Shown here: one piece after another, positions 1-39,415 of the stretch | How the letters are laid out: each line of letters begins with the position of its first letter | Position numbering within the stretch: the first letter of the stretch is position 1 | Program-made: the position numbers and the translations under genes | Notes under the pieces: model-generated | Database searches by the model: none | Told to the model about the DNA's origin: nothing | The model's input: the letters and a program-made list of their open reading frames with translations, nothing else | IMG/VR virus record: IMGVR_UViG_2778261630_000006 | Span: 1-39,415 of that record | Direction: 5' to 3' (one strand) | Length of the DNA: 39,415 nucleotides | DNA from: a virus | Lineage: Duplodnaviria > Heunggongvirae > Uroviricota > Caudoviricetes

Positions 1-288
1 CTACGATGCAAGAATCCATACCAATAAGCATCCGATAATTGGGAAAGAAAAATCCATCAGGCTTGCCACATCCCAAGCGCGCGGATCAAAACCGCCCCAC
101 CACGGCATATTCATTCGCTTGCCATGTCCGAACATTTCAATCCAGCGATATTCTGCCTGGGTATGTTCACGAGCGATGAAGAATGTACAACCGGCTATCG
201 CTCCGTAAGCCCAGTTTCCGGTAAAAAGACCAACCAGTACCTGTGCGACCACAGCGCAAAGTGCGTGATGAATTGGGGTTTTATCCAT
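1..288 (-). CDS. Hypothetical membrane protein, N-terminal part only; gene runs off the window start
   Basis: ATG at 286-288 directly abuts the tailspike stop (289-291). Hydrophobic segments in the translation. No homolog recognised. Confidence 0.4.
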   Translation of the reverse strand: MDKTPIHHALCAVVAQVLVGLFTGNWAYGAIAGCTFFIAREHTQAEYRWIEMFGHGKRMNMPWWGGFDPRAWDVASLMDFSFPIIGCLLVWILAS

Positions 289-2874
289 CTACTCTATCTC
301 TTTTGCTTTTTTAATTATCAATTCAAGCTCTGTTAAACGAGATTCAATACGTTCACACCTTCTTCGCTGGAATGCAGCCTCCAACCACAAACATTCATCT
401 GGACGCAATCCCCAACGCTCACCAGCATGTACAACCAGTTCCGTGTCACCAGTATCGTATTCTTCAAAGTATTCGTGAACGATGTCTTCTCCTTCAGGGG
501 ATTTAGCTATAAATGACACCTTGCGCTGTGCCATTACAGGTTGGTACTCATCATCCCATTTATCATGACATAGCAAGCCAAATCTTGTTCCATCTATCCC
601 CTTTGCAAGAAACGCATCTCTTACCTGCTGTGCAATTGCTCCGAAATGCCAACGAGCAGTATCCGAACCTTTAGCCTTAATATCGGACAACCACTGGTAA
701 ACGATAATATTTACGTCACCCCATGCGTCAAGAATTGCATCCTGATCCACCTCCATGATTTCTGAAAGTTGCTCTACTGTCAGTGGCTTTGTTTTCAATG
801 TCTGGTCTGAAGTATTTATTGCCCCATTAGTTGCATATACTTGCGTCCACCGTTTAGATGATGTCCCACATGATGACGTATTATCTTTATTAGCACTTAT
901 ATAGCCATTAACCTCCGCTGACTGACCGATATACGAATATGAAGATGTTGATAAGGGAGATTTAAATATCCATTGAGCATTGGTAAAGTCATAAATACCG
1001 GTATCACCTTTTTCACTAACATGAAAAGTTACATTCCGTAACGTATTCTTTGCATCATAACGGGCGGCTTGTGTTGTTGCCCTCGAAACAGTGAATCCTT
1101 TGTCATCAAGGTTTGCCTGCTCTATGACTTCACCACCAGGCATAATTTTACCAAGGCTTAACAAACCAGAGTTAGTGACAATATCATGGGTTGAATCAAT
1201 GATAATACCAGGCTGATTTCTTGATGTTGTTTTTACATGCATGACCTGTTGTGGCATTAATGTGTAAAATGTAGTTTCTCGCCCACTATCACCATCTGGT
1301 ATGCCATTTGTATTCCCCATTACAAGGTCATACCCACCTGCAATCATACGGAAAAACATTGCTTCTGGTTCATATGTAAGATTGCTAACATCTGGCGTTC
1401 CGGTATCATTTGGATCTGCTATTTCATAGGCTCTTCCTGCACCTGCCTGTATTTGCTGCACCCCAAGATAAACACCATCAAGTGTGTACTGATGCAAATA
1501 TTTTCTGGTTGAAGAATATGCAGATCCAGCCTGACAAAAATAAATAGCAGTACCGTCACACGCAACTGTTTGCATATCCCTCACAAAATCGGCAATTTCA
1601 AATTCAAAAGTTGCTTCATTACGATAATCGTAATTGTACGCCTGCGGGTTAATAAATTTGCTGGTATCAAATACTTTTACATAATAGCGAATTTGATCTG
1701 GTGTTGATGGGCTCTCACCAGGGCCAACATAACGTTTTGCTGTAGTAATCAGCCATCGACTCATAGGGTCGGTGCATAAAACATTTACCTGATTCTCGTA
1801 ACCATCTTCCCATATGAGAAAAAACTCTGGTTCAATTTCACCACCATCAGTAGGGGTGAATCTGGTGATATACTTTGCGCGATCCTCTCCTTTAGCTGTG
1901 CCAGCTAACCCCCATATCTGTAACTGGCCTCTTGTGTTACGAAAACCAACGCGCCCTATGGTTAAACCAAGACATTGATGTCCTAATTCTCTACTACCTT
2001 TAGTCTCCCAAAGAGGAGTTAACTCTTCATTCCCAAACCAATTATAAGCAACAACTTTATTAACTTCGTCACCAGAACTAACGCTGCCACTCACATTTAC
2101 CAAGCAATAAAGAACACTGTCATAATAATCAAGAACAGCACCCTGTATGACAGTATTTTTAATTGTTGCCAGTCGCAACCCTGACTTAACATGATTAGGA
2201 GTAGAAGGTCTGAAACCTGTATACATCCCCTTTTTTATAGTTTGTATTCTTTTTTCAGTAAAATCAGCATCTGGCAGTAATCGATTCTCTGTGCGAAAAT
2301 AGCCATTTATATACTTATTTCCATCAAAAACTTGATCTGTTATATATGTATTACCCCTTAGATCAACAATCCTTCCTGTGATTTGTTTTTCTAACTCTTG
2401 AAAAGATAATGTGTCATCGGTGATGCCATCACCTTTTGCTCCCCATCCGCGAGGGTCAGCGTCATCACGCCACCGAGACATCTGCAATTCATGATATTTT
2501 TTAGCACCTTCCGGGTCTTCTAATTGTTGTCTTAATTGGTCAGGATCGTACTTAAGCACATTCGGAAAATAGAACTGCTGCGTACCATATGCATCGTAAA
2601 CAGCCATAGAATGGCCTTGCACGGTAACGAATTTGGAAATCTGTCCGTTGTATACCGGGTATCCAGCAGCATTGATAACGATTGGCTGTGGCACCTGAAC
2701 ATAAGTACCATCTTCTCGTTCCAGATATACTGGAATCTGGTTTTCTGGATTTACCGGATCTGTGTCAATCTTACCGATATAAATTTTTCCATTTGCTACG
2801 GTTTTAAAAGAGCTAGCCATTGTGAAGAGTTGCGATGGCATACCTATCACAACATTTGGGGTTATATCAGGCAT
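289..2874 (-). CDS. Tailspike: P22 gp9-type head-binding N-terminus, pectate-lyase-like beta-helix body, C-terminal chaperone-like domain
   Basis: N-terminus MPDITPNVV...[21 protein letters not shown]...VLKYDPDQ matches the P22 tailspike N-domain. [11 protein letters not shown] motif downstream. C-terminal HFGAIAQQ segment. Start set at the second in-frame ATG (2874), which has an AGGA ribosome-binding site; the ORF extends in frame to 2967. Confidence 0.8.
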
Positions 2875-3216
2875 ATTAGTCATCCTGTTTGAAGATTTAG
2901 ATATTGAAGAAAACGGAATGACTGCAGACAAAGATGCAATTGTTTTGAAAAATAACCTTCTATTCATTTAAAAACCATGTAACATGAACAAAACGATTAT
3001 TTTACAATACTCAAGAATCTTGATCAACAGGCATATTATTTATGCGCTTAATGCGTCACTTACAAAAATAAAAACAAGTAATACCTTTATTCCTATCGTC
3101 CATGATTTTTATTTTCAAACATTATTAAATAACAATTCCCATTTATAATATCTGTCATTTAATTTGCTCCAGATACAAGGAATCTCCGCAGCATGGCTAC
3201 GGTGAATTTTGGGCAT

Positions 3217-3239
3217 AAAAAAACCCAGCCGAAGCTGGG
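3217..3239 (-). terminator. Rho-independent terminator downstream of ant
   Basis: Plus-strand cccagc-cgaa-gctggg preceded by a run of seven A (a T-run on the minus-strand transcript). Confidence 0.6.
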
Positions 3240-3258
3240 TCGTTGCGTTGGTTATCTG

Positions 3259-4137
3259 TCAGTAGTTATGTACTGAAGGAGGTAATTCTTTATTCTTAAG
3301 TCTCATCCATGCGGAAAGATTCGTTGGTCCGTCTGGCTCATTGATATCAACATCTCGTGTGTGATTGATTAAAACGTCTCTCGCCATTCCGATAACATAC
3401 GAGAATTCATGACCGTAGTCGTAGCATCTGCCGGAATAGTTCGATTGAATTTGTTTTAATGCCGGATACAATTCGCGGAATAATGCCTGTGAACGGTTGG
3501 CATAATCCCATAGCCATACAAGGCTGTTTGCTTCTTTTGCAGAAAGCTCGTTGGTTTTCTTATCTTGTTTGCCAATGAACTCACCTTCAAGCACTACCCT
3601 GTGGATGTACTCTACGGCCAGCGGGATTTGTTCAATTGAAAGTTCATCAATGCTGTCAATACCAAAACGCTGATGAACCATATTGTATGCATCGTCATAG
3701 CGAAGTCCTTTCTTTCCTACCAGCATGTTTACTGCATCGCGTAGCGGTGTTCTTTCCTCAACAGTGGTTTTCTTGCCTTTCACATACTTGCCATGTTTGC
3801 GAATTGAAGGCAGAACTTCTGCTGTTACCCACTTGCGGAATTTGTGCGGGACTGAACCTTTATTGACGGCATCGCGGCAGCGCAGAACCAATGTATACAT
3901 ACCTGACTCGCTCACAATGCTTAGATTCTGCTCACCACCAAGGGTGTAACTTAAAGTTACTCCCTTTTCATCGTCATCAAGTGCAGTAAGCGCCTTGCGT
4001 GAGTTAGTCAAAGCTAAAGCATCACAAACATCTTTAGCTACAAACCACGGCTCGCCGCACTTGTTAATTACGCGGATTTCACTGTCGCCAAATTTGAAGA
4101 TGGTGAAATCGTTTTGTGCCTTTGCTATACTTTTCAT
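3259..4137 (-). CDS. ant: Antirepressor Ant
   Basis: Position after arc as in P22 immI; recognisable antirepressor sequence. Start at internal ATG 4135-4137 with AGGAAAT ribosome-binding site. Confidence 0.85.
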
Positions 4138-4205
4138 GTCAATATTTCCTAAGACGATTTGTTGATACCGAAGCCCTGACTGTTCCCGCAGTTGGGGCTT
4201 CAACT
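4138..4205 (+). ncRNA. sar: Candidate sar-like antisense RNA across the arc-ant intergenic region
   Basis: Extended -10 (TGcTATACT, 4123-4131) on the plus strand just inside ant; 13-bp hairpin with UUCC loop at 4170-4201 immediately after the arc stop. Ends not determined. Confidence 0.35.
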
Positions 4206-4367
4206 TTACGCGCCAATGCGTCCTTCCTTCTTAAAACTTTCCATTACTCTCTGATAAATCTCAGAGTTAACAGACCGACCATTCTCTTCCGCCACCTTGC
4301 GCACCAAATCCAATACTTCTTTAGGCCACCGCAAATTGAACTGCGGCATTTTGCTCATTCCTTTCAT
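4206..4367 (-). CDS. arc: Arc repressor (ribbon-helix-helix)
   Basis: Translation [53 protein letters not shown] is essentially P22 Arc. Confidence 0.92.
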
Positions 4368-4383
4368 ATTCACCTCACAATAT

Positions 4384-4400
4384 GGGTCCACGGTGGACCT
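4384..4400. promoter_or_regulatory. Mnt operator (Omnt)
   Basis: Near-perfect dyad GGGTCCACGGTGGACCT in the arc-mnt divergent region, matching the P22 mnt operator as recalled. Confidence 0.65.
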
Positions 4401-4409
4401 ATTGAGAAT

Positions 4410-4430
4410 ATAGTAGAGTGCTTCTATCAT
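4410..4430. promoter_or_regulatory. Arc operator (Oarc) overlapping Pant
   Basis: ATAGTAGAGTGCTTCTATCAT matches the P22 arc operator as recalled. Confidence 0.65.
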
Positions 4431-4457
4431 GTCAATACACTAACTTGGAGTGATGGC

Positions 4458-4712
4458 ATGGCTAGAGATGATCCGCACTTTAACTTCCGCATGCCTTTGG
4501 AAGTAAGAGAAAAATTAAAATACAGAGCAGAGTCAAACGGTAGATCAATGAACTCAGAATTGTTGCAAATCGTCCAAGATGCTCTATCGAGACCATCTCC
4601 TGTAAAAGGTTATCGCAATGAAGCTGAACGATTAGCCGAGATGCAGGCTGAACAGTTCAAGTCTGTGGTATTTGAGACACTTAAAAACATGTATGGCAAG
4701 GATGCAAAATGA
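4458..4712 (+). CDS. mnt: Mnt repressor (ribbon-helix-helix)
   Basis: Translation MARDDPHFNFRMPLEVREKLKYRAESNGRSMNSELLQIVQDAL... matches P22 Mnt. Confidence 0.9.
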   Translation: MARDDPHFNFRMPLEVREKLKYRAESNGRSMNSELLQIVQDALSRPSPVKGYRNEAERLAEMQAEQFKSVVFETLKNMYGKDAK

Positions 4713-5290
4713 TCGATTACAACCCAGCAAAAAAAGAAGTCATTGCAGCTAAAAAGTGCCTAGAGCAGATGAAATCATCTACAAACCATGATGATTTTGA
4801 AATGCACTGGCGAGAATGTCTTGGGCATATAGAAAAGTCTTTCAGTAAGTTGCTCTGTGCAACAAAGCCGGTTAGTGGAAAATTTAGCAGCCACTTCAAC
4901 CAAAAGTTCATGCTTAGAAAAACAGACAAAACCCTTGCTTACCTTCACCAAGCAAGAAATGCTGATCATCATTCCACTATGGAAATCTCAAAACTTGAAC
5001 CTCCTTATACTACTCTTGGGGCATTTCCGGGAGCAAGAAGCCATTATATTAAAGAGTTAATCATTGATTCAACAGGTAAAATAGCAAAATACGAAGGCGA
5101 CCCTATGATAGTTGAGTTTCATCCAGCAACAACTATGCCTATAACCGTAAGAAACCAAGGCAAAGATTATCCACCTCCAACAGAACATCTTGGCGAAAAG
5201 CTTGTTGATATACATCCATCTGTTCTTGCCTATCTCGGTATACAATTTTATGAAAAATGGATAGATGAGTCGTGTGCAACGTTTAGATAG
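4709..5290 (+). CDS. Hypothetical protein, translationally coupled to mnt
   Basis: ATGA overlap with the mnt stop. 193-codon ORF in an AT-rich segment. No family recognised. Confidence 0.6.
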   Translation: MIDYNPAKKEVIAAKKCLEQMKSSTNHDDFEMHWRECLGHIEKSFSKLLCATKPVSGKFSSHFNQKFMLRKTDKTLAYLHQARNADHHSTMEISKLEPPYTTLGAFPGARSHYIKELIIDSTGKIAKYEGDPMIVEFHPATTMPITVRNQGKDYPPPTEHLGEKLVDIHPSVLAYLGIQFYEKWIDESCATFR

Positions 5291-5457
5291 TTATTTTTGA
5301 TAATTTCAAGTATTTCCTCTTGACTTTGATTTACCCAAACGTGATCACACTCATGAAACCAGATTATGCTTCCTGTTTCGCCTTGTGCAATATAGGTGAT
5401 CATGTTTTCATTAACAATTATTACTGAGTTATCATGTGCGCAATTTAGTTTTATCAA
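5248..5457 (-). CDS. Possible small convergent ORF (69 aa)
   Basis: ORF overlaps the 3' end of the 4709-5290 gene by 43 bp. Weak ribosome-binding site. Could be spurious. Confidence 0.2.
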
Positions 5458-5519
5458 TTCGCATATCCTATCGTGACAAAGTAACTAGAAAAACTAAAGA
5501 GGTTGGTGTGTCTGATTCT

Positions 5520-6002
5520 ATGAGTTACGCTGTGCTAGTTGCCGCAACTCTATTTATTGGGATAGGGTTGCAGATTGCGTGGTTCTTTTTCTCTAGTTTT
5601 ATTAAACGCAAAAGAATTGAATCAAGGATATCTGAGATTTCTATTGCTATAGGGAAAAATGCTGAAAATTCAGAGAATGAGGCCTGCGCACTGAATTACC
5701 TTAAAGAAAAGTTTTCCCCTGAAAAATTTGAAAATAGAATTACTGATGCTCTTGGATTGGTAATATCAGTAATTCATATGCCACTAAGTTTGCTGATAAC
5801 AGTGTGGTACTTCGCCATGATCGCCGGAAGAATATTTGGCTTCATGAATATAGAGCCTGTAGTTCTTTGGGTTCCAATGATACTGCAACTGTTGTTAAGC
5901 GTTGCTATCTTTATTTTTTCTGTTTTTATAAAAATTGTCTTTGGAAGATACCCCGGAGAAGCGAAGGGATTTAATAAAGAATTCATAAAAACTATAAAAT
6001 AA
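5520..6002 (+). CDS. Inner-membrane protein at the position of P22 sieA; candidate superinfection exclusion protein
   Basis: About 160 aa with an N-terminal transmembrane segment and a C-terminal hydrophobic cluster. Sits between gp16 and mnt. Start is ATG 5520 or upstream GTG 5508 (AGAGG ribosome-binding site). Confidence 0.55.
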
Positions 6003-6024
6003 ATGCCGTCCTTGGCTTACAGTG

Positions 6025-7866
6025 CTACTGCCGGGTCGCTTCGTTAGCTAAGAGCGGGCGCACGGCAGTAGCCGCCTGATTTAGCGCTCTTTCATAGGCT
6101 GGTGTTCCTGCTTTGGTGTTTGCCAGACGTAAGAGCGCATTCCTTGCTGCTTTGGACTCATACAAACGCATCATTGCACCAAAACCAGCCTCAAGCCCCA
6201 TTGATACGCCAAGAGTCGCGGTTGCGCCAATCGTCCTTATCCTGTTGGCTTGCGATTGCCCCGTCTGAGTTACTACATTTGCGGTGTCTGACCTTGCTGT
6301 TTGCTGTAGAACTTCATGAAGAGCATCAAGCTCTTTCATATGCTTTCCAGAAAAAATAGTGTTGTAAATTTCACCACCTGACTGAGATTTCAGCTTATTA
6401 ACTTCAGTGATGAACTTGGCTGGAGAGTCACCGGCCTTTTCCGCTATTTTGCTGACGTAAGCTGCACGCATAGCATCTTTACCCTTATCATCCAATGCGC
6501 TCCAGATTCGTTTCACGTCAGATGGTTTTCTGCTTAATACAACGGTATTTATAAGTTCAGGGCTGGCTTCACTACTTGCCTTATTGAGCTTGTTAGCAAT
6601 GTTTTTATTAAGCACCTTATTATAAACGTTTGCATAATCGGAATTTGCTTTAAGGTATTTTGCTGCGTCTGATGCACCGAGGTTTTTAGCAACTGCGTTA
6701 CGAAGATCTTTTGACATTGCATTCTCTACCATATTGGTAGCTGCTTTTGCCTGGTTGGGGAAGACCATAGCATCTCCCTGAACATTAGATCGAAATGCTG
6801 TTCTGTGCTGACGCAAGAGATCAAACGTAACCTCCAAATCAGTTGCAGGGTTTGCTAATTCTTCACGTAGGTTACGTAAGGATGTAAGCAGGCTTTGATT
6901 GGCAGACGTCCCAAGCCGTTCCTGTCTTGCGATCGCTGTATTCAGAGCATTCATGGTATTTGTGGTATCAACTGCGGCATTACCCATTTTATTGGTGACG
7001 TCATTGATAACAGCGCCAGCGGCATCCTTCCGACCCCTTAACGTGGTGGTCAGAGATTTCACCACATCATCCGGGTTGTACTCACCAAAACGGTCAAAAT
7101 AATTACTTACCAACTTACTACGCGTTGCATATTGCTCCGCTCGCTTTGAGCCTGTCCCGAGCAAAGCCCCCTCGGCATCCTGAGTAAGGCCGCGAGTGAA
7201 AGCATTTTTCGGCGGGATAACATCAGATGTCATTGGTGTCACGCCCATCGATTCTGAGGTGGCAATTTTTTTCGCTACTTCTGGCGCGATATCGCCTTTT
7301 ATAGCCGTTATTCCACGCCCTATTCCCTTTGCTGCTGCGGAAAGAACACCCTGAGCGGCAAGGTTAACTCCGGCGTTTATGGCTGCATTTTGCGCGAAAT
7401 CACCTTTCTGGTTTGCGGCTTCTGCCAGTGATCCAATAGCCATGTTTCCTGCCGTTCCAACTCCTGGAACTAAATACCCGCCAATTGTTTCTCCAGCTTG
7501 CGCATAAGGGTCTGTTGGTCGATCTACTGGACGATAGACATCGTCCAAAACCTTGGGGCCACCAAGCCCCTGGCTGATTGCATTAATCAGACTTGCGCCA
7601 CCCTGCAATACGTCAAATGGTATGTTTACCAGACCACGACCAGCCTGTTCTGCAATTTGCCCTGCACTTTGACCACCAGTGAGCCAATCGCCAGCTTGTT
7701 GCATCAATGATGGTTCTTCACGTGCTGGTTCATTATTGACCTGATTAACTGTTTGTTGCTGAACAGCCTGACCAGCAAAATACTCATCAATGGCGGTGCC
7801 AATATCTTCCGTGCTCGTACCATCAGGGAAGGTAAATGTCTTACCGTTTGCAGTTACTTTCATCAT
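6025..7866 (-). CDS. gp16: Ejection (internal virion) protein, P22 gp16-like
   Basis: 613 aa at the gp16 position of the P22 late gene order. Confidence 0.8.
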
Positions 7867-9242
7867 TCCACCGTAAATTGAATGCCTGATTTTGACGTGT
7901 AGCTACCTCCTGCTGATTGCTGAGTAGCTGGCTGTTGCCTTGATGATTTCTTCCCGCCATTACCGACATTAACGTTATATTGCTGGTTGTAATTGTCGGT
8001 ATATTGCTGAATGTCGCGCATTGATTGTTGCAGTGCTTCAGGGCTTGAGAAATCAACCTGTGGCATACCTTGAAAATACATTTTTGCTTCTGCAACGGTG
8101 TTGATACCGGATGCCCCCATGTCTCTGGCTGCTGCAATGCCCTGATTCTGCATCTTTCCTTGGATTCGCTGTGCAGCGTTGTATAGTTTCCTCTGATCAC
8201 CACCAGATGCACGGCTACGAATATCTGCACCAAGAGCAGGAGAACCTGAAGAGCCTGTAATGCCAGTCATGAAGCCAAGATCGTCAATTGATGCACCAGA
8301 AATTGCATCAAGATCTTTCTTCATTGCGTAATTCTGCGCGCTTGCTGCCGATGTAGCCGGAGCGGCAATAGAGCCAGCAGGAACGCGAACCATATTCCCC
8401 TCGTTGTCGATACCTTCGTAGAACGCATTAGCCCCAGCGCCGTGAAGCTTCCCGCCTACCGTTACAGTTCTGCCATCTGCTAACTGAACTGTACGCTCAT
8501 TATTCCCAACCGCCCCTTTCATTGATGCTCTCTGCATCGATAAATCCTGACCGCGCATCGTGATATTCTGACCACGCGCTGTTAGCGCCTCGCCAGCCTG
8601 ATTGCTGCGGATTGTCTCTGCCAGTCTGCCTCGGTCAATCTCACGACCAGCTATCTTGTCCTGAACAGCAAACGCCTTTTCTGGTCCAAGCGCACCGAGA
8701 GACATAGTAGTCAGCATGTGTGATAGCTGCTCTGGATTCTGAATACCTGTCTGAATCATCCAGTCAGCATTCGCACCCACGCGATTTAACCTGTCCTTGT
8801 TGTCAGTAATGAATTTACTGTAGGCTTCCGGTCCCTGAGAAAGAGCGACGTTAGCCCTCATGGCTAAATCGCCCATATCGTTGCGTTGCTGCTCATTAAG
8901 ACCGGAAAACGCCTGTTGTGCCTGTGCAACAAACGCTGGATTTTCCTGGGCAAACTTAAATAGTCCCGATGGATCACCAGAAGCCCATGCATCAGCGTGA
9001 ACCTTATTGAACGCCCTAATAGCTTTCTGTTGCTGTTCCTGCTTATAAATATCAGCAACTCCAGCCAGACCACGTAACGCGGTCAGACCAACGTTATTTG
9101 CACCTGATCGAGCCAGTTCATTGTTTTCGCGGATCAGACCAAGCGTTGCGTTAATGTCGCTTGCCTTTGGCGCATTCTCATTTTGCGCACCGATGCCAGC
9201 AAGAAACCCACCAGAATTAATACCCTGTTGCCACGTAGCCAT
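7863..9242 (-). CDS. gp20: Ejection protein, P22 gp20-like
   Basis: 459 aa, Gly/Ala/Gln-rich, at the gp20 position. Confidence 0.8.
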
Positions 9243-9252
9243 TGATTACCCC

Positions 9253-9945
9253 TTAAAACAGTGAACCAAGCAGACCAAGACCAGCACCAATACCAGCACC
9301 CCACGGAGTTGATAGCTCGAGAGCACTGGCTATGCCACCACCCAAAAGCGCACCGGATGCAGCACCACTAACACCCTGCTGCAATGCTGACGGTCGGTTG
9401 GCGTTTGCCGCCGCCAGCGCCGCGCTTTGCTGTGAAATCTGACTCATGTTGTTGGCATATGTTTGCCCGGCGTTTGCCTGCCCCTGAAGAGCGCCAAGAC
9501 CGATATTTGCCAGGTTGTTGTAATTGTTCATTTGCCCAGATAGCCATTGCTGACCAAGCGTTGGTGCGATTGTTGCTAACTGATTACTGGTTGCGGTGGA
9601 ACCCAATCCACCTGTTGCTTCCGCTGCCGCCAGACTCTGATAGCGAGCCTGACCTGCAAGGTCTTTATACTGCTGAGAGTTGTAATACTGGTTAAGTGCC
9701 TGACCTTGCCCCTCCAGAGACGATAAGTTCTCGAGGCTGCCGACATACTTCTCAGCCAGAGGAGTAAACGGCTTCAGGTTATTCATGATGGTGTTGAACT
9801 GCTGATTTTGCAGGTCTGCGGCATACTTCTGAGCTTCTGCTGCATACTTTGCGCTTTTATCAGAACTGCCACCTTTCCCACCTTTTTCAGGGCAATAAGG
9901 TTCCTCGCCACGCAGTTTTCTGCCCAGCTTAAATGCATATAACAT
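9253..9945 (-). CDS. gp7: Ejection protein, P22 gp7-like
   Basis: 230 aa; N-terminus MLYAFKLGRKLRGEEP recognised as gp7-like. Confidence 0.8.
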   Translation of the reverse strand: MLYAFKLGRKLRGEEPYCPEKGGKGGSSDKSAKYAAEAQKYAADLQNQQFNTIMNNLKPFTPLAEKYVGSLENLSSLEGQGQALNQYYNSQQYKDLAGQARYQSLAAAEATGGLGSTATSNQLATIAPTLGQQWLSGQMNNYNNLANIGLGALQGQANAGQTYANNMSQISQQSAALAAANANRPSALQQGVSGAASGALLGGGIASALELSTPWGAGIGAGLGLLGSLF

Positions 9946-9947
9946 GG

Positions 9948-10403
9948 CTATCTCCTGTGATTCAGGAAGTCGATTAGTTCTTCGCGTGTGGCGCTGTAAA
10001 ACGTCACGTCATCCACGCCTTTGAAGTATTTCTTGATGGTTCCTACACGATTAAGGCCAATCATTGCGCAGTACATCTGCCCGTGGCGGAATTTGCGTGC
10101 AGCGAACGATGTGACACACTGAACAGTGGTGTTAGTCAGAATGTATCGCCAGAACGCCAGCCCGATTTCCTTGCTGAATCCACGAACCTCTGGCAGGTAC
10201 ATGGCGTGGCAATCGAATGTCAGCGGCTGAATCTCCTGATAGTAAACAATGCCGCCAAACTGACCGTGCACGTTCACCTCAAAGTAACGGCAATCAGGTT
10301 TGTAGTCGTATCCATCACCGTTGTTGCTCCCGGCGATGATGTCAGGGTGATTTCCTACTGCTTCGATCAGGTCGATGTTTCGCGTTGGTTTGAATGTAAT
10401 CAT
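9948..10403 (-). CDS. gp14: Tail accessory protein, P22 gp14-like
   Basis: Assigned by position between gp26 and gp7. Confidence 0.65.
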   Translation of the reverse strand: MITFKPTRNIDLIEAVGNHPDIIAGSNNGDGYDYKPDCRYFEVNVHGQFGGIVYYQEIQPLTFDCHAMYLPEVRGFSKEIGLAFWRYILTNTTVQCVTSFAARKFRHGQMYCAMIGLNRVGTIKKYFKGVDDVTFYSATREELIDFLNHRR

Positions 10404-11104
10404 CAGTCAATCAGCCCATGTAATCTAAGTGCCGTTTCAAGCGCCAGAATACGCTGCCGCGCCTGCTGCAAACCTGTAGCGAGAGCGGCGACTTCGGATT
10501 GCGTGTACGTAGTGCCGACAGTGTATGACTGGTTAGCGTTGAATGAGCCAAGAAGAGGTGTACCTGTGGCTGAAGTCCATCCGGTATTTCTTGCTCCAAC
10601 AACCTGAATTCCATCAACTGAATATGATGTTTTTACATCCAGCGGTGACGCAAGAGACTGCGATTCTGTTACGGTTTTCGATACGTAATCACTCTTAATG
10701 CCAGAGACATCGTTTTCTACGTCATCCAGTCTTTGGTCAACAGTGACCAGATGCCCCTGAATATCGATAACCTCATCCAGCAAGTAATCAACATCGCTAC
10801 GCAGTACGACTATCTTCCCTTCGGCGGTTGTTAACCTGACCTCAAGGAGATTTATCGCTTTTGTGTTTGCGGTGATTCTTGCATCGTGGTCAGCCAGTTC
10901 GACATCCTGTTCATCGTTTTTTACTTGGGCATCATAAGCGCCCTGACCAGCCTGATTTGCCTTTCCAGCAATTGCACCGACATCAGCCCCCTGATTAATG
11001 ACATACAGCAGGTAAGACTGGCTGAAGATATTGCGTGGAAGGATTGATGTATCGAGCCGCGTCGCCTGAACAATAACCGGTGTGTTGAGATTCGAATCAG
11101 CCAT
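10403..11104 (-). CDS. gp26: Tail needle, P22 gp26-like
   Basis: 233 aa; conserved N-terminus [25 protein letters not shown] and C-terminus ALRLHGLID. Confidence 0.9.
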
Positions 11105-12522
11105 TACTCAATCCTTATCTGAGCGCCAGACAGAGTGACAGGTGACTTCGTGATAATGCGCAATTTGAAGCCGACATTTTTCCTGATGCGCCCGACTCGC
11201 TTCCACAAAACGCGTTTGTCGTAAACGAACGGTTCATTCTGCTCAATCATCTGCTCACGACCGTAATTGATGCCGTCAGTGGTTGCAGAGAGGAACAGGC
11301 GGTCAGCGTACTGAGCGACACCCGTCGATGATTCAACTTCCAGATCGAAGCATCTGCCGTTATCCGCTTTGAACAACGGAGTAAACAACAGGTGTTCCTG
11401 TTGCTTGTCGTACTGGCTGCTGATATCGAACTGCAATTTGCCGATAACCGATTCCAGCTTATCTCCGCACGTTATCTGATTGCCTTCGTAAATGAAGTCG
11501 ATAGCGCGGTACACATCGTCATACAGGCCTGTTTTCAGCACACACCATTGCGGACCATTGGCGCTTGAAGATGCGTCGTACACGAGAACATGGCGCGGAA
11601 GGTGGATAATCAGCAACTCATGCGCATCAAACCGCAACGATTCCATCACGCCATCAGCCAGTTCATCAGCGGTATAGGAACGGAGGATTTTCTCAATGCT
11701 CGCGCTGGCGATTGGTGATACCTGACCGGAGCCGATGATGTATACAGACGGCGCACCTGTTGCCGGATTGCTGATGAACGCATAAGAATCAGCGAATGGC
11801 GTTTTGCAGTAAGTCCCGGCAATACCTTTCTGCACCATCAATGATGGCTGTGCGACATACAAAGCGGCACCAACGGTGGTTGCCCCCGTCAGGGAGAAAT
11901 ATTCAATCGTCGATGAACCAAAGCAGACGATGAAGTCTCGCCATGTTCCGATGCCGATGATGCCGTCAGGCTGAGACTCAGCACGATATTGTGCGCTGTA
12001 ACGGTCAGGATGAGATTCGTCTTCAAGGTCAGTGATAAACCATGAATCAGTACCGTCTTTTGACCACGCATAACGCCCACGTAAGCGCGTAATGTCACGA
12101 ACCGAACCTAACTCATACTGCGTGAATCCACTATCTGTAGGCCAGTTTGAGACGGTTTTAACCGTGCCATCATAACGATACTCTACCAGTTGCCCGTTAA
12201 CGCCTACCGCCTGTGATGTTCGACCATGCGCCATTGATACGCGACCACTTCCGGCAACATCACCGACCTCACTTTCGCCCTTATACAGTTTGCCACCACA
12301 CACGCGATAAACAGCATTCTGCGCCATGTTGTACTCGACGCCTCGCGATACGCCGTTCACATCAGAACGTTTGGCAATGCCCGGGAATGAGCGAAGATAT
12401 CCGCTGCTGTTCAGGATTTCTTTGGGTGTAGCCAACATATTCACTGGCAGATAGTCGATATAGTCGGCGTTTCGGAAGTCTTTGCCGACACCTTTCATAA
12501 GCGGAAGTTGCTGAATCGGCAT
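11104..12522 (-). CDS. gp10: Tail accessory protein, P22 gp10-like
   Basis: 472 aa; translation closely matches P22 gp10 as recalled. Confidence 0.9.
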
Positions 12523-13023
12523 TTATTCGCTCCCGTTATCGCAAGGTTCCTTTCGGTGGAAGTAATTCCAACCATTCCACTTCGCCAACTGGTTACCGCT
12601 ACCAACAGGCATACGGTTTGGATAACCGGACTTACATTTAGCGGCTTTTGCTCTGTCCATTGCAGACAGTTTGACGAGTCGCTCTTTCCCGTATCTGGCA
12701 GTGGTTATAAGTTTTGCTGACGCTTCCAGCGCATAATCCGGAGCAATGCGGCAGGCAAGGTTGAAAATGACAGCATTGATAGCGTTATTTGATAAACCGT
12801 GCTCATCTCCCGGATTTGGAGCGACATCTGCATCAGCGAAAATGTAGCCAACATTGATACCTGGTGACGCATCACCGCCAAGCCATTCCGCCATCATCAT
12901 TTCAAGGTCGTTGACACCATCTTCCATGGACTGAGGTTCGACATCGGTTAACGTGGCATTTGATGCCACACCGAGCTTACGTAATGCCGCAAGAACTAAA
13001 TCACCCTTCGTTGTCAGGTTCAT
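12523..13023 (-). CDS. gp4: Tail accessory protein, P22 gp4-like
   Basis: [29 protein letters not shown] matches gp4. Start placed at the internal Met matching the P22 N-terminus; the ORF extends to 13092. Confidence 0.8.
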
Positions 13024-13231
13024 CTGCTGCCGCCTTAGGTTTTCGACCAGGCTTTTTACGCTGTTTTTCTTCTGGCTCTGGCTCTGCAACATCCTTCAGA
13101 AGGTCATCCGGATGTGCAAACCAACCAGCATCCAGATATTCCTGAAGCTCTTCGGCTTTCACGATTTCAAAGTCGTAGCCAACGCCTTTCCACTTCTTCA
13201 TGTCGCCATGACGAAAGATCATGTGTGTCAT
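13001..13231 (-). CDS. Small hypothetical protein between coat and gp4
   Basis: GGAG ribosome-binding site then ATG at 13229-13231, just after the post-coat terminator. Acidic and lysine-rich C-terminus. Confidence 0.5.
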
Positions 13232-13245
13232 GCTTGTCTCCAGAT

Positions 13246-13267
13246 AAAAAAGGGAGCCGAAGCTCCC
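13246..13267 (-). terminator. Rho-independent terminator immediately after the coat gene
   Basis: GGGAGC-TTCG-GCTCCC hairpin followed by a T-run on the minus-strand transcript. Confidence 0.7.
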
Positions 13268-13275
13268 TCTGGTTA

Positions 13276-14571
13276 TCACGCGGTCTGGTTAGGCAGACCA
13301 ACACCAATTGCCTCTGGTCGTACAGCACATGCTGAATACCACACAGCAATACGGCACTTACCAGACAGAGTGTTGATATCACCCTGCGTTGCGAAGATGC
13401 CGTTAACACCAATACCAGGAATGCTGAAGGAAGACGTTTTCATACCAGCAAACAGTTCATGGGTTACCGGGATCGGCTGAGACAGCAGGCGGATTGAGTC
13501 ATCAGCCCAGAACACGTTAGCGGTGGTTGTTGCCACGTTCAGAACGTTCACCGGAGTGTTATCAGCAAGAGAGGTGTTTACATTAGCGTAAGCCTTCTCT
13601 TCTTTTGTCAGTGACGCGTCATCCAGTGCAATCGGCTTCGGCGTGATTTCGATGTGAGTACTATCGATCACACGGGTGATTGAGAAAGTCGCATCATCAG
13701 TCAGCACGTTCTTCGCCATCTGAGACAGGAATTTCACACCAGTGAAGCTGATTTTGTCGCCGCGCTTAAATCCGGCGGTGGAGGATACGGTCACCGTTGC
13801 AACACGATTGTCGACGTTCTCTTTGTTACCATCGGTATCAAGGGTGTATGCCTGCGGCTTAAACTTCTGCGCACCAGAAACAGTTACACCAGTAGCGGTT
13901 GATTTGGTAACTGCCGGAAGTTTCGGTGAGCGAAGAATTTCATCAAAGCCAGCAATCTGACGCTGAATAGTACCGTTGCGATACGCTTCTTCAGGAACTC
14001 GCCCGAAGATGTCGCCATCTACCAAGTTGCGGCCTGCTTTGCGGTAATCGTCAGGGTTCAGGAAGTAACTGATGCCCATGTCGCGGTTGAGTTCGCGGGA
14101 GAACATCAGGCGCTCTGCATCAGACACAAAATCCCAGCCAGACAGGCCTGTAGATGGACCAATTGCGCGGGTATCGTGAACAACAAGCGAACCCATTTCA
14201 GTTGCCTGTTTGGCAATCGCTGACTCAATGTTATTCGCCAGTTTTTTGGCGGATGCCTGGATGCGGCGACGGTAAGAACGCTCATCACGCAGGTCATCTG
14301 CACGAAGCTCGAAGAAATCGTTATCCGGATCGCCCATGTTGCATTTCACGGAGAGTTCCAGAATCCCTGTTGCGTTGCCAGTTAAATCCCAGCCAGTCTG
14401 GGTTGGCGCTTCCTGCTCAACAGGCATCCACACGGTATTGCTTGAACGCTGCATGGATTTTGCCGGAGGGGTGTATTTTGTCACTTTGGACGCCATTGGC
14501 GTCAGGTTCTGGACGGTTTCGATGATTTCATCCAGAGCATACGTGACCAGTTGACCTTCATTTAATGCCAT
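13276..14571 (-). CDS. gp5: Major coat protein, P22 gp5-like
   Basis: 431 aa; near colinear with P22 coat protein as recalled. Confidence 0.95.
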
Positions 14572-15482
14572 TATCGAATTCCTTTATTCAGTTGCGCCTT
14601 AAGCTTGCGGTACGTCTCTACATCCCCTTTGTTTGCTGCCGCTTCCATCTGCTTTTCAATCGCAGAGATATTTGCAGCAACAGCGTGTCCCTGAATTGGT
14701 TCATCAGGTAACGGGGCTTCTGAAACAGGCTTGGCTCGAGGCTTGAGAGTTAAACGTTCTGACAGTCGAGTGAGTTCAATCAGCGCGGATTGCCCGTCCA
14801 TCGCCAGCAACTGGCGTGTTTTCTCAGGATTAGCACCAAGGTGATACATGAGAGCGGCGGATTTCTCCGGGAAGAGGCGCATGATGTCGGCACCGACTGC
14901 TGGCGGCACCAGTTGCATGAATGCATCCTCTTTCTCCTGATAGTCAGGGATATTGAGCTTTTCCGCTGCGTCGTAGTGCTTACGGGCTGCCTCGACGTAT
15001 TGCGCTGATTGCTGGGTGAACTCCTGAGTTTTGCGCCCCTGCTCGGCGACAGCCTGGCTTCGTGCGTCCATAGCCTTGATCTGCCATTCACTGTTTGCCT
15101 GCTGGAAGGCAGCCAGTGCGCGGCTCTGGTCATAGTCGTACTTAGCCAGTGCATCTTCGGAAAGATAATCGTTAGGGTCTGGTTGTTTTGGTAACTCAGG
15201 GTTCACCCGCAGGTGTTCCGGCAATTCTCCACGCTTAACCGCTTCCATCTGCTGCTCAAGCTCACGCTGGCGTTTGCGTTCGATGCGGCGACGGGCAAAT
15301 TCAGCATTAGTTGCCGGGTCTTGTTTTGGTTTCTCATCGTCTTTCAGGACAATCTCGAAGCCTTCTTCCTGACCTGCGTTGTCGTTGGCATTATCGACAA
15401 CTAAGCCATCAGCAGATGCCGCTGCATGATTGCCGGGCAGGGTTAATTCTTCAGAAGCCTGAATGTCGGTGGTTTGGTCCAT
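14571..15482 (-). CDS. gp8: Scaffolding protein, P22 gp8-like
   Basis: 303 aa, acidic and helical, between portal and coat. Confidence 0.9.
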
Positions 15483-15495
15483 GATTAACTCTCTC

Positions 15496-17661
15496 TTATT
15501 GAGGTGTCTCGGCTACTCCGCCGGAGGGGATTTGAACTTGACGCATAAGATTAGCGAAATCCATGCGTTGTGAATGAGTCTGGTCTGCATCTTTAAGAAG
15601 CAGCTCAGCGTTAGCACGAGCATCTTTGCTGCGCTGTTGCTGGAATTGACCTACGAGCTTGAGGTACTCACGCAGTTCTGCCTGCTTGTCGAGGTCCATA
15701 TTGTTGAAGATTTCTGCAATCTTCGCGGCGTTGAGTTGGTTTTGGGCTTCAACCTTGGCGGCTTCAACCTGAATCTGCGCCTGTTGGTTCTCTGCCTTGA
15801 GCAATTCAGCCTGACCTTGCAGAAGGATACCCTGCGCCTGAATTTGCTCTGCTGATGGCTGCTGCGGCTGTTGTTGTGCCTGCTGTACCATCTCCATCTC
15901 TTCAGGTGTTTCTGGTTTCTTCAGCCCCATCATCACCAGTTGCTTGTTCGCGTACTCTCGCATCATCTCGACGCCTTTACCGTCAAGCAGCGTGAAGTAT
16001 TGCAGCATCAGCATCTGGAACTCTGGAGTACCTTGCGGAACCTTGGTTAGTAACTCCTGAATCTCTGCGCGGTTCTGTTCCTTCATGCTCTGGAAGGATG
16101 GCCCAACGTCCGTATAGCACTCATAGCGACCACGAATGTCGTTGAGTGTGACCACATTGCCGGACTGGTAATCGACAACTTGCGCATAGAGTTGAACGTC
16201 TTTCTCGCTTCCATCTTCAAGTGTCAGCGTTACATGACGAGGAACGTCATAAATATCGTTGACCATTGAGGCATAAATCTCGCCATCACGTCGCATTGCG
16301 GTAGCCAGGTTATCCTGGAACACGTATGTCTCAAGGTCTGCCCGCATGTTCAGTTGATTGACGGTATCGAAAGCGACCTGACCATTTGCCGCCTGCGCAT
16401 CCACACCAAGACTAGCCACCTCTTTCACTGCGTTGGTGGCAGCCTCAAGCATGTAAGCGTTGGCTTGCGGCACTTCAGGGTTTTCCATGTAGGAGATTGG
16501 ACCAATCGGCAGGTCGTTACCGTTTTCATCGGTCTTGTTCTGCAGATAGTACGGATAGTCATCATTTCCACCGTACATGTATTCGTAGCCTTCGATTTGC
16601 TCAGGGAAGAAGGTCGGTTTCTTCTTCGGTGAACGAGCAACAATATCGGCGTTGAATGACATGATCATGTTACGAAGGCGCTGACCGTCTTTCGTCAGCC
16701 TTACCACTCCTTCGTAGCACTCCTTGTCACCAGCGAATGACCATTCGCCATACACTGGAACGATTGGAATATGCTCTCCGGCTATCTTCTCGCGGTCTTT
16801 CAGTATCTGCGTGCAGGTGATGATCGACTTATACACACGCCGACGCTTCACCTTGCGCTCTGCTACCTTAATGAATCCACGATTAGCCAGGTCGTCGATG
16901 ACGTCTTTGATATCCTGCTGGTAATAGCTGACCGGCTCACCTGTCAGCGGGTCGCGGTAGATGAAGACCTTCTCTTTCTTCTCTTCGACCTCGTAATACT
17001 CAGCGACGTAGACGACATCATTCGATACCCAAGGGAACAGCCATGTATCGTTCGGATTCTGGAAAGATGGCAAGGTATCCGGATCAATACCGTAATCCTC
17101 TGCGAACTCTTTCCAGCCATTGCGTGACAAAGCGTTAATCACCGTGCAGTGCTTAGCGTCGCTCTTATCCATCTGCTTGCTATTGGCGTCCCATATGACG
17201 TGTGAGCAGGCTTCATGGATTGGAAGGCGTCGGATTACCTGATTGTTGCTTGTTGGATCGTTGTCTTCGTACTGCGTGACCAGACGCCATGCACCAACGC
17301 CGGACTCTATCTGCTCACGAACGCCAACGTTAACGGCAATCTTTGCCGTGTTATGGCGCATATCAGTACGATACATCCCCATCAACACATCGGCAGCATC
17401 AGGATTAGCGCCGTCTTTGGGTCGGAAGAGAACGTCGATAGGGTTCCGGCGCATCTCTGCGACCAGTTTCCTGACCACCGGGCGAACAACATCGAATTGT
17501 CCGCGATATTGCAGAGTCGTGTAGTTTGATAGCCAGTCATCCCATTGCGACACTCGGCTAAAATACAGGTCATTTGTCGCCTCGGTTCTGGCTTCATCGC
17601 TCGCCATCCAGTCTGCGTCAAACTTACACAGAATGGAATTGAGTCTGTTTTCGTCGGCCAT
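15496..17661 (-). CDS. gp1: Portal protein, P22 gp1-like
   Basis: 721 aa with long Gln-rich C-terminal helix, as in P22 portal. Confidence 0.95.
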
Positions 17662-19161
17662 TTAAGTTCTCCGTGCGATGGGCCTGATTGGGGCTGGTAT
17701 CTTTTTCTCTTTTGGTTTTTTGATGTCGCGCATCATTTTTGCGAAGCGGCGCATCATGTATGCATAGCGAACGGCGGATAGCACGTCGTCGTTAAGCTTG
17801 ACGATTTTCCCGTTTTCATCACGGTGATAGAGGCGGAACTCCTCAAAGAATGGCTCACAGGTGTTGAATACTTTGAAGCGACCGTCGAGCATCATGTCTC
17901 GCAATTCAGTGATGCCAGGCTCAACAGCATTACCGCCATCAGGCCATGTCGCATGCTCCTGCAACATCATAAAACCAGCGTCCGCGTACTGCCCTTTAAG
18001 CTGCTCACCGCCGCCCTTCTCATGCTGGTTTCCGTCATGAGGCCATGCGGTTGGCACTTTATGCGCCCATGATTTAACAGCTCCCCACGCCTGAACGGCT
18101 GTCTTTTCTTTCGCCTTCCACACGCGTGAAACGTAGATTGTGTCTGCGTCCTTATCCCACCAAAGCTGAACCTGCGCCTGAGGGTGATCCCATCCGAAAT
18201 CCATCCCACCAATTACGTAGAAGTGATCAGGACACTCGAACGGCTGACACTTAATCGTCTCTTCCGGTATCTGGAAGATTCGACCGCTACCCATCGTAGG
18301 AATACCGCGAGCACGCGCCTCTCTCTCATGCTCTGGATAGGATGCGATGATTTGCTCTTTCTGCTCGTCGGTATAGTGCTCAGCGTCATAGATGGTCATG
18401 TTGACCACTTTCTGCGACTTGCTGGGGTTCTTCAGGAACTTGGTAACAACGTCAGACATCCCCATCAGCGGGGTAAACGTCAGAATTGAGAATTGCCCGT
18501 ATTTGTTGGTACGGGTAAGCCCTTCGCCATAAATGCTGTATGGTGGTTCTTCGTCAAACCACACGCCGTGGATTGTGTCACCCTGCCAGCGAGCACGGCC
18601 TTGCGAGTATGGTTTGAAGTAGCAGATTGAAATGCCATCTTCAACGCCATCAGCCGTGTGATGCTTAACCAGAAGATGATCAACAAGGTTCGGAAAGAAA
18701 GGAGACTTCTTCCAGCTAATGATGTCTTCTTTCGGTATGGAACCGTAGCCAGGTTCACCATTCTCTTCGATACGACCGCACAGGATGCGTTGAGTCGTTT
18801 TGGTTACAGTCTCGTTTGTCTCTCCACCAATCCAGAAGACAACAGGCTCATAGAAACGCTTACCTTTCCACTCACCGCCATATTTACCATCAGCAGGATA
18901 GCCTTTTGTGCCCGGATAACGCCCGGTAAGGTGAAACGCGACTTCAGCAGCACCAGTAAATGACTTACCAAGCTGGTTACCAGCCATAAAACATCGCTCT
19001 GGATAGTCATGCCCGGCGTCGATGAACTCACGCTGTTTGCTGTATGGCGTAAATTCATATAGCAGGTGTGTGTTACGGTAGTTCTCTTCTTCTTCGAGTA
19101 GCTCGAGCAATTCGATTTGCTCTTCGTCGCTCAGGTTATCAAGAATCGCGTCCAGTTCCAC
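17662..19161 (-). CDS. gp2: Terminase large subunit, P22 gp2-like
   Basis: 499 aa; N-terminus [37 protein letters not shown] matches P22 gp2. Confidence 0.95.
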
Positions 19162-19627
19162 GGTTGAATAGCTCCTTGATACGAGAGCGTCGCTTATCGC
19201 GATCTCCCTTATCAGGTGTCACGTCTTCAACTTGCGACTGCTCTTTGAGGCCCAAATCACGGGCGATGATGTTAGCGTTGAGAAGGTCAGCAGCAGCGCC
19301 AGAGAATTTCTGGTCGTAGATGACCTGTTCTGCTCGCGTAACGACTTCAGATAAATCTTCTCGCAGGCGATATGTGCGCCATGTTTCAAGCGTCACATCA
19401 ATGAACAGAGTGAGTCCGGTAATGGTCATCGCTCGCATCTTGGCGATAGGCTCTTGTATCACTTCACCCTGATACGAGAACGCCTTCATCTCCCATAGCG
19501 GGTTAGCTTCCACCCACTCGAAGTATTCACAACAAGCAGCCCACAGCGCCTCAGGCGATTCGAATTTAGGGTTTCGCCCATGACTACTGCGGGCCTCCCA
19601 AAATCGGTTGCCCTTTGGTGCTGCCAT
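19139..19627 (-). CDS. gp3: Terminase small subunit, P22 gp3-like
   Basis: [46 protein letters not shown] matches P22 gp3. Start at the third codon of the listed ORF. Confidence 0.9.
19334..19359 (-). other. Candidate pac site inside the small terminase gene
   Basis: Minus-strand GAAGATTTATCTGAAGTCGTTACGCG resembles the P22 pac sequence as recalled. Confidence 0.5.
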
Positions 19628-19650
19628 ATTCATCTCACTTAGTTGTTATT

Positions 19651-20049
19651 TCAGGCTGATGACTCTTTCGCGCTTTCAATCAGTGACTGCTTCAGCAAGT
19701 AACCTTCGAGCATCCAGATTTTGTTTACAGCATTCTGCCGGGCAATCTTCCGACCAATTTCTGCATCAAAGTTTTCCGGGCTTGCACAGGCACTCTCTCC
19801 GGTGACGGTGAAGCCATTCTTCAGCACCAGTACGCAGAAAGTGAGCAACTTCAATGGTGATAAATCACGATCGCCTTCTTCTGGTTTTTCCCTGCCACAA
19901 TATTCGTTGCTGGAAATGGCACCATTACGTCCATCATAAGCAGTAAAGTAATGCTCGCTTTTAATCACGTCTTCGATGTGCTGAGGAGTGATTCGCGGGG
20001 CTGTTTTGCCTTTCTCAACGATTTCTTTTTCGATTTGCTGGTCGCTCAT
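19651..20049 (-). CDS. Hypothetical protein between lysis and packaging modules
   Basis: 132-codon ORF with preceding ribosome-binding site; no family recognised. Confidence 0.6.
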   Translation of the reverse strand: MSDQQIEKEIVEKGKTAPRITPQHIEDVIKSEHYFTAYDGRNGAISSNEYCGREKPEEGDRDLSPLKLLTFCVLVLKNGFTVTGESACASPENFDAEIGRKIARQNAVNKIWMLEGYLLKQSLIESAKESSA

Positions 20050-20337
20050 AATTATGACCCTGTAGAGTGGTTGCTTGATTAGGATGTCTTTCCATCAGTC
20101 CGCCACCACAAAGAATCTTTTTTGCCATAAGGCAGGAGGTTCATCTTTCAGTGGCTGCCGGTGTTATTTCCCCACTTACTGGCTTGGGTTGCTTCGTGGT
20201 ACTGCCGTAACTGGTTGCCAAGAATAAATTCCGGTTTCATTATCAAGCCCACCCGTAGATGGGCTTTGTAATGGATAGCCGTTGCTCAGTTCTCGTAATG
20301 CTTTGATTTTTCCGATAACGCAGTTTTGCGTTTGCCA

Positions 20338-20859
20338 TCAGCACGCGATATCGAGAGTCAACTGCAGTTGCTCGCGCCAGTACTCAACATTTGCTTCAAT
20401 AACCGGCTTATCCCATCGCCAGCGAGCCATCTCTCTTGCCCCATTGCTGGCTTTTGATTTCCGGTCATCGCGAATGCGACATGCTTGCTCATATTTCTGC
20501 TGCTCAGTCAGTTCACCGCGAAGCAGACTATCAATGTGCAGGTCGCACCACACAGCAAAACGAGCATCACACCAACGGGCAAATGCAACTGAAAGTTTTG
20601 GATGTAGCCACGTACCACCACCCCTGTCCTTTCGTGCCTTGCTGGTTTTTACATACCTCGATTGTGAGGGATGTAAAATTTGAGATTCTTTCCCGGTCAA
20701 CGCTTCGTCTAAAGCACGAACGTATTCAAGCGTTTCTGCCAAACGCATCCAGTTATCAATGCGTTTCCCAAATCTCTCAGCAACACCTGTGACGTTGATC
20801 CAACCATCAGTGTTGAAACTGACAATTTCACCTTTGTAATTAAGTGGCACGATATTCAT
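20338..20859 (-). CDS. KilA-N domain protein
   Basis: YVKTSKARKDRGGGTWLHPKLSVAFARWCD is a typical KilA-N (APSES-like) DNA-binding segment. Confidence 0.7.
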   Translation of the reverse strand: MNIVPLNYKGEIVSFNTDGWINVTGVAERFGKRIDNWMRLAETLEYVRALDEALTGKESQILHPSQSRYVKTSKARKDRGGGTWLHPKLSVAFARWCDARFAVWCDLHIDSLLRGELTEQQKYEQACRIRDDRKSKASNGAREMARWRWDKPVIEANVEYWREQLQLTLDIAC

Positions 20860-20975
20860 AACGTTTACCTACCATTTGAAATGAACCTTTGCCGCATAGG
20901 AAACCAGCCCACCGAGGCTCGCCAGCACTAACTGGTATCCTCAAAGGCCCATTCCAAAGGGGCAGGTTCGGTGTA

Positions 20976-21000
20976 AAAAACATGCGTTGCGGTACGCATT
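20976..21000 (-). terminator. Candidate rho-independent terminator downstream of Rz
   Basis: ATGCGT-loop-ACGCAT hairpin followed by a six-T run on the minus strand. Confidence 0.45.
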
Positions 21001-21005
21001 TATTG

Positions 21006-21030
21006 CAAAAAGCCCCGCATCGCGAGGCTC
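21006..21030 (-). terminator. Second candidate terminator, tandem with the previous
   Basis: GCCUCGC-GAU-GCGGGGC hairpin (one G-U pair) followed by UUUUU on the minus strand. Confidence 0.45.
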
Positions 21031-21060
21031 ATTAAATTGACTTTGTGATTTGCAAAAAAA

Positions 21061-21498
21061 TTATTTCAGGCATTGCGTCCTGATGTATTCCTGCAGGTAG
21101 TTAACCTGCGCGGTTATCTTGTCGATTCCACTTCGGAGACGGTAATAATTGAGTTCAGCATCTGCTGTAAGTCTTGGGCTTTCTCCATCGCCCATGCCGC
21201 TGGCTCCGGTCTTTGACTTTGCACAGGAGGCGGCGACTTGCAGCCGCTTACGCCCAGCAGAAACATCATCACGGAGACTTTCGATAGTCGCGTTAGCATC
21301 AGCAAGCTCCTTTGTATATCTGGCATCGAGTTCTGCTACATCACGTTGACGCTTCTGCATATCAGCGATGATGGATGTGGCTTTATCGCGCTGGTCTTTG
21401 TAGGCGATGGCGTTATCACGGTAATGATTAACAGCCCATGACAGGCAGACGATGATGCAGATAACCAGAGCGGAGATAATCGCGGTGACTCTGCTCAT
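21061..21498 (-). CDS. Rz: Spanin inner-membrane subunit Rz
   Basis: [31 protein letters not shown]... matches lambda Rz. Confidence 0.9.
21114..21299 (-). CDS. Rz1: Spanin outer-membrane lipoprotein Rz1, embedded in Rz in another frame
   Basis: Embedded ORF with signal-like segment and lipobox (LLGVSGC) followed by a Pro-rich stretch. Start ambiguous (21299 or 21269). Confidence 0.65.
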
Positions 21499-21971
21499 AC
21501 CTCAATCTCTCTGACCGTTCCGCCCGCTTCTTTGAATTTTGCAATCAGGCTGTCAGCCTTATGCTCGAACTGACCATAACCAGCGCCCGGCAGTGAAGCC
21601 CAGATATTGCTGCAACGGTCGATTGCCTGACGGATATCACCGCGATCAATCATCGGTAAAGCGCCACGCTCTTTAATCTGCTGCAGAGCTACAGCGTCCT
21701 GGCTTTCTGGAGAAAAATCTTTCAGGCCAAGCTGTTTACGGTAAGCATCCCACCAGCGTAAAAGAAGCTGGTAACGTCCGGCGGCTGTTGATTTGAGTTT
21801 GGGGTTTAGCGTGACAAGTTTGCGAGGGTGATCGGAGTAATCAGTGAATAGCTCTCCGCCAACAATGACGTCATAACCATGATTTCTGGTTTTCTGTCGT
21901 CCGTTATCAGTTCCCTCTGACCACGCCAGCATATCGAGGAACGCCTTACGTTGATTATTGATTTCCACCAT
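21495..21971 (-). CDS. R: Endolysin R (lytic transglycosylase)
   Basis: Translation nearly identical to lambda R as recalled. Confidence 0.95.
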
Positions 21972-22278
21972 CTTCTACTCCGGCTTTTTTAGCAGCGAAG
22001 CGTTTGATAAGCGAACCAATCGAGTCAGTACCGATGTAGCCGATGAACACGCTCGTTATATAAGCGAGATTGCTACTTAGTCCGGCGAAGTCGAGAAGGT
22101 CACGAATGAACCAGGCGATAATGGCGCACATCGTTGCGTCGATTACTGTTTTTGTAAACGCACCGCCATTATATCTGCCGCGAAGGTACGCCATTGCAAA
22201 CGCAAGGATTGCCCCGATGCCTTGTTCCTTTGCCGCGAGAATGGCGGCTAACAGGTCATGTTTTTCTGGCATCTTCAT
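21955..22278 (-). CDS. S: Holin S (class I, dual-start MKM)
   Basis: Translation matches lambda S107/S105, including the Met-Lys-Met dual start. Confidence 0.95.
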
Positions 22279-22575
22279 GTCTTACCCCCAATAAGGGGAT
22301 TTGCTCTATTTAATTAGGAATAAGGTCGATTACTGATAGAACAAATCCAGGCTACTGTGTTTAGTAATCAGATTTGTTCGTGACCGATATGCACGGGCAA
22401 AACGGCAGGAGGTTGTTAGCGCAACCTCATGCCACCCGCTTTCACGAAGCCAGCCATTGCGCTGGTTTTCTTTTATGCAAAGCACACCGCACCGTAGCCA
22501 CAGCGGATAAGGTGATTATTTTGGTCTGTCTGGTATTTGGTTTGATGTGCTTTCAGAAAGGCCGTGCTTAAAACG

Positions 22576-22604
22576 CAAAAAGCCCCGAGCTATTAACTCA
22601 GGGC
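22576..22604 (-). terminator. Late-operon terminator tR' (Q antitermination target)
   Basis: GCCCUGAG-loop-CUCGGGGC hairpin followed by UUUUU on the minus-strand transcript, about 30 bp downstream of the putative pR' -10. Confidence 0.65.
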
Positions 22605-22640
22605 TTTATTTAACGAGTGCATTTATCCATCGTTGAGTCA

Positions 22641-22669
22641 AATTTACCCAACTTTATTCAAAAAGTCAA
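22641..22669 (-). promoter_or_regulatory. Late promoter pR' with Q-binding region
   Basis: Minus-strand TTGACT, 17-bp spacer, TAAATT, immediately downstream of Q, as in lambda. Confidence 0.55.
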
Positions 22670-22711
22670 TATTATGCCGTAAAGATGTTGCCATCCGTGG
22701 CAATCATGCCG

Positions 22712-23335
22712 CTAACGTGTGACCGCATTCAAAATGTTGTCTGCGATTGACTCTTCTTTGTGGCATTGCACCACCAGAGCGTCATACAGCGGCTTAACAG
22801 TGCGTGACCAGGTGGGTTGGGTAAGGTTTGGGATTAGCATCGTTACAGCGCGATATGCGGCGCTTGCTGGCATTCTTGAATAGCCGACACCTTTGCATCT
22901 TCCGCACTCTTTCTCAACAACTCTCCCCCACTGCTCCGTTTTGGCTATATCAACAGCACGGCCTGTACCGTGGCAATCTCTGCATCTTGCACCCGGCGTC
23001 GCGGCACTACGGCAATAATCCGCATAAGCGAATGTTGCGAGAACTTGCAGTACCTTTGCCTTAGTATTTCCTTCGAGCTTTGCCACACCACGGTATTTCC
23101 CCGATACCTTGTGTGCAAATTGCATCAGATAGTTGATAGCCTTTTGTTTGTCGTTCTGGCTGAGTTCATGCTTACCACAGAATGCAGCCATTCCGAATCC
23201 GGCTTGTGATTGCGCCATCCCCATAGCAGCCATCACATCAGTACCGGAAAGAGAGTCAGAAGCCGTGGCCCGTGGTGAGTCACTCATCATCGGGCTTTTT
23301 GGCGAATGAAATTTGGCTACGCTTTCGAGTCTCAT
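22712..23335 (-). CDS. Q: Late antiterminator Q
   Basis: 207 aa; translation essentially matches lambda Q as recalled. Confidence 0.95.
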   Translation of the reverse strand: MRLESVAKFHSPKSPMMSDSPRATASDSLSGTDVMAAMGMAQSQAGFGMAAFCGKHELSQNDKQKAINYLMQFAHKVSGKYRGVAKLEGNTKAKVLQVLATFAYADYCRSAATPGARCRDCHGTGRAVDIAKTEQWGRVVEKECGRCKGVGYSRMPASAAYRAVTMLIPNLTQPTWSRTVKPLYDALVVQCHKEESIADNILNAVTR

Positions 23336-23520
23336 CGTCTTCCCTTTTTGCCTGGCGTGACCATCAGGACGCCGTTAACGATTACGTGACGCTCACCTTT
23401 GCTGTCTCGGTTGTACTTGAGCACTGTTCCTCTTGCGCAGGAAAGCATCCTCGCCACTTCGGTCTGATTGCCTCGTGTCTGGATAAGAAGCTCTGGTATC
23501 GTTTGAATTGTGGCGTTCAT
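23332..23520 (-). CDS. ninH: NinH-like small DNA-binding protein
   Basis: 62 aa, stop overlaps the Q start; resembles lambda NinH. Confidence 0.65.
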   Translation of the reverse strand: MNATIQTIPELLIQTRGNQTEVARMLSCARGTVLKYNRDSKGERHVIVNGVLMVTPGKKGRR

Positions 23521-23879
23521 ACGTTCTCCAGTTCGGTGATTTTTATTCCAAGCCGTCCGCCTGGTACTTTCACGCCACGAATTACGCGAATGTCATCGAA
23601 TTGCTCGTCGTCTTCCGCAAATCCGGCGTGGATAAGGGAGTCGAGTAAACCTTTCAGGATGTTGTCGAGGTCGCGGCGGCGGGAGTCTGGAACGTCTGCG
23701 ATGACTTTGATGCGGAGTCGTGATTTGGTGAAAATATCTAACTTGAGTTGGCGGATGATTTGCTGGACGTCTTTTCGGTATTTCTGGCCTTTATCGCTGA
23801 TGTAGTATTGGCTTCCCCGTCTTCGCCAGTAGGTATTCACCGACGGCGGGTAAGGAAGCACAAACTGATATTCGTTCAT
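23517..23879 (-). CDS. rusA: RusA-family Holliday junction resolvase
   Basis: 120 aa with PDSRRRDLDN catalytic-region motif. Confidence 0.85.
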   Translation of the reverse strand: MNEYQFVLPYPPSVNTYWRRRGSQYYISDKGQKYRKDVQQIIRQLKLDIFTKSRLRIKVIADVPDSRRRDLDNILKGLLDSLIHAGFAEDDEQFDDIRVIRGVKVPGGRLGIKITELENV

Positions 23880-24166
23880 GGCTTAATCTTCCCCTCCTTC
23901 AGCAGTATCGCCTGCGTCCTGATCACGCCTTCGAGGTGGTAAAGTCTGGCGTCTTTGTTGTCGAGGTTATGGGTGCGTCTGTCGATTTCATCGTGACACG
24001 CGCTACAAGCCCATGCGCCGATAAGGTCGTCAGGCTTCATTCCCGTTCCGCAAATTCCAGCCATCCGGTAATGTGCCAGAACTGTAGTTTCAGGATTACC
24101 ATTGCATACGCCGTAAATACGTACCTGGCATTCTCTGCCGCGTGCTTCTTTGCGTAGGTTAGCCAT
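23876..24166 (-). CDS. DUF1364-type (YbcO/NinX-like) Cys-rich protein
   Basis: 96 aa with spaced Cys/His residues, at the nin position upstream of rusA. Confidence 0.6.
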   Translation of the reverse strand: MANLRKEARGRECQVRIYGVCNGNPETTVLAHYRMAGICGTGMKPDDLIGAWACSACHDEIDRRTHNLDNKDARLYHLEGVIRTQAILLKEGKIKP

Positions 24167-24551
24167 GACGTCTTCCCCATTTCTCTTGGCATCTCCTCAA
24201 CCACACTCGCATATTTTGGCTGGTAATATCGGTATGCTCTCCGCTGTATTCCTTTTGTGAGTGCTTGCATCTCACATAAACAAATACGGCAAGCAATGGA
24301 TATGCGAATAACAAAATAAATAACAGGGCTGTAGCAACAGATACTTTCACAAAAAATGCAGGCAACTCTCTGACCTGATAGTCTGGAAAATCCAAGAATT
24401 CATCTATTATGTTGTTAGCAACATTGGTAGTTGCAATACATGCGACTGACAGACAATCAAAATAATTAAAGTCATATCCAGCCGCAGCAGCCCATGTTGG
24501 ATTGTCTTGAAAATGTTTAAACGTTATTTGTCCGTATCGGCTAATCACCAT
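24159..24551 (-). CDS. Hypothetical protein with a predicted membrane segment; AT-rich nin-region insert
   Basis: 130-codon ORF, 5' half AT-rich; hydrophobic stretch ALLFILLFAYPLLAVFVYV. Overlaps neighbours at both ends. Confidence 0.5.
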   Translation of the reverse strand: MVISRYGQITFKHFQDNPTWAAAAGYDFNYFDCLSVACIATTNVANNIIDEFLDFPDYQVRELPAFFVKVSVATALLFILLFAYPLLAVFVYVRCKHSQKEYSGEHTDITSQNMRVWLRRCQEKWGRRHG

Positions 24552-24720
24552 CGTCTTCTTCCTCGTACATTGAGCTATTCGGATCGCTCATCAGTTCTGC
24601 GCAGCAGTGCTCACACACGTGAACTTCCAGCGCATGCAGCTTCTGACCGCAGTTAGCGCACGTTAAAGCCCGCTCGACGCTTTCTTTCTGGTATTGAATG
24701 GATTGGGATGGGCTAAGCAT
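24541..24720 (-). CDS. ninF: NinF-like zinc-ribbon protein
   Basis: 59 aa, MLSPSQSIQYQKESVERALTCANCGQKLHALEVHVCEHCC..., not in the ORF track (under 60 aa). Confidence 0.7.
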   Translation of the reverse strand: MLSPSQSIQYQKESVERALTCANCGQKLHALEVHVCEHCCAELMSDPNSSMYEEEDDGD

Positions 24721-25111
24721 TATTGGCGTCCTGCATCATGAGAAAGACAATCATGGCGGCGCGGAGATGCGATTCGCCGCAGAAGCAGTAGCCAGGAATA
24801 TTTTCCCATTCCCAACAACCTTCCTCTAAGTCACCTTCTGACCATGCGCACCATTCTTTTTCCGCTGTCATCCACATAGTGCTAATTTTGTTTTCAGTGA
24901 TGATCGGATATGCGTCTGCTGGGTTTGCGCATGGGTTAAAGGATCCGCGCTCAACTTGTACTTCAACTGCGTCTCCGTTTACAATGTCTCCCTCAAATGA
25001 GACAAACACCATATCGCCATTCTCACCTTCTTTGTAATCCGGTGATCCGTTATGAATGGCTTCGAATACTGCCACGTTAATTTCAAAATCACTTAACTGT
25101 GAATAATCCAT
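24713..25111 (-). CDS. YbcN-like (DUF2591) protein
   Basis: About 132 aa, acidic and Trp/Cys-rich, following ninE. Family assignment from memory. Confidence 0.5.
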   Translation of the reverse strand: MDYSQLSDFEINVAVFEAIHNGSPDYKEGENGDMVFVSFEGDIVNGDAVEVQVERGSFNPCANPADAYPIITENKISTMWMTAEKEWCAWSEGDLEEGCWEWENIPGYCFCGESHLRAAMIVFLMMQDANNA

Positions 25112-25113
25112 TG

Positions 25114-25290
25114 TTATTTCCTCGCACGATGTCTTAGCCACCGGATATCCCACAGGTGAGCCGTGTAGTTGAAGGTTTTTACGTCAGATTCTTTTGGGAT
25201 TGTCTTGCGTTTATTTCTGGAGCGCTTCGTTGGAAGGTATTTGCAGTTTTCGCAGATGATGTCGGTGATACTTCGTCGCTGTCGTCTCAT
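25114..25290 (-). CDS. ninE: NinE
   Basis: [58 protein letters not shown] matches lambda NinE. Confidence 0.85.
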
Positions 25291-25814
25291 GCCGCCCTCC
25301 TGACGCCCTGCCCGATCGCCATCAATGCCGCTTTGGATACGGTAGTAAACATCCGTCGAGGACTGATGAACGGTCGCCAAATCAGCAGCATGGAGCCTTT
25401 GCTGTTTCCCTTCTTCTCCAGCCCTGTCGATGGTTCGATAAAATTAATCCGTCCATCAGTGATGATGCGAACTTCGTCAATACTCTCCAGAGCCTTGCTG
25501 AACCATCCGACAGACATATCCTCTGGCACAAGCATCACTACCGTCTGTCGCTGTTGTATGCACTGCTCAGCGGCTTTTTCCACCCACGGCCTGATATTGC
25601 TGTACGGTGGGTTATTCCAGATTGCACCGTGGCTTATCCACTCAGAATTGAGTGCGTCGTCGGCCTCAGTTAGCCAGTGAGCGCACAGAGCATTTTTGTC
25701 GCTCGCAGCTGAATCCAGCCAGAATCCAAACTCAATATCCAGCGCATCAAAAAGCCAAAGCGGCGTTTGCCAGCAGTCCTTGTCGTGTGCTGGCGTATTT
25801 GATTTGATAGTCAT
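25287..25814 (-). CDS. Phage-type DNA N6-adenine methyltransferase
   Basis: NPPY motif (IWNNPPYSN), about 175 aa, ATGA-coupled to ninB and ninE. Confidence 0.8.
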
Positions 25815-26251
25815 GCAGCCCGATCTCCCCATCGCGCTTTCCACTCCAGAGCCAGTCGCGCTTCGTCTGACCACTTAACGCCACGCTCTGTACCGAATGC
25901 CTGTATAAGCTCTAATAGCTCCGCAAATTCGCTTACACGCATTCTGCTGGTTGACTGGCCTATTACCACAAAGCCATTCCCGGCAAGGTTAGGAACAACG
26001 TCCTGCTGCTTTAATGCTGCTGTAAAAACGCACTTCCAGCTTTCTGCATCCAGCCAGCGACCATGCCATTCAACCTGACGAGAGACGTCACCAAGGCAAG
26101 CCCAAAGCTTTCGATTCTGGTCTAAGCTGCGGTTGCGTTCCTGAATGGTTACTACGATTGGTTTGGTTGGGTCTGGAAGAATTTGCTGTACCGCGTGAAT
26201 AGCGTTTTGCTGATGTGCTGGAGATCGAATTTCAAAGGTTAGTTTTTTCAT
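25811..26251 (-). CDS. ninB: NinB (recombination mediator)
   Basis: MKKLTFEIRSPAHQQNAIHAVQQILPDPTKPIVVTIQERNRSLDQNRKLW matches lambda NinB. Confidence 0.9.
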   Translation of the reverse strand: MKKLTFEIRSPAHQQNAIHAVQQILPDPTKPIVVTIQERNRSLDQNRKLWACLGDVSRQVEWHGRWLDAESWKCVFTAALKQQDVVPNLAGNGFVVIGQSTSRMRVSEFAELLELIQAFGTERGVKWSDEARLALEWKARWGDRAA

Positions 26252-26269
26252 GACTTCCCTCTCCCCCAA

Positions 26270-26299
26270 ATAAAAAGGCCTGCGATTACCAGCAGGCCT
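26270..26299 (-). terminator. Rho-independent terminator between replication genes and nin region
   Basis: AGGCCTGC-loop-GCAGGCCT 8-bp stem followed by UUUUUAUUU on the minus strand. Confidence 0.65.
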
Positions 26300-26328
26300 G
26301 TTATTAGCTCAGTGATGTAGATGGTCAT

Positions 26329-28209
26329 TTAATACTCCGTCACGTTTTCCTGTCGCCACGCCTCGTCATATTCCGATTTCGGCATATTGGCGATGTAGCT
26401 ATATGGCGATCCTGATTCAAGTTGCAGGAACTGGTGCGATTGTTCGTCAAGGAACAACGGGACACCACCTTCCCAACCTTCGCCGTTACGTTGTTTTTCA
26501 AGCATCAAAACAGATGCCGGAGATGCCAGTAGCTGTTCGTCCTTCTCTGACATCTTTTCACCACTCTGAACTCTCTGTAACGCTCTCTCGCGAGCCTTGT
26601 TACGCCAGATGATGAAAAGGTTGTCTGTCAGGTCTGTTATCGCTCCAGAGCCTTTTACGTCCATTTTCCCGGTTGGTTTTTCTTCGCTGTCTCCTTTTCG
26701 CGAGTGAGTAACGAGAATGACGTGGGAGTTTGTTTTGTTTTTGAAGTCGCAAATCGAGTCAACAAACGCCTTCTGCCCGTTATAGTCATCGTCGCCTATG
26801 CCACATTTCATCAGGCTGTCGATGATGAATAACTGGATCCCGTATCGGCGGCGAGCGTAGTCGAATATTTCGATCAGCCTGTCGGCTTTCGCCGTTCCGG
26901 TCAGGCCAAACACCCAAAGTCTTTCGTCATAAAATTTAAATGCAGAGTCAATTTCCAGCACTGGCGGCATCTTGCAGCACGTCGCCTGACGGGTAAGGCG
27001 CTTAAGGAGAATACCAGGCTTCAGCTCAAGTGACGCGATGCACGTCTTCACACCCTGACGCATTGCCTCAAGTGCCATATGCCCGACAACCTCCGTTTTT
27101 CCGTGACCGTTCACACCATTGACCAGCGTCAACTCTGCCTCACGGAACTGGAATTTATCTGCCAGAGATTCCCACGGTGGATTAAACAGATACTGCTGCT
27201 TGCCGTAGAAAGCGTTGATAGTGTCCTGGTAAAACTCTCGCGCACTGTAGAGTTCTTCAGGATCGAAGTAGGATGCCGTGCCGATGTACTGCCAGATTTC
27301 ATCCTCGGTAACACCGTTCATCAGGCATTCGTTGATGTCTTTGTACGGCAGAGTAACAAGACGGCAACGATGTTCACCGAGTCGGCTTGCGATTTCCCTT
27401 GCGGCTTCACGACCAACATCATCAACATCCATCGAGATGAATATTTCCTCAAACCTGTCGAGGTTGTGATACTCAAACTCAATCCACTGTTGCTTAGCGC
27501 CTTTCCCGCCACCAAACGGCACGGATAACGCCGAGATGCCGTATTGCGCATAGCTCATACAATCAATTTCGCCTTCGCAAAGTACAACCGCCCTCACGCC
27601 AGCGTCCAGAGCCTGCCATCCGAACAGACAAGGTTCGCAATCACCTTCTGCCATAATGACTTTCTTCCCGTCCGGGCGCTCAGTGCTGATTCGCTTGACC
27701 TGCAACAACTCACCATCGCGTTTGTACGGAATCACCAGAGCATCCAGTTCCCGCTCTCCATTCCACACCTTGCCGCTGACAACCTCGTAGCGCTTTACGA
27801 TTTCTGGCGATATGCCACGCGATTGCAGGTACTCAAGATGGGATTCTGTTCTGGTAACGTAGCGGGCGATTTTCTTGCGATCAGGTCTGGAGAATTTCTT
27901 CTCACGTTTGGCATCGAAATGGTGATCGTCATCCTTGATACCGAGAAATGCTTTCGCTTCCTGCATAGCCTGATGCAGGTTAATTCCTCGACATGCCATC
28001 CACAAATCAAGCATGTCACCGCCGTCTCCCTCAGCGAAATCAGCCCATTTTTTCTTGCCGCTAAGGTTGACCTTAAGGCTGTTTCCCTTGTCACCGTTAA
28101 CGTTACCGGCAACCCACTCATGCCCCTCTTTCTTGCCGTTTGGCAACAGGTGCGGAGCCACCCTGTCAACCTGCGCCCAAAGCAGGTCGCTGAGTTCACT
28201 TGGCGTCAT
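26329..28209 (-). CDS. Primase/helicase (TOPRIM domain plus DnaB-like ATPase)
   Basis: Toprim acidic cluster (LCEGEIDCMS), Walker A GVNGHGKTE, Walker B LFIIDSLMK. Confidence 0.8.
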   Translation of the reverse strand: MTPSELSDLLWAQVDRVAPHLLPNGKKEGHEWVAGNVNGDKGNSLKVNLSGKKKWADFAEGDGGDMLDLWMACRGINLHQAMQEAKAFLGIKDDDHHFDAKREKKFSRPDRKKIARYVTRTESHLEYLQSRGISPEIVKRYEVVSGKVWNGERELDALVIPYKRDGELLQVKRISTERPDGKKVIMAEGDCEPCLFGWQALDAGVRAVVLCEGEIDCMSYAQYGISALSVPFGGGKGAKQQWIEFEYHNLDRFEEIFISMDVDDVGREAAREIASRLGEHRCRLVTLPYKDINECLMNGVTEDEIWQYIGTASYFDPEELYSAREFYQDTINAFYGKQQYLFNPPWESLADKFQFREAELTLVNGVNGHGKTEVVGHMALEAMRQGVKTCIASLELKPGILLKRLTRQATCCKMPPVLEIDSAFKFYDERLWVFGLTGTAKADRLIEIFDYARRRYGIQLFIIDSLMKCGIGDDDYNGQKAFVDSICDFKNKTNSHVILVTHSRKGDSEEKPTGKMDVKGSGAITDLTDNLFIIWRNKARERALQRVQSGEKMSEKDEQLLASPASVLMLEKQRNGEGWEGGVPLFLDEQSHQFLQLESGSPYSYIANMPKSEYDEAWRQENVTEY

Positions 28210-28316
28210 GATTCCCTCAGATTGAGATTTTTAAACCAGAAATCGACAAACGAAATACTTAACCAGCCGTGGTTATAACCAGCGACCAGTAGCGATTTGA
28301 TTTTTGATTTCATGGT

Positions 28317-29177
28317 TCACCTGTCGAAAAACACGTAGCCAGTTTTCGATACGGTGATTGCAGATGATGGTTTGGATTGTGGTTGAATAGTTTCTGGCTT
28401 CTCGTCGTTCCAGCGTTGACCGTTCAGGTAGCTCGATGGTAACAACCTGTCGAATCCGAACTGCTTACCATTCCTGCATGCGATGTCTTCTGCCAGCATC
28501 GTGGCAAACTCGCTTGCCGTACCCATGGTAGTTTTACGCCATTCCCTGAACTGTGTTCTGAATGCCGAAGCTGCGTTTTTCTTCCCGGCTTTCCGCATGC
28601 CTGCACACCAGAATATTTCCTCGAATGCCTTGTCGGTTTCTTCGTGACGGTCAGGTGATTTTTCACACTCCGTCCGAACACTTTCGGACATAGTGTTTTT
28701 ATTATTTCTTTTTTCTTTTGTAATAGTTTCTTTTGTGTGTCCCTGTTTTGGTGACAGCGCTGTCACCGTTTTGGTGACACTTTTTGTCACCAATGCAGTG
28801 ACATTATCACCAGAGTAGTGACACCCTTCGATTTGCCATTCTTCGATGTTCTTGTTAGGACCGATTTGCTGGCCTTCGCGAAGGATAACCTTCATCGCGA
28901 TAAGCTCATTCTTGGCCTTGTTTACCTTCTGTCTTGGCAGCCTGGTAATTTGAGCTAACTGACTATCAGAGATGCGATCCATCTTTTTACCGTAGCCGTA
29001 TGTTTTACGGCATATAGCGTGGGCAACCTTGCTCTGATTTTTCGTTAAATCTGCGCCGATAAGCTCTTCATACAGGGCATTTGCAAGACGGGTATAACCA
29101 TCTTCAACTTCTGCCACACGACGCTCCACAGGCCGTTGTGAAGGCCTTAAATGTGTTACGGTTGCAAGATTACTCAT
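28317..29177 (-). CDS. Replication initiator (lambda O-like N-terminal domain)
   Basis: N-terminal [14 protein letters not shown]...[33 protein letters not shown] resembles lambda O; iterons lie inside the linker. Confidence 0.8.
28690..28830. repeat. Candidate origin of replication: four dyad iterons plus adjacent AT-rich tract, inside the initiator gene
   Basis: GGTGACAGCGCTGTCACC, GGTGACAC-TTTTTGTCACC, AGTGACATTATCACC and AGTGACACC spaced about 20-24 bp apart (28750-28826), then an AT-rich tract (28690-28740). Confidence 0.6.
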
Positions 29178-29316
29178 GACCTTTCTCCTTCTGCATCAGC
29201 TTCACTTTTTCCAACTCAGCCCGGAATCGACCAGGCTGCTTGAAGCTGGACAGGAAGCGATCACGTAGTATGTGTTTGTGAATTTTGTCCTGGTAAGGAC
29301 TGAGTTGTTTTGTCAT
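29170..29316 (-). CDS. Small ORF (48 aa) between cII and the initiator
   Basis: AGGAG ribosome-binding site 7 nt before ATG (29314-29316); stop overlaps the initiator start. Possibly the P22 orf48 equivalent. Confidence 0.5.
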
Positions 29317-29348
29317 AATTACTCCTGTTGATAGATCCAGTAATGACC

Positions 29349-29642
29349 TCAGAACTCCATCTGGATTTGATCAGAACGCTCGGTTGCCGCCGGGCGTTTT
29401 TTATTGGTGAGAATCGAAGCAACTTGTCGTGCCAATCGAGCCATGTCGTCGTCAACGACGCCCCATTCAAGAACAGCAAGCAGCATTGAGAACTTTGGAA
29501 TCCAGTCCCTCTTCCACCTGCTGATCTGCGACTTATCAACTCCCACAGCTTCCGCTGTCTTCTCAGTTCCAAGCATTGCGATTTTGTTAAGCAACGCACT
29601 CTCGATTCGTAGAGCCTCGTTGCGTTTGTTTGCACGAACCAT
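29349..29642 (-). CDS. cII: Transcription activator CII
   Basis: [75 protein letters not shown]... matches lambda CII. Confidence 0.95.
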
Positions 29643-29721
29643 ATGTAAGTATTTCCTTAGATAACAATTGATTGAATGTATGCAAATAAATGCATACACC
29701 ATAGGTGTGGTTTAATTTGAT

Positions 29722-29753
29722 GCCCTTTTTCAGGGCTGGGATGTGTAAGAGCT
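29722..29753 (-). promoter_or_regulatory. nutR (boxA and boxB) in the cro-cII interval
   Basis: Minus strand GCTCTTACACA ... GCCCTGAAAAAGGGC, the lambda nutR arrangement. Confidence 0.7.
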
Positions 29754-29761
29754 GGAATGTC

Positions 29762-29977
29762 TTAAGCGGCTTTGTGTTCCGGCGGGAACACGTCATCAAG
29801 ACTGACTTTTGCGCCTAACTTGTTTAGGCACTCAACAAGAGCACGGCATGTTTTAAGGTCTGGGAAGCGACGACCAGATTCCCAATGTCCGATAGCTCCC
29901 TGTGTGCATCCAACTGCCTTAGCAAGTGTTGTTTGAGAGATATTCAGTGACTCTCGATATTTTCGTAGGTTGCTCAT
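29762..29977 (-). CDS. cro: Cro-type repressor (HTH), non-lambda specificity
   Basis: 71 aa; HTH QTTLAKAVGCTQGAIGHWESGRR. Divergent from cI across the operator region. Confidence 0.8.
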   Translation of the reverse strand: MSNLRKYRESLNISQTTLAKAVGCTQGAIGHWESGRRFPDLKTCRALVECLNKLGAKVSLDDVFPPEHKAA

Positions 29978-30094
29978 ATGCCCTCCATAGTAACCATGAA
30001 ACAATAATACGATATGTACTTTTAGAATGCAAACAAAAAATACATCTTGTGCATGGATGGTTTTAGTACAGAGCGTAATAATAAGGGTATGAAA
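29978..30094. promoter_or_regulatory. Right operator region with divergent PR and PRM
   Basis: Three related 15-bp dyad sites (30006-30020, 30039-30053, 30065-79), consensus A(G/A)TACA-N3-(C/T)GT. Minus-strand PR candidate TTGCAT-17-TATTAT (30004-30032) overlaps site one. Confidence 0.55.
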
Positions 30095-30748
30095 ATGAAA
30101 TGGTATGAACTGGCTAGATCCAGAATGAAAGAGCTCGGCATAACTCAAGAGAAGTTAGCTGAAGAGCTTGGTATGACGCAGGGTGGAATTGGTCACTGGT
30201 TGCGCGGATCTCGTCATCCATCTCTTGACGAGATTGGTGTGGTGTTTAAATACCTTGGTATTGATAACGTCTCATTCAACCACGACGGTACATTTTCACC
30301 TGTTGGCGAATACTCATCTGCCCCCGTTAAAAAACAATATGAGTACCCTGTTTTTTCTCATGTTCAGGCCGGGATGTTCTCGCCTGAGCTTAGAACCTTT
30401 ACCAAAGGTGATGCGGAGAGATGGGTCAGCACAACCAAAAAAGCCAGTGATTGTGCGTTCTGGCTTGAAGTTGAAGGTAATTCCATGACCGCGCCAACAG
30501 GATCCAAGCCAAGCTTTCCTGACGGGATGTTAATTCTCGTTGACCCTGAGCAGGCTGTTGAGCCAGGTGATTTCTGCATAGCCAGACTTGGTGGTGACGA
30601 GTTTACCTTCAAGAAACTGATCAGGGATAGCGGTCAGGTGTTCCTACAGCCACTAAACCCGCAATATCCAATGATTCCATGCAATGATAGCTGTTCCGTA
30701 GTAGGGAAAGTTATCGCCAGCCAGTGGCCTGAAGAGACATTTAGTTAA
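30095..30748 (+). CDS. cI: CI repressor: novel HTH N-domain fused to a lambda-type C-terminal (S24/LexA-like) domain
   Basis: C-terminal half from [21 protein letters not shown] onward matches lambda CI including the SMTAPTGSK...DGM cleavage region; N-terminal 80 aa differ. Start 30095 (AAGGG ribosome-binding site) or 30089. Confidence 0.85.
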
Positions 30749-30778
30749 CAGCCTCACCACTCTAAAACACACAACAAT

Positions 30779-30808
30779 AACCCGACCTTAGCGTCGGGTT
30801 TTCTTTTT
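30779..30808 (+). terminator. Rho-independent terminator after cI
   Basis: AACCCGAC-CTTAGC-GTCGGGTT hairpin followed by TTCTTTTT. Confidence 0.7.
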
Positions 30809-30827
30809 CCAAAATATAAACCCATTA

Positions 30828-30903
30828 AATACAAAGTGTTATAAAAAACCAATTATATTTAGAACATTTTGTATTGACTCGATAAAGTACAAATCGTACT
30901 ATT
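30828..30903. promoter_or_regulatory. Left operator and pL
   Basis: Plus-strand TTGACT (30874-79), 17-bp spacer, TACTAT (30897-30902). Dyad AGTACAAATCGTACT (30886-30900) overlaps the -10; related site at 30828-30842. Confidence 0.55.
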
Positions 30904-30942
30904 TAGCCATCAGCAGGACGCACTGACCACCATGAAGGTGAC

Positions 30943-30972
30943 GCTCTTAAAAATTAAGCCCTGAAGAAGGGC
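30943..30972 (+). promoter_or_regulatory. nutL (boxA and boxB)
   Basis: CGCTCTTAAAAATTAAGCCCTGAAGAAGGGC, the lambda nutL arrangement. Confidence 0.75.
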
Positions 30973-31082
30973 AGCATTCAAAGCAGAAGGCTTTGAGTAG
31001 CGCGAAATGCAGCTGCAAGACAGCAACCGTGGAGATAAGCATCACGGCGCGTTACTCAAAGCTAACTGACAGGAGAATCCAG

Positions 31083-31409
31083 ATGGATGCACAAACACGC
31101 CGCCGCGAACGTCGCGCAGAGAAACAGGCTCAATGGAAAGCAGCAAATCCCCTGTTGGTTGGGGTAAGCGCAAAACCAGTTAACCGCCCTATTCTCTCGC
31201 TGAATCGCAAACCGAAATCACGAGTAGAAAGCGCACTGAATCCGATAGACCTTACGGTGCTGGCTGAATACCACGAACAGATTGAAAGCAACCTGCAACG
31301 TATTGAGCGCAAGAATCAGCGCACATGGTACAGCAAGCCACGCAGTGAAATGGGCGTGACTTGTGTTGGTCGCCAGAAAATGAAATTAGGCAGCAAACCA
31401 CTTATTTGA
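31083..31409 (+). CDS. N: Antiterminator N
   Basis: MDAQTRRRERRAEKQAQWKAANPLLVGVSAKPVNRPILSLNRKPKSRVESALNPIDLTVLAEYH... matches lambda N (Arg-rich motif). Confidence 0.95.
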   Translation: MDAQTRRRERRAEKQAQWKAANPLLVGVSAKPVNRPILSLNRKPKSRVESALNPIDLTVLAEYHEQIESNLQRIERKNQRTWYSKPRSEMGVTCVGRQKMKLGSKPLI

Positions 31410-31420
31410 GAGGAATTAAT

Positions 31421-32044
31421 ATGTCATCAATCCGCTTAACAACGAGTATGAAAGAGAAAATCGCTCGTAACGCTTTAATTAAATCTGGGGTTTTCACTGA
31501 GCTTGAAGAAGTAACAAAGTTAAAGAACCAGCTTGCACTTGACGCCAGAGTTGTTGTGTTTGGCGGTAAAAAGAAAACTGAGGAAGTGGATCAGTTATCA
31601 TCCAAGTTAATGGCTATAAGCGAAGAACTTGAAAAGCTGGGATGTTCATTTTACTCATGCGATGCCCGTTCAACTTCAATTTATCTGACTGTATCTGGCA
31701 GAAGGGTTGGCTGGTATTCATATGGGAAAGACGGCAACGGCGAAGATATATTGCTCCCTACTCCGACCAAAGATAAATGCATGTTTAGCGCAGAACACGA
31801 AATAACAAAAAGGTTTGATGAAATCTGCGCATTGCAACAAAAACTTGAAGCCAAGAAAAAGGATATCGAATCAAATGTATGGGCTGCTTTGAACTCAGTC
31901 ACAACAGTTAAGCGACTTATTGAAGTTTGGCCTGAAAGCAAAGAGTTGCTACCAAAAGAAGCAGATAAAGCAAGTACAGCACTTCCTGCTTTACGGGTAG
32001 AAGATTTGAATAAGATGATTGGACTTCCTTCCGAGGTCGCATAA
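31421..32044 (+). CDS. Hypothetical protein (207 aa) immediately downstream of N; AT-rich accessory gene
   Basis: GAGAGGA ribosome-binding site and ATG 12 nt after the N stop. No family recognised. Confidence 0.6.
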   Translation: MSSIRLTTSMKEKIARNALIKSGVFTELEEVTKLKNQLALDARVVVFGGKKKTEEVDQLSSKLMAISEELEKLGCSFYSCDARSTSIYLTVSGRRVGWYSYGKDGNGEDILLPTPTKDKCMFSAEHEITKRFDEICALQQKLEAKKKDIESNVWAALNSVTTVKRLIEVWPESKELLPKEADKASTALPALRVEDLNKMIGLPSEVA

Positions 32045-32086
32045 TCGTCCTTTATTTTTGGCATAAACAACAGAATAAACACTGCA

Positions 32087-32118
32087 CTGTGTATTCATTC
32101 CAACGAGTGAATACACGG
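32087..32118 (+). promoter_or_regulatory. Inverted repeat (9-11 bp stem, 10-nt loop) in the 3' UTR of the 207-aa gene
   Basis: GTGTATTCA ... TGAATACAC; no T-run follows. Confidence 0.35.
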
Positions 32119-32179
32119 AGCAATGTCGCTCGTAACTAAACAGGAGCCGACTTGTTCTGATTATTGGAAATCTTCTTTG

Positions 32180-32205
32180 CCCTCCGATGTGAGGGCCTTT
32201 TTATA
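32180..32205 (+). terminator. Rho-independent terminator upstream of cIII
   Basis: GCCCTC-CGATGT-GAGGGC hairpin followed by CTTTTTAT. Confidence 0.65.
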
Positions 32206-32268
32206 TGCATACCAATAACGCTTCACTCGAGGCGTTTTCGTTATGCAATCAAACAGAAGGAGCATCCT

Positions 32269-32439
32269 ATGCAACAGTTCGCTATTGCAGGGGCGGCATC
32301 GGTTCGCCCTTTCAACCCGATTTTATCGGTGCAGCATTCACGAAAAAACATTTTAACCGGAGCAGACTTTAAACAACCAAGAATGAAAAGCTTGCTCGAA
32401 AAGATTTGGGATATTTTGAAACAACAAGGCCGTCCATGA
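32269..32439 (+). CDS. cIII: CIII-like protein
   Basis: MQQFAIAG...SLLEKIWDILKQQGRP resembles lambda CIII. GAAGGAG ribosome-binding site. Confidence 0.65.
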   Translation: MQQFAIAGAASVRPFNPILSVQHSRKNILTGADFKQPRMKSLLEKIWDILKQQGRP

Positions 32440-32594
32440 GTTTTACAGATAACTGGTCAGACGAAGAATTCATTCGTCAGATGAAAGAATTAATCGGTAA
32501 CGAAGGAGATATTCATGTCACTTGCAACCACAGTGAAGGAGAGCAAGTTACAGAGACGCATGTACACGCAGAAAGCTCTCTGGTATCGCCATAA
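32436..32594 (+). CDS. Small ORF (52 aa), kil-like by position
   Basis: ATGA overlap with the cIII stop; acidic small protein. Identity not established. Confidence 0.35.
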   Translation: MSFTDNWSDEEFIRQMKELIGNEGDIHVTCNHSEGEQVTETHVHAESSLVSP

Positions 32595-32695
32595 TGGCGA
32601 CCGCGAAGGAATGCGGGTATGTCTTAATTTGTCCCGAGTCGAAGTATTAAATCAGCGTTATTTCCTTGGGTCATGTCCATTCTGAGAACAATCAT

Positions 32696-33301
32696 ATGAG
32701 CAAAGAATTTTACGCAAGACTGGCAGCTATTCAGGAGAATCTGAACGCGCCAAAGAATCAGTACAACTCATTCGGTAAATATAAATACAGAAGCTGCGAA
32801 GATATTCTTGAAGGCGTTAAGCCGTTACTGAATGGCCTGTTTTTATCAATCAGCGATGAAGTTGTGTTGATTGGTGATCGGTATTATGTGAAAGCCACGG
32901 CAACTATTACCGATGGCGAAAACAGTCATACGGCAACCGCTCTTGCACGAGAGGAAGAAAGCAAGAAAGGAATGGATTCTGCACAAGTTACGGGAGCTAC
33001 AAGCTCTTATGCACGCAAGTATTGCCTCAATGGTTTGTTCGGCATTGATGATGCGAAAGATGCAGATACCGACGAGCATAAACATCAGCAGAACGCAGCA
33101 GCAAAGCAATCAAAACCATCACCTACACCTGAACAGGTTCTAAAAGCATTCACTGACGCAGCAATGCAGAAAAACACCGTAGAAGAGCTTAAACAGGCGT
33201 TCGCCAAAGCGTGGAAGATGCTCGAAGGTACACCGGAGCAGCACAAAGCGCAGGACGTTTACAACATCAGACGAGACGAATTAGAAGGGGCAACTGCTTA
33301 A
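32696..33301 (+). CDS. erf: Erf single-strand annealing protein
   Basis: MSKEFYARLAAIQENLNAPKNQYNSFGKYKYRSCEDILEGVKPLL... matches P22 Erf. Confidence 0.92.
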   Translation: MSKEFYARLAAIQENLNAPKNQYNSFGKYKYRSCEDILEGVKPLLNGLFLSISDEVVLIGDRYYVKATATITDGENSHTATALAREEESKKGMDSAQVTGATSSYARKYCLNGLFGIDDAKDADTDEHKHQQNAAAKQSKPSPTPEQVLKAFTDAAMQKNTVEELKQAFAKAWKMLEGTPEQHKAQDVYNIRRDELEGATA

Positions 33302-33684
33302 TGGCACACTCGATTACTGTAAGACTAAACAGGCCAGCAAGAGAGTTTCAGGCCGGGGAAAATATCGGATTCAATATCCGTGCTGGCGTTCAGTATTACG
33401 ATCGCCAGACAAAAAAGAAAGAATGGACAAACTACAGCGCCGTTGTATTTGCCAAGCCGGGAGCGCAAGCGGATTACTACCGTAGTATTCTTGTTGAAGG
33501 TGGCATTGTAGAAATTACCGGAGAAAACATCAGGGTTGATGTTTATCAGGGGCAAAATGGTCAATCAATCACTCTTGAATTACTGAATGCAAAGATTGGA
33601 TTTGCAACATCAGGAAACTGCCAACAGCAACAAAGTAGCAATCATCAAAATCATCCTGAATACGATGATTCAATTCCCTTCTAA
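33301..33684 (+). CDS. Phage single-stranded DNA-binding protein
   Basis: About 127 aa; Gln-rich tail ending DDSIPF, a typical SSB acidic tip. TAATG overlap with erf. Confidence 0.7.
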   Translation: MAHSITVRLNRPAREFQAGENIGFNIRAGVQYYDRQTKKKEWTNYSAVVFAKPGAQADYYRSILVEGGIVEITGENIRVDVYQGQNGQSITLELLNAKIGFATSGNCQQQQSSNHQNHPEYDDSIPF

Positions 33685-33707
33685 ATTAGCAATATAAGGA
33701 TTCCATT

Positions 33708-34001
33708 ATGCCAGCGCCTATGTATGGTGCGGATGACCCGCGCCGCTGTTCCGGCAAATCAGTATCGGAGGTGCTGGATAAATTCAGAAAAAACTACGAC
33801 CTGATAATGTCGCTACCGCAGGAAACGAAAGAGGAAAAGGAATTTCGTCATTGTATATGGCTTGCAGAGAAAGAAGAACGCGAGCGAATTTACCAGACAT
33901 CAATCCGACCATTCCGTAAAGCCACATATACCCACTTCCCTGAAATCGACCCGCGCCTGCGTAATTACCGCTCACGCTATGGCGCTATCAGTAATAACTG
34001 A
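33708..34001 (+). CDS. Hypothetical protein (97 aa), Abc2-like by position
   Basis: AAGGA ribosome-binding site. Anti-RecBCD role is suggested only by position next to erf. Confidence 0.35.
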
Positions 34002-34011
34002 GGAATTTACC

Positions 34012-34176
34012 ATGAGAGGACTTGCATACAATCCCGGCATTCTTCCTGCAGAAATGATTATTCGCCAACGCGTAAAGCCAATGCCATCGAGAGAGGAATT
34101 GCTTAAGAGAAATTCTTTTCCTTCAGTGAATCAAAACAAATATCTGAATGCGATGTGGCGGAGTGGGAAGAAATGA
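34012..34176 (+). CDS. Small ORF (54 aa)
   Basis: GAGGAA ribosome-binding site then ATG; stop overlaps the next start. Confidence 0.4.
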
Positions 34177-34607
34177 AACAAATGACACTAATTGAGATGG
34201 ATGGATTTCTGAAAGGTAAATGCATCCCACGAGATTTAAAGGTTAACGAAACAAACGCTGAATATCTGGTGCGTAAATTTGCTGAACTTGAAGCTAAATG
34301 CGCGGCGCTGGCTGCGGAGAATGCAAGGCTGAAGAAGTTCTGCAAAGACGCTGCATTCGATGCCGATTACGAAGCAGAGCTAGGTATGGAGAGAGGTGGA
34401 TTCAGTGATGCACTTAACGAAATCAAAACCCCGGCCACCGACGCATTCCTGGCTGAAGTGCGGGCGCAGGGATTGGAGATGTTTGCACAGAAATGTAACT
34501 CAAAATCCGAACAGTCGCTTGCATCTGATATACGCGATAACTGGAAACTACTCGGTGAGCATGCGACTGACTTTGCCGCAGAGCTTCGCAAAGGAGGCAA
34601 CCAGTGA
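34173..34607 (+). CDS. Hypothetical protein (144 aa), helical
   Basis: ATGA coupling with the upstream ORF; no family recognised. Confidence 0.5.
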
Positions 34608-35089
34608 CTGGACATGCAGCAATCCTCGACATGTACTGTGGCAGTCGCATGTTCTGGTTCGATAAGAATGACGACCGGGCGATATTTAGCGATATCAGAA
34701 AGGAAGAGCACACATTGTGTGATGGACGACGCCTGATTATCAGTCCTGACCTGATAGCTGATTTTCGTGCACTACCATTTGCAGACGCATCCTTTTCGAT
34801 GGTTGTATTCGACCCTCCGCATCTTGAGCGTGTTGGTGATAACGCCTGGATGGGAAAGAAATATGGACGGCTGAATAAAGATACCTGGCGTGATGATTTA
34901 CGGCAGGGATTCAAAGAAGCCTTTCGTGTGTTGTGGCCATACGGCGTTCTGATTTTTAAATGGAATGAAACGCAAATACCTGTTCGCCAGATATTGGCAC
35001 TGACCGACAGAAAGCCTGTTATCGGTCAACGAACAGGAAAGGGTGACAAGACCCACTGGATTATTTTTATGAAGGAGGGCAACCAGTGA
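34604..35089 (+). CDS. Small SAM-dependent methyltransferase-like protein (GTG start)
   Basis: Motif I-like ILDMYCGSR near the N-terminus and motif IV-like VVFDPPH. Only 161 aa, so no obvious target-recognition domain. Confidence 0.5.
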   Translation: MTGHAAILDMYCGSRMFWFDKNDDRAIFSDIRKEEHTLCDGRRLIISPDLIADFRALPFADASFSMVVFDPPHLERVGDNAWMGKKYGRLNKDTWRDDLRQGFKEAFRVLWPYGVLIFKWNETQIPVRQILALTDRKPVIGQRTGKGDKTHWIIFMKEGNQ

Positions 35090-35727
35090 GCGAGATTGAT
35101 TATCAGGCGCTACGGGAACGTTATTCACCTAAGCCAGTACCTGAATGCTCTGTTTGTGGCGAGGAAATGTCAATACAGCGTATATCTGGAGCACATGTCA
35201 CTTATGCCTGCTCCAGTTATGGTGGTGATGGAGATTTCAAAATTGGTCGAACACTTGCCGACGAGCATTATGAAAAATCACGCGTAACAGTAGTTGATGA
35301 CAGTGACCCTGATGTAATTGCACTACTGGACGAACTGGAGGCAGCAAAATCAAAACTCAACGAGCAGCGTGAGTATTACGAAGGTGTTATCTCGGATGGG
35401 AGTAAGCGCATTGCTGAACTGGAGAAAAGCGAAGAGCAACTCATTAATGAGCGTGACCATGCTGAGTCTGCTTTAGCTGTTATGTACTTTGCAGCAACCG
35501 GGGATAGGCCTGAGTGGAGCAACTGGTTCGGCTTTTCTGATGCCGTTGATGCCGTGGTTGACAGAATTGCTGATTTAGAAGCCAAACAGCCATCGCCAGT
35601 AGTACCGGAAGAAAAACCAATGCCTAACCCTCTTAGCATGTACGCGGTTGATGCTGTTGCCGCTATTGCAGAGGTGAGAGGCTGGAACGCCTGCCGTGCC
35701 GCTATGCTTCAGGGGAAAGGAGAGTGA
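35086..35727 (+). CDS. Ead/Ea22-like early protein
   Basis: Acidic coiled-coil middle and C-terminal AAMLQGKGE tail shared with the 35937-36386 gene. Confidence 0.5.
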   Translation: MSEIDYQALRERYSPKPVPECSVCGEEMSIQRISGAHVTYACSSYGGDGDFKIGRTLADEHYEKSRVTVVDDSDPDVIALLDELEAAKSKLNEQREYYEGVISDGSKRIAELEKSEEQLINERDHAESALAVMYFAATGDRPEWSNWFGFSDAVDAVVDRIADLEAKQPSPVVPEEKPMPNPLSMYAVDAVAAIAEVRGWNACRAAMLQGKGE

Positions 35728-35728
35728 T

Positions 35729-35926
35729 ATGGACAAAAACACACCTGCTTACTGGAGTTTATCACTTGATACTGAATGCCCAAAATGCGGTCACAATTTC
35801 GATCTGCTTTGTGATGCTGATTTCTGGGAGTTTTCTGGAGCTAAACAGGCATGTGAAGAAATAAAAGGTTACGAAACATGCTGTCCAGAATGTAACCATG
35901 AATTTAAAACAGATTTTGTGTATTGA
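35729..35926 (+). CDS. Small zinc-ribbon protein (65 aa)
   Basis: Two CxxC pairs (CPKCGH ... CCPECNH). Confidence 0.5.
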   Translation: MDKNTPAYWSLSLDTECPKCGHNFDLLCDADFWEFSGAKQACEEIKGYETCCPECNHEFKTDFVY

Positions 35927-35936
35927 GGCATAACGA

Positions 35937-36386
35937 ATGACCACTTTTACTAAAGAACAATTAATAGAGATGATTAAGCGCAATATAACGGTTATGGATC
36001 GTTATCCTGATTTAGTAACTGCACAAATGGATCTGGAAGTATACAAAATTGCGCTGGCATCGCTGGAAGCAGAGCCAGTTGCTTATATTTTCAAACATCC
36101 GGCTGGGAAATTATTCTGGGCTTTAACGGATGAAAGCAATAAAGAGCAATCGGACGTTATTCCTGTTTATGCTGCCGCGCCTGCGTCGGTTGTGCCGGAT
36201 AATGCATCAGAGTCTCTTGCTTATGCTTACAAAGAGCTTACGCCTGAGATTATGCGCGGTCATATCGCTGTATTCGAGCGATACGGAATAGCCCCAAACG
36301 ATAGCACTACCACAATTCAGGCACTGCGAATCGCGCTGGATGGTATAGAGCGGAGCGACGCCATGCTTCAGGGTAAAGGAGGGTGA
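35937..36386 (+). CDS. Ead/Ea22-like early protein (paralog)
   Basis: Shares the LASLEAEPV segment and C-terminal DAMLQGKGG tail with neighbours. Confidence 0.5.
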   Translation: MTTFTKEQLIEMIKRNITVMDRYPDLVTAQMDLEVYKIALASLEAEPVAYIFKHPAGKLFWALTDESNKEQSDVIPVYAAAPASVVPDNASESLAYAYKELTPEIMRGHIAVFERYGIAPNDSTTTIQALRIALDGIERSDAMLQGKGG

Positions 36387-36387
36387 T

Positions 36388-36597
36388 ATGGCTATTGCCG
36401 CAAGTTACACCATGCATCTCTATTGTGACTGCCGCCAGTGTACGGAAGGTGTATATCCAGTGCCAGACTTCGGTGAATATATCGGTACGTCATGGGCTGG
36501 CTGTGCAAAAGAGGCCCGTAAAGACGGGTGGCGAATAAGTAAAGACAAAACACGTGCTTTTGCGCCCGGGCATAAAGTTTTGAGGATTAACAAATGA
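36388..36597 (+). CDS. Small Cys-rich hypothetical protein (69 aa)
   Basis: ATG 1 nt after the upstream stop; CDCRQC motif. Confidence 0.45.
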   Translation: MAIAASYTMHLYCDCRQCTEGVYPVPDFGEYIGTSWAGCAKEARKDGWRISKDKTRAFAPGHKVLRINK

Positions 36598-37511
36598 CCA
36601 CTATTACCAGAGAACAGGCACAGAAAATTATTGAAGCAGCCGATGAGGTTATTAGTGCGCTGGCCGGAACTAATGAGGATGTTCACCCTGGTAGCGATAA
36701 CATGCTACGTCTGTGGGATGACCTGAATGACCGTCACGCGCCCCCTGAAGTTGTGCGTGAGTTGGCACGAATTGTGCTGGCATCGCTGGAAGCAGAGCCT
36801 GTTCTGTATCAGTCCTGCACTCGCCCCACCTGGAATAGCGGTGTTCCGTGGACGGAATGGAAAGAACGAAGTCGTGAGTGCTACGAAGACGATTTGCGCT
36901 TTACAGACACGCCTGACCATGCCGGTTGGATATACAAATGTCGAAAACTATATACCAATCCGCCAGCGCCGATAGCGTTGGAGGCCATTGAAAACGCAAT
37001 TGAATACATCCGCAGTATCGCTTTCCACATCGATGAAGACGATTACCACGGCAAACATATTGCGTATTTCATGCGACAAGCATTGGCCTGGCTGGAAGGG
37101 CATTCATGCAGCGACGACAGACTGGGTAAAGCCGATAATCAACCAGTACGCGGCAACCAGGCTGCCGAATCCAATCGCGGTAATGAGTGGACCGGCAATC
37201 CTGATATTGATAACGCCATCATCATGCTCGATCGCATAGATACGCTGGAAAGTTGCGATGATGACCGTATTGAGGCTGTTAAGGCTGTTTTGCGTAGACT
37301 GGCTGGCAACTCTCCGGTAACTCCGGATGATTGGATAAGCTGTAGTGAGCGAATGCCCGCTCAAGATGATTGGATTTTAATTTATTCAAAGCACGGCGAG
37401 TATATGGCAGGACAGGTACAAGGGGAATACGTGGAGTTGAGCGACGGCACTTTATCGTGGTTAGGGAACGCCTTGTTCTGGATGCCGCTACCAGAACCGC
37501 CTCAGGGGTGA
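36594..37511 (+). CDS. DUF551-type early protein with Ea22-like N-terminal segment
   Basis: C-terminal ERMPAQDDWILIY...WMPLPEPPQG is DUF551-like; N-terminal LASLEAEPV repeat shared with 35937-36386. Confidence 0.55.
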   Translation: MTTITREQAQKIIEAADEVISALAGTNEDVHPGSDNMLRLWDDLNDRHAPPEVVRELARIVLASLEAEPVLYQSCTRPTWNSGVPWTEWKERSRECYEDDLRFTDTPDHAGWIYKCRKLYTNPPAPIALEAIENAIEYIRSIAFHIDEDDYHGKHIAYFMRQALAWLEGHSCSDDRLGKADNQPVRGNQAAESNRGNEWTGNPDIDNAIIMLDRIDTLESCDDDRIEAVKAVLRRLAGNSPVTPDDWISCSERMPAQDDWILIYSKHGEYMAGQVQGEYVELSDGTLSWLGNALFWMPLPEPPQG

Positions 37512-37577
37512 AATGATGCTTGGCCTGAAGTATTTTATGTAATTGGTATTGCTATATTTTTATCTGGGGATAAACGA

Positions 37578-37820
37578 ATGTTCTCTCTGATTCAACGTGG
37601 TCAGATATACACCGATAGCGCTGGCTATCCAGTAAAAATCATTCGTAGTACTGATCACTCAGTATTCTTCAAGAGGATGGATGGCTATCCTGGAAGGGTG
37701 TGCATCAGAAAATTCAATAATTTATTCGAACACATTGATCACAGAGAATATCACCAGATCCTGGCTGAAACAGAGCAGGAGAACCATCTGAAAAAATTAC
37801 GTGCCATGCAAAGGAGATAA
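37578..37820 (+). CDS. Hypothetical small protein (80 aa)
   Basis: Stand-alone ORF after an AT-rich interval; no family recognised with confidence. Confidence 0.45.
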   Translation: MFSLIQRGQIYTDSAGYPVKIIRSTDHSVFFKRMDGYPGRVCIRKFNNLFEHIDHREYHQILAETEQENHLKKLRAMQRR

Positions 37821-37873
37821 GCCGATAAAGGTGTTTGAGATAAAGATGAATATCGGCAATGAATAACAATCCT

Positions 37874-37900
37874 CGCACTCGCGGGGATTTTTTTTATCTG
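37874..37900 (+). terminator. Rho-independent terminator
   Basis: CCTCGC-ACTC-GCGGGG hairpin (one G-U pair) followed by eight T. Confidence 0.65.
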
Positions 37901-37901
37901 A

Positions 37902-37925
37902 ACTCGCTACGGCGAGTTTTGTTTT
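37902..37925 (+). terminator. Second tandem terminator-like hairpin
   Basis: ACTCGC-TACG-GCGAGT followed by TTTGTTTT. Confidence 0.45.
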
Positions 37926-37928
37926 ATA

Positions 37929-38096
37929 GAGATGATAAATGCACTTCCGAGTCACAGGTGAATGGAATGGAGAGCCATTCAACAGAGTTATCGAAGCAGA
38001 GAACATCAATGACTGCTATGACCACTGGATGATATGGGCGCAGATAGCACATGCAGAAGTAACCAATATTCGAATTGAAGGACTGAAAGAACACCA
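37929..38096 (+). CDS. Small ORF (55 aa) upstream of xis
   Basis: MHFRVTGEWNGEPFNRVIEAENINDCYDHWMIWAQIAHAEVTNIRIEGLKEHQAA; not in the ORF track (under 60 aa). Weak ribosome-binding site. A CCGCC-TGAT-GGCGG hairpin plus T-run overlaps its stop. Confidence 0.35.
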
Positions 38097-38145
38097 AGCC
38101 GCCTGATGGCGGTTTTCTCTTGCGTGTAATTGCGGAGACTTTGCG

Positions 38146-38364
38146 ATGTACTTAACACTTCAGGAGTGGAACGCACGCCAGCGGCGCCCAAGAAGCCTTG
38201 AAACAGTTCGTCGATGGGTACGCGAGTGCAGGATATTCCCTCCTCCGGTTAAGGATGGAAGAGAGTATCTGTTCCACGAATCAGCGGTAAAGGTTGACTT
38301 AAATCAACCAGTAACAGGTAGCCTTTTGAAGAGGATCAGAAATGGGAAGAAGGCGAAGTCATGA
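38146..38364 (+). CDS. xis: Excisionase
   Basis: MYLTLQEWNARQRRPRSLETVRRWVRECRIFPPPVKDGREYLFHESAVKVDLN... matches lambda Xis. Confidence 0.95.
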   Translation: MYLTLQEWNARQRRPRSLETVRRWVRECRIFPPPVKDGREYLFHESAVKVDLNQPVTGSLLKRIRNGKKAKS

Positions 38365-39415
38365 GCGCCGGGATTTACCCCCTAACCTTTATATAAGAAA
38401 CAATGGATATTACTGCTACAGGGACCCAAGGACGGGTAAAGAGTTTGGATTAGGCAGAGACAGGAGGATAGCAATTACTGAAGCAATACAGGCCAATATT
38501 GAGTTACTCTCAGACAGCGGACGCAAATCACTGATAGACAGAATTAAAGGCGGTGACGCAATCACTCTTCATGTGTGGCTTAACCGATATGAAAGAATCC
38601 TCACCGAAAGGGGGATCAGGCCGAAAACTCTACTCGACTACGCCAGCAAAATCAGGGCAATCCGAAGAAAATTGCCGGACAAACCGCTCACTGACATATC
38701 AACGAAAGAAGTGGCAGCAATGCTAAACACCTACGTAGCAGAAGGTAAAGCAGCTTCCGCAAAATTAATCAGGTCAACCCTTGTTGACGTTTTTCGTGAA
38801 GCAATAGCCGAGGGGCATGTGGCAACGAATCCGGTAACAGCAACCCGTACAGCAAAGTCAGAAGTAAGGCGCTCAAGGCTGACAGCTAATGAGTATGTCG
38901 AGATTTACCATGCAGCCGAACCTCTCCCTATCTGGCTAAGGCTGGCGATGGATTTGGCCGTCGTTACAGGGCAGAGAGTCGGCGATTTGTGCAGAATGAA
39001 ATGGTCAGACATAAACGACAACCATCTTCACATTGAACAGAGTAAAACAGGGGCTAAACTCGCCATTCCGCTAACGCTAACGATTGACGCGCTCAATATC
39101 TCATTGGCTGATACACTACAGAAATGCAGGGAGGCCAGCAGCAGTGAAACTATAATCGCATCAAAGCATCACGATCCACTTTCCCCGAAAACAGTATCAA
39201 AGTATTTTACAAAGGCGAGAAATGCATCTGGACTCTCATTTGATGGAAACCCGCCAACATTCCATGAACTGCGTAGCCTGTCAGCGAGGCTATACCGGAA
39301 CCAGATTGGCGATAAGTTTGCTCAACGTCTTCTCGGGCATAAATCAGATTCAATGGCGGCGCGGTATAGGGACAGCCGTGGACGGGAATGGGACAAAATT
39401 GAAATCGACAAATGA
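38342..39415 (+). CDS. int: Tyrosine integrase, lambda Int family
   Basis: MGRRRSHERRDLPPNLYIRNNGYYCYRDPRTGKEFGLGRDRRIAITEAIQANIEL... and C-terminal HELRSLSARLY...LLGHKSDSMAARYRD match lambda Int; overlaps xis as in lambda. Stop is the last base of the window. Confidence 0.95.
   Translation: MGRRRSHERRDLPPNLYIRNNGYYCYRDPRTGKEFGLGRDRRIAITEAIQANIELLSDSGRKSLIDRIKGGDAITLHVWLNRYERILTERGIRPKTLLDYASKIRAIRRKLPDKPLTDISTKEVAAMLNTYVAEGKAASAKLIRSTLVDVFREAIAEGHVATNPVTATRTAKSEVRRSRLTANEYVEIYHAAEPLPIWLRLAMDLAVVTGQRVGDLCRMKWSDINDNHLHIEQSKTGAKLAIPLTLTIDALNISLADTLQKCREASSSETIIASKHHDPLSPKTVSKYFTKARNASGLSFDGNPPTFHELRSLSARLYRNQIGDKFAQRLLGHKSDSMAARYRDSRGREWDKIEIDK

Follow-up and report, generated by a model that had tools for sequence, protein, structure and literature searches.

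The window, by which we mean the whole stretch of 39,415 nucleotides of viral DNA that we analysed, carries on its minus strand the gene order NinB, Dam-family N6-adenine methyltransferase, NinE, NinX, NinF, an open reading frame (ORF) of 130 amino acids, YbcO/DUF1364, RusA, NinH and Q. We took the identities and the order of these genes from Pfam, PHROGs and NCBIfam, and we adjusted their starts to the PGAP calls in L001, an E. coli prophage which is 98.6% identical (Table 1). This is the order that the first-pass annotation had given, with one name to be corrected: the gene which had been called YbcN-like is NinX (PF10765), whereas YbcN of DLP12 is a protein of the Orf/NinB family (PMC4118853).

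Table 1. Coordinates of the genes, boundaries and signals of the nin block, in the order of the window.
Feature	Position	Strand	Evidence
Q antiterminator, end of the delayed-early operon	22712..23335	-	PF03589 E 1.3e-57
ninH	23332..23520	-	PF06322 E 5.3e-23
rusA, Holliday-junction resolvase	23517..23879	-	PF05866 E 1.1e-16; phrog_34 E 6e-54
ybcO/DUF1364, 96 aa, putative nuclease	23876..24166	-	PF07102 E 1.8e-44
Right cassette boundary ATGGCTAA, ybcO start codon overlapping the TAA of the 130-aa ORF	24159..24166	-	junction alignment
130-aa ORF, PHROG 2638 member, predicted single-pass membrane protein	24159..24551	-	phrog_2638 E 4.7e-55
Predicted single transmembrane helix VSVATALLFILLFAYPLLAVFVYV, codons 70-93, followed by the basic stretch RCKHSQK	24273..24344	-	Kyte-Doolittle peak 2.6
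Conserved N-terminal motif TFKHFxDxPxWAAAAGYDFNYxDCxS, codons 9-35	24447..24527	-	invariant in 10-sequence alignment
ninF, 59 aa, zinc-ribbon-like	24541..24720	-	PF05810 E 4.6e-12; phrog_672 E 5.2e-37
Left cassette boundary GAGGAAGAAGACGATG, Shine-Dalgarno sequence and ATG within the ninF 3' end	24549..24564	-	identity across cargos ends a few bases past the ATG
ninX/DUF2591, 132 aa	24713..25111	-	PF10765 E 2.5e-14; phrog_444 E 5.8e-42; PGAP 'phage protein NinX family'
ninE, 58 aa	25114..25290	-	PF05322 E 4.9e-42; start as in L001
Dam-family N6-adenine DNA methyltransferase, 175 aa	25287..25814	-	PF05869 E 2.7e-64; TIGR01712
ninB, Orf-family recombination mediator, first nin gene	25811..26251	-	PF05772 E 1.3e-54; L001 PGAP start, ATG confirmed
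Intrinsic-terminator-like hairpin upstream of ninB, tR2 position	26276..26299	-	consensus match only

All these genes lie on one strand between the replication genes, which are found upstream (an O-like gene at 28317-29177 and a primase-helicase gene at 26329-28209), and Q, which closes the block at its other end. Overlapping stop and start codons chain the genes at every junction, and no transcription signal was seen inside the block; the position which belongs to ninG is held here by YbcO and RusA. Close packing of genes whose stop and start codons overlap is an established feature of nin regions (PMC8022706). In lambda the nin genes are dispensable for plaque formation (PMC10695390). Within the rightward operon the block would be the delayed-early part.

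The methyltransferase gene occupies the position of ninC/ninD of lambda, in agreement with the first reading, which had placed it at ninC, and its ATG overlaps the ninB stop. Its translation exceeds the cut-offs of the phage Dam family (216 bits against 28.1 for PF05869, 263.6 bits against 97.05 for TIGR01712) and contains the catalytic (D/N)PP(Y/F) motif in the form WNNPPYSN (NPPY), while PADLOC classes it as 'orphan methyltransferase'. The predicted product of 25287-25814 is a phage Dam-family adenine methyltransferase, whose putative target would be the adenine of GATC. At least 240 phage records, among them mEp043, SfI, Sf101, HK140 and many Stx phages, have the ninB-dam-ninE junction at full length with 95-99% identity, and a RefSeq E. 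coli prophage is annotated with the whole gene order of the window, the 130-aa ORF included. The description of this nin region as non-canonical goes too far in view of these records. The region is a standard mosaic variant, already catalogued, of the nin block, a non-essential part of lambdoid/P22-like E. coli prophages, and the Dam-family methyltransferase for ninC/ninD and YbcO plus RusA for ninG are both common, previously annotated alternatives. Such an architecture is textbook mosaicism and has little weight for phage biology overall.

The ORF of 130 amino acids overlaps both its neighbours, as had been noticed: its ATG overlaps the ninF stop by 11 nt, and its TAA lies within the first ybcO codons (an overlap of 8 nt at ATGGCTAA). 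The AT-richness which had been attributed to this insert is also there, with a GC content of 0.399 and a GC3 of 0.366, under those of all nine neighbour genes (GC 0.45-0.52, GC3 0.44-0.585). This may be due in part to the amino-acid composition of a membrane protein, beside a foreign origin. The GC content of the homologues is likewise, in most contexts, under that of their flanks.

An odd base composition, together with the lack of any Pfam or NCBIfam family, is what one would expect of a spurious frame in a non-coding AT-rich spacer, or of a remnant of foreign DNA. However, every close copy examined is full length (130 aa) and its substitutions are mostly synonymous, which answers the first-pass suggestion that absence or frame disruption in related prophages would tell against a real gene. 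The ORF is intact in L001, L002 and L003, PGAP annotates the identical CDS, and dN/dS between the window and a relative is 0.04-0.15 (it reaches 0.20-0.43 among the relatives' own pairs, which have only 5-9 differences each). The identical protein is found on 374 public contigs, and its cluster counts 151 sequence variants, of which the 15 listed all have 130 aa. The Buttiauxella copy still shares 57% of its protein sequence with the window although the synonymous sites are saturated (pS 0.81, pN 0.28), and an invariant motif of 27 residues is common to homologues down to about 20% identity. Moreover a PHROG family exists, which the protein matches at full length (residues 9-127 against profile positions 2-120 of 120), and no competing ORF was seen over this one on either strand. 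The full-length PHROG match, the intact relatives and the mostly synonymous changes mean that the ORF is a genuine protein-coding gene; the pattern of conservation already refutes the idea of a spurious frame, to which we leave next to no probability.

Several genes can fill, as alternative cargos of gene size, the junction of ninF with the resolvase module, and this gene is one of them. Also seen there are ORFs of 70 and 89 aa and a Roi-like protein of 240 aa, and cargo other than the 130-aa ORF occupies the slot in 683R2, SPN9CC and HK629. The 3' end of ninF, which is invariant across five aligned phages and prophages bearing different cargo, supplies a Shine-Dalgarno sequence and an ATG to whichever cargo comes next; on the other side, the octamer ATGGCTAA begins ybcO here and ninG in ST131 prophages, where the 130-aa ORF adjoins an intact ninG. 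The cargo would be swapped by recombination at these sharp gene-boundary sequences, the left end being the Shine-Dalgarno sequence and ATG in ninF, common to every cargo, and the right end the octamer. The junction illustrates cleanly how cargo the size of a gene can be exchanged at boundaries held in common. The 130-aa ORF itself occupies the slot in 35 of 5426 complete E. coli genomes (35 of the approximately 1724 which match a ninF-YbcO query), and the sole deposited phage which has it there is Klebsiella phage phiKp_30.

The ORF had been said to sit where lambda has ninG. As a statement of position this holds, but as a substitution it does not, the ORF being an extra gene with an intact ninG alongside in the ST131 prophages. 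One could still suppose that it replaces lambda NinG (Rap), or that it partners the resolvase module, for instance as a membrane tether for recombination or debranching enzymes. The gene does lie at most about 1 kb upstream, often directly upstream, of YbcO/RusA/VRR_NUC or NinG in 12 of about 21 non-redundant contexts, and this linkage to resolvases persists down to 28% protein identity. However, the conserved order of nin genes can account for the linkage. Furthermore, the ORF stands next to an intact NinG in three other lineages besides the ST131 prophages, it is missing from about 98% of the prophages matching the ninF-YbcO query, and no resolvase neighbour is detectable in P1-like, Yersinia and Proteus phages; a Pfam search of its product found neither a match to PF05766 nor a nuclease-like domain. 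We regard a role as substitute for NinG or partner of the resolvases as extremely unlikely.

Downstream of the gene one finds YbcO-RusA, NinG or Roi-YbcO. We also looked for a constant partner gene and rejected the idea, as the neighbours of distant homologues vary (LexA-like, MazG-like, exonuclease and uncharacterised proteins). Adenine methyltransferases occur near PHROG 2638 genes in several contexts and are absent in the ST131 context, and we draw nothing from this recurrence.

The hairpin upstream of ninB, in the position of tR2, past which the nin genes would be expressed by N-type antitermination, is the only terminator-like signal of the minus strand upstream of the nin genes, and from 26276 to 22669 no promoter-like or terminator-like site was seen on this strand. 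The promoter scan used a simple sigma-70 consensus, and would miss an internal promoter that is weak or non-canonical and works in the lysogen. On the opposite strand a 9-of-12 promoter-like site was found at 24186-24215; this makes 2 sites when 4.9 are expected, which is no excess over chance. Rfam (E up to 1), searched for structured RNAs at the AT-rich insert and around it, gave only a spurious snoRNA match elsewhere. Since the ORF lacks its own promoter and terminator and shares bases with the genes on both sides, we infer that it would be co-transcribed and co-translated with the nin genes on the delayed-early transcript during lytic growth, and not expressed from the repressed prophage. 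Rather than an autonomous transcription unit, it appears to be an optional nin gene within the early operon.

A different picture would be that of a classical moron, that is to say an independently transcribed gene for a membrane protein which the prophage expresses and which shields the lysogen through superinfection exclusion, like P22 SieA or HK97 gp15. The ORF is AT-rich relative to its flanks, its product is a small membrane protein, and its presence in 35 of the approximately 1724 query-matching E. coli genomes is sporadic among otherwise near-identical prophages, all of which would suit a moron. On the other hand, no site resembling a promoter or a terminator flanks it on the coding strand, its start in ninF and its stop in ybcO have the geometry of translational coupling, and its homologues in virulent-type or other phages are also within early operons. 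When compared to known anti-phage defence and superinfection-exclusion systems, the protein has no match in PADLOC (E up to 0.1) and no sequence kinship to the exclusion families annotated in PHROGs or PADLOC, phrog_2638 being its only match. A prophage-expressed moron is in our opinion quite unlikely, and we keep to an optional gene of the early operon.

The remote-homology search which had been recommended for the protein led to PHROG 2638, but Pfam, NCBIfam, PADLOC (E up to 0.1) and a profile search of the family against PDB sequences gave nothing meaningful, and no fold match was found. Searching 1.84 billion proteins we obtained 45 clusters of homologues at 50% identity, all of 99-134 aa, and all 45 match PHROG 2638 and no other PHROG. 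Pfam at E up to 1 returned for these 45 members only scattered sub-threshold matches to transmembrane families (LapA_dom, ATP-synt_C), and our literature search found no mention of PHROG 2638 or of the relevant accessions. The protein of the window shares the architecture of the family, namely 100-135 aa with an N-terminal F-D-P-A-GYD-DC-S motif and a single hydrophobic helix. Conservation is concentrated in the N-terminal motif at codons 9-35, which is the best-conserved part, and in a juxtamembrane DxxVRELP; F14, P18, A21, G25, Y26, D32 and C33 are each conserved in at least 84% of the 45 clusters. The subfamily of the window differs from the rest of PHROG 2638 by an N-terminal extension of 8 residues and by the greater length of its conserved C-terminal tail (N113, W117, C120). 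A zinc site was considered and rejected: the conservation of H13, C95 and C120 does not extend beyond the close subfamily.

PHROG 2638 is a small family, restricted to phages of Enterobacterales (lambdoid prophages, P1/SJ46-like phage-plasmids, phages of Proteus, Yersinia and Morganella), and its genes lie in every case in early DNA-metabolism clusters. More than 1000 public contigs carry it, among them ST131 prophages and P1-like phage-plasmids. The plasmids among the matches listed have about 80-130 kb, which is consistent with P1/SJ46-like phage-plasmids. A location in the leading region of conjugative plasmids, which would have hinted at anti-defence, was rejected, as 239 of 257 plasmid matches are non-mobilizable.

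The Kyte-Doolittle profile of the 130-aa protein (19 residues) has one peak only, of 2.6, at residues 75-93, so that the strongly hydrophobic segment described in the first reading, unlike the other nin proteins, is well founded. In the AF2 model (pLDDT 85.7) a long helix at residues 60-101 contains the transmembrane segment. The topology prediction that had been called for gives a single transmembrane segment with a C-side flank rich in K and R: the mean number of these residues over the 45 homologues is 3.2 on the C side and 1.8 on the N side, and the C side is enriched in 30 of the 45. The net charge of the N-terminal domain is -4 in the protein of the window, -3 to -7 in its closest relatives and -2 on average in the family, while the C-terminal tail has a family mean of +3.6. 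We predict that the product is a protein which spans the inner membrane once. It would consist of three parts: an acidic N-terminal domain of about 65 residues, bearing the nearly invariant F-x-D-x-P-x-x-A-x-x-A-G-Y-D-F-N-x-x-D-C-x-S, a transmembrane helix of 24 residues containing a conserved proline, and a basic tail at the C-terminus, which would be cytoplasmic. A re-entrant hairpin was rejected in favour of a single pass, as the 9 hydrophobic residues after the conserved proline are too few. We took the topology solely from the positive-inside rule, and the product may have the reverse orientation, since an N-terminal domain of about 65 residues is not usually translocated when there is no signal peptide.

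The C-terminus which follows the one transmembrane helix is basic and highly charged, an arrangement general in holin-like proteins, and the conserved P/F/W/G positions in the helix suggest helix-helix packing. The ORF could in principle encode a factor of lysis timing (holin-, antiholin- or pinholin-like) or a small toxic membrane protein depolarising the host. Yet it lies in the early operon upstream of Q, about 1.9 kb upstream of the lambda-family holin gene (21955-22278), its product matches no holin family in Pfam or PHROGs, and the prophage already has lambda-family holin, lysozyme and spanin genes at 21061-22278. A lysis factor or depolarising toxin seems very unlikely to us.

We consider it probable, and with good confidence, that the whole locus is an ordinary mosaic nin block holding a genuine cargo gene of PHROG 2638, which would be delayed-early and would encode a predicted inner-membrane protein. 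As to mechanism, we suggest only tentatively that the 130-aa protein acts alone and stoichiometrically, binding a component of the host or of an incoming phage at the inner membrane or its periplasmic face. The binding would use the N-terminal domain and the transmembrane helix, and the role would be accessory (host takeover, exclusion or anti-defence), dispensable for plaque formation. It is a rather doubtful extension of this that PHROG 2638 forms an uncharacterised class of early single-pass membrane effectors, whose WAAAAGYDFNY-DC-S motif docks on a host component of the inner membrane or periplasm. If this were true, entry of secondary DNA would be blocked, or a membrane-bound abortive-infection effector neutralised, or a host envelope process arrested, during lytic growth; and the usual place directly upstream of the resolvase module would reflect a co-inherited functional pair, beyond synteny. 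PHROG 2638 is a compact, phage-restricted and functionally uncharacterised membrane family with a strikingly conserved motif, which makes it a cheap target for screens of toxicity, exclusion and anti-defence.

Finally we compared the locus with known systems. The lambdoid nin regions which have Dam and YbcO-RusA (mEp043, SfI, Sf101, HK140, HK97/HK629, Stx phages, the E. coli MB06231 prophage) are like that of the window in their genes, order, overlaps and position, with 95-99% nucleotide identity over ninB-dam-ninE and ninF/ybcO, but most of them differ in having other cargo, or none, between ninF and ybcO. With the morons as defined in HK97 and HK022 (extra genes of deviant GC content, each with a promoter and a terminator of its own), the ORF shares its being extra and presumably dispensable, its deviant composition and its precise insertion between two conserved genes, whereas it brings neither promoter nor terminator and overlaps the genes on both sides. 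T4 Imm and RI and SPO1 gp56 are early, small, single-pass membrane proteins of phages which bind a membrane target. No sequence or fold relationship was detected between them and the 130-aa protein; as functional analogues only, they resemble it in being small and in having one transmembrane helix, and in the early expression and non-essential role which are predicted for it.

Profile searches with Pfam, PHROGs and NCBIfam gave unambiguous identities to every gene in and around 24159-25814, all coded on the minus strand (see the table). The mechanical ORF list puts the starts of several nin-region genes too far upstream; we used those that PGAP annotates in an E. coli prophage of 98.6% identity, and then checked the start codons. 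The first-pass annotation described this stretch correctly except for one label: the gene after ninE, which it called YbcN-like, is ninX. YbcN of DLP12 is a diverged Orf/NinB-family protein (PMC4118853). The replication module is not lambda O/P, and is also present in the ST131 prophage of strain 4433.

Features of the nin region and its surroundings
Feature	Position	Strand	Evidence
Replication module: 626-aa Toprim/DnaB-like primase-helicase and O-like initiator	26329-28209 and 28317-29177	minus	
Intrinsic-terminator-like hairpin	26276-26299	minus	8-bp stem, 6 GC pairs, then T-run
NinB	25811-26251	minus	profile searches (Pfam, PHROGs, NCBIfam)
Dam-family N6-adenine methyltransferase	25287-25814	minus	profile searches; TIGR01712 (NCBIfam, 263.6 bits, cut-off 97); NPPY motif
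NinE	25114-25290	minus	profile searches (Pfam, PHROGs, NCBIfam)
NinX/DUF2591	24713-25111	minus	PF10765
NinF	24541-24720	minus	profile searches (Pfam, PHROGs, NCBIfam)
130-aa ORF	24159-24551	minus	PHROG 2638
YbcO/DUF1364	23876-24166	minus	profile searches (Pfam, PHROGs, NCBIfam)
RusA	23517-23879	minus	profile searches (Pfam, PHROGs, NCBIfam)
NinH	23332-23520	minus	profile searches (Pfam, PHROGs, NCBIfam)
Q	22712-23335	minus	profile searches (Pfam, PHROGs, NCBIfam)
Promoter-like site	22669-22641	minus	TTGACT-17-TAAATT
Strong terminator	22607-22579	minus	13-bp stem

The 130-aa ORF is a real gene, conserved and restricted to phages; that it is no gene at all is very unlikely. Its ATG, with GAGG 9 nt upstream, falls within the final codons of ninF, so that the two genes overlap by 11 nt, and its TAA lies inside the octamer ATGGCTAA, which also holds the start of ybcO (8-nt overlap). 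These overlaps had been noticed from the sequence, as had the AT-richness of the insert, and both observations hold: its GC is 0.399 and its GC3 0.366, against 0.45-0.52 and 0.44-0.585 in nine neighbouring genes. It matches PHROG 2638 (function unknown) over its full length (E 4.7e-55), and in E. coli genomes PGAP annotates this very CDS of 393 nt. The exact protein is found in 374 public contigs, and a one-residue variant typical of ST131 in at least 1000. The 90% cluster comprises 151 sequence variants; the 15 listed all have 130 aa, and the named ones among those listed are all "hypothetical protein". Compared with the copies of E. coli MB06231, ST131 strain 4433 and Klebsiella phage phiKp_30, the ORF has 4-6 synonymous and 1-3 non-synonymous changes (dN/dS 0.04-0.15); between pairs of these relatives dN/dS is 0.20-0.43, calculated from just 5-9 differences per pair. 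Against the Buttiauxella copy pN is 0.28 and pS 0.81, synonymous sites being saturated. When 1.84 billion representatives were searched exhaustively with an HMMER profile, only 45 homologue clusters came up; with fragments and low-complexity hits set aside, all measure 99-134 aa, and 45 of 45 match PHROG 2638 and virtually no other family. The first-pass annotation held that absence or a disrupted frame in close relatives would speak against a gene; in the relatives examined, the ORF is present with its frame kept.

The behaviour of this gene is that of a cassette, at a defined junction. Of 5426 complete E. coli genomes, 1724 have the ninF and ybcO flanks, and only 35 of the 5426 carry the ORF between ninF and either ybcO or ninG; in the 50,697 phage records, the only close copy is that of phiKp_30. 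The identical slot holds a 70-aa ORF in phage 683R2, an 89-aa ORF in SPN9CC and a 240-aa Roi-like protein in HK629. Its boundaries are sharp in a five-way alignment: on the left, identity spans the 3' end of ninF, Shine-Dalgarno and ATG included, and is lost a few bases on, while on the right it returns at ATGGCTAA. The ORF is thus one of a set of interchangeable cargos, each the size of a gene, that lie between ninF and the resolvase module and are exchanged via microhomologies at gene boundaries. It had been placed where lambda has ninG, but it is no substitute for ninG, since in ST131 prophages an intact ninG follows it, starting in the same octamer. At 4386-4620 of the phiKp_30 locus, the 5' end of ybcO (ATGGCTAACCTACGCAAAGA) is kept after the 130-aa gene and is followed by a Roi-like DNA-binding gene, after which ybcO stands in full; the arrangement is suggestive of a second insertion at the same junction which left a duplicated boundary behind.

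Because diverged homologues (28-57% identity) are likewise found a short way upstream of YbcO/RusA/VRR_NUC or NinG in 12 of about 21 non-redundant contexts (Buttiauxella, Dryocola, Xenorhabdus, Morganella and metagenomic contigs), the gene is best seen as a long-standing optional nin gene and not as a recent accident. This position could also be that of a partner of the resolvase module, a less likely reading. The other homologues are located in clusters of early DNA-metabolism genes, in a Yersinia phage, P1/SJ46-like phage-plasmids (257 plasmid records), Proteus and Morganella phages and Pseudocitrobacter prophages. All contexts found are phage or prophage, and all identified hosts are Enterobacterales. 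The nin genes of lambda are dispensable (PMC10695390), and we infer that the 130-aa ORF is too.

One contig of Pseudocitrobacter faecalis (NZ_QNRL01000004.1) bears two diverged PHROG 2638 paralogues (L024 and L025, 36% and 33% identical to the protein of the window) in separate prophage-like regions, one near genes for DUF2303 and an Rv2179c-like exoribonuclease, the other near genes for a D12-class adenine methyltransferase and a small terminase. In at least seven contexts (the window and homologue loci L004, L007, L010, L012, L021 and L025), though not in the ST131 prophage L002, the PHROG 2638 gene has an adenine DNA methyltransferase gene (PF05869, MT-A70 or D12 class) no more than about 3 kb away; the count may just reflect the abundance of methyltransferases in early regions. 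Although the prophage encodes its own Dam-family methyltransferase, GATC is scarce across the whole window, with 85 sites against about 152 expected from mononucleotide base composition, a crude expectation. In Yersinia phage vB_YenS-P840 (L004), the homologue ORF53 (3498-3857) is labelled "conotoxin" in GenBank, almost certainly a spurious automatic name.

On the coding strand, a consensus-level scan found no promoter-like or terminator-like site from the hairpin to the promoter-like site of the table. As the ORF has no signals of its own and overlaps its neighbours at both ends, it is probably co-transcribed with the delayed-early operon and translationally coupled, so that the protein would be made in the lytic cycle, not by the repressed lysogen. 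An exclusion moron expressed by the prophage is a less likely reading: the ORF has the deviant composition of a moron but not its transcription signals. The hairpin, between the primase-helicase gene and ninB, occupies the position of lambda tR2. Just downstream of Q, the promoter-like site is followed about 35 nt further by the strong terminator, and the whole (22579-22669) looks like a late promoter pR' with a Q-antiterminated tR'.

Alignments of 10 and of 45 homologues distinguish four regions in the protein. The N-terminal motif (residues 9-35) is very well conserved, with F14, P18, A21, G25, Y26, D32 and C33 at 84% or more, and TFKHFxDxPxWAAAAGYDFNYxDCxS is invariant in the close subfamily. 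After it come a variable amphipathic helix, a conserved juxtamembrane DxxVRELP, and one predicted 24-residue transmembrane helix with a conserved proline, ending in a basic C-terminal tail of variable length. The strongly hydrophobic segment reported earlier is indeed there, as the one strong hydropathy peak (Kyte-Doolittle 2.6, residues 75-93). AlphaFold2, given the 45-sequence alignment, models a short beta-hairpin, two short helices and helices 30-53, 60-101 and 108-129 (pLDDT 85.7, pTM 0.69). The predicted architecture is that of a single-pass membrane protein. K/R residues average 3.2 on the C-side of the transmembrane helix versus 1.8 on the N-side, and the net charge is -4 for the N-domain of the window protein (family mean -2) and +3.6 on family average for the C-tail; this distribution favours an N-out/C-in topology. 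Searches against known families, defence models, solved structures and folds turned up nothing that resembles the protein, and we found no mention of it in the papers searched.

The most likely reading, a tentative one, is a stand-alone accessory inner-membrane protein which, as the phage develops lytically, would bind some component of the host or of an incoming phage at the membrane or on its periplasmic side. The N-terminal motif and the transmembrane helix would possibly make the protein-protein contact, and the role would be in host takeover, exclusion or anti-defence. A lysis-timing factor is less likely. As a member of PHROG 2638, the ORF is a genuine "conserved hypothetical" gene whose motif is of interest and whose role is conjectural, and the residual novelty is confined to what this family might turn out to do.

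Finally we must note that the nin region, which had been called non-canonical, merely differs from lambda's own version. At least 240 deposited phage genomes, among them mEp043, SfI, Sf101, HK140 and many Stx phages, have the ninB-dam-ninE junction at full length and 95-99% identity, and the whole gene order, 130-aa ORF included, is already annotated in a RefSeq E. coli chromosome. Tight packing and overlapping stop and start codons are hallmarks of nin regions (PMC8022706). The window as a whole, whose best match is Lederbergvirus vB_EcoP-720R6 (64% coverage, 96% identity), is a P22-like/lambdoid mosaic prophage. Its nin region is an ordinary mosaic one, catalogued already, with YbcO and RusA instead of NinG as in HK97, HK629 and DLP12.

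Follow-up and report, generated by a model that had tools for sequence, protein, structure and literature searches.

The O-like initiator gene of the phage DNA described here very probably contains a theta-replication origin of the ori-lambda type, at which the initiator and the phage's own primase-helicase would act by the mechanism proposed below. Four 19-bp dyads of the form TGTCAC-N7-GTGACA are located inside the gene (span 28738-28823). The origin is an ordinary one of the ori-lambda type with a non-lambda iteron specificity, and the module to which it belongs is already present in published genomes. Sequence comparisons established how it is built, that it is homologous to ori-lambda, that the half-sites are under selection at the DNA level and that the protein domains are linked in a modular way.

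The window, i.e. the whole 39.4-kb stretch of DNA that was analysed, derives from a lambdoid phage, or prophage of E. coli, that is P22-like (Lederbergvirus-type), and its structural half is approximately 96 % identical to the phages HZ41, APC_JM3.2 and IME10. The early-right operon is on the minus strand, and the gene order is cI, a Cro-like HTH gene, cII, the O-like initiator, a 35-aa ORF, the primase-helicase and ninB (Table 1). Between O and ninB there are only the 35-aa ORF, which is homologous to ES18 gp60 and epsilon34 gp51, and the primase-helicase. The pR-like candidate between cI and cro might possibly be the driver of cro, cII, O and the primase-helicase, in which case transcription would traverse the origin.

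Table 1 Features of the probable origin and of the early-right region, with positions in the window
Feature	Position	Strand	Basis
Iteron 1 (ITN1 equivalent)	28805..28823	-	Aligned with lambda ITN1
Iteron 2	28785..28803	-	Dyad search, pattern scan, alignment to lambda
Iteron 3, perfect dyad	28761..28779	-	Dyad search, pattern scan, alignment to lambda
Iteron 4, adjoins AT tract	28738..28756	-	Dyad search, pattern scan, alignment to lambda
AT-rich tract, 41 bp, presumed DNA-unwinding element	28697..28737	.	G+C 0.17, low stability, alignment to lambda
Inverted repeat beyond AT tract	28665..28696	.	Dyad search; pairing across relatives
O-like replication initiator, 286 aa	28317..29177	-	ORF list; PF04492, TIGR01610, PHROG 33384
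35-aa ORF between initiator and primase-helicase	28206..28313	-	PHROG 21848, E = 4e-26
Primase-helicase, single polypeptide, 626 aa	26329..28209	-	Pfam, PDB and PHROG matches
ninB	25811-26269	-	Gene list and domain search
cII	29349-29702	-	Gene list and domain search
cI	30047-30748	+	Gene list and domain search
pR-like promoter candidate between cI and cro	30004..30033	-	Consensus scan only, 9/12 matches

Architecture of the probable origin and likeness to ori-lambda

Read 5' to 3' on the gene strand, the array has the order TGTCACTACTCTGGTGATA A TGTCACTGCATTGGTGACA AAAAG TGTCACCAAAACGGTGACA GCGC TGTCACCAAAACAGGGACA CACAAAAGAAACTATTACAAAAGAAAAAAGAAATAATAAAAACACTAT GTCCGAAAGTGTTCGGAC. Compared to the pattern TGTCACC-N5-GGTGACA, iterons 1, 2, 3 and 4 have 2, 1, 0 and 2 mismatches, respectively. 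The distal half-site of iteron 4 is degenerate, as is that of lambda ITN4. No further site with at most two mismatches to this pattern was found in the 39.4-kb window. When up to three mismatches were allowed, the window contained 6 matches compared to 1.32 expected, a number reached by none of 100 shuffles, and the heptamer GGTGACA was present in 10 copies compared to 4.3 expected, four of them inside 42 bp at the array. Clustering so far above chance means that the array is a correct observation and not an accident. Isolated copies of GGTGACA at 28014 and 28089, in the primase-helicase gene, were considered and set aside, there being no enrichment outside the origin (6 compared to 4.3 expected). 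A role of the iterons as repressor operators was also rejected, as the cI-cro region has no site within three mismatches of the iteron pattern.

The G+C content is 0.17-0.22 across 28680-28739, compared to approximately 0.45-0.55 in the flanks, and the AT tract itself is 78 % pyrimidine on the plus strand. Its predicted stability is about 3.5 SD below the window mean, and in nearest-neighbour calculations it was the fourth to fifth least stable of the non-overlapping 30-40-bp stretches of the window. The tract is conserved across 17 relatives, with a mean entropy of 0.38 bits. It is not the single least stable site of the window. The inverted repeat that follows has arms at 28665-28678 and 28683-28696 and, on the gene strand, the core GTCCGAA-AGTG-TTCGGAC (28672-28689). 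Among nine relatives of the same C-domain class 88.9 % of the cells were paired, a value that was not reached in any of 500 shuffles, and two-sided changes were seen at 2 pairs.

The sequence-only reading had placed four spaced GTGACA-containing dyads, followed by an AT-rich tract, at 28690-28830 within the linker of an O-like initiator, in an arrangement like that of lambda ori and with different iterons. The dyads are indeed present, as 19-mers with 0-2 mismatches each, and so is the tract, 41 bp at 17 % G+C; they lie in the coding region for aa 119-160, while the N-domain ends at aa 114. The proposed interval spans the iterons and the AT tract and omits most of the inverted repeat.

The likeness to lambda was borne out by alignment. 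With MAFFT the four repeats aligned one-to-one with lambda ITN1-4, and the start-to-start spacing of the iterons is 20, 24 and 23 bp in both the window and lambda. The iterons start at nucleotides 355, 375, 399 and 422 of the O gene in the window, and at 349, 369, 393 and 416 in lambda as annotated. The AT tract of the window is homologous to the lambda high-AT region (CACAAAAGAaACTATTACAAAAGAAAAAAGAAA...), and in the alignment the lambda tract, CACAAAAGACACTATTACAAAAGAAAAAAGAAAAG, shares sequence with it. An inverted repeat with 12-bp arms begins 43 nt past ITN4 in lambda, and the repeat of the window begins 41-48 nt past iteron 4. Given the one-to-one alignment, the identical spacing and the homologous AT tract, the array is, as judged from these comparisons, a positional homologue of ori-lambda and more than an analogue.

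Also common to the two systems are the location of the origin in the initiator gene, between the regions for the N- and C-domains, the presence of four hyphenated dyads of 18-19 bp, an AT tract of some 40 bp that lies distal to the promoter and has an inverted repeat after it, the Phage_rep_O N-domain, and the position of the initiator gene, which follows cro and cII in the pR operon. The half-sites are TGTCAC/GTGACA in the window as compared to TCCCTC/GAGGGA in lambda. The N-domain is only approximately 52 % identical to the lambda-type N-domain, the C-domain is unrelated to the P-binding domain of lambda, and the window has no P gene and a T7-gp4-like primase-helicase instead. In a tblastn search in which only the best match was recorded, none of the loci of the window's C-domain class had the C-domain of lambda O as that match.

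The Phage_rep_O N-domain comprises aa 20-114 of the initiator (PF04492, E = 1.6e-37, 128 bits with a cut-off of 28.7; TIGR01610, phage_O_Nterm, E = 1.7e-30, 105 bits with a cut-off of 45.5). The iterons and the AT tract code for the residues between this domain and the C-terminal domain (aa 157-286), which belongs to PHROG 33384/270 and had no match to any Pfam or NCBIfam family. A sequence search of the PDB with O found no relative. The AlphaFold2 model, made from an alignment of 20 sequences, had a mean pLDDT of 51.9, with residues 102-175 below 50. Relatives accept the in-frame gain of iteron-encoded peptide repeats, and indels are allowed in this part of the protein. The low pLDDT and this tolerance fit a flexible linker, and the origin-encoded stretch of approximately aa 115-175 may tentatively be regarded as such; the assignment is as tentative as that of the recognition helix discussed below, since the model is poor.

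The partner primase-helicase and the exchange of domains

The 626-aa product of the gene downstream is a single polypeptide of the T7 gp4/Twinkle type, in which a Toprim primase domain is fused to a helicase domain of the SF4 RecA type. This agrees with the earlier suggestion that the initiator is paired with a single-polypeptide primase/helicase instead of lambda P with host DnaB or the P22 18/12 pair; the partner is neither lambda P nor a DnaB helicase of the P22 gp12 type. In Pfam it matched Toprim_2 with 47 bits (cut-off 22.1) and AAA_25 with 28 bits (cut-off 27), and it is a member of PHROG 239 (E = 1.5e-171). Its matches in the PDB were T7 gp4 (5ikn, E = 2.7e-23, residues 192-539) and Twinkle (E = 6.5e-14). 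Neither PF00772 (DnaB N-terminal) nor PF06992 (Phage_lambda_P), both of which were found in comparison loci, had a match in the module, and no gene for a P-like or DnaC-like loader was found there. Direct reading of the first 190 residues showed C73 as the only cysteine, so that the N-terminal Cys4 zinc ribbon is absent, and the weak dnaG-like match at residues 26-143 is without metal ligands. Because of the absent zinc ribbon, the primase activity of the protein is uncertain.

Among the viral contigs retrieved with the C-domain of the window, the primase-helicase was immediately downstream in 79 of 80, the one exception being at a contig end, and of the genomic loci for which a partner was found, all seven had the primase-helicase after the C-domain; as the C-domain adjoins the partner gene, this linkage could partly reflect proximity. 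Lambda-type C-domains track P in the same way, and those of other classes go with DnaB-type helicases or DnaC-like loaders. The C-domain and primase-helicase of the window are joined to three types of N-domain and iteron, namely that of the window, the lambda type (epsilon34) and an HTH_36 type (24B, Min27), and the window-type N-domain and iterons are also joined to lambda P, to DnaB-type helicases (Proteus phage V3, Xenorhabdus, Photorhabdus) and to IstB/DnaC-like loaders (Serratia, Rosenbergiella). The breakpoints of homology are inside the origin, at approximately 28701-28705 in the AT tract and at approximately 28750 in iteron 4.

For the whole module, i.e. O, the iterons, the 35-aa ORF and the primase-helicase, the identity is 98.7 % in Sf101, 98.6 % in mEp043, 98.2 % in vB_EcoP-720R6 and 91.3 % in SEN22, and none of these four differs substantially from the module of the window. 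The origin is not annotated in their records, nor is it discussed in the Sf101 paper. Epsilon34 (gp50-gp52) and ES18 (gp59-gp61) have the same O C-domain, 35-aa ORF and primase-helicase, with approximately 88 % DNA identity up to position 28750 of the window and the same AT tract and inverted repeat. They have their own lambda-type N-domain and TCCCTC-N5-GAGGGA iterons, the mosaic junction being within iteron 4. For ES18 the joining of a lambda-type N-domain to this C-domain and primase-helicase has been described, and at the homologous site the epsilon34 record lists a 'putative origin ... gene 50 protein binding' feature (PMC2629481). In the Stx phages 24B and Min27 ('O2/P2') the O C-domain, the region of the 35-aa ORF and the primase-helicase are 97-99 % identical up to position 28701; the N-domain is an unrelated one of the HTH_36 family, the repeats are G+C-rich (GGGGCAGGAGCTGCCCC) and variable in number, and the helicase has a Hint/LAGLIDADG intein (PMC3430580). 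The converse is seen in PhiR12_1, which has the identical N-domain and iterons (99.4 % down to position 28705) and a lambda-type C-domain with P and Ren. Arrays of the TGTCAC type are present in many prophages of Enterobacterales. The module was found in 181 of 5426 complete E. coli genomes (approximately 3 %), and none of the classical laboratory lambdoid phages was among its DNA matches.

It is conceivable, but in our estimation unlikely, that the origin is real and O-dependent while the O C-domain does not load the primase-helicase as replicative helicase, and the latter might serve only as a primase or accessory enzyme, or in a later rolling-circle or recombination-dependent phase, with initiation depending on host DnaB recruited in some other way. 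The contact between O and the primase-helicase is a predicted one, and the DnaB_C match of the latter was below the curated Pfam cut-off (23.9 compared to 27 bits). Some lambdoid phages have an O homologue only and neither a helicase nor a loader gene (PMC12315714), which means that O can work with host factors. However, the T7 gp4 match covers both the primase and the helicase domain and AAA_25 passes its cut-off, the dedicated O C-domain class is tightly co-inherited with the primase-helicase, in the way that lambda-type C-domains go with P, and the module is without a loader gene of its own. Direct loading of the primase-helicase by O is the reading that we prefer.

Half-site conservation and iteron specificity

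With the O N-domain alignment as the query and one genome per species, the scan gave 80 loci. Seventeen distinct O genes with TGTCAC-type arrays, those of the window and of Proteus phage vB_BPM-V3 being counted among them, were compared; the hosts of this type include Shimwellia, Pseudescherichia, Citrobacter, Pantoea, Serratia, Rosenbergiella, Xenorhabdus, Photorhabdus, Tatumella, Providencia and Enterobacter. All 17 have four copies at identical offsets from the tryptophan codon of the conserved GPNKNxxEW. A few additional relatives have three or five iteron copies. Across the last 300 nt of the N-domain the pairwise identity of the 17 genes is 72 %. The mean entropy at third codon positions was 0.11 bits in the half-sites, whereas the N-domain had 1.18 bits and the iteron centres 0.73 bits (half-sites and N-domain differ with Mann-Whitney p = 4.6e-9). 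The third positions of the half-sites are thus near-invariant, indicating that the half-sites are conserved as DNA beyond the needs of the protein.

Other O subfamilies have the same array with altered half-sites: GTTACC-N5-GGTAAC in Erwinia phiEt88, Symbiopectobacterium and Yersinia, GTCTCY-N5-RGAGAC in Hafnia Pocitis76, Pantoea, Providencia and Proteus, and TCCCTC-N5-GAGGGA in lambda and epsilon34. Between subfamilies all eight half-sites switch in concert and the dyad symmetry is kept. Together with the selection on the half-sites at the DNA level, these concerted and symmetric changes argue for a dimeric initiator as the reader of the half-sites. Among 48 unique N-domains, residues 29, 52, 84, 85, 87 and 90 partition by iteron type, and residues 84-90 are in a helix (82-94) that AlphaFold2 predicted as the second of a helix-turn-helix pair. 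The co-variation of N-domain residues and iterons appears supportive rather than decisive, since the two are only approximately 100 bp apart and the co-variation is in part shared ancestry.

These data also bear on whether the repeats have a function as DNA at all. They are in frame and encode a recurring V-T dipeptide, and linker indels are tolerated among the relatives, so the repeats might be a by-product of a repetitive peptide linker (exemplified by a stretch of 15 residues) or a relic of recombination, with the origin elsewhere. This is very improbable: the third positions of the half-sites hardly vary, whereas those of the N-domain and the iteron centres do, the eight half-sites change together with preserved symmetry, the spacing is identical to that of the experimentally defined lambda iterons, and the half-sites are unchanged where the peptide differs (CHYSGDN compared to CHQNGVI). 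Least credible of all is that the dyads act at the RNA level, either by forming hairpins in the O transcript or by terminating antisense transcription, and not as protein-binding DNA, for although they would fold as RNA too, and a terminator scan gave two plus-strand sites with a hairpin and T-run within the array as well as a site at the inverted repeat, an Rfam scan of 26000-32000 at gathering thresholds had no match, RNA folding needs neither four copies at the lambda spacing nor co-variation with helix-turn-helix residues, and the homologous sites in lambda are proven O-binding sites (PMC5043065, PMC7466680). The terminator-like hits in the array were rejected as by-products of dyads separated by A-runs. 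We therefore retain the reading of the dyads as initiator-binding iterons.

Proposed initiation and its meaning

By analogy with lambda, derepression would allow transcription from pR and the production of the O-like initiator, whose N-terminal helix-turn-helix dimers would assemble on the four TGTCAC-N7-GTGACA iterons into an O-some-like complex. This complex, negative supercoiling and transcription through the region would together open the 41-bp AT tract. The O C-domain, of a class distinct from that of lambda, would then recruit the T7-gp4-like primase-helicase of the phage onto the opened DNA, where it would unwind and prime, and a host polymerase would elongate. Binding by the initiator and unwinding of the AT tract are putative steps, and so are the direct recruitment of the primase-helicase and an initiation that would be independent of host DnaB, DnaC and DnaG. 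The lambda counterparts of the binding, opening and recruitment steps, including the delivery of DnaB by P, have been described (PMC5043065, PMC7466680, PMC6022878).

In lambda O, recognition of the origin is the task of the N-domain and recognition of the partner that of the C-domain (PMC6022878). This two-domain logic now reaches a fourth kind of partner. Lambda replication needs the chaperones DnaK, DnaJ and GrpE. A wider proposal, towards which we are almost equally drawn and doubtful, with doubt slightly ahead, is that the origin and linker form a universal recombination joint, at which at least four iteron specificities (TGTCAC, GTTACC, GTCTCY, TCCCTC) could be freely combined with four or more systems of helicase delivery (lambda P, DnaB-type helicase, DnaC-like loader, T7-gp4-like primase-helicase). 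According to this proposal, the C-domain would here directly load a zinc-finger-less primase-helicase, initiation would need none of host DnaB, DnaC and DnaG, and perhaps not DnaK/DnaJ/GrpE either, and the specificity would be set by a few residues of the recognition helix (84, 85, 87 and 90) and could be reprogrammed.

Intragenic origins have been an established concept in lambdoid phages from the late 1970s onwards, and the present gain is thus incremental. For lambda, P22 and L, iterons located inside the initiator gene have been discussed (PMC8022706). O homologues have been reported paired with an ES18-type primase-helicase (PMC10307801), a module of O and primase-helicase is on record for ES18-like, STMP and 24B phages (PMC2629481, PMC10307801, PMC3430580), and Toprim and gp4-helicase domains with an intein have been described in the 24B 'P' protein (PMC3430580). 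No description of the TGTCAC-type iteron was found in a literature search by iteron string, and no replication studies of phages with such iterons (Sf101, mEp043, SEN22, 720R6, PhiR12) were found in the literature.

The finding provides an origin annotation for a module that is marked only as 'replication protein' in the records of several named phages that carry it, serotype-converting and Stx-related phages included. The comparative set, with four symmetric half-site variants and candidate determining residues, is a natural experiment on initiator/iteron specificity, and it is informative on the ways in which a single initiator scaffold is connected to four helicase-delivery systems.

Occurrence in E. 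coli genomes and annotation

The origin together with the O N-domain (window 28650-29180) was found at an identity of at least 90 % in 181 of the 5426 complete E. coli genomes, with up to four copies per genome. In the eight E. coli records listed, the RefSeq features lying under this match were named 'replication protein' and 'DUF2740 family protein', and no origin was marked there.

Probably truncated loci and contigs with lambda-like O and P

Two loci, L106 (Providencia alcalifaciens) and L119 (Symbiopectobacterium purcellii), possess normal iteron arrays, while the downstream partner or the C-domain is absent; the O gene of L119 diverges immediately past iteron 3. Both are likely to be decayed prophages truncated at the origin. 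Among the matches from the scan of one genome per species, loci L141-L156, L167 and L168 encode O and P 99-100 % identical to those of lambda, and they are located on contigs that are short or about 48 kb long and of low coverage. The assemblies are assigned to Bradyrhizobium, Ruminococcus, Paenibacillus, Leeuwenhoekiella, Neobacillus, Oceanobacillus, Pseudomonas, Shewanella and others, and these loci are almost certainly lambda DNA contamination.

Features adjacent to the initiator gene

A conserved 35-aa ORF co-travels with the module formed by the O C-domain and the primase-helicase. Opposite the 3' end of cII, in antisense orientation, there is a strong hairpin followed by a T-run. It resembles the terminator of the lambda OOP antisense RNA; no Rfam match was obtained for it.

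Features around the initiator gene (window positions)
Feature	Position	Strand	Remarks
Primase-helicase	26329-28209	-	
Conserved 35-aa ORF	28206-28313	-	PHROG 21848; homologue of ES18 gp60 and epsilon34 gp51
Hairpin + T-run	29373-29400	+	AGAACGCTCGGTTGCCGCCGGGCGTTTTTTATT; inside cII
cII	29349-29702	-	

The N-terminus of the primase-helicase (residues ~25-75) is spaced like a DnaG-type zinc finger (...GHEWVAG...WADFAEGDGGDMLDLW), and a weak dnaG match covers aa 26-143. The Cys/His ligands are lacking from this zinc-finger-like N-terminus, as they are from that of metazoan Twinkle. Gene 'P' of Stx phage 24B (L002:2505-5411) is a homologue of the same primase-helicase, but it is split in the helicase domain by a Hint + LAGLIDADG intein of ~330 aa, already published (PMC3430580), whereas the window protein has no intein.

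Iteron copy number in related initiators

In the 24B-type (HTH_36) initiators, which share the C-domain of the window protein, the copy number of the putative iterons varies in frame: the G+C-rich repeat GGGGCAGGAGCTGCCCC, encoding the peptide GGAGAA, is present in 1, 3 or 6 copies in the O genes of L061, L002 (24B) and L088. Two lambda-type O homologues with the window's C-domain, P0041 and P0049, contain additional in-frame peptide repeats at the iteron-encoded position (8 extra aa, TSLKTGDK, and 13 extra aa), which implies that their genes would carry five or more iterons, much like the six reported for Stx phages (PMC7466680).

Follow-up and report, generated by a model that had tools for sequence, protein, structure and literature searches.

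The immunity region of the analysed viral DNA (39.4 kb, referred to here over its whole length as the window) contains two genes, cro (29762..29977, minus strand) and cI (30089 or 30095 to 30748, plus strand), which diverge from a right operator region (OR) of three sites. To the right of cI follow a terminator hairpin (30779-30800) and a left operator region (OL), also of three sites, which overlaps the promoter pL. Divergent cI and cro genes around an OR of several sites, and a further operator cluster at pL, make up the anatomy of a CI/Cro switch, and the operators overlap pR, pL and the maintenance promoter pRM, the overlap of OR3 depending on a pRM that is predicted. The frames of cI, cro, cII and N are open over their full length. 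Cro, the N-terminal domain of cI and both operator regions give no alignment with lambda DNA, and the swap has its junctions in the inter-domain linker of CI, at the stop codon of cro and at the start of pL. By its sequence, the region appears to be an intact lambda-style lysis/lysogeny switch, with a repressor in which a DNA-binding domain foreign to lambda is fused to the C-terminal domain of lambda itself. All features listed for this region in a first-pass annotation are present where it had placed them, and its description as a lambda-type switch with swapped specificity is borne out by both the CI/Cro anatomy and the different operator specificity.

The start codon of cI is ambiguous (30089 or 30095), with three different starts annotated across database records. 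Pfam assigns residues 11-58 to HTH_3 and residues 87-209 to Peptidase_S24, and the gene divides into an N-terminal HTH domain plus linker (30089..30337, plus strand), which has no lambda DNA match, and a lambda-type S24 domain (30338..30748, plus strand; Peptidase_S24 E 9e-29), which matches lambda repressor structures (PDB 3bdn, E 2e-96). Lambda DNA homology begins at 30338, corresponding to residue 84 when counted from the ATG at 30089 and to residue 82 from the ATG at 30095, the latter in agreement with the boundary near residue 82 proposed earlier. The C-terminal domain is about 98.5% identical to lambda over 134-135 amino acids (132/135, three differences) and 93.2-93.8% identical at the nucleotide level. 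The Ala-Gly cleavage site (residues 94-95) and the Ser132/Lys175 dyad align to those of lambda and are intact, such that cI combines an HTH N-domain with a LexA-like S24 C-domain carrying both the cleavage site and the catalytic residues. The nucleotide sequences of the C-domain alleles of lambda, the window and the Stx1 phage are roughly equidistant (93.2, 91.5 and 92.9%), differing mostly by synonymous changes, and Salmonella phage SPN9CC carries a full-length diverged CI homologue (N-domain 50%, C-domain 80%). This indicates that the domain combination is old, and on the same grounds the possibility that lambda donated the C-domain recently was rejected.

The N-domain aligns with lambda CI only over 29 amino acids of the helix-turn-helix (41%, E 6e-7), suggesting that the two belong to one fold family, but are not detectably one allele. 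The claim that this domain is unrelated to lambda was therefore too strong, since both are HTH_3 domains, while the part of it that holds is the different lineage, the nearest distinct relatives being the repressors of the Salmonella phages L/ST64T (54%). Other sources of the N-domain were considered and rejected: lambda, with an alignment restricted to the HTH; 434/P22, with P22 C2 giving a weak match (E 6e-3, to Cro); and the HK620 cI, with 61% identity over 33 amino acids and a lambda-type Cro as partner. HK620 cI nevertheless has features in common with the N-domain and operators described here, namely the helix TQGAVGHY and an ATAC-N5-GTAT core; its C-terminal domain is 40% identical, and its record describes it as similar to 434 and L cI.

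Cro is a protein of 71 amino acids and of the all-helical HTH_3 type (Pfam HTH_3, E 1.4e-12), not of the lambda-Cro type, and no alignment with lambda Cro was obtained. It resembles the N-domain of CI (35% identity over 62 amino acids, E 5e-13), and the recognition helices of the two are TQGGIGHW in cI and TQGAIGHW in Cro, as the first-pass annotation had noticed.

On the minus strand, pR (30004..30032) has a -35 element TTGCAT (30032..30027) and a -10 element TATTAT (30009..30004); the spacer is 17 bp when read directly, while a consensus scan returned TTTGCA/18/TATTAT, and the position is that of the putative rightward promoter annotated in AP005153. On the plus strand, pL (30874..30902) consists of TTGACT (30874-30879), a 17-bp spacer and TACTAT (30897-30902), with a start at ~30909. 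The pRM promoter (30054..30082, plus strand) was read from the sequence as a putative -35 TGGATG (30054-59) and -10 AATAAT (30077-82). The consensus scan did not report it, as is expected of a weak, activator-dependent promoter. Its start would lie at ~30089, the first ATG, which would give a leaderless cI mRNA as in lambda. On either side the region is bounded by lambda sequence. The segment 29309-29755 is 98.2% identical to lambda 38693-38247 and contains the lambda allele of cII (29349..29642, minus strand; Pfam Phage_CII, E 5e-48), the cII-binding site of pRE read as TTGC-N6-TTGC (29620-29633) and the nutR boxB hairpin in lambda sequence (29722..29736, minus strand; GCCCTTTTTCAGGGC on the plus strand). 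From 30908 on, the DNA is 100% identical to lambda 35583-35496, comprising the pL transcript start and nutL (boxB read at 30958-30972), followed by the lambda allele of the N antiterminator gene (31083..31409, plus strand; Pfam N36, E 1.5e-26; 94% nucleotide identity to lambda N).

The first-pass annotation had described 15-bp dyads in both operator regions. The dyads are present and the motif was confirmed, but there are six of them, three in each region, and not five. OR1 (AATACGATATGTACT, 30006..30020) overlaps the -10 and spacer of pR and differs at 2 of 17 positions from the published VT2-Sakai OR1 (AAGTACATATTGTATTT). OR2 (AATACATCTTGTGCA, 30039..30053), the weakest match, adjoins the -35 of pRM, with its centre at about -43 relative to the predicted pRM start, and has two central-spacer differences from its published counterpart. 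OR3 (AGTACAGAGCGTAAT, 30065..30079) overlaps the spacer and -10 of pRM, with 1/17 differences. On the left, OL3 (AATACAAAGTGTTAT, 30828..30842) differs from the published VT2-Sakai site at two positions, OL2 (AGAACATTTTGTATT, 30861..30875), which adjoins or overlaps the -35 of pL, at two positions, both central, and OL1 (AGTACAAATCGTACT, 30886..30900), which overlaps the -10 of pL, at one central position. Measured from centre to centre, OR1 and OR2 lie 33 bp apart and OR2 and OR3 26 bp; the distances in OL are 33 and 25 bp. The 18 bp separating OR1 from OR2 contain the -35 of pR and no matching site, and a fourth OR site there was rejected. The motif ARTACANNNYGT matches exactly six times in the window, three times in OR, three times in OL and nowhere else, compared with a mean of 0.99 in shuffled sequences, of which 0/100 reached six. 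The 15-bp palindrome ARTACRNNNYGTAYT, with at most one mismatch, gives four matches where 0.78 are expected, and each of them lies in OR or OL. The sites are not those of lambda, as had been claimed: no match to the lambda consensus (TATCACCGC... 17-mers) was found within three mismatches, and neither OR nor OL could be aligned with lambda.

Downstream of cI, the transcript is predicted to end at an intrinsic terminator (30779..30810, plus strand) with an 8-bp stem and a T-tract, the hairpin of which lies 30 bp 3' of cI (dG -12.4 kcal/mol, z -4.5). The terminator is orthologous to lambda tImm, the window segment 30771-30806 having 89% identity with lambda 35834-35799 at the 3' end of rexB. It was correctly noted before that cI is followed directly by this terminator and pL, and also that rexA and rexB are missing, since tblastn across the whole window gave no significant match to either (best E 2.3). 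The slot between cI and tImm bears cargo in relatives and is empty here; in Stx phages, by contrast, ~1.5 kb of ORFs lie between cI and OL. PADLOC and Pfam assigned no defence identity to the cargo ORFs of phi458 or the Stx1 phage, and for the cargo ORF of E212 they returned only an NYN domain and a weak HEC-09 match.

The region is the already described VT2-Sakai/Stx1-phage immunity type, named 'CI2c/Cro4' (Smith et al. 2012), and is not new. Alignment of cI and Cro to lambdoid families, proposed with the first-pass annotation as a check, leads to this type for both proteins. CI is identical at 212/219 residues to that of the group comprising the Stx1-converting phage, Stx2 phage II, Nil2, 2851 and VT2-Sakai, and Cro at 70/71 residues to that of the Stx1 phage, so that the Cro is that of the CI2c/Cro4 type. 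The N-domain shares 79/82 residues (96%) with the Stx-phage CI, the three differences (D47S, E48D, V61I) all lying outside an identical helix-turn-helix, which makes it the same DNA-binding domain. The C-domain in this type is also of the lambda type, and it has been reported that the C-terminus of lambda CI is in common with CI2c, while the N-terminus is unique (PMC3430580). The operator sequences OR1-3 and OL1-3 of VT2-Sakai have been published (PMC10742460 Table S1); the six 17-mers found here are the same operators in the same places, with one or two differences each (10/102 bases, mostly in the central spacers), and their positions agree with the 'putative operator' features of AP005153. 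The first-pass annotation would have given way if the N-domain had proved to be that of a well-known immunity type with different operators. The type is indeed known, but the operators published for it are these very dyads, which leaves the mechanism standing and removes novelty alone. Compared with VT2-Sakai (Sp5), AP005153, Stx2 phage II, Nil2 and 2851, the stretch cro-OR-cI is 93% identical in nucleotides, the allele in the window being ~8% diverged, and the flanks differ, in that AP005153 is annotated with HK022/HK97-like flanks, while cII, nutR, nutL and N of the window are lambda's own. In the accessible literature, no experiment was found in which a cognate CI or Cro of the VT2-Sakai type binds these dyads; the EMSA reported there concerns lambda CI at micromolar levels.

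Taken together, the region is predicted to be a functional lambdoid immunity region with the specificity of VT2-Sakai and Stx1-converting phages, set in an otherwise lambda-like early region (probability about 0.9). Operator binding, the order in which the sites fill, cooperativity, the leaderless start of cI and the immunity phenotype are in each case predictions. By analogy with lambda, CI dimers would bind the dyads ARTACR-N3-YGTAYT through the HTH_3 N-domain and its helix TQGGIGHW. In the lysogenic state, CI on OR1 would cover the -10 and spacer of pR, and CI on OL1 and OL2 the -10 and -35 of pL, so that the lytic promoters are off. OR2, ~43 bp upstream of the predicted leaderless start, would be placed to activate pRM, and OR3 over pRM could provide negative autoregulation. 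The lambda-type C-domain is expected to mediate dimerization and cooperativity, both pairwise and over long range, and to cleave CI itself at Ala94-Gly95 through Ser132/Lys175 when stimulated by RecA. In the lytic state, Cro, a short protein paralogous to the N-domain of CI and with a nearly identical recognition helix, would read the same dyads and turn pRM off. Establishment would use lambda's own cII and pRE, with transcription running antisense through the foreign cro into cI.

It is most improbable that the dyads are chance palindromes of A/T-rich intergenic DNA, with the true operators elsewhere. Both intergenic regions are indeed A/T-rich, and OR2 and OL3 each have two mismatches to the 15-bp consensus, but the six exact motif matches, all confined to OR and OL, far exceed the shuffled expectation, and half-site positions 4 and 5 (A and C) are invariant in 12/12 half-sites. 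Furthermore, sites are conserved where spacers have diverged: the OL of the Stx1 phage is 78% identical overall, with 40/45 operator positions identical compared with 27/44 of the others (Fisher p = 0.003), most operator differences falling within the central N3, and the same sites recur in L/ST64T. Somewhat less remote, yet still very unlikely, is a decayed or cryptic module that no longer works as a switch, as in the VT2-Sakai prophage, where a stop codon truncates the VT2-Sa cI (PMC3430580). The specificity module is found intact in 776/5426 complete E. coli genomes (~14%, about one in seven), and many of these copies lie in prophages that may or may not be viable. In the window, by contrast, cI, cro, cII and N are full-length, and the cleavage and catalytic residues as well as the six operators are intact. 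In addition, the module is present in phage sequences that, to judge by the source given in their records (sewage inflow, lab host), come from isolated phages, with regions 99.3-99.6% identical in Dewey (source: sewage inflow), Louie, vB_EcoP-720R6 and vB_EcoP-683R2.

A wiring unlike that of lambda deserves more weight than either, although it too is improbable. Here cooperative binding at OR would take place between OR2 and OR3 or not at all, and pR would be repressed via OR1 alone together with OL-OR looping. This is suggested by the spacings at both operators. OR1-OR2 measures 33 bp where lambda has 24 bp, and the -35 of pR lies outside OR2, so that a lambda-style OR1-OR2 cooperativity is not guaranteed. 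The same asymmetric geometry is conserved in L/ST64T despite a different C-domain, and 933W shows that lambdoid switches can do without adjacent-site cooperativity (PMC3317979). On the other hand, the C-domain is 98.5% identical to lambda and its cooperativity surface is expected to be kept, and OR1-OR2 cooperativity is still plausible because 33 bp correspond to ~3.1 helical turns, placing the sites on the same face. With OR stretched in this way, a lambda C-domain could be pairing sites other than lambda's OR1-OR2.

Compared with lambda, the region is alike in overall architecture, the CI C-terminal domain, tImm, the pL start and nutL, cII, pRE and nutR, as well as in the OL1-OL2 spacing (25 bp here, 24 bp in lambda) and the predicted position of OR2 relative to pRM. 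The differences comprise the CI N-domain, all operators and Cro, lambda Cro belonging to a different fold family, and the absence of rexA and rexB. The region is thus not imm lambda, which is defined by its operators, its CI N-domain and Cro, and rexAB co-transcribed with cI. The N-domain/Cro/operator module is related to that of the Salmonella phages L/ST64T, in which Cro is 70% identical and has the recognition helix CTQGAIGH(W/Y), and the repressor (c2) has a 54% identical N-domain with the helix TQGAIGHW. The operator consensus is the same, with AATACATTTCGTACT and AGTACATTTTGTATT twice, and the spacing is nearly so (34 and 26 bp at OR, 30 and 25 bp at OL). The host genus is different, however, and with only 47% identity in the C-terminal domain and 54% in the N-domain, the repressors are not alike over their whole length, so that the module is related without being of the same type. 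Tentatively, and with a good deal of doubt, the cro/OR/N-domain module may define a cross-genus specificity group of VT2-Sakai-type and L/ST64T phages with conserved consensus and spacing, in which case the two could be partially homoimmune.

The discovery value of the region is small, as the chimeric CI, the Cro and the six operators are already in GenBank (AP005153), published tables and comparative papers. Its practical relevance lies in being the immunity type of major Stx-converting phages. Carriers of the module, including this phage, are predicted to be homoimmune with those Stx phages, which could influence superinfection and the induction of prophages as well as recombination between Stx phages. 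The window also provides a clean natural example of modular exchange, in a compact form that shows the cargo slot between cI and tImm empty. The laboratory hybrids lambda imm434 and lambda imm21 likewise combine a lambda backbone with a foreign block of cro, operators and repressor specificity, bounded near nutR/cro and pL. The hybrid in the window differs from these in being natural and in having its left junction inside the cI linker, with the lambda C-domain retained.

The immunity region is oriented in reverse to that of lambda and consists of cII (29349-29642, minus strand; Pfam Phage_CII), cro (29762-29977, minus strand; 71 aa; Pfam HTH_3), a control region of 111 bp between cro and cI, cI itself (30089-30748, plus strand; 219 aa with the first of two ATGs as the start; Pfam HTH_3 and Peptidase_S24), a hairpin terminator 3' of cI (30779-30800), a second control region ending in the strong promoter pL (30874-30902; TTGACT, 17 bp, TACTAT) and N (31083-31409; Pfam N36). 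A 101-aa GTG-initiated ORF lying out of frame within cI (30183-30488, plus strand), whose counterpart is annotated as 'ORF b65' in the Stx1-converting phage AP005153, is probably spurious. In a blastn map against lambda (NC_001416), matching blocks are located at 29309-29755 (lambda 38693-38247, 98.2%; cII, pRE and nutR, to just beyond the lambda cro stop), 30338-30742 (lambda 37637-37233, 93.8%; cI C-domain), 30771-30806 (lambda 35834-35799, 89%; rexB 3' end and tImm, the terminator after rexB) and 30908-30995 (lambda 35583-35496, 100%; pL transcript start and nutL), and the N gene is 94% identical to lambda N. The first-pass annotation had proposed a chimeric cI with a lambda-type C-domain from about residue 82, near 30338; indeed, the block starts at 30338, which is residue 84 counted from the ATG at 30089 and residue 82 from the ATG at 30095. 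At protein level the C-domain differs from lambda by three substitutions (98.5% identity); its Ala-Gly cleavage site and Ser/Lys dyad are retained, and it matches crystal structures of the lambda repressor (3bdn, E 2e-96).

Lambda CI aligns with the cI N-domain solely within a 29-aa stretch of the helix-turn-helix (41%), and between Cro and lambda Cro there is no alignment. Cro is a paralogue of the cI N-domain: the two share 35% identity across 62 aa (E 5e-13), and their helix motifs are TQGAIGHW (Cro) and TQGGIGHW (cI). These comparisons bear out the earlier claim of a foreign N-domain with a matching cro. In an alignment to P22 C2 structures the helix segment is placed opposite SNVAISQW, which we take to be the recognition helix of P22 C2. 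Cro (29765-29977) aligns end to end with PDB 28tn, a solved 82-aa 'lambda repressor-like protein' (E 2.4e-16), and the alignment takes in the C-terminal motif DDVFPP; 28tn may serve as a template for the structure of Cro proteins of this family.

The motif ARTACANNNYGT has exactly six matches on both strands of the 39,415-bp window, compared with a shuffle mean of 0.99, and a count of six was reached in 0/100 shuffles. Full 15-bp dyads are present in OR, the operator cluster between cro and cI (OR1, 30006-30020; OR2, 30039-30053; OR3, 30065-30079), and in OL, the cluster at pL (OL3, 30828-30842; OL2, 30861-30875; OL1, 30886-30900), with half-site positions 4 and 5 (A and C) invariant in 12/12 half-sites. 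Thus, the motif predicted previously for both operator regions is confirmed and confined to them, but there are six sites rather than five. OR1 covers the -10 element and spacer of pR (minus strand, 30032..30004; TTGCAT, 17 bp, TATTAT), the -35 element of which is not overlapped by OR2; at pL, OL1 covers the -10 and OL2 touches the -35. A plausible maintenance promoter for cI, pRM, would have its -10 (AATAAT) at 30077-30082 and its -35 (TGGATG) at 30054-30059 and would start at about 30089, the first ATG of cI, placing the centre of OR2 near -43 and that of OR3 near -17, a layout much like that of the leaderless, CI-activated pRM of lambda. A consensus promoter scan gave no call for pRM, a weak promoter. 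Adjacent sites in OR are separated by 33 and 26 bp from centre to centre, and those in OL by 33 and 25 bp. Compared with the 24-bp spacing in lambda, OL1-OL2 (25 bp) is similar, whereas OR1-OR2 is 9 bp wider. The order of the OR distances, with OR1-OR2 at 33 bp and OR2-OR3 at 26 bp, is opposite to that expected if OR1 and OR2 cooperated as in lambda.

Across the block from cro to cI (29762-30748), identity is 93% to AP005153, Stx2 phage II, Nil2, 2851 and the PA-series Stx2a phages, the latter having been equated with the Sakai Stx2a prophage (PMC4587872), and 99.3-99.6% to four phages that are not Stx phages (vB_EcoP-720R6, Dewey, vB_EcoP-683R2 and Louie). CI is identical to that of the Stx1 phage at 212/219 aa, with three N-domain substitutions that all lie outside the helix-turn-helix, and Cro at 70/71 aa. 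In the AP005153 annotation, OR and OL each carry three features labelled 'putative operators' at positions corresponding to those in the window, and the six sites are reverse complements of the published VT2-Sakai operators (OR1, AAGTACATATTGTATTT; OR2, ATGCACAATGTGTATTT; OR3, TATTACGCTCTGTACTG; OL1, TAGTACGATATGTACTT; OL2, CAATACAATTTGTTCTA; OL3, TACAACGCTTTGTATTT; PMC10742460, Table S1), each differing from its counterpart at one or two bases, mostly within the central three. OL is 78% identical overall to that of the Stx1 phage, with 40/45 operator positions identical versus 27/44 others (Fisher p = 0.003), and the central spacer holds three of the five operator differences. The repressor of the VT2-Sakai type was named CI2c and its partner Cro4 by Smith et al. 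(2012), lambda CI having a carboxy terminus in common with CI2c and a unique amino terminus, which implies different DNA binding (PMC3430580). The earlier reading of a lambda-type switch with swapped specificity is therefore supported, but was already in print in that study, and the feature is common: the specificity module (cro, OR and N-domain) is found in 776/5426 complete E. coli genomes (115 records at ≥99% identity) and the compact cI-tImm-OL junction in 184.

The OL search also brought up two Salmonella phages, L and ST64T, whose Cro is 70% identical to that of the window (recognition helix CTQGAIGHY). The N-domain of their c2 repressor is 54% identical (helix TQGAIGHW), whereas the repressor C-domain is only 47% identical and of a different type. 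Their operators (OR about 1417-1491 and OL about 2229-2298 of L006, one of their two loci, L005/L006) have the same consensus as the window, AATACATTTCGTACT, and AGTACATTTTGTATT twice, conforming to ARTACR-N3-YGTAYT as in the E. coli VT2-Sakai type, and the sites are spaced nearly as in the window (OR, 34 and 26 bp; OL, 30 and 25 bp). Since Cro, N-domain and operators are alike but the C-domain differs, cro, operators and N-domain travel as one module that is joined to different C-domains, and cross-genus partial homoimmunity between the two groups is possible. The pairing with a lambda-type C-domain is not recent, because the C-domain alleles of lambda, the window and the Stx1 phage are about equidistant (93.2, 91.5 and 92.9% nt) with mostly synonymous differences, and a diverged homologue that extends over the whole of cI is present in Salmonella phage SPN9CC (N-domain 50%, C-domain 80%).

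Taken together, we consider it roughly 90% probable that the region is a working CI/Cro switch of VT2-Sakai specificity. CI would repress pR and pL via the six predicted dyads, with the lambda-type C-domain providing oligomerisation and RecA-dependent cleavage, while Cro would read the same predicted sites; lambda cII/pRE would set up repression and the cI transcript would stop at tImm. We infer from the sequence that the operators are bound, as well as the order and cooperativity of that binding and the immunity phenotype; no data on binding by the cognate CI were found in the accessible literature, where the only EMSA used lambda CI at micromolar concentrations.

Lambda RexA and RexB have no match in the window (tblastn, best E 2.3), in agreement with the earlier observation that cI is followed by a terminator with no rexAB. 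The hairpin (-12.4 kcal/mol, z -4.5) is the orthologue of the lambda terminator after rexB, with stem substitutions that preserve base-pairing. The interval from the cI stop to tImm/OL (30749-30810) is a variable cargo slot across relatives, which is empty in the window, Dewey and their close relatives, but contains rexAB in lambda, ~1.5 kb of small ORFs in the Stx1 phage (L001 3829-4954), a 348-aa ORF of no known function in phi458 (L008 2275-3321), a 285-aa ORF with an NYN domain in E212 (L010 1486-2343) and hkaS in HK620. The cargo-slot genes of the relatives are candidates for prophage-expressed defence genes; PADLOC identified none of them.

Among the neighbouring early genes, the replication module (26329-29177, minus strand) is not lambda O/P, but encodes a 286-aa O-like initiator and then a 626-aa primase/helicase fusion (phrog_239); the C-terminal half of the initiator matches a PHROG of no known function. 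The position held in lambda by sieB, ral and neighbours is taken, directly after N, by a 207-aa ORF (31421-32044, plus strand) with phrog_1965 as its sole match (no known function, E 3e-81). An Erf-like single-strand annealing protein (phrog_155; 32696-33301, plus strand) replaces lambda Red beta, adding to the mosaic nature of the early left operon.

Follow-up and report, generated by a model that had tools for sequence, protein, structure and literature searches.

The window considered here is the whole 39,415-nt stretch of the tailed virus record IMGVR_UViG_2778261630_000006 (Caudoviricetes), and its early leftward region carries the following features:

30874-30902, + strand: pL-like early leftward promoter (TTGACT-17-TACTAT), from promoter prediction; pL is annotated in the HK542 record.
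30942-30972, + strand: nutL, with boxA CGCTCTTA(A) at 30942-30950 and boxB GCCCTGAAGAAGGGC at 30958-30972; the records of HK542 and mEp235 mark corresponding features.
31083-31409, + strand: lambda-type antiterminator N, 108 aa, near-identical to lambda N to ~31339.
31329-31409, + strand: left flank of the cargo slot, a variant of the N 3' end, from locus comparison.
31410-31413, + strand: Shine-Dalgarno GAGG, immediately preceded by the N stop codon and 7 nt 5' of the Nmad5-gene ATG.
31421-32044, + strand: Nmad5-family gene, the slot cargo, 207 aa, from Pfam PF18757, PHROG 1965, DNA identity to Kapi1_018 and an AF2 model.
32049-32206, + strand: right flank of the slot, equivalent to the backbone between ral and ea10 in lambda (34,080-33,923; 96% identity).
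32087-32118, + strand: conserved hairpin with a 14-bp stem (lambda 34,042-34,011), directly 5' of the PreS region.
32119-32205, + strand: predicted PreS/LPR1 sRNA homologue, 82/87 identical to lambda 34,010-33,924, its 5' end placed from the published size.
32179-32205, + strand: intrinsic terminator equivalent to lambda tL2a, forming the PreS 3' end; stem 32179-32196 plus CTTTTTATAT.
32217-32245, + strand: second terminator-like hairpin (predicted at 32217-32236), a homologue of the hairpin that lies between ea10 and cIII in lambda; absent from the first-pass annotation of this DNA.
32269-32439, + strand: cIII-like gene, 56 aa; homologues are annotated cIII in HK542 and mEp235.

The frame at the centre of this region runs from an ATG at 31421 to a stop codon at 32042-32044, inside a longer TTG-started ORF (31361-32044). 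The first-pass annotation had placed this ORF and its ribosome-binding site, as well as the inverted repeat at 32087-32118 and the terminator, where they were found here; the gap that it described after a lambda-type N is also present, at 11 nt rather than 12, with N ending at 31409. The ORF is indeed AT-rich, with a GC content of 40.5%; the window as a whole has 47.1% and N has 50.2%. The statement that its product has no recognisable motifs could not be upheld: the protein matches PF18757 (Nmad5) over the full length of the model (positions 1-206 of 206; E 1.3e-70; 238 bits against a cut-off of 27) and PHROG 1965 (E 2.9e-81), and close homologues carry the name Nmad5 in RefSeq, a family name that reportedly stems from Iyer et al. 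2013. At the DNA level the gene is 100% identical to Kapi1_018 of phage vB_EcoP_Kapi1 and, judging by a dN/dS of ~0.29 across 63 E. coli alleles, is still under purifying selection. On these matches, 31421-32044 codes for a full-length PF18757 protein; the gene is real and its family already catalogued. That family is made up of 2261 cluster representatives (50% identity) and extends over both temperate and lytic phages from a wide range of Proteobacteria; a genome scan of species representatives returned four Nmad5 loci, and a very diverse Nmad5 alignment used as protein query added little extra diversity. An antisense ORF of 133 aa (31681-32082), annotated in the HK542 record, is regarded as spurious because its length is not kept in homologues, which are stop-free for 70-124 aa only.

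The promoter-proximal part of the operon is almost entirely that of lambda: the transcript start region (30908-30995) corresponds to lambda 35,583-35,496 at 100% identity, and N departs from lambda N in its last ~23 codons, which form a diverged variant. On the + strand, no intrinsic terminator was predicted from pL (30874) to 32179, and no promoter-like site between 30902 and 32442. Given that no intrinsic terminator separates pL from the Nmad5 gene, its expression would be coupled to that of N, without the dependence on antitermination that had earlier been proposed. Likewise, it is expected to be silent under repressor because no promoter-like site follows pL; the cI terminator (30779-30800) stands between the repressor transcript and the gene. 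Because the Nmad5 gene begins 11 nt after N, with a good ribosome-binding site, and the first intrinsic terminator predicted after pL is tL2a, the two genes probably share one N-independent transcript. The position of the gene in other temperate phages is in line with early, prophage-silent expression: it is always promoter-proximal, and in seven independent cases (Cronobacter, Klebsiella, Providencia, Serratia, Pantoea and two from metagenomes) it lies one to two genes beyond a repressor or repressor-like gene and in the same orientation. Such an immediate-early pL transcript would be made in the lytic pathway only, would carry both N and the Nmad5 gene, and would end in the PreS sRNA, with the proviso that Rho-dependent termination in the N-to-Nmad5 gap may still occur. 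Immediate-early timing is not universal, because in Kapi1 and mEp235 the Nmad5 gene lies 3' of an apparent terminator following nun. The rest of the pL operon in the window consists of Erf, Abc2, Ea22, DUF551 and Int only; the 56-aa cIII-like protein gave no Pfam match.

The elements 3' of the gene had been read as the hairpin of its 3' UTR and as a terminator of its own. By sequence comparison, the hairpin, the PreS region and tL2a are instead lambda ral-ea10 backbone, common to phages with quite different cargo, and a 225-nt query (32045-32269) that includes this right flank matches 372 phage records. The hairpin arms, CUGUGUAUUCAUUC and GAGUGAAUACACGG, enclose a 4-nt loop and contain two G-U pairs, which form in + strand RNA only; an inverted repeat lacking a T-run had been reported, and the 14-bp stem found here is indeed followed by none. 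EF120458 labels the position of the left arm 'boundary sequence 4'. The 206-nt tail 3' of the Nmad5 gene has a folding z of -4.6; 74 of 81 hairpin copies are identical and the variants differ by single changes, leaving covariation with no signal to read. The lambda hairpin between ea10 and cIII, to which the second terminator-like hairpin corresponds, presumably marks the tL2b position. Homology to lambda identifies 32119-32205 as a predicted PreS/LPR1 homologue. In lambda, and shown there only, this is an Hfq-dependent RNA of ~88 nt, processed to ~68 nt and expressed in the lytic cycle, which boosts DnaN and whose 3' end has been equated with terminator tL2a (bioRxiv 10.1101/2024.10.31.621285). 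The window terminator is homologous to the sole strong intrinsic terminator between lambda ral and ea10, and across loci terminators of this type have a constant stem and a variable loop. Rfam, searched with 30700-32700, matched no family to the PreS segment; a minus-strand ToxT-thermometer hit (28 bits against a cut-off of 81) was taken as chance.

Homology to lambda breaks off at ~31340 and picks up again at 32049, and the same two flanks enclose other cargo elsewhere: Ral (L018), a PHROG 2471 gene (L019, L021), DUF7446 with Y8K6 (L020), a PHROG 1244 gene on the minus strand (720R6) and a gene for 147 aa (CL707). Most of these other occupants have no assigned function. The left flank persists 5' of Nmad5 in Kapi1 and mEp235, where it comes after annotated HK620-type N and nun-like genes; among IMG/VR loci from which the 5' part of lambda-type N is missing, 48 of 80 keep it. 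Of 5426 complete E. coli genomes, 2239 match the query somewhere, chiefly in the 3' backbone segment; the Nmad5 gene itself occurs in ~201 of the 5426 (~4%), is patchy even in near-identical phages with the same recombination genes, and is IS-disrupted in Stx2a phages. The expectation that it would prove accessory was borne out: comparison of lambdoid genomes found it present or absent between N and the PreS segment, and not a conserved core gene. By locus comparison it is swappable, dispensable cargo, flanked on the left by the 3' end of lambda-type N and on the right by the hairpin-PreS-tL2a segment. Assignment to the slot of ral and sieB agrees with this comparison, whilst ea10, which had been named alongside them, belongs to a second slot after tL2a, bounded by the second hairpin and empty in the window. 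The lambda occupant of the N-to-PreS slot is assumed here to include sieB, which is absent from the lambda feature table examined. Taken together, slot-and-cargo anatomy and immediate-early expression form an account that we consider very likely to be correct.

The protein itself is predicted to be helical (AF2, pLDDT 84); residue 5 is extended, and helices span 8-22 and 24-47. Sequence and structure searches of the PDB found no relative, and matches in Pfam, PHROGs and BFVD were to Nmad5 only, with no similarity to a proven anti-defence inhibitor; the remote-homology and structure comparison suggested in the first-pass annotation likewise gave no homology to a characterised housekeeping protein. 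Across 138 diverse members, 16 positions are invariant or near-invariant, mostly hydrophobic, Gly or Pro, and no His/Asp/Cys/Ser/Lys constellation occurs among them. The window protein has all of these family-wide positions (R5, I14, A18, R43, G48, G93, T162, L166, W170, P171, E172, L176, P178, L196, N197 and G201), which fall largely into a conserved N-terminal segment, RLT..I..NA..K.G, and a conserved C-terminal module, TxKRLIxxWPE...LPAxxVxxLNxxIGLP. Neither an enzyme-like fold nor catalytic-looking conserved residues were seen, and a literature search for a nucleotide-modifying biochemical activity of Nmad5 found none.

We tentatively prefer to see Nmad5 as a non-enzymatic early counter-defence or host-takeover protein, a reading whose chances we put at somewhat less than even. 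It would be a helical binding protein, not an enzyme, which very early in infection would dock onto a host or host-defence component and so neutralise a barrier or otherwise condition the cell for phage DNA, in a role functionally analogous to that of slot-mates such as Ral. The counter-defence element draws by analogy on slot position, in effect guilt by location. Genetic data come from a distant homologue: in Dhillonvirus SM_S22, the Nmad5 substitution K296E gives escape from Tmn, deletion of the gene gives no escape, and the gene was toxic to clone (PMC11846954). SM_S22 K296 aligns with R165 of the window protein, within the motif TxK[KR]LIxxWPE, the best conserved of that protein. A gain-of-function point mutant alongside a deletion without effect makes for an odd data set. 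Scans of the protein with PADLOC, whose models represent defence and not anti-defence, and with NCBIfam gave no match, nor did the accessory-gene library supplements of Silas et al.; the validated 'NMAD' system of DefensePredictor is Nmad2, not Nmad5. A bolder and rather doubtful version holds that Nmad5 is misnamed, and is a widespread non-enzymatic immediate-early effector that binds a conserved host or immune component via its C-terminal WPE / LNxxIGLP module; in lambdoid phages it would take turns with Ral in a slot between two flanks, the right one of which also serves as the PreS gene. Candidate partners for such an effector are Tmn-type KAP NTPases, or whatever those monitor.

Other readings arise from the company that homologues keep. 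Were Nmad5 an accessory protein of replication or recombination, aiding early DNA metabolism by attaching to DNA or to a part of the replisome or recombination apparatus, the Erf and Abc2 genes downstream in the same operon would be fitting neighbours, as would PreS, immediately 3', with its effect on DnaN. Replication genes also surround homologues elsewhere: in N4-like Pollock, Nmad5 adjoins exonuclease, primase and Sak4; it precedes rep O in Vibrio phage Athena1, follows the helicase-primase in eiAU, and in Providencia-type prophages comes before a DUF2800 nuclease, an Enc34 ssDNA-binding protein and Pol A. We nevertheless think this unlikely: the gene is dispensable and patchy among phages that share its recombination neighbours, some homologues lie among head or tail genes, PreS is tied to the slot and not to its Nmad5 cargo, and the protein resembles no known DNA-metabolism fold. 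The family name itself points to an accessory factor of DNA modification, which would target or scaffold a base-modifying enzyme, Dam-type or a host partner, on phage DNA. In Yuavirus SN1/M6-like phages a homologue does sit within a thymidine hypermodification cassette, beside aGPT-Pplase1, 5-hmdU kinase and hydroxymethylase and with thymidylate synthase also present; in Pollock, Nmad5 follows thymidylate synthase; in one related metagenomic phage, genes for Dam and a C5 methylase lie close by; and the window encodes a PF05869 Dam methyltransferase (25290-25874). This gene, however, lies 5.5 kb off in the nin region of the other early operon, and the window pL operon contains no base-modification gene. 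The association with Nmad5 does hold in Yuavirus SN1; most Nmad5 contexts are without any modification gene. Exchange of the gene with Ral and small unknown genes, without a travelling partner, and the want of enzyme-like fold and conserved catalytic residues speak against it further, and we rate a modification role as quite unlikely.

Gene regulation offers another possibility, in which the N-terminal RLTxxxKxxIxxNAxxKxG would form the ribbon-helix-helix (RHH) of a dimeric DNA-binding protein controlling host or phage genes early. The N-terminal 25 residues rank among the best-conserved of the family and by eye resemble the beta-alphaA-G-alphaB arrangement seen in Arc/CopG proteins; the predicted extended residue and two helices fall in or near this stretch. 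When 60 N-terminal segments were searched as a profile against PDB sequences, no RHH protein came up, and in Pfam scans a single one of these segments had a weak ParD match, with no RHH family recurring. We hold this reading to be improbable. It is very improbable, finally, that Nmad5 shields the lysogen as a SieB- or Nun-like superinfection-exclusion or prophage defence gene. The lambda slot presumably holds sieB, one Stx phage record annotates a 'superinfection exclusion protein' under the matching segment, and Nmad5 comes after a nun-like gene in Kapi1 and mEp235. Against such a role, the absence of a promoter-like site from pL to the gene would keep it silent under repressor, PADLOC gave no match, and phages that are strictly lytic (N4-like, Dhillonvirus, Yuavirus) carry homologues too.

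For 31421-32205 of the window, the result is chiefly corrective, the gene being an ordinary catalogued one and its 3' elements likewise already catalogued. Beyond the window, two conserved flanks mark an exchange site for early accessory genes of lambdoid phages, a slot that could be mined for new anti-defence genes. Nmad5 is a family without known activity; if the counter-defence or host-takeover role is true, it would provide a role for the whole family and would also explain the Tmn-escape genetics.

Set beside known systems, the window gene has its nearest positional counterpart in lambda Ral, a proven restriction-alleviation protein. The ral gene likewise stands between N and the hairpin-PreS-tL2a segment, with the same direction of transcription and early expression from pL, a timing that for Nmad5 is predicted. 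At 66 aa, Ral has no sequence or predicted-fold similarity to Nmad5, and the analogy is one of position only. SM_S22 CDS6 has the same Pfam domain as the window protein, but is 334 aa long with an 80-aa N-terminal extension, is only 31% identical over residues 104-203, and is encoded on the opposite strand within the head-gene cluster of a lytic phage. The PreS segments of lambda and the window both end in a GC-rich terminator hairpin and U-tail; that of the window is substituted at two positions of the terminator loop and at three of the tail, and has Nmad5 upstream where lambda has ral, with ea10 missing downstream. Closest of all are Kapi1_018, HK542 gp33, mEp235 gp37 and HK244 orf01, which share the full-length HMM match common to the family. 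Kapi1 differs in its flank, an HK620-type N with a nun-like gene where the window has lambda-type N, whilst the HK542, mEp235 and Stx1-phage genes are ~95-96% identical to the window gene in DNA and 92-94% in protein, and HK542 keeps the gene order N-Nmad5-cIII-Erf of the window.

The 207-aa protein encoded directly downstream of the lambda-type N gene matches Pfam PF18757 (Nmad5, 'nucleotide modification associated domain 5') across the entire model (E 1.3e-70), and also matches PHROG 1965 (unknown function); searches of NCBIfam and PADLOC returned no match. The first-pass annotation, which had seen no recognisable motifs in this ORF, is thus corrected, whilst the ORF, ribosome-binding site, AT-richness (GC 40.5% in the ORF vs 47.1% in the window and 50.2% in N), inverted repeat and terminator are present as it described them, with a gap of 11 nt between the end of N (31409) and the Nmad5 ATG. 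The principal features are:

30874-30902, + strand: early leftward promoter pL, lambda-like, as are the transcript start region and nutL
31410-31413, + strand: GAGG ahead of the Nmad5 ATG
31421-32044, + strand: Nmad5 ORF, 207 codons, ATG at 31421
32087-32118, + strand: inverted repeat with 14-bp stem, 4-nt loop and two G-U pairs
32179-32196 plus T-run, + strand: intrinsic terminator
32217-32236, + strand: second terminator-like hairpin

At the DNA level the gene matches Kapi1_018 of phage vB_EcoP_Kapi1 with 100% identity, and the record of that phage already names the Nmad5 motif; identity to genes of HK542, HK244, mEp235 and Stx1 phages is 95–96%. In RefSeq, homologues from E. coli go by the name 'Nmad5 family putative nucleotide modification protein'. 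The family comprises 2261 representatives of 50%-identity clusters (E ≤ 1e-3), and among the best 150 of these by score nearly all are stand-alone proteins of ~200 aa. A dN/dS of ~0.29 among 63 E. coli alleles indicates a functional protein under moderate constraint. An antisense 133-aa ORF (31681-32082, − strand) covers the 3' two-thirds of the gene and appears in the HK542 immunity-region record as hypothetical protein HK542c101; it is probably spurious, its length varying in homologues of other genera. A weak Rfam match to the ToxT 5' UTR thermometer inside the ORF (31749-31827, − strand; 28 bits vs a gathering score of 81, E 0.05) was taken as chance. Judged by its homologies, the window is a mosaic of P22-like structural genes (~96% identical to the closest phages, HZ41, APC_JM3.2 and IME10), an HK542-like early-left region (30750-32700), with the N-Nmad5-cIII-Erf order of HK542, and a Kapi1-identical Nmad5 gene. 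It differs from Kapi1 in the Nmad5 flanks and is therefore not that phage, and none of the phage records reaches 80% coverage of window 1-25000.

The hairpin and terminator downstream, previously read as the gene's own 3' UTR, belong instead to lambda backbone: window 32049-32206 has 96% aligned identity to lambda 34,080-33,923 (the ral-ea10 intergenic region), and the counterpart of 32207-32292 is lambda 33,522-33,443, which takes in the ea10-cIII intergenic region together with the start of cIII. The hairpin has its counterpart at lambda 34,042-34,011, and the 87 nt 3' of it match lambda 34,010-33,924 at 82 positions. As a recent preprint shows (10.1101/2024.10.31.621285), the corresponding lambda segment encodes LPR1/PreS, an Hfq-dependent sRNA of ~88 nt that is processed to ~68 nt, has terminator tL2a as its 3' end, is restricted to lytic growth and enhances dnaN translation. 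Going by this published size, the PreS 5' end would fall at the hairpin's 3' foot, 88 nt back from the T-run. In the lambda ral-ea10 interval tL2a is the only strong intrinsic terminator. The hairpin at 32217-32236 is homologous to that between lambda ea10 and cIII, the tL2b position.

Of 81 copies of the 32087-32118 hairpin 74 are identical, too little variation for a covariation test, and tL2a-type terminators keep a constant stem around a variable loop. The hairpin's two G-U pairs would become A-C mismatches in RNA of the opposite strand and so pair in the + RNA only, in keeping with a function in the pL transcript; the hairpin may mark the PreS 5' end or stabilise upstream mRNA. Candidate roles for this almost invariant phage element, which abuts the putative PreS 5' end, are processing signal, 3' stabiliser of upstream mRNA and recombination boundary. 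In EF120458, the HK542 GenBank record of Degnan et al., 'boundary sequence 4' is annotated at the place of its left arm. The 3' elements are far commoner than the Nmad5 gene: some part of query 31329-32210, mostly the 3' backbone segment, occurs in 2239 of 5426 complete E. coli genomes, and at least 80% of it, i.e. the gene itself, in only 201. By its place in this widely matched segment, the hairpin is probably conserved in many E. coli genomes. A 225-nt query (32045-32269) that takes in the backbone segment has matches in 372 phage records, lambda derivatives and 933W among them.

Nmad5 occupies a cargo slot with two conserved flanks. The N gene follows that of lambda almost perfectly to ~31339, beyond which identity falls, the last ~23 codons being variant, and lambda homology resumes at 32049; in other phages, different cargo sits between the same left flank (from ~31329) and right flank:

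L018 (phage locus): Ral
L019 and L021 (phage loci): 83-aa PHROG 2471 protein, either by itself or with two further small genes
L020 (phage locus): DUF7446, an XkdD/Y8K6-family protein and another
vB_EcoP-720R6: 163-aa PHROG 1244 gene, minus strand
CL707 (L116 1-1811): 147-aa gene after N
Lambda: region containing ral and sieB

In CL707 an IS10 lies ~50 nt into the conserved right flank and severs the hairpin/PreS region. Shared flanks around swapped cargo, together with the N remnants described next, are the hallmark of cassettes exchanged through recombination in the conserved flanks. In Kapi1 and mEp235, where N is of HK620 type and a nun-like gene is present, a ~80-nt remnant of a lambda-type N 3' end nevertheless persists directly 5' of Nmad5 and 3' of the annotated N and nun genes (Kapi1, L001 ~3900-3990; mEp235, L002 ~2910-3000; window equivalent 31329-31409). 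This remnant is a fossil of the recombination that delivered the Nmad5 cassette, and explains why the Kapi1 annotation has a longer ORF there, of 684 nt and with a TTG start. Among 80 IMG/VR loci, 18 have a full lambda-type N, 48 the remnant only and 14 neither. A second cargo slot, empty in the window, lies directly after the tL2a stem (32197-32216); it holds ea10 in lambda (33,904-33,536), an 82-aa PHROG 14587 'anti-restriction protein' in Kapi1 (L001 4799-5047), and inserts of ~280-1000 bp in IMG/VR loci. In Stx2a-converting phages an IS3-family element (transposase ORFs of 108 and 296 aa) splits Nmad5 after ~codon 36 (Stx2_EH1965, L114 191-1500), leaving a 152-aa GTG-started remnant, which shows that phages can dispense with the gene. 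Databases commonly contain truncated 'Nmad5' proteins of 152-182 aa.

Expression had been expected to depend on N antitermination. Window 30908-30995 is 100% identical to lambda, and the + strand from pL to 32179 holds no predicted intrinsic terminator and no promoter-like site, which would place Nmad5 on an N-independent transcript shared with N. The gene should accordingly not depend on antitermination, Rho-dependent termination lying outside the prediction, and no expression is expected in lysogens. In Kapi1 and mEp235 a GC-stem-plus-T-run, a terminator by eye, precedes the N remnant, so timing can differ between phages.

We infer, tentatively and at every step of the mechanism, that Nmad5 is an immediate-early accessory cargo gene whose product would bind rather than catalyse, most likely targeting a host or host-defence component. 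This reading draws on its promoter-proximal place across genera, interchange with Ral, lack of enzyme features, dispensability and Tmn genetics. In temperate contexts, covering two metagenomic phages and prophages of Cronobacter, Klebsiella, Providencia, Serratia and Pantoea, Nmad5 is invariably the first or second gene downstream of a repressor or repressor-like gene and shares its strand. The AlphaFold2 model (24-sequence alignment; pLDDT 84, pTM 0.71) is confident and predicts three long helices together with a beta-hairpin (86-100), a further long helix (127-158) and short helices; the linker at 182-192 is disordered, and the C-terminal helix is short. Positions invariant or near-invariant across 138 diverse members (R5, I14, A18, R43, G48 and G93 in the first half; T162, L166, W170, P171, E172, L176, P178, L196, N197 and G201 towards the C-terminus) are mainly of a structural kind, and no set among them looks catalytic. 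In the literature searched, experimental data came only from a Dhillonvirus study, in which Nmad5 K296E (K216E in a shorter homologue) let phage escape Tmn defence, deletion did not, and the wild-type gene was uncloneable, apparently through toxicity (PMC11846954). K296 aligns with R165 of the window-encoded protein, in the most conserved motif, TVKRLIEVWPE.

Lytic-phage contexts vary. A role as a replication or recombination helper, which we consider unlikely, would suit the replication-module settings in N4-like Pollock (thymidylate synthase on one side, exonuclease/primase on the other) and eiAU (after helicase-primase); small early or tail genes surround Nmad5 in Vibrio phages, and in Dhillonvirus it lies antisense inside head genes. 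Somewhat less probable still is an accessory factor for DNA modification, to which only the family name and a place within the thymidine-hypermodification cassette of Yuavirus SN1 point; the window's pL operon holds no modification genes. A PF05869 Dam-type N6-adenine methyltransferase in the nin region, adjoining NinB (25290-25874, − strand), is the only DNA-modification enzyme among the window genes scanned. The family-wide N-terminal motif M-T-R-L-T-x3-K-x2-I-x2-N-A-x2-K-x-G (residues 1-25; 31421-31495) looks like the strand-helix-Gly turn of ribbon-helix-helix proteins; this fit by eye would suit a DNA-binding regulator of that type, but profile searches were negative, and we regard such a regulator as improbable. 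An exclusion gene expressed from the prophage seems highly implausible, given the missing promoter and the homologues in lytic phages. In lambdoid contexts the 'nucleotide modification' label has little support. Earlier work has already described the Nmad5 gene and the family to which it is assigned, as well as terminator tL2a and the PreS sRNA; to these the present analysis adds, modestly, a correction of how the 3' elements and the dependence on N had been read, and a description of the two-flank slot.

Follow-up and report, generated by a model that had tools for sequence, protein, structure and literature searches.

The locus analysed here raises the question of whether an open reading frame of 161 codons, described in an original prediction as a minimal methyltransferase-like gene, encodes a methyltransferase, and on which substrate such an enzyme would act. 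The window, i.e. the whole stretch of 39,415 nucleotides that was analysed, is, as read from its sequence, a P22-like prophage, and the gene is located in its plus-strand early-left (PL) operon, which is marked as such by a full-length gene for the P22-type anti-RecBCD protein Abc2. The predicted ORF and its GTG start were confirmed by reading of the ORF and by the identity of its product (18.8 kDa, pI 8.9) to RefSeq WP_089638086.1, annotated as 'class I SAM-dependent methyltransferase'; in close relatives, RefSeq annotates the same CDS of 486 nt. The coordinates of the features are collected in Table 1.

Table 1. Features of the methyltransferase locus and of related elements in the window (positions are those of the window).
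Feature	Position	Strand	Remarks
nin-region Dam, NPPY motif	25287..25874	-	PF05869, E=2.7e-64
PL-like sigma-70 promoter candidate, TTGACT-17-TACTAT	30874..30902	+	consensus scan only
ERF-like ORF	32666-33301		relatives' annotations list 'ERF family protein'
P22-type Abc2 anti-RecBCD gene, full-length	33708..34001	+	PF11043, E=3e-64; ~600 nt upstream of the methyltransferase gene
Upstream accessory ORF, 150 aa	34155..34607	+	no Pfam match; translationally coupled
Shine-Dalgarno sequence AAGGAGG	34591..34597	+	6 nt 5' of the GTG; read from the sequence
Upstream junction GGAGGCAACCAGTGA	34593..34607	+	Shine-Dalgarno sequence, then stop and start; encodes ...GGNQ*
CDS of the 161-aa stand-alone class I SAM-dependent methyltransferase	34604..35089	+	PHROG 954; identical to WP_089638086.1
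Motif I (SAM-binding loop) ILDMYCGSR, residues 7-15	34622..34648	+	family consensus LDxCCGSR
Codon 11, TAC (Tyr)	34634..34636	+	TGC (Cys) in the nearest relative
Motif II, D30-I-R32	34691..34699	+	D30 and R32 invariant
Motif IV, catalytic tetrapeptide DPPH, residues 70-73	34811..34822	+	invariant in 33/33 aligned sequences and in 84/85 loci
Downstream junction GAGGGCAACCAGTGA	35075..35089	+	encodes ...EGNQ*; supplies Shine-Dalgarno sequence and GTG of the next gene
Downstream Ead/Ea22-like gene	35086..35727	+	PF13935
Strong terminator-like hairpin 3' of the accessory block	37868..37889	+	consensus scan only

The GTG start codon (34604-34606) shares bases with the TGA stop codon (34605-34607) of the preceding ORF in the sequence GTGA (34604-34607), and this overlap suggests that translation of the methyltransferase gene is coupled to that of the upstream ORF; coupling to the downstream neighbour is likewise assumed. 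The sole alternative in-frame start, M10, would delete the first strand of the predicted fold. The protein matched PHROG 954 ('DNA methyltransferase') with E=3.1e-86, residues 3-160 aligning with profile positions 50-204 of 229, and searches detected 5464 homologues at E<=1e-5 in a collection of 5.8 billion proteins and 1921 matches at E<=1e-3 among 1.84 billion representatives of 50%-identity clusters. Comparison with close relatives (n=8 pairs, dS unsaturated) gave a dN/dS of ~0.1, which indicates strongly purifying selection; for the more distant pairs sampled, dN was at most ~0.27 and dS was saturated. Because of the profile match, the numbers of homologues and clusters, and the low dN/dS ratio, the ORF is concluded to be a real and intact gene rather than a chance reading frame. 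As annotation the gene is ordinary, both it and its family being already catalogued in RefSeq and PHROGs. The label of PHROG 954 is a name derived from homology, and full-text literature searches found no experiments on any member of this family; Silas et al. 2023 proved to have no bearing on it, and Cooper et al. 2014 provided nothing at the level of individual genes.

Consensus scans, from which the promoter candidate and the hairpin in Table 1 were taken, found no further plus-strand promoter-like site between 32469 and the methyltransferase gene, and strong terminator-like hairpins were found only at ~37.87-37.92 kb. The methyltransferase gene is located among accessory genes of the Ead/Ea22 type, upstream of the DUF551 and integrase genes. 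A putative SSB-like ORF is present at 33211-33684.

Two nearly identical 15-nt junctions, each consisting of a Shine-Dalgarno sequence and an overlapping stop codon and GTG start codon, bracket the methyltransferase gene. The junction pattern, with up to 2 mismatches allowed, was matched 3 times in the window as opposed to 0.18 matches expected, and the third match (15088-15102, minus strand) is unrelated. The junctions look like recombination joints at which accessory cassettes could be swapped. Such cassette-like shuffling fits the pairing of the junctions, and the highly variable neighbours of the gene are consistent with it: the upstream and downstream ORFs of 79 loci fell into 93 clusters, the largest of which, Ead/Ea22, had 12 members. 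In eight annotated phages of diverse phyla, the gene was always found in an early, replication, recombination or accessory region with no common partner. A conserved partner gene was therefore rejected on the basis of both the neighbour clustering and these eight phage contexts. In a Porphyromonas phage the family gene is adjoined by an 'acr candidate'.

A larger bona fide DNA methyltransferase gene is adjacent to or near the small gene in Akkermansia phage Chantilly, Gordonia phage Pickett and Streptococcus phage Javan400, and a larger DNA methyltransferase gene is also located beside the small one on the metagenomic contig L090 (PF00145) and in L027. The loci concerned, in which the large genes encode C5-cytosine or other DNA methyltransferases, are L004 (1509-3465), L085 (930-2980), L090 (966-2953) and L027 (downstream ORF). 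In distant phages the small gene often lies directly downstream of the large methyltransferase gene, and sometimes overlaps it. This arrangement suggests that the small and large genes may form methylation gene clusters in such phages.

The prophage had also been predicted to carry, at 25287-25814, a second methyltransferase with an NPPY motif, so that two methyltransferases would be encoded in two transcription units. This held in its main point, since the two are unrelated enzymes in opposite operons. The second gene, a Dam gene of the nin region, is real and lies on the minus strand; as to its extent, the longest ORF reaches 25874 and position 25814 corresponds to an internal ATG of that strand. 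This longest ORF has 195 aa but its Pfam domain begins at residue 24, and translation probably begins at the ATG at 25814 or else at that at 25832. The ORF overlaps an upstream 152-aa ORF (25811-26269). Kinship of the 161-aa methyltransferase with the nin-region Dam was rejected by a profile comparison (hhalign probability 0.2%).

The family of the 161-aa protein is widely distributed. At nucleotide identities of >=80%, the gene is carried by 945 of 5426 complete E. coli genomes, i.e. by about one in six, with up to 5 copies per genome. By tBLASTn it was detected in 255 of 50,697 phage records, mostly at 45-66% identity, and the hosts of these phages include Streptococcus, Vibrio, Acinetobacter, Porphyromonas, Listeria, Gordonia, Corynebacterium, Lactobacillus, Enterococcus, Staphylococcus and Akkermansia. 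Hosts from at least 5 bacterial phyla are represented among the tailed phages that carry PHROG 954. Relatives at 38-66% identity were found in phages infecting Firmicutes, Actinobacteria, Bacteroidota and Verrucomicrobia, as well as in a tailed virus of archaea (Halorubrum virus HRTV-28, 38% identity) and on a microvirus-like contig. The last is a metagenomic contig of 5949 nt (L089), which carries, besides a 43%-identical member (5326-5781), genes for a Microviridae-type major capsid protein (Phage_F, phrog_514), for head morphogenesis (phrog_1386) and for replication initiation (phrog_713). From its gene content, this contig looks like a single-stranded DNA microvirus with a methyltransferase; no terminal overlap of the contig was found, and its circularity and completeness are thus unproven. 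The isoelectric points of family members range from 5.7 to 9.7 and are uninformative.

The PHROG profile begins about 50 positions before the window protein, and many enterobacterial homologues (such as P0002, P0011, P0046 and P0103) are 248-279 aa long. The possibility that an N-terminal domain is missing from the window protein was rejected, as the extensions in longer homologues are mutually unrelated; they look like over-extended gene calls or fusions. An additional C-terminal domain was likewise rejected, as the 248-279-aa forms are read-through fusions in which the ORF extends through the Ead/Ea22-like coiled-coil gene that follows it. Natural fusion, frameshifts, or artefacts of sequencing or annotation may account for such forms.

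The two motifs that had led to the original prediction, ILDMYCGSR and DPPH, are present as described, and DPPH is invariant in the family. In a cross-phylum alignment of 33 sequences, the invariant residues were C12, D30, R32, P48, D70-P71-P72-H73, L90, W95, F103, E105, R108, V109, K119, W120 and P138, and the consensus was LDxCCGSRMFWFDK ... F.DIR ... PD..ADF..LPF.D.SF.LVVFDPPH ... KYG.L...W..DL..GF.ECFRVL.P.G.LIFKW. The motif I consensus LDxCCGS aligns with LDLACGVG of PH0226, the window allele having a Tyr at the first position of the loop. By analogy with the general architecture of class I methyltransferases, the invariant acidic residue at the end of strand 2 (D30) is expected to bind the ribose of SAM. 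Enzymes with a (D/N/S)PP(Y/F/W/H) tetrapeptide transfer the methyl group of SAM to a nitrogen, typically that of the exocyclic amine of a base, and such a tetrapeptide, DPPH, follows strand 4 in the window protein, as is characteristic of amino methyltransferases.

Structure prediction had been proposed as a test of whether the protein has a methyltransferase fold. The AlphaFold2 model, which was computed with the 33-sequence alignment, was confident (pLDDT 91.9, pTM 0.87) and gave a strand order of the class I methyltransferase type. It comprises strand 1 (residues 7-11) and, after it, the SAM loop; strand 2 (26-30), which ends at D30; a small hairpin (34-46); the PD..ADF segment; strand 4 (64-70), which ends in DPPH; helices at 82-87 and 95-109; strand 5 (110-121); a short helix (127-131); and two further strands (140-144 and 150-156). 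The modelled order fits the seven-stranded beta-sheet fold of class I methyltransferases, and the protein is assigned to the class I superfamily. The predicted fold is unusually stripped down, as helices A-C of the canonical fold, which would follow strands 1, 2 and 3, are absent from the model. In their place the model has a 14-residue loop (CGSRMFWFDKNDDR) and the beta-hairpin 34-46, the length of which varies among members. This hairpin could be a miniature substrate-recognition element. At 161 aa there is indeed no space for a separate target-recognition domain (TRD), as had been pointed out in the original prediction.

Profile searches placed the protein in no specific family of known function. 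Neither of the two profiles suggested for this purpose was matched by the window protein at E<=10: for N6_N4_Mtase (PF01555) its relatives reached at most 18.2 bits as compared with a cut-off of 26.7, and for MethyltransfD12 none of 33 relatives matched. The sub-threshold N6_N4_Mtase matches, which occurred in 12 of 33 relatives, were confined to the segment from DPPH to strand 5 and to profile positions 2-64. With Methyltransf_11 (PF08241) the window protein scored 18.3 bits, below the cut-off of 21.2, whereas 32 of 33 relatives matched at E<=1 and some exceeded the cut-off (e.g. P0164, 40.8 bits). The window protein thus stayed under the Pfam cut-off for every family, and its own family has no specific Pfam model. 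Other Pfam matches in the family were Cons_hypoth95 in 1 of 33 members and, weakly, PF10237 (N6-adenineMlase) in 2 of 33; no member matched UPF0020 or MTS. An NCBIfam search gave nothing meaningful (16 bits against a cut-off of 242 bits), and a single-sequence search of the PDB gave noise only. The family profile had weak generic matches in the PDB (PH0226, E=2e-4) and marginal ones to Trm-G10 and the RsmD-like HI0767. The best Foldseek matches in the PDB were Trm11 m2G10 tRNA methyltransferases (E=5.5e-6), and Trm112-dependent enzymes were among the top matches. A structure search of BFVD recovered a single member of the family, the other matches being generic methyltransferases.

The window copy differs from its PHROG 954 and RefSeq relatives in lambdoid and other temperate phages, of which it is a full-length member with the same length, motifs and early or accessory location, in a single private substitution, C11Y. 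In the alignment, residue 11 takes the place of the first Gly in the SAM loop GxGxG, and the motif I string on which the original prediction was based includes this atypical Tyr. The motif could be located in 224 of 268 database homologues, and in these residue 11 was C in 207, T in 10, A in 4 and S in 3; of the 84 other loci, 83 have C, A, S or T at this position and 1 could not be read. Among about 300 homologues checked, the window sequence alone has a large residue at this position. One G-to-A substitution accounts for Y11 when the codon is compared with that of the nearest relative, from E. coli (99.6% nucleotide identity), and the exact window protein was found on one contig only. Because position 11 in motif I otherwise takes only small residues, the C11Y allele may be impaired: it may bind SAM poorly and be a weakened or dead, loss-of-function form.

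The explanation that we favour, at somewhat better than even confidence for the whole, is that the protein is a stand-alone minimal class I SAM-dependent N-methyltransferase of PHROG 954 that is directed at DNA and serves in anti-restriction during the lytic phase. SAM would be bound via motif I (LDxCCGS), D30 and R32, and D53-F54, and the invariant DPPH would direct methylation to an exocyclic amino group. The operon position, together with published precedent, suggests that the gene would be silent in the lysogen and its product made only after infection or induction, in line with the report that orphan methyltransferases of prophages are usually silent in lysogens (PMC8597746). Replicating phage DNA would be methylated before exit and so be protected from restriction in the next host. 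The methyltransferase would act alone, neither as a subunit nor as a decoy. Because conservation extends over the entire protein and no variable module for recognition is present, its specificity would be either low or directed at one fixed short motif. The putative role as an anti-restriction methylase, one of three that had been suggested for the protein, is plausible.

That the substrate is DNA, with m6A or m4C as the product, is likewise considered slightly more probable than not, and the indications for it are circumstantial. These are the weak matches of 12 of 33 members to the DNA methylase profile N6_N4_Mtase; the frequent immediate adjacency to larger DNA methyltransferase genes; the microvirus-like contig of 5.9 kb, on which only a function directly useful to the virus would plausibly be retained; and the precedent of tiny or TRD-poor phage DNA methyltransferases such as PamA and M.EcoGII. 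Against this reading, a universal target of RNA or protein would account just as well for the very high conservation across phyla.

A methyltransferase acting on the amino group of a universal host RNA during infection (e.g. forming m2G or m6A in tRNA or rRNA), by which anticodon nucleases might be blunted or translation tuned, is regarded as unlikely. The Trm11 tRNA methyltransferases at the top of the Foldseek results, the marginal profile matches to Trm-G10 and HI0767, and conservation at 38-66% identity from phages of Actinobacteria to an archaeal virus all agree with such a target. However, the family lacks the THUMP or other N-terminal RNA-binding domains of these enzymes, it has no UPF0020 or MTS match and Cons_hypoth95 in just one member, and both the recurrent adjacency to DNA methyltransferases and the microvirus-like contig fit DNA better. 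Sequence identity to the Trm11/TrmN/RsmC RNA m2G methyltransferases is 13-18%, the protein does not belong to these families, and the helices after strands 1-3 are missing from its model. N-methylation of a protein (at Gln or Lys) or of a small molecule, for example a nucleotide-derived defence signal, is judged to be quite unlikely. Enzymes of the (D/N)PPx type do include protein glutamine and lysine methyltransferases (NPPY/DPPF: PrmC, EEF1AKMT1), two members weakly match PF10237, no nucleic-acid-binding domain is present, and neighbours of the counter-defence type occur (Abc2 here and the 'acr candidate' of the Porphyromonas phage); yet all matches are to the generic fold, with no specific similarity to such methyltransferase families, and the neighbourhoods indicate no particular pathway.

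Catalytic inactivity, either of the window copy or of the whole family, with the protein serving to soak up SAM, to act as a decoy or to regulate another enzyme as its subunit, is the least probable of these alternatives and is thought improbable. It would accommodate the C11Y substitution at a position that elsewhere has C, T, A or S, the predicted absence of helices A-C, which would leave one sheet face covered by loops only as a possible partner interface, and the Trm112-dependent enzymes among the top Foldseek matches. For the family, the invariance of DPPH and of the SAM-binding residues across phyla and the strongly purifying selection (dN/dS ~0.1) argue against the inactive decoy that had been suggested. 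The regulatory subunit, the remaining suggestion, is disfavoured because the neighbouring genes vary freely (93 neighbour clusters in 79 loci), so that no partner gene is conserved. For the window allele, inactivity is a prediction from conservation.

Comparison of the favoured DNA-directed enzyme with known DNA methyltransferases showed likeness in lifestyle and not in sequence to small phage Dams and M.EcoGII. The small phage Dams of PF05869 (T1/HP1 Dam; PamA) are also very small orphan enzymes with a (D/N)PPx motif near residue 65-70 and no separate TRD, but the window protein has no Pfam match and no detectable homology to them, has DPPH where they have NPPY, and differs in the sequence of the SAM loop. 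PamA of a S. aureus prophage has 141 aa and methylates GATC (PMC12435837), and therefore shortness is no obstacle to specific DNA methylation. The beta-class N6A/N4C DNA methyltransferases (PF01555; TTHA0409, M.EcoGII) resemble the family locally, over DPPx, the helix after it and strand 5 (FDPPH...W..d...gF.E.fRVL.p.G.lifKW). In contrast to them, the window family, for which all such matches are sub-threshold, has the motif order I to IV (gamma-like) instead of IV to I, lacks a TRD, ParB or other accessory domain, and is under half the size. M.EcoGII, which is reported to be a non-specific DNA methyltransferase that is silent in its prophage (PMC5778455), is similar in being prophage-borne, in having no variable TRD and in a probable silence in lysogens; by sequence, the window protein does not belong to the beta class of the non-specific adenine methyltransferases of the M.EcoGII and Hia5 type.

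A more specific form of the DNA reading, in which the family would comprise the smallest self-sufficient DNA amino-methyltransferases known (~150 aa, with no TRD and without helices A-C), methylating adenine or cytosine with little or no specificity and possibly acting on single-stranded or replicating DNA, is put forward tentatively and is judged rather unlikely. The near-unchanged presence of the family in tailed phages of at least 5 bacterial phyla, in one archaeal virus with a tail and, apparently, in a microvirus would fit a universal anti-restriction device of this kind, used by viruses across domains. Alternatively, recognition of the substrate would be contributed by a conserved host factor docked to the bare face of the sheet.

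In conclusion, the locus matters because it represents an apparently uncharacterised family of very wide distribution and strong conservation. The C11Y allele of the window copy provides a natural test of what is required of the SAM loop. If the family does consist of minimal low-specificity DNA methyltransferases, it would be a common determinant of the escape of phages from restriction and could provide a compact enzyme for methylation-footprinting methods; if the target is instead RNA or protein, the family would represent a new kind of phage takeover function.

Follow-up and report, generated by a model that had tools for sequence, protein, structure and literature searches.

The accessory region of the window (the whole 39,415-nucleotide stretch of DNA analyzed here) carries short repeats both at gene junctions and within genes, which raises the question whether these sequences are traces of gene duplication, signals retained for their function, or the sites at which unrelated modules are exchanged. 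The window represents a P22-like prophage of E. coli, whose early-left accessory operon, downstream of erf-ssb-abc2, contains the repeats. The sequence-only reading interpreted them as conserved linkers that mediate module shuffling in lambdoid phages. In our assessment, homologous recombination at shared connectors is very likely the best explanation of both the repeats and the mosaicism of this region.

All three repeat pairs described in the sequence-only reading were found in the window and are far above chance expectation, with 0.00, 0.06 and 0.00 matches for junction A, junction B and the 24-mer, respectively, in dinucleotide shuffles of the window. The copies of junction A are AAAGGAGGCAACCAGTGA at 34590-34607 and AAGGAGGGCAACCAGTGA at 35072-35089 and, as claimed, each contains a GTG start (34604 and 35086) that overlaps the upstream TGA as GTGA. 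The 29-mer of junction B (35704-35732 and 36363-36391) has a longer form of 33 nt at 91% identity (35700-35732 and 36359-36391) and places the ATG (35729 and 36388) one base past the TGA. The 24-mer, GCTGGCATCGCTGGAAGCAGAGCC, is indeed an exact repeat that lengthens to 34 nt at 94% identity, but its second copy is located at 36776-36799, 10 nt away from the claimed position, 36786-36809. A fourth pair that had gone unreported (35920-35959 and 36577-36616; 40 nt, 83% identity) consists of a small-ORF stop and the start ATGACCAC.. (MTTFTKEQ in one copy, MTTITREQ in the other). The notion of paralogous segments holds for the motifs alone: the genes are not paralogues outside of them. BLASTP between the gene pairs aligned nothing beyond a stretch of 17 aa around LASLEAEP and the heptapeptide AMLQGKG, and BLASTP between the two small ORFs gave no alignment. 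The window contains two iterations of a Q-B-C-L series of motifs (see the table), which is why each motif was seen twice.

We propose that each repeat is a copy of one member of a small standard set of connectors in early-left accessory ("ea", exo-xis) operons, a set that would be common to P22-like, lambda-like, Stx and some P1-like enterobacterial phages. Connectors A, B and C span stop and start codons and, between genes, would provide a strong Shine-Dalgarno (SD) sequence, a 6-7 nt spacer, and a start overlapping or abutting the upstream stop, thus dictating the final 5-7 codons of any upstream gene (..KGGNQ or ..KGE/..KGG, followed by the stop). In copy 1 of connector A, this arrangement takes the form of the SD AAGGAGG, a 6-nt spacer and a GTG overlapping the TGA, and encodes the tail RKGGNQ. 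Connectors L (LASLEAEP), Q (..CRAAMLQ), D (..PVTPDGWISCSERMP) and E (..HWMPLPEPP) lie within genes and separate protein segments that are interchangeable, the 24-mer being linker codons in combinatorial multi-module proteins (MTTITKE..-LASLEAEP-..-AMLQ-..-DUF551). The motifs are not neutral spacers: they are functional elements, namely SD/stop/start junctions and a protein inter-domain linker. Connectors A and B would act in translational coupling, and recombination within connectors would allow genes or modules to be swapped, inserted or deleted in frame, with the expression signals intact.

Table. Features of the early accessory region and the flanking recombination genes; the last column gives the number of the 76 related loci in which the connector forms a conserved island, followed by the numbers sharing the two flanks
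Feature	Position	Strand	Description	Island; flanks
erf	32696..33301	+	Erf-like single-strand annealing recombinase; PHROG phrog_155, E=1.4e-57	
ssb	33301..33684	+	PHROG phrog_44, E=1.6e-26	
abc2	33708..34001	+	anti-RecBCD gene; Pfam PF11043, E=3e-64	
DUF2737 gene	34012..34176	+	C-terminus here ..NAMWRSGKK-stop	
EaE-like gene (g144)	34173..34607	+	144 aa; C-terminus ..RKGGNQ-stop	
Connector A, copy 1	34587..34607	+	CGC AAAGGAGGCAACCAGTGA	21; 0 and 5
DNA methyltransferase cassette (g161)	34604..35089	+	161 aa, between connector A copies; phrog_954, E=3e-86	
Connector A, copy 2	35072..35117	+	AAGGAGGGCAACCAGTGA and conserved 5' end of the Ea22-like gene	34; 2 and 0
Ead/Ea22-like gene	35086..35727	+	213 aa, ending ..GWNACRAAMLQGKGE-stop; Pfam PF13935, E=1.3e-24	
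Connector Q/B, copy 1	35680..35732	+	..CRAAMLQ and GKGE-stop; AAAGGAG (SD) AGTGAT ATG	
CxxC..CxxC small gene	35729..35926	+	65 aa	
Connector C, copy 1	35920..35959	+	small-gene stop and ATGACCAC.. (MTTFTKEQ), conserved 5' start of modular genes	
Modular gene	35937..36386	+	149 aa; N-module - LASLEAEP - module - YAAAPASVVP - module - AMLQGKGG-stop	
Connector L, copy 1	36038..36080	+	exact 24-mer 36053-36076; ..KIALASLEAEPV	28; 0 and 9
Connector B, copy 2	36359..36391	+	..AMLQGKGG-stop, SD, ATG at 36388	
Cys-rich small gene	36388..36597	+	69 aa; phrog_926	
Connector C, copy 2	36577..36616	+	ATGA stop/start overlap, MTTITREQ	13; 7 and 4
Modular gene	36594..37511	+	305 aa; N-module - LASLEAEP - modules - GNSPVTPDDWISCSERMP - DUF551 core - WMPLPEPPQG-stop	
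Connector L, copy 2	36763..36803	+	exact 24-mer 36776-36799	26; 4 and 1
Connector D	37300..37357	+	DUF551 domain start (NSPVTPDGWISCSERMP)	55; 2 and 5
Connector E	37478..37518	+	DUF551 gene ends (HWMPLPEPP..-stop)	16; 5 and 3
Int	38342-39415		phage integrase, the only one in the window	

Relatives were collected with abc2 as a motif-independent anchor, which yielded 80 related loci, of which 76 non-redundant ones, chosen without regard to the motifs, were retained. The region is extremely diverse: among 5,426 complete E. coli genomes, the best covers 55% of its 4.1 kb and not one reaches 80%. The repeated motifs each form islands of at least 80% identity in 13-34 of the 76 loci, the adjoining sequence being common to 0-9 loci, and no island of the region is found in more loci than connector D. 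The repeats do sit at mosaic breakpoints in these relatives. For shared modules of at least 100 bp, 49 of 152 endpoints lie no more than 12 nt from one of the eight motifs, whose combined share of the region is 13% (20 expected, p about 1e-9), as do 24 of 60 distinct endpoint positions (7.9 expected). Many other breakpoints lie off the motifs, at 34290, 35330-35425, 35590 and 36170-36200. Among locus pairs that share only the upstream flank, similarity is lost within 0-4 nt past the motif in 249 of 297 pairs for L, 34 of 39 for B and 105 of 120 for D; pairs that have the motif but neither flank in common number 1247 (L), 90 (B) and 3627 (A).

Upstream and downstream modules reassort across the connectors, as shown by the four-gamete test. 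The 24-mer is flanked by 16 upstream and 16 downstream types, which pair in 33 ways, the full set of four U1/U2 x D1/D2 pairings among them, and junction B by 6 upstream and 5 downstream types in 10 combinations. At junction A, the upstream gene comes from one of three unrelated families (EaE-like, methyltransferase and DUF2737), which meet at least 7 downstream families, and all four combinations of DUF2737 or g144 with g161 or Ea22 occur, each joined by CGCAAAGGAGG(G)CAACCAGTGA. The KGGNQ tail encoded by junction A is common to mutually unrelated proteins; the DUF2737 protein of other phages, for example, is joined via connector A and ends in ..NAML(R)KGGNQ. The methyltransferase gene is either present or missing as a unit, being absent from two loci (L185 and L199) and located between two A copies in two others (L189 and L212). 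Downstream of connector B, the 69-aa phrog_926 gene is the most frequent, and the 65-aa CxxC..CxxC gene is one of at least 6 alternatives. Natural genomes carry the joints predicted for exchange between the two copies of a pair. The prophage of E. coli GF131 contains the exact joint predicted for recombination between two copies of the 24-mer: the 40 nt upstream are identical to the upstream flank of L copy 1 and the 40 nt downstream to the downstream flank of L copy 2, with the longer flanks 99.2% and 96.8% identical. Similarly, B1-type upstream sequence is joined to the B2 downstream sequence in three loci (L001, L008 and L021), and A1-type upstream sequence to the A2 downstream sequence in L185. 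The exact joints in GF131, L185 and L001 lend indirect support to crossovers within connectors. With a single crossover, each of the two variable sites inside connector B should go with its nearer flank; the small sample of 24 occurrences shows no clean segregation of this kind.

The nature of the conservation is also informative. L, D and A hardly vary at third codon positions apart from that of the last codon, where variability is 0.43-0.58, and the bases adjoining the motifs are random while synonymous sites within the motifs are conserved; in connector D, synonymous sites are invariant except for the last codon and the 3' edge is sharp. In the same proteins, the YAAPP linker keeps its peptide sequence although 7 DNA versions encode its 8 occurrences. 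Identity is about 90-97% for connectors and shared modules alike; the connectors are not more conserved and give no sign of special selection at the nucleotide level. Across 81 loci, the order of connectors is collinear, A(a)CLQ(BCLQ)DE. Near-identical connector DNA in the same order, together with unrelated modules, leads us to infer in-frame exchange by homologous recombination. The proposal that conserved linkers mediate module shuffling is thus supported by islands, endpoint enrichment, reassortment and natural joints; we infer its causal part, namely, that connector homology initiates recombination, so that the motifs cause exchange rather than mark it.

Three other explanations have to be weighed against this evidence. 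Ordinary paralogy would imply a tandem duplication of ~660-720 bp that diverged while purifying selection kept the protein motifs, and the three similar spacings (659, 657 and 723 bp), the identical motif order in both units, and the conserved peptides encoded by the motifs are compatible with such a history. The sequence between the motifs, however, is unalignable at both the DNA and the protein level, the N-modules of the two modular genes comprise 39 and 61 aa, the small ORFs belong to different PHROGs, synonymous sites are conserved within motifs next to random bases, and in hundreds of phages these motifs connect yet other unrelated modules, all of which renders this explanation extremely improbable. 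A recent tandem duplication, which should leave alignable sequence throughout the unit, was rejected because only the motifs align. Improbable as well, given the reuse of the joints, is illegitimate recombination combined with selection for function, whereby the motifs would be conserved by need and would not be exchange sites; PMC3233612 summarizes it as the alternative that prevails in the literature. Independent joints should each be unique, whereas in these phages one and the same stretch of 18-55 nt, its spacer bases and synonymous positions included, joins many unrelated partners, the same 5-aa tail occurs on unrelated proteins, and the GF131 joint is base-exact with near-identical flanks. 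What speaks for the illegitimate route is that A and B carry functional translation signals, that connector A is short, and that many breakpoints are off-motif. Functional constraint on the SD and start/stop signals and on the inter-domain linkers could preserve connectors independently of exchange.

The behavior of the methyltransferase gene as a cassette between direct repeats, and the presence of genes for HNH endonucleases and PD-(D/E)xK-like proteins among the cassettes beside A and B in other phages, would be expected if a dedicated enzyme, a site-specific recombinase or homing endonuclease, targeted the connectors and drove the exchange of cassettes in the manner of integrons or intron-less homing. 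We consider such an enzyme very improbable: neither inverted repeats nor hairpins were found at the connectors, and the repeat region of the window encodes no endonuclease or recombinase besides Int and Erf. Furthermore, several distinct connector sequences behave alike, and therefore general homologous recombination fits. In a rather unlikely extension of the homologous recombination scenario, the connectors, collinear (A-C-L-Q-B-..-D-E) and nucleotide-identical, would be a selected "cassette grammar" and not a by-product, making the accessory operon a combinatorial diversity generator; such a system may serve multi-module host-takeover or anti-defence effectors in P22-like, lambda-like, Stx and P1-like phages, and HNH or PD-(D/E)xK nuclease cassettes adjoining connectors in some members might stimulate exchange.

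Homologous recombination at connectors is probably catalyzed by a phage Erf-type annealing protein during lytic growth, or by the host RecA. The genes for Erf, SSB and Abc2 lie directly upstream of the repeat region, the erf product being a candidate enzyme for short-homology exchange. Annealing proteins of phages outperform RecA on short or diverged sequences (Martinsohn 2008, PMC2327257; De Paepe 2014, PMC3945230); this includes recombinases of the Erf type, whose action on such homology is shown in PMC3945230. The minimal efficient pairing segment quoted there is 23-27 bp for Red-beta and 31-34 bp for RecA. The islands measure about 40 nt for L (24 exact), about 37 nt for B and about 55 nt for D, all longer than these minima; connector A alone, with 17-21 nt, is shorter, and reaches about 45 nt with the conserved 5' end of the Ea22 gene. 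Between the copies within the window, the exact shared runs are 10-11 nt for A and for B, below any measured pairing minimum, so that intragenomic A1xA2 or B1xB2 exchange is expected to be rare; of these copy pairs, only L, with 24 exact nt, comes near the minimum. The repeat region lacks Chi sites (GCTGGTGG), the sole copy in the window being at 21750, and the 24-mer, which contains GCTGG, is not Chi. A search for sigma-70-like promoters in the repeat region found none, and an Rfam scan of 33000-38400 detected no family near the gathering score, only chance sub-threshold matches.

Exchange at boundary sequences is an established concept (Susskind-Botstein; Clark 2001), of which the present connectors are a clear new example. 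In the modular theory of lambdoid phages, as related in PMC3233612 and PMC2327257, linker or boundary sequences separate modules (Susskind & Botstein 1978; Clark et al. 2001, on HK620). Like these, the connectors are short conserved sequences at the edges of early-region modules in P22-like and lambdoid phages, across which unrelated modules are exchanged, with homologous recombination in the shared sequence as the proposed mechanism. Unlike the gene-gene linkers, connectors L, Q, D and E also mark protein-module boundaries within genes, giving rise to combinatorial proteins. T-even tail-fibre adhesins reportedly recombine at conserved motifs flanking variable segments, a finding attributed to Tetart, Desplats and Krisch in 1998. 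There, too, short intragenic conserved motifs flank hypervariable segments and are crossover points for swapping protein modules, although the phage group, the proteins and the motifs are different. The addition and removal of promoterless genes as units between repeated boundaries within a co-transcribed array also resembles integron cassettes, except that attC hairpins and an IntI-type integrase are absent, translation signals form the boundaries, and exchange is apparently driven by homology. Relaxed, homeologous recombination by Rad52-like proteins likewise produces mosaic patches edged by short homology, and the present prophage encodes Erf; however, the "shoulders" in these studies are at least 100 bp long and of intermediate identity (PMC2327257, PMC3945230), in contrast to the near-identical 18-55 nt reused here at many loci.

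Taken together, these connectors, which join many unrelated genes and modules base-exactly in hundreds of phages and, with roughly 7,000 copies, in thousands of E. coli prophages, provide a densely sampled case for homologous recombination at boundary sequences, the long-time rival of the model of illegitimate recombination plus selection. They also explain the fragmented, frameshifted and chimeric "DUF551" and "Ea22-like" genes produced by annotation pipelines, and are natural substrates on which recombination by Erf- and Red-type enzymes can be tested.

Residues 247-304 of the 305-aa protein belong to DUF551 (Pfam PF04448; 41.5 bits against a gathering cut-off of 22); an AlphaFold2 model of this protein from its single sequence had a mean pLDDT of 38.7, too low to place connectors between folded domains. 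The product of the gene at 35086-35727 belongs to PF13935 (87.8 bits, gathering cut-off 27), and separate segments of this gene match 13 PHROGs, with internal breakpoints at ~35330-35425 and at 35590, in a PVVPEE linker. A further conserved island is found inside the 144-aa EaE-like gene, at 34420-34481. Ea22 proteins have been described as mosaic, with a common K/R-G-E end (Dydecka 2020, PMC7093339; Ea22 NMR paper 2024, PMC10834534); the protein encoded here shares with them the conserved N-terminus, the coiled coil, the variability of the C-terminal part and the KGE end, and a second parallel in the Ea22 papers is DUF551 as a portable domain. [quoted passage not shown] In lambda itself (AAAGGAGAGTGA) and in the window, the K/R-G-E codons are the SD of connector B. 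Most simply, the K/R-G-E end of Ea22 proteins would be a by-product of junction B, because these codons double as the SD site of the next gene.

The repeats belong to the early-left accessory operon, a + strand series of genes that overlap or abut along the whole length; over its structural half, the window is matched by P22-like phages, e.g. HZ41, APC_JM3.2, IME10 and P22. Mosaicism in the accessory region is extreme: matches were found in 506 phage records and in 3,252 of 5,426 complete E. coli genomes, and none reaches 80% coverage (best among the genomes, 55%). A consensus scan found no sigma-70-like promoters in 33600-38400 (4.8 kb), against 8.2 +/- 2.9 in shuffles, which fits a reading of the operon as a single long transcript and suggests that internal promoters are avoided.

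Genes of the accessory operon and similarity islands along the window (loci, those with at least 80% similarity among 76 distinct abc2-anchored patterns)
Feature	Position	Strand	Loci	Left/right	Remarks
erf	32696-33301	+			
ssb	33301-33684	+			
abc2	33708-34001	+			
DUF2737 gene	34012-34176	+			
EaE-like 144-aa gene	34173-34607	+			
161-aa DNA methyltransferase	34604-35089	+			
Ead/Ea22-like gene	35086-35727	+			
65-aa zinc-ribbon-like ORF	35729-35926	+			
149-aa gene	35937-36386	+			
69-aa Cys-rich ORF	36388-36597	+			
305-aa gene ending in DUF551	36594-37511	+			
DUF4222 gene	37578-37820	+			
55-aa gene (phrog_676)	37939-38106	+			xis and int come next
A1 island	34590-34607		21	0/5	
A2 island	35072-35117		34	2/0	
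B1 island	35680-35714		15	9/4	
L1 island	36047-36080		28	0/9	
C2 island	36577-36616		13	7/4	
L2 island	36763-36803		26	4/1	
Further island	34420-34481		~40	9/0	inside EaE-like gene
Further island	37300-37357		55		DUF551-domain start (NSPVTPDGWISCSERMP)
Further island	37478-37518		16		DUF551-gene end (HWMPLPEPP)

By direct reading, junction A occurs at 34590-34607 (AAAGGAGGCAACCAGTGA) and 35072-35089 (AAGGAGGGCAACCAGTGA), each copy with a GTG start (34604, 35086) overlapping the upstream TGA and AAGGAGG 6-7 nt 5' of the start. The two copies of the 29-bp junction B, at 35704-35732 and 36363-36391 (extended match 33 nt, 91% identity), have TGA followed one base on by ATG (35729, 36388), with AAAGGAG 6 nt upstream. 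Both pairs had been described in the sequence-only reading, as had the 24-mer coding for LASLEAEP (connector L, GCTGGCATCGCTGGAAGCAGAGCC); this repeat is exact and its first site, 36053-36076, correct, but the second copy lies at 36776-36799 rather than 36786-36809. A repeat finder added a fourth pair (40 nt, 83% identity; 35920-35959 and 36577-36616) that takes in a small ORF's stop and the beginning of the modular gene after it (MTTFTKEQ/MTTITREQ; connector C). Chance matches in dinucleotide shuffles of the window numbered 0.00 for B, 0.06 for A and 0.00 for the 24-mer. The start-to-start spacings between copies are 659, 657 and 723 bp, so that the order B-C-L is present twice in succession. 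A third, weaker copy of the 24-mer's core (TGGCCTGGCTGGAAG, 37084-37098, coding for LAWLEG; 87% identical to TGGCATCGCTGGAAG) lies inside the 305-aa gene.

Eighty viral contigs anchored on abc2, a sample independent of the motifs, yielded the 76 patterns, and across these, sharp similarity islands coincide exactly with the motifs (Table); the further islands were absent from the sequence-only list. Many HSP ends also fall at ~34290-34334, within the EaE-like gene. The DUF551 start and end islands are conserved at the nucleotide level while the core between them is swapped for unrelated sequence, and no sequence in the entire accessory region is shared more widely than the start island. Among shared modules of at least 100 bp, 49 of 152 endpoints lie no more than 12 nt from the eight motifs, which make up 13% of the region (binomial p ~1e-9, indicative only, the loci not being independent); with each distinct endpoint position counted once, the figure is 24 of 60 against 7.9 expected, indicative only for the same reason. 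Several breakpoints fall outside the motifs. Where pairs of loci have only the upstream flank in common, similarity ends 0-4 nt past the motif in 249 of 297 pairs for the 24-mer, 34 of 39 for B and 105 of 120 for the DUF551-start island.

Flanks also reassort among loci fetched by the motifs themselves. Around the 24-mer, 16 upstream and 16 downstream types form 33 combinations, including all four pairings of two upstream types (U1, U2) with two downstream types (D1, D2); around junction B, 6 and 5 types form 10 combinations. The window reads 144-aa gene-A-methyltransferase-A-Ea22, and the related loci L185, L199 and L189 read 144-aa gene-A-Ea22, DUF2737-A-Ea22 and DUF2737-A-methyltransferase-A-Ea22, respectively, with identical joint bases in all four; the methyltransferase is therefore a cassette between two A copies. 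This protein (DPPH motif; phrog_954, E=3e-86), whose relatives PGAP names “class I SAM-dependent methyltransferase”, behaves as a mobile cassette. In three loci (L001, L008, L021), a module of the type found upstream of the first B copy (..PMPNPL.MYAVDAVAAIAEVRGWNACRAAMLQGKGE) is joined to the gene downstream of the second. The 29-mer of B has two variable sites in L001-L022 and the window (a Gly codon third base and an E-to-G base), with no simple co-segregation with the nearer flanks; in this small sample, the type of gene downstream tends to be tracked by the left site, and the upstream type by the right site.

The 24-mer of the E. coli GF131 prophage is preceded by 40 nt identical to the upstream flank of the window's first copy and followed by 40 nt identical to the downstream flank of the second, and longer flanks match at 99.2% (35590-36080) and 96.8% (36770-37357). 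Judged by these matches, the joint is the exact predicted product of an exchange between the window's two copies, with a 723-bp difference. At NZ_CP172134.1 3266714-3267354, the RefSeq annotation places two items between the Ea22-like and modular genes, a hypothetical gene with a frameshift and a DUF551 fragment labelled “incomplete”, which may be debris of exchanges at connectors. The annotated start of the GF131 DUF551 gene (4711-5520) is an internal Met; upstream of it, 99% identity to the window continues back through the MTTFTKEQ start.

Conservation of the connectors extends to silent positions. In the abc2-anchored set, third codon positions of LASLEAEP (23 hits) and PVTPDGWISCSERMP (26 hits) are near-invariant, except for the variable third base of the last codon (0.43 and 0.58), whereas a control linker of the same proteins, (L/V)YAAPPxPV, whose peptide is conserved, has 7 DNA versions among 8 occurrences. 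Of the 80 loci, 53 have KGGNQ-stop, in 44 cases encoded by the identical 18-mer. Three unrelated families upstream of junction A (EaE-like, methyltransferase, DUF2737) all end in (K/E)GGNQ-stop, and at least 7 different genes follow it. DUF2737 ends in ..NAMWRSGKK-stop in the window versus ..NAMLRKGGNQ-stop where joined via A; therefore, the tail belongs to the junction, not the protein.

Junctions A and B are ribosome-binding-site/stop/start cassettes. Shine-Dalgarno-to-start spacing and stop/start overlap are established features of translational coupling, from which we infer that A and B couple translation. The intragenic connectors, L, Q (..CRAAMLQ), D (DUF551-domain start) and E (DUF551-gene end), separate exchangeable segments in a family of combinatorial proteins: 48 distinct proteins bearing the 24-mer have N-terminal modules of 8 families and C-terminal parts of many architectures, and past AMLQ comes either a stop (GKGE-stop or GKGG-stop, i.e. 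junction B) or more modules and the DUF551 domain. Taken segment by segment, each window protein matches 6-13 PHROG families. All 81 loci have their connectors in one collinear order, A (a) C L Q (B C L Q) D E, and the longest series is that of the window (AaQBCLQBCLDE). Phage records number 208 with the L island, 150 with A and 77 with B; P22-like, HK022-like, Stx-converting, Salmonella and P1-like phages are among them.

Recombination at boundary sequences is an established idea: homologous recombination at short conserved boundaries is credited to Susskind and Botstein (1978), and its occurrence in some lambdoid genomes to Clark et al. (2001), in passages of PMC3233612 and PMC2327257; PMC10834534 describes Ea22 as mosaic and DUF551 as portable. 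Added here is an unusually clean, quantified instance, with base-sharp intragenic connectors in collinear order, an apparently exact natural recombinant between two 24-mer copies and a way to account for the K/RGE motif. Homologous recombination within shared connectors, which would exchange, insert or delete genes or protein modules while keeping reading frame and expression signals, is the explanation best supported by these comparisons; the mosaic breakpoints, endpoint enrichment, reassorted flanks and predicted joints at the motifs support the earlier proposal of linkers mediating lambdoid module shuffling. The L, B and D islands, at about 37-55 nt, reach the minimal efficient pairing segments of 23-27 bp (Red-beta) and 31-34 bp (RecA) quoted by De Paepe et al. 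(2014, PMC3945230), according to whom Erf-type recombinases act on short or diverged homology, and the prophage's Erf, SSB and Abc2 genes adjoin the accessory region. Weak points are connector A, only 17-21 nt, the exact runs of only 10-11 nt between the window's two A copies and two B copies, and the breakpoints that fall outside the motifs.

Illegitimate recombination followed by selection would produce mosaics too, but does not explain the reuse of identical junction DNA among many unrelated partners. Tandem duplication with divergence, in line with the paralogous segments proposed earlier, is contradicted: BLASTP aligns the window's gene pairs only over 17 residues at LASLEAEP and the heptapeptide AMLQGKG and does not align the 65-aa and 69-aa ORFs, so that these pairs are not paralogues, nothing between the motifs being alignable, and the same motifs accompany other modules elsewhere. 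HNH and PD-(D/E)xK-like cassettes adjoining connectors in other phages would favour a dedicated nuclease or recombinase, which is not supported in the window, where the connectors have no hairpins and no such gene is present. RNA families and Chi sites were excluded as an explanation.

Lambda ea22 (NC_001416, 29847-30395) ends in ..IKGE-stop, AAAGGAGAGTGA, the core of junction B, followed by no coupled ORF and by ~190 nt without an ORF of at least 30 aa before ea8.5; by its sequence, this end resembles the relic of a junction that has lost its downstream gene. Dydecka et al. (2020, PMC7093339) found K/R-G-E at the end of all Ea22 proteins and called its significance unknown; read most simply, these codons are the junction's Shine-Dalgarno site.

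A 55-aa ORF (N-module-LASLEAEP-VVFWFEKYQEGATA-stop), found in at least 36 contigs including the 24-mer locus L023, has a 14-aa tail that also forms, unchanged, the C-terminus of an HNH endonuclease (121-aa gene downstream of junction B elsewhere), which suggests a recombinant of a modular gene and the HNH gene 3' end. Finally, the segment 37860-38126, common to 33-46 of the 76 loci, carries two + strand terminator-like hairpins (37868-37889, 37900-37919) just 5' of the phrog_676 gene and xis; it may serve as a conserved site at which transcription stops or transcripts are processed ahead of xis-int.
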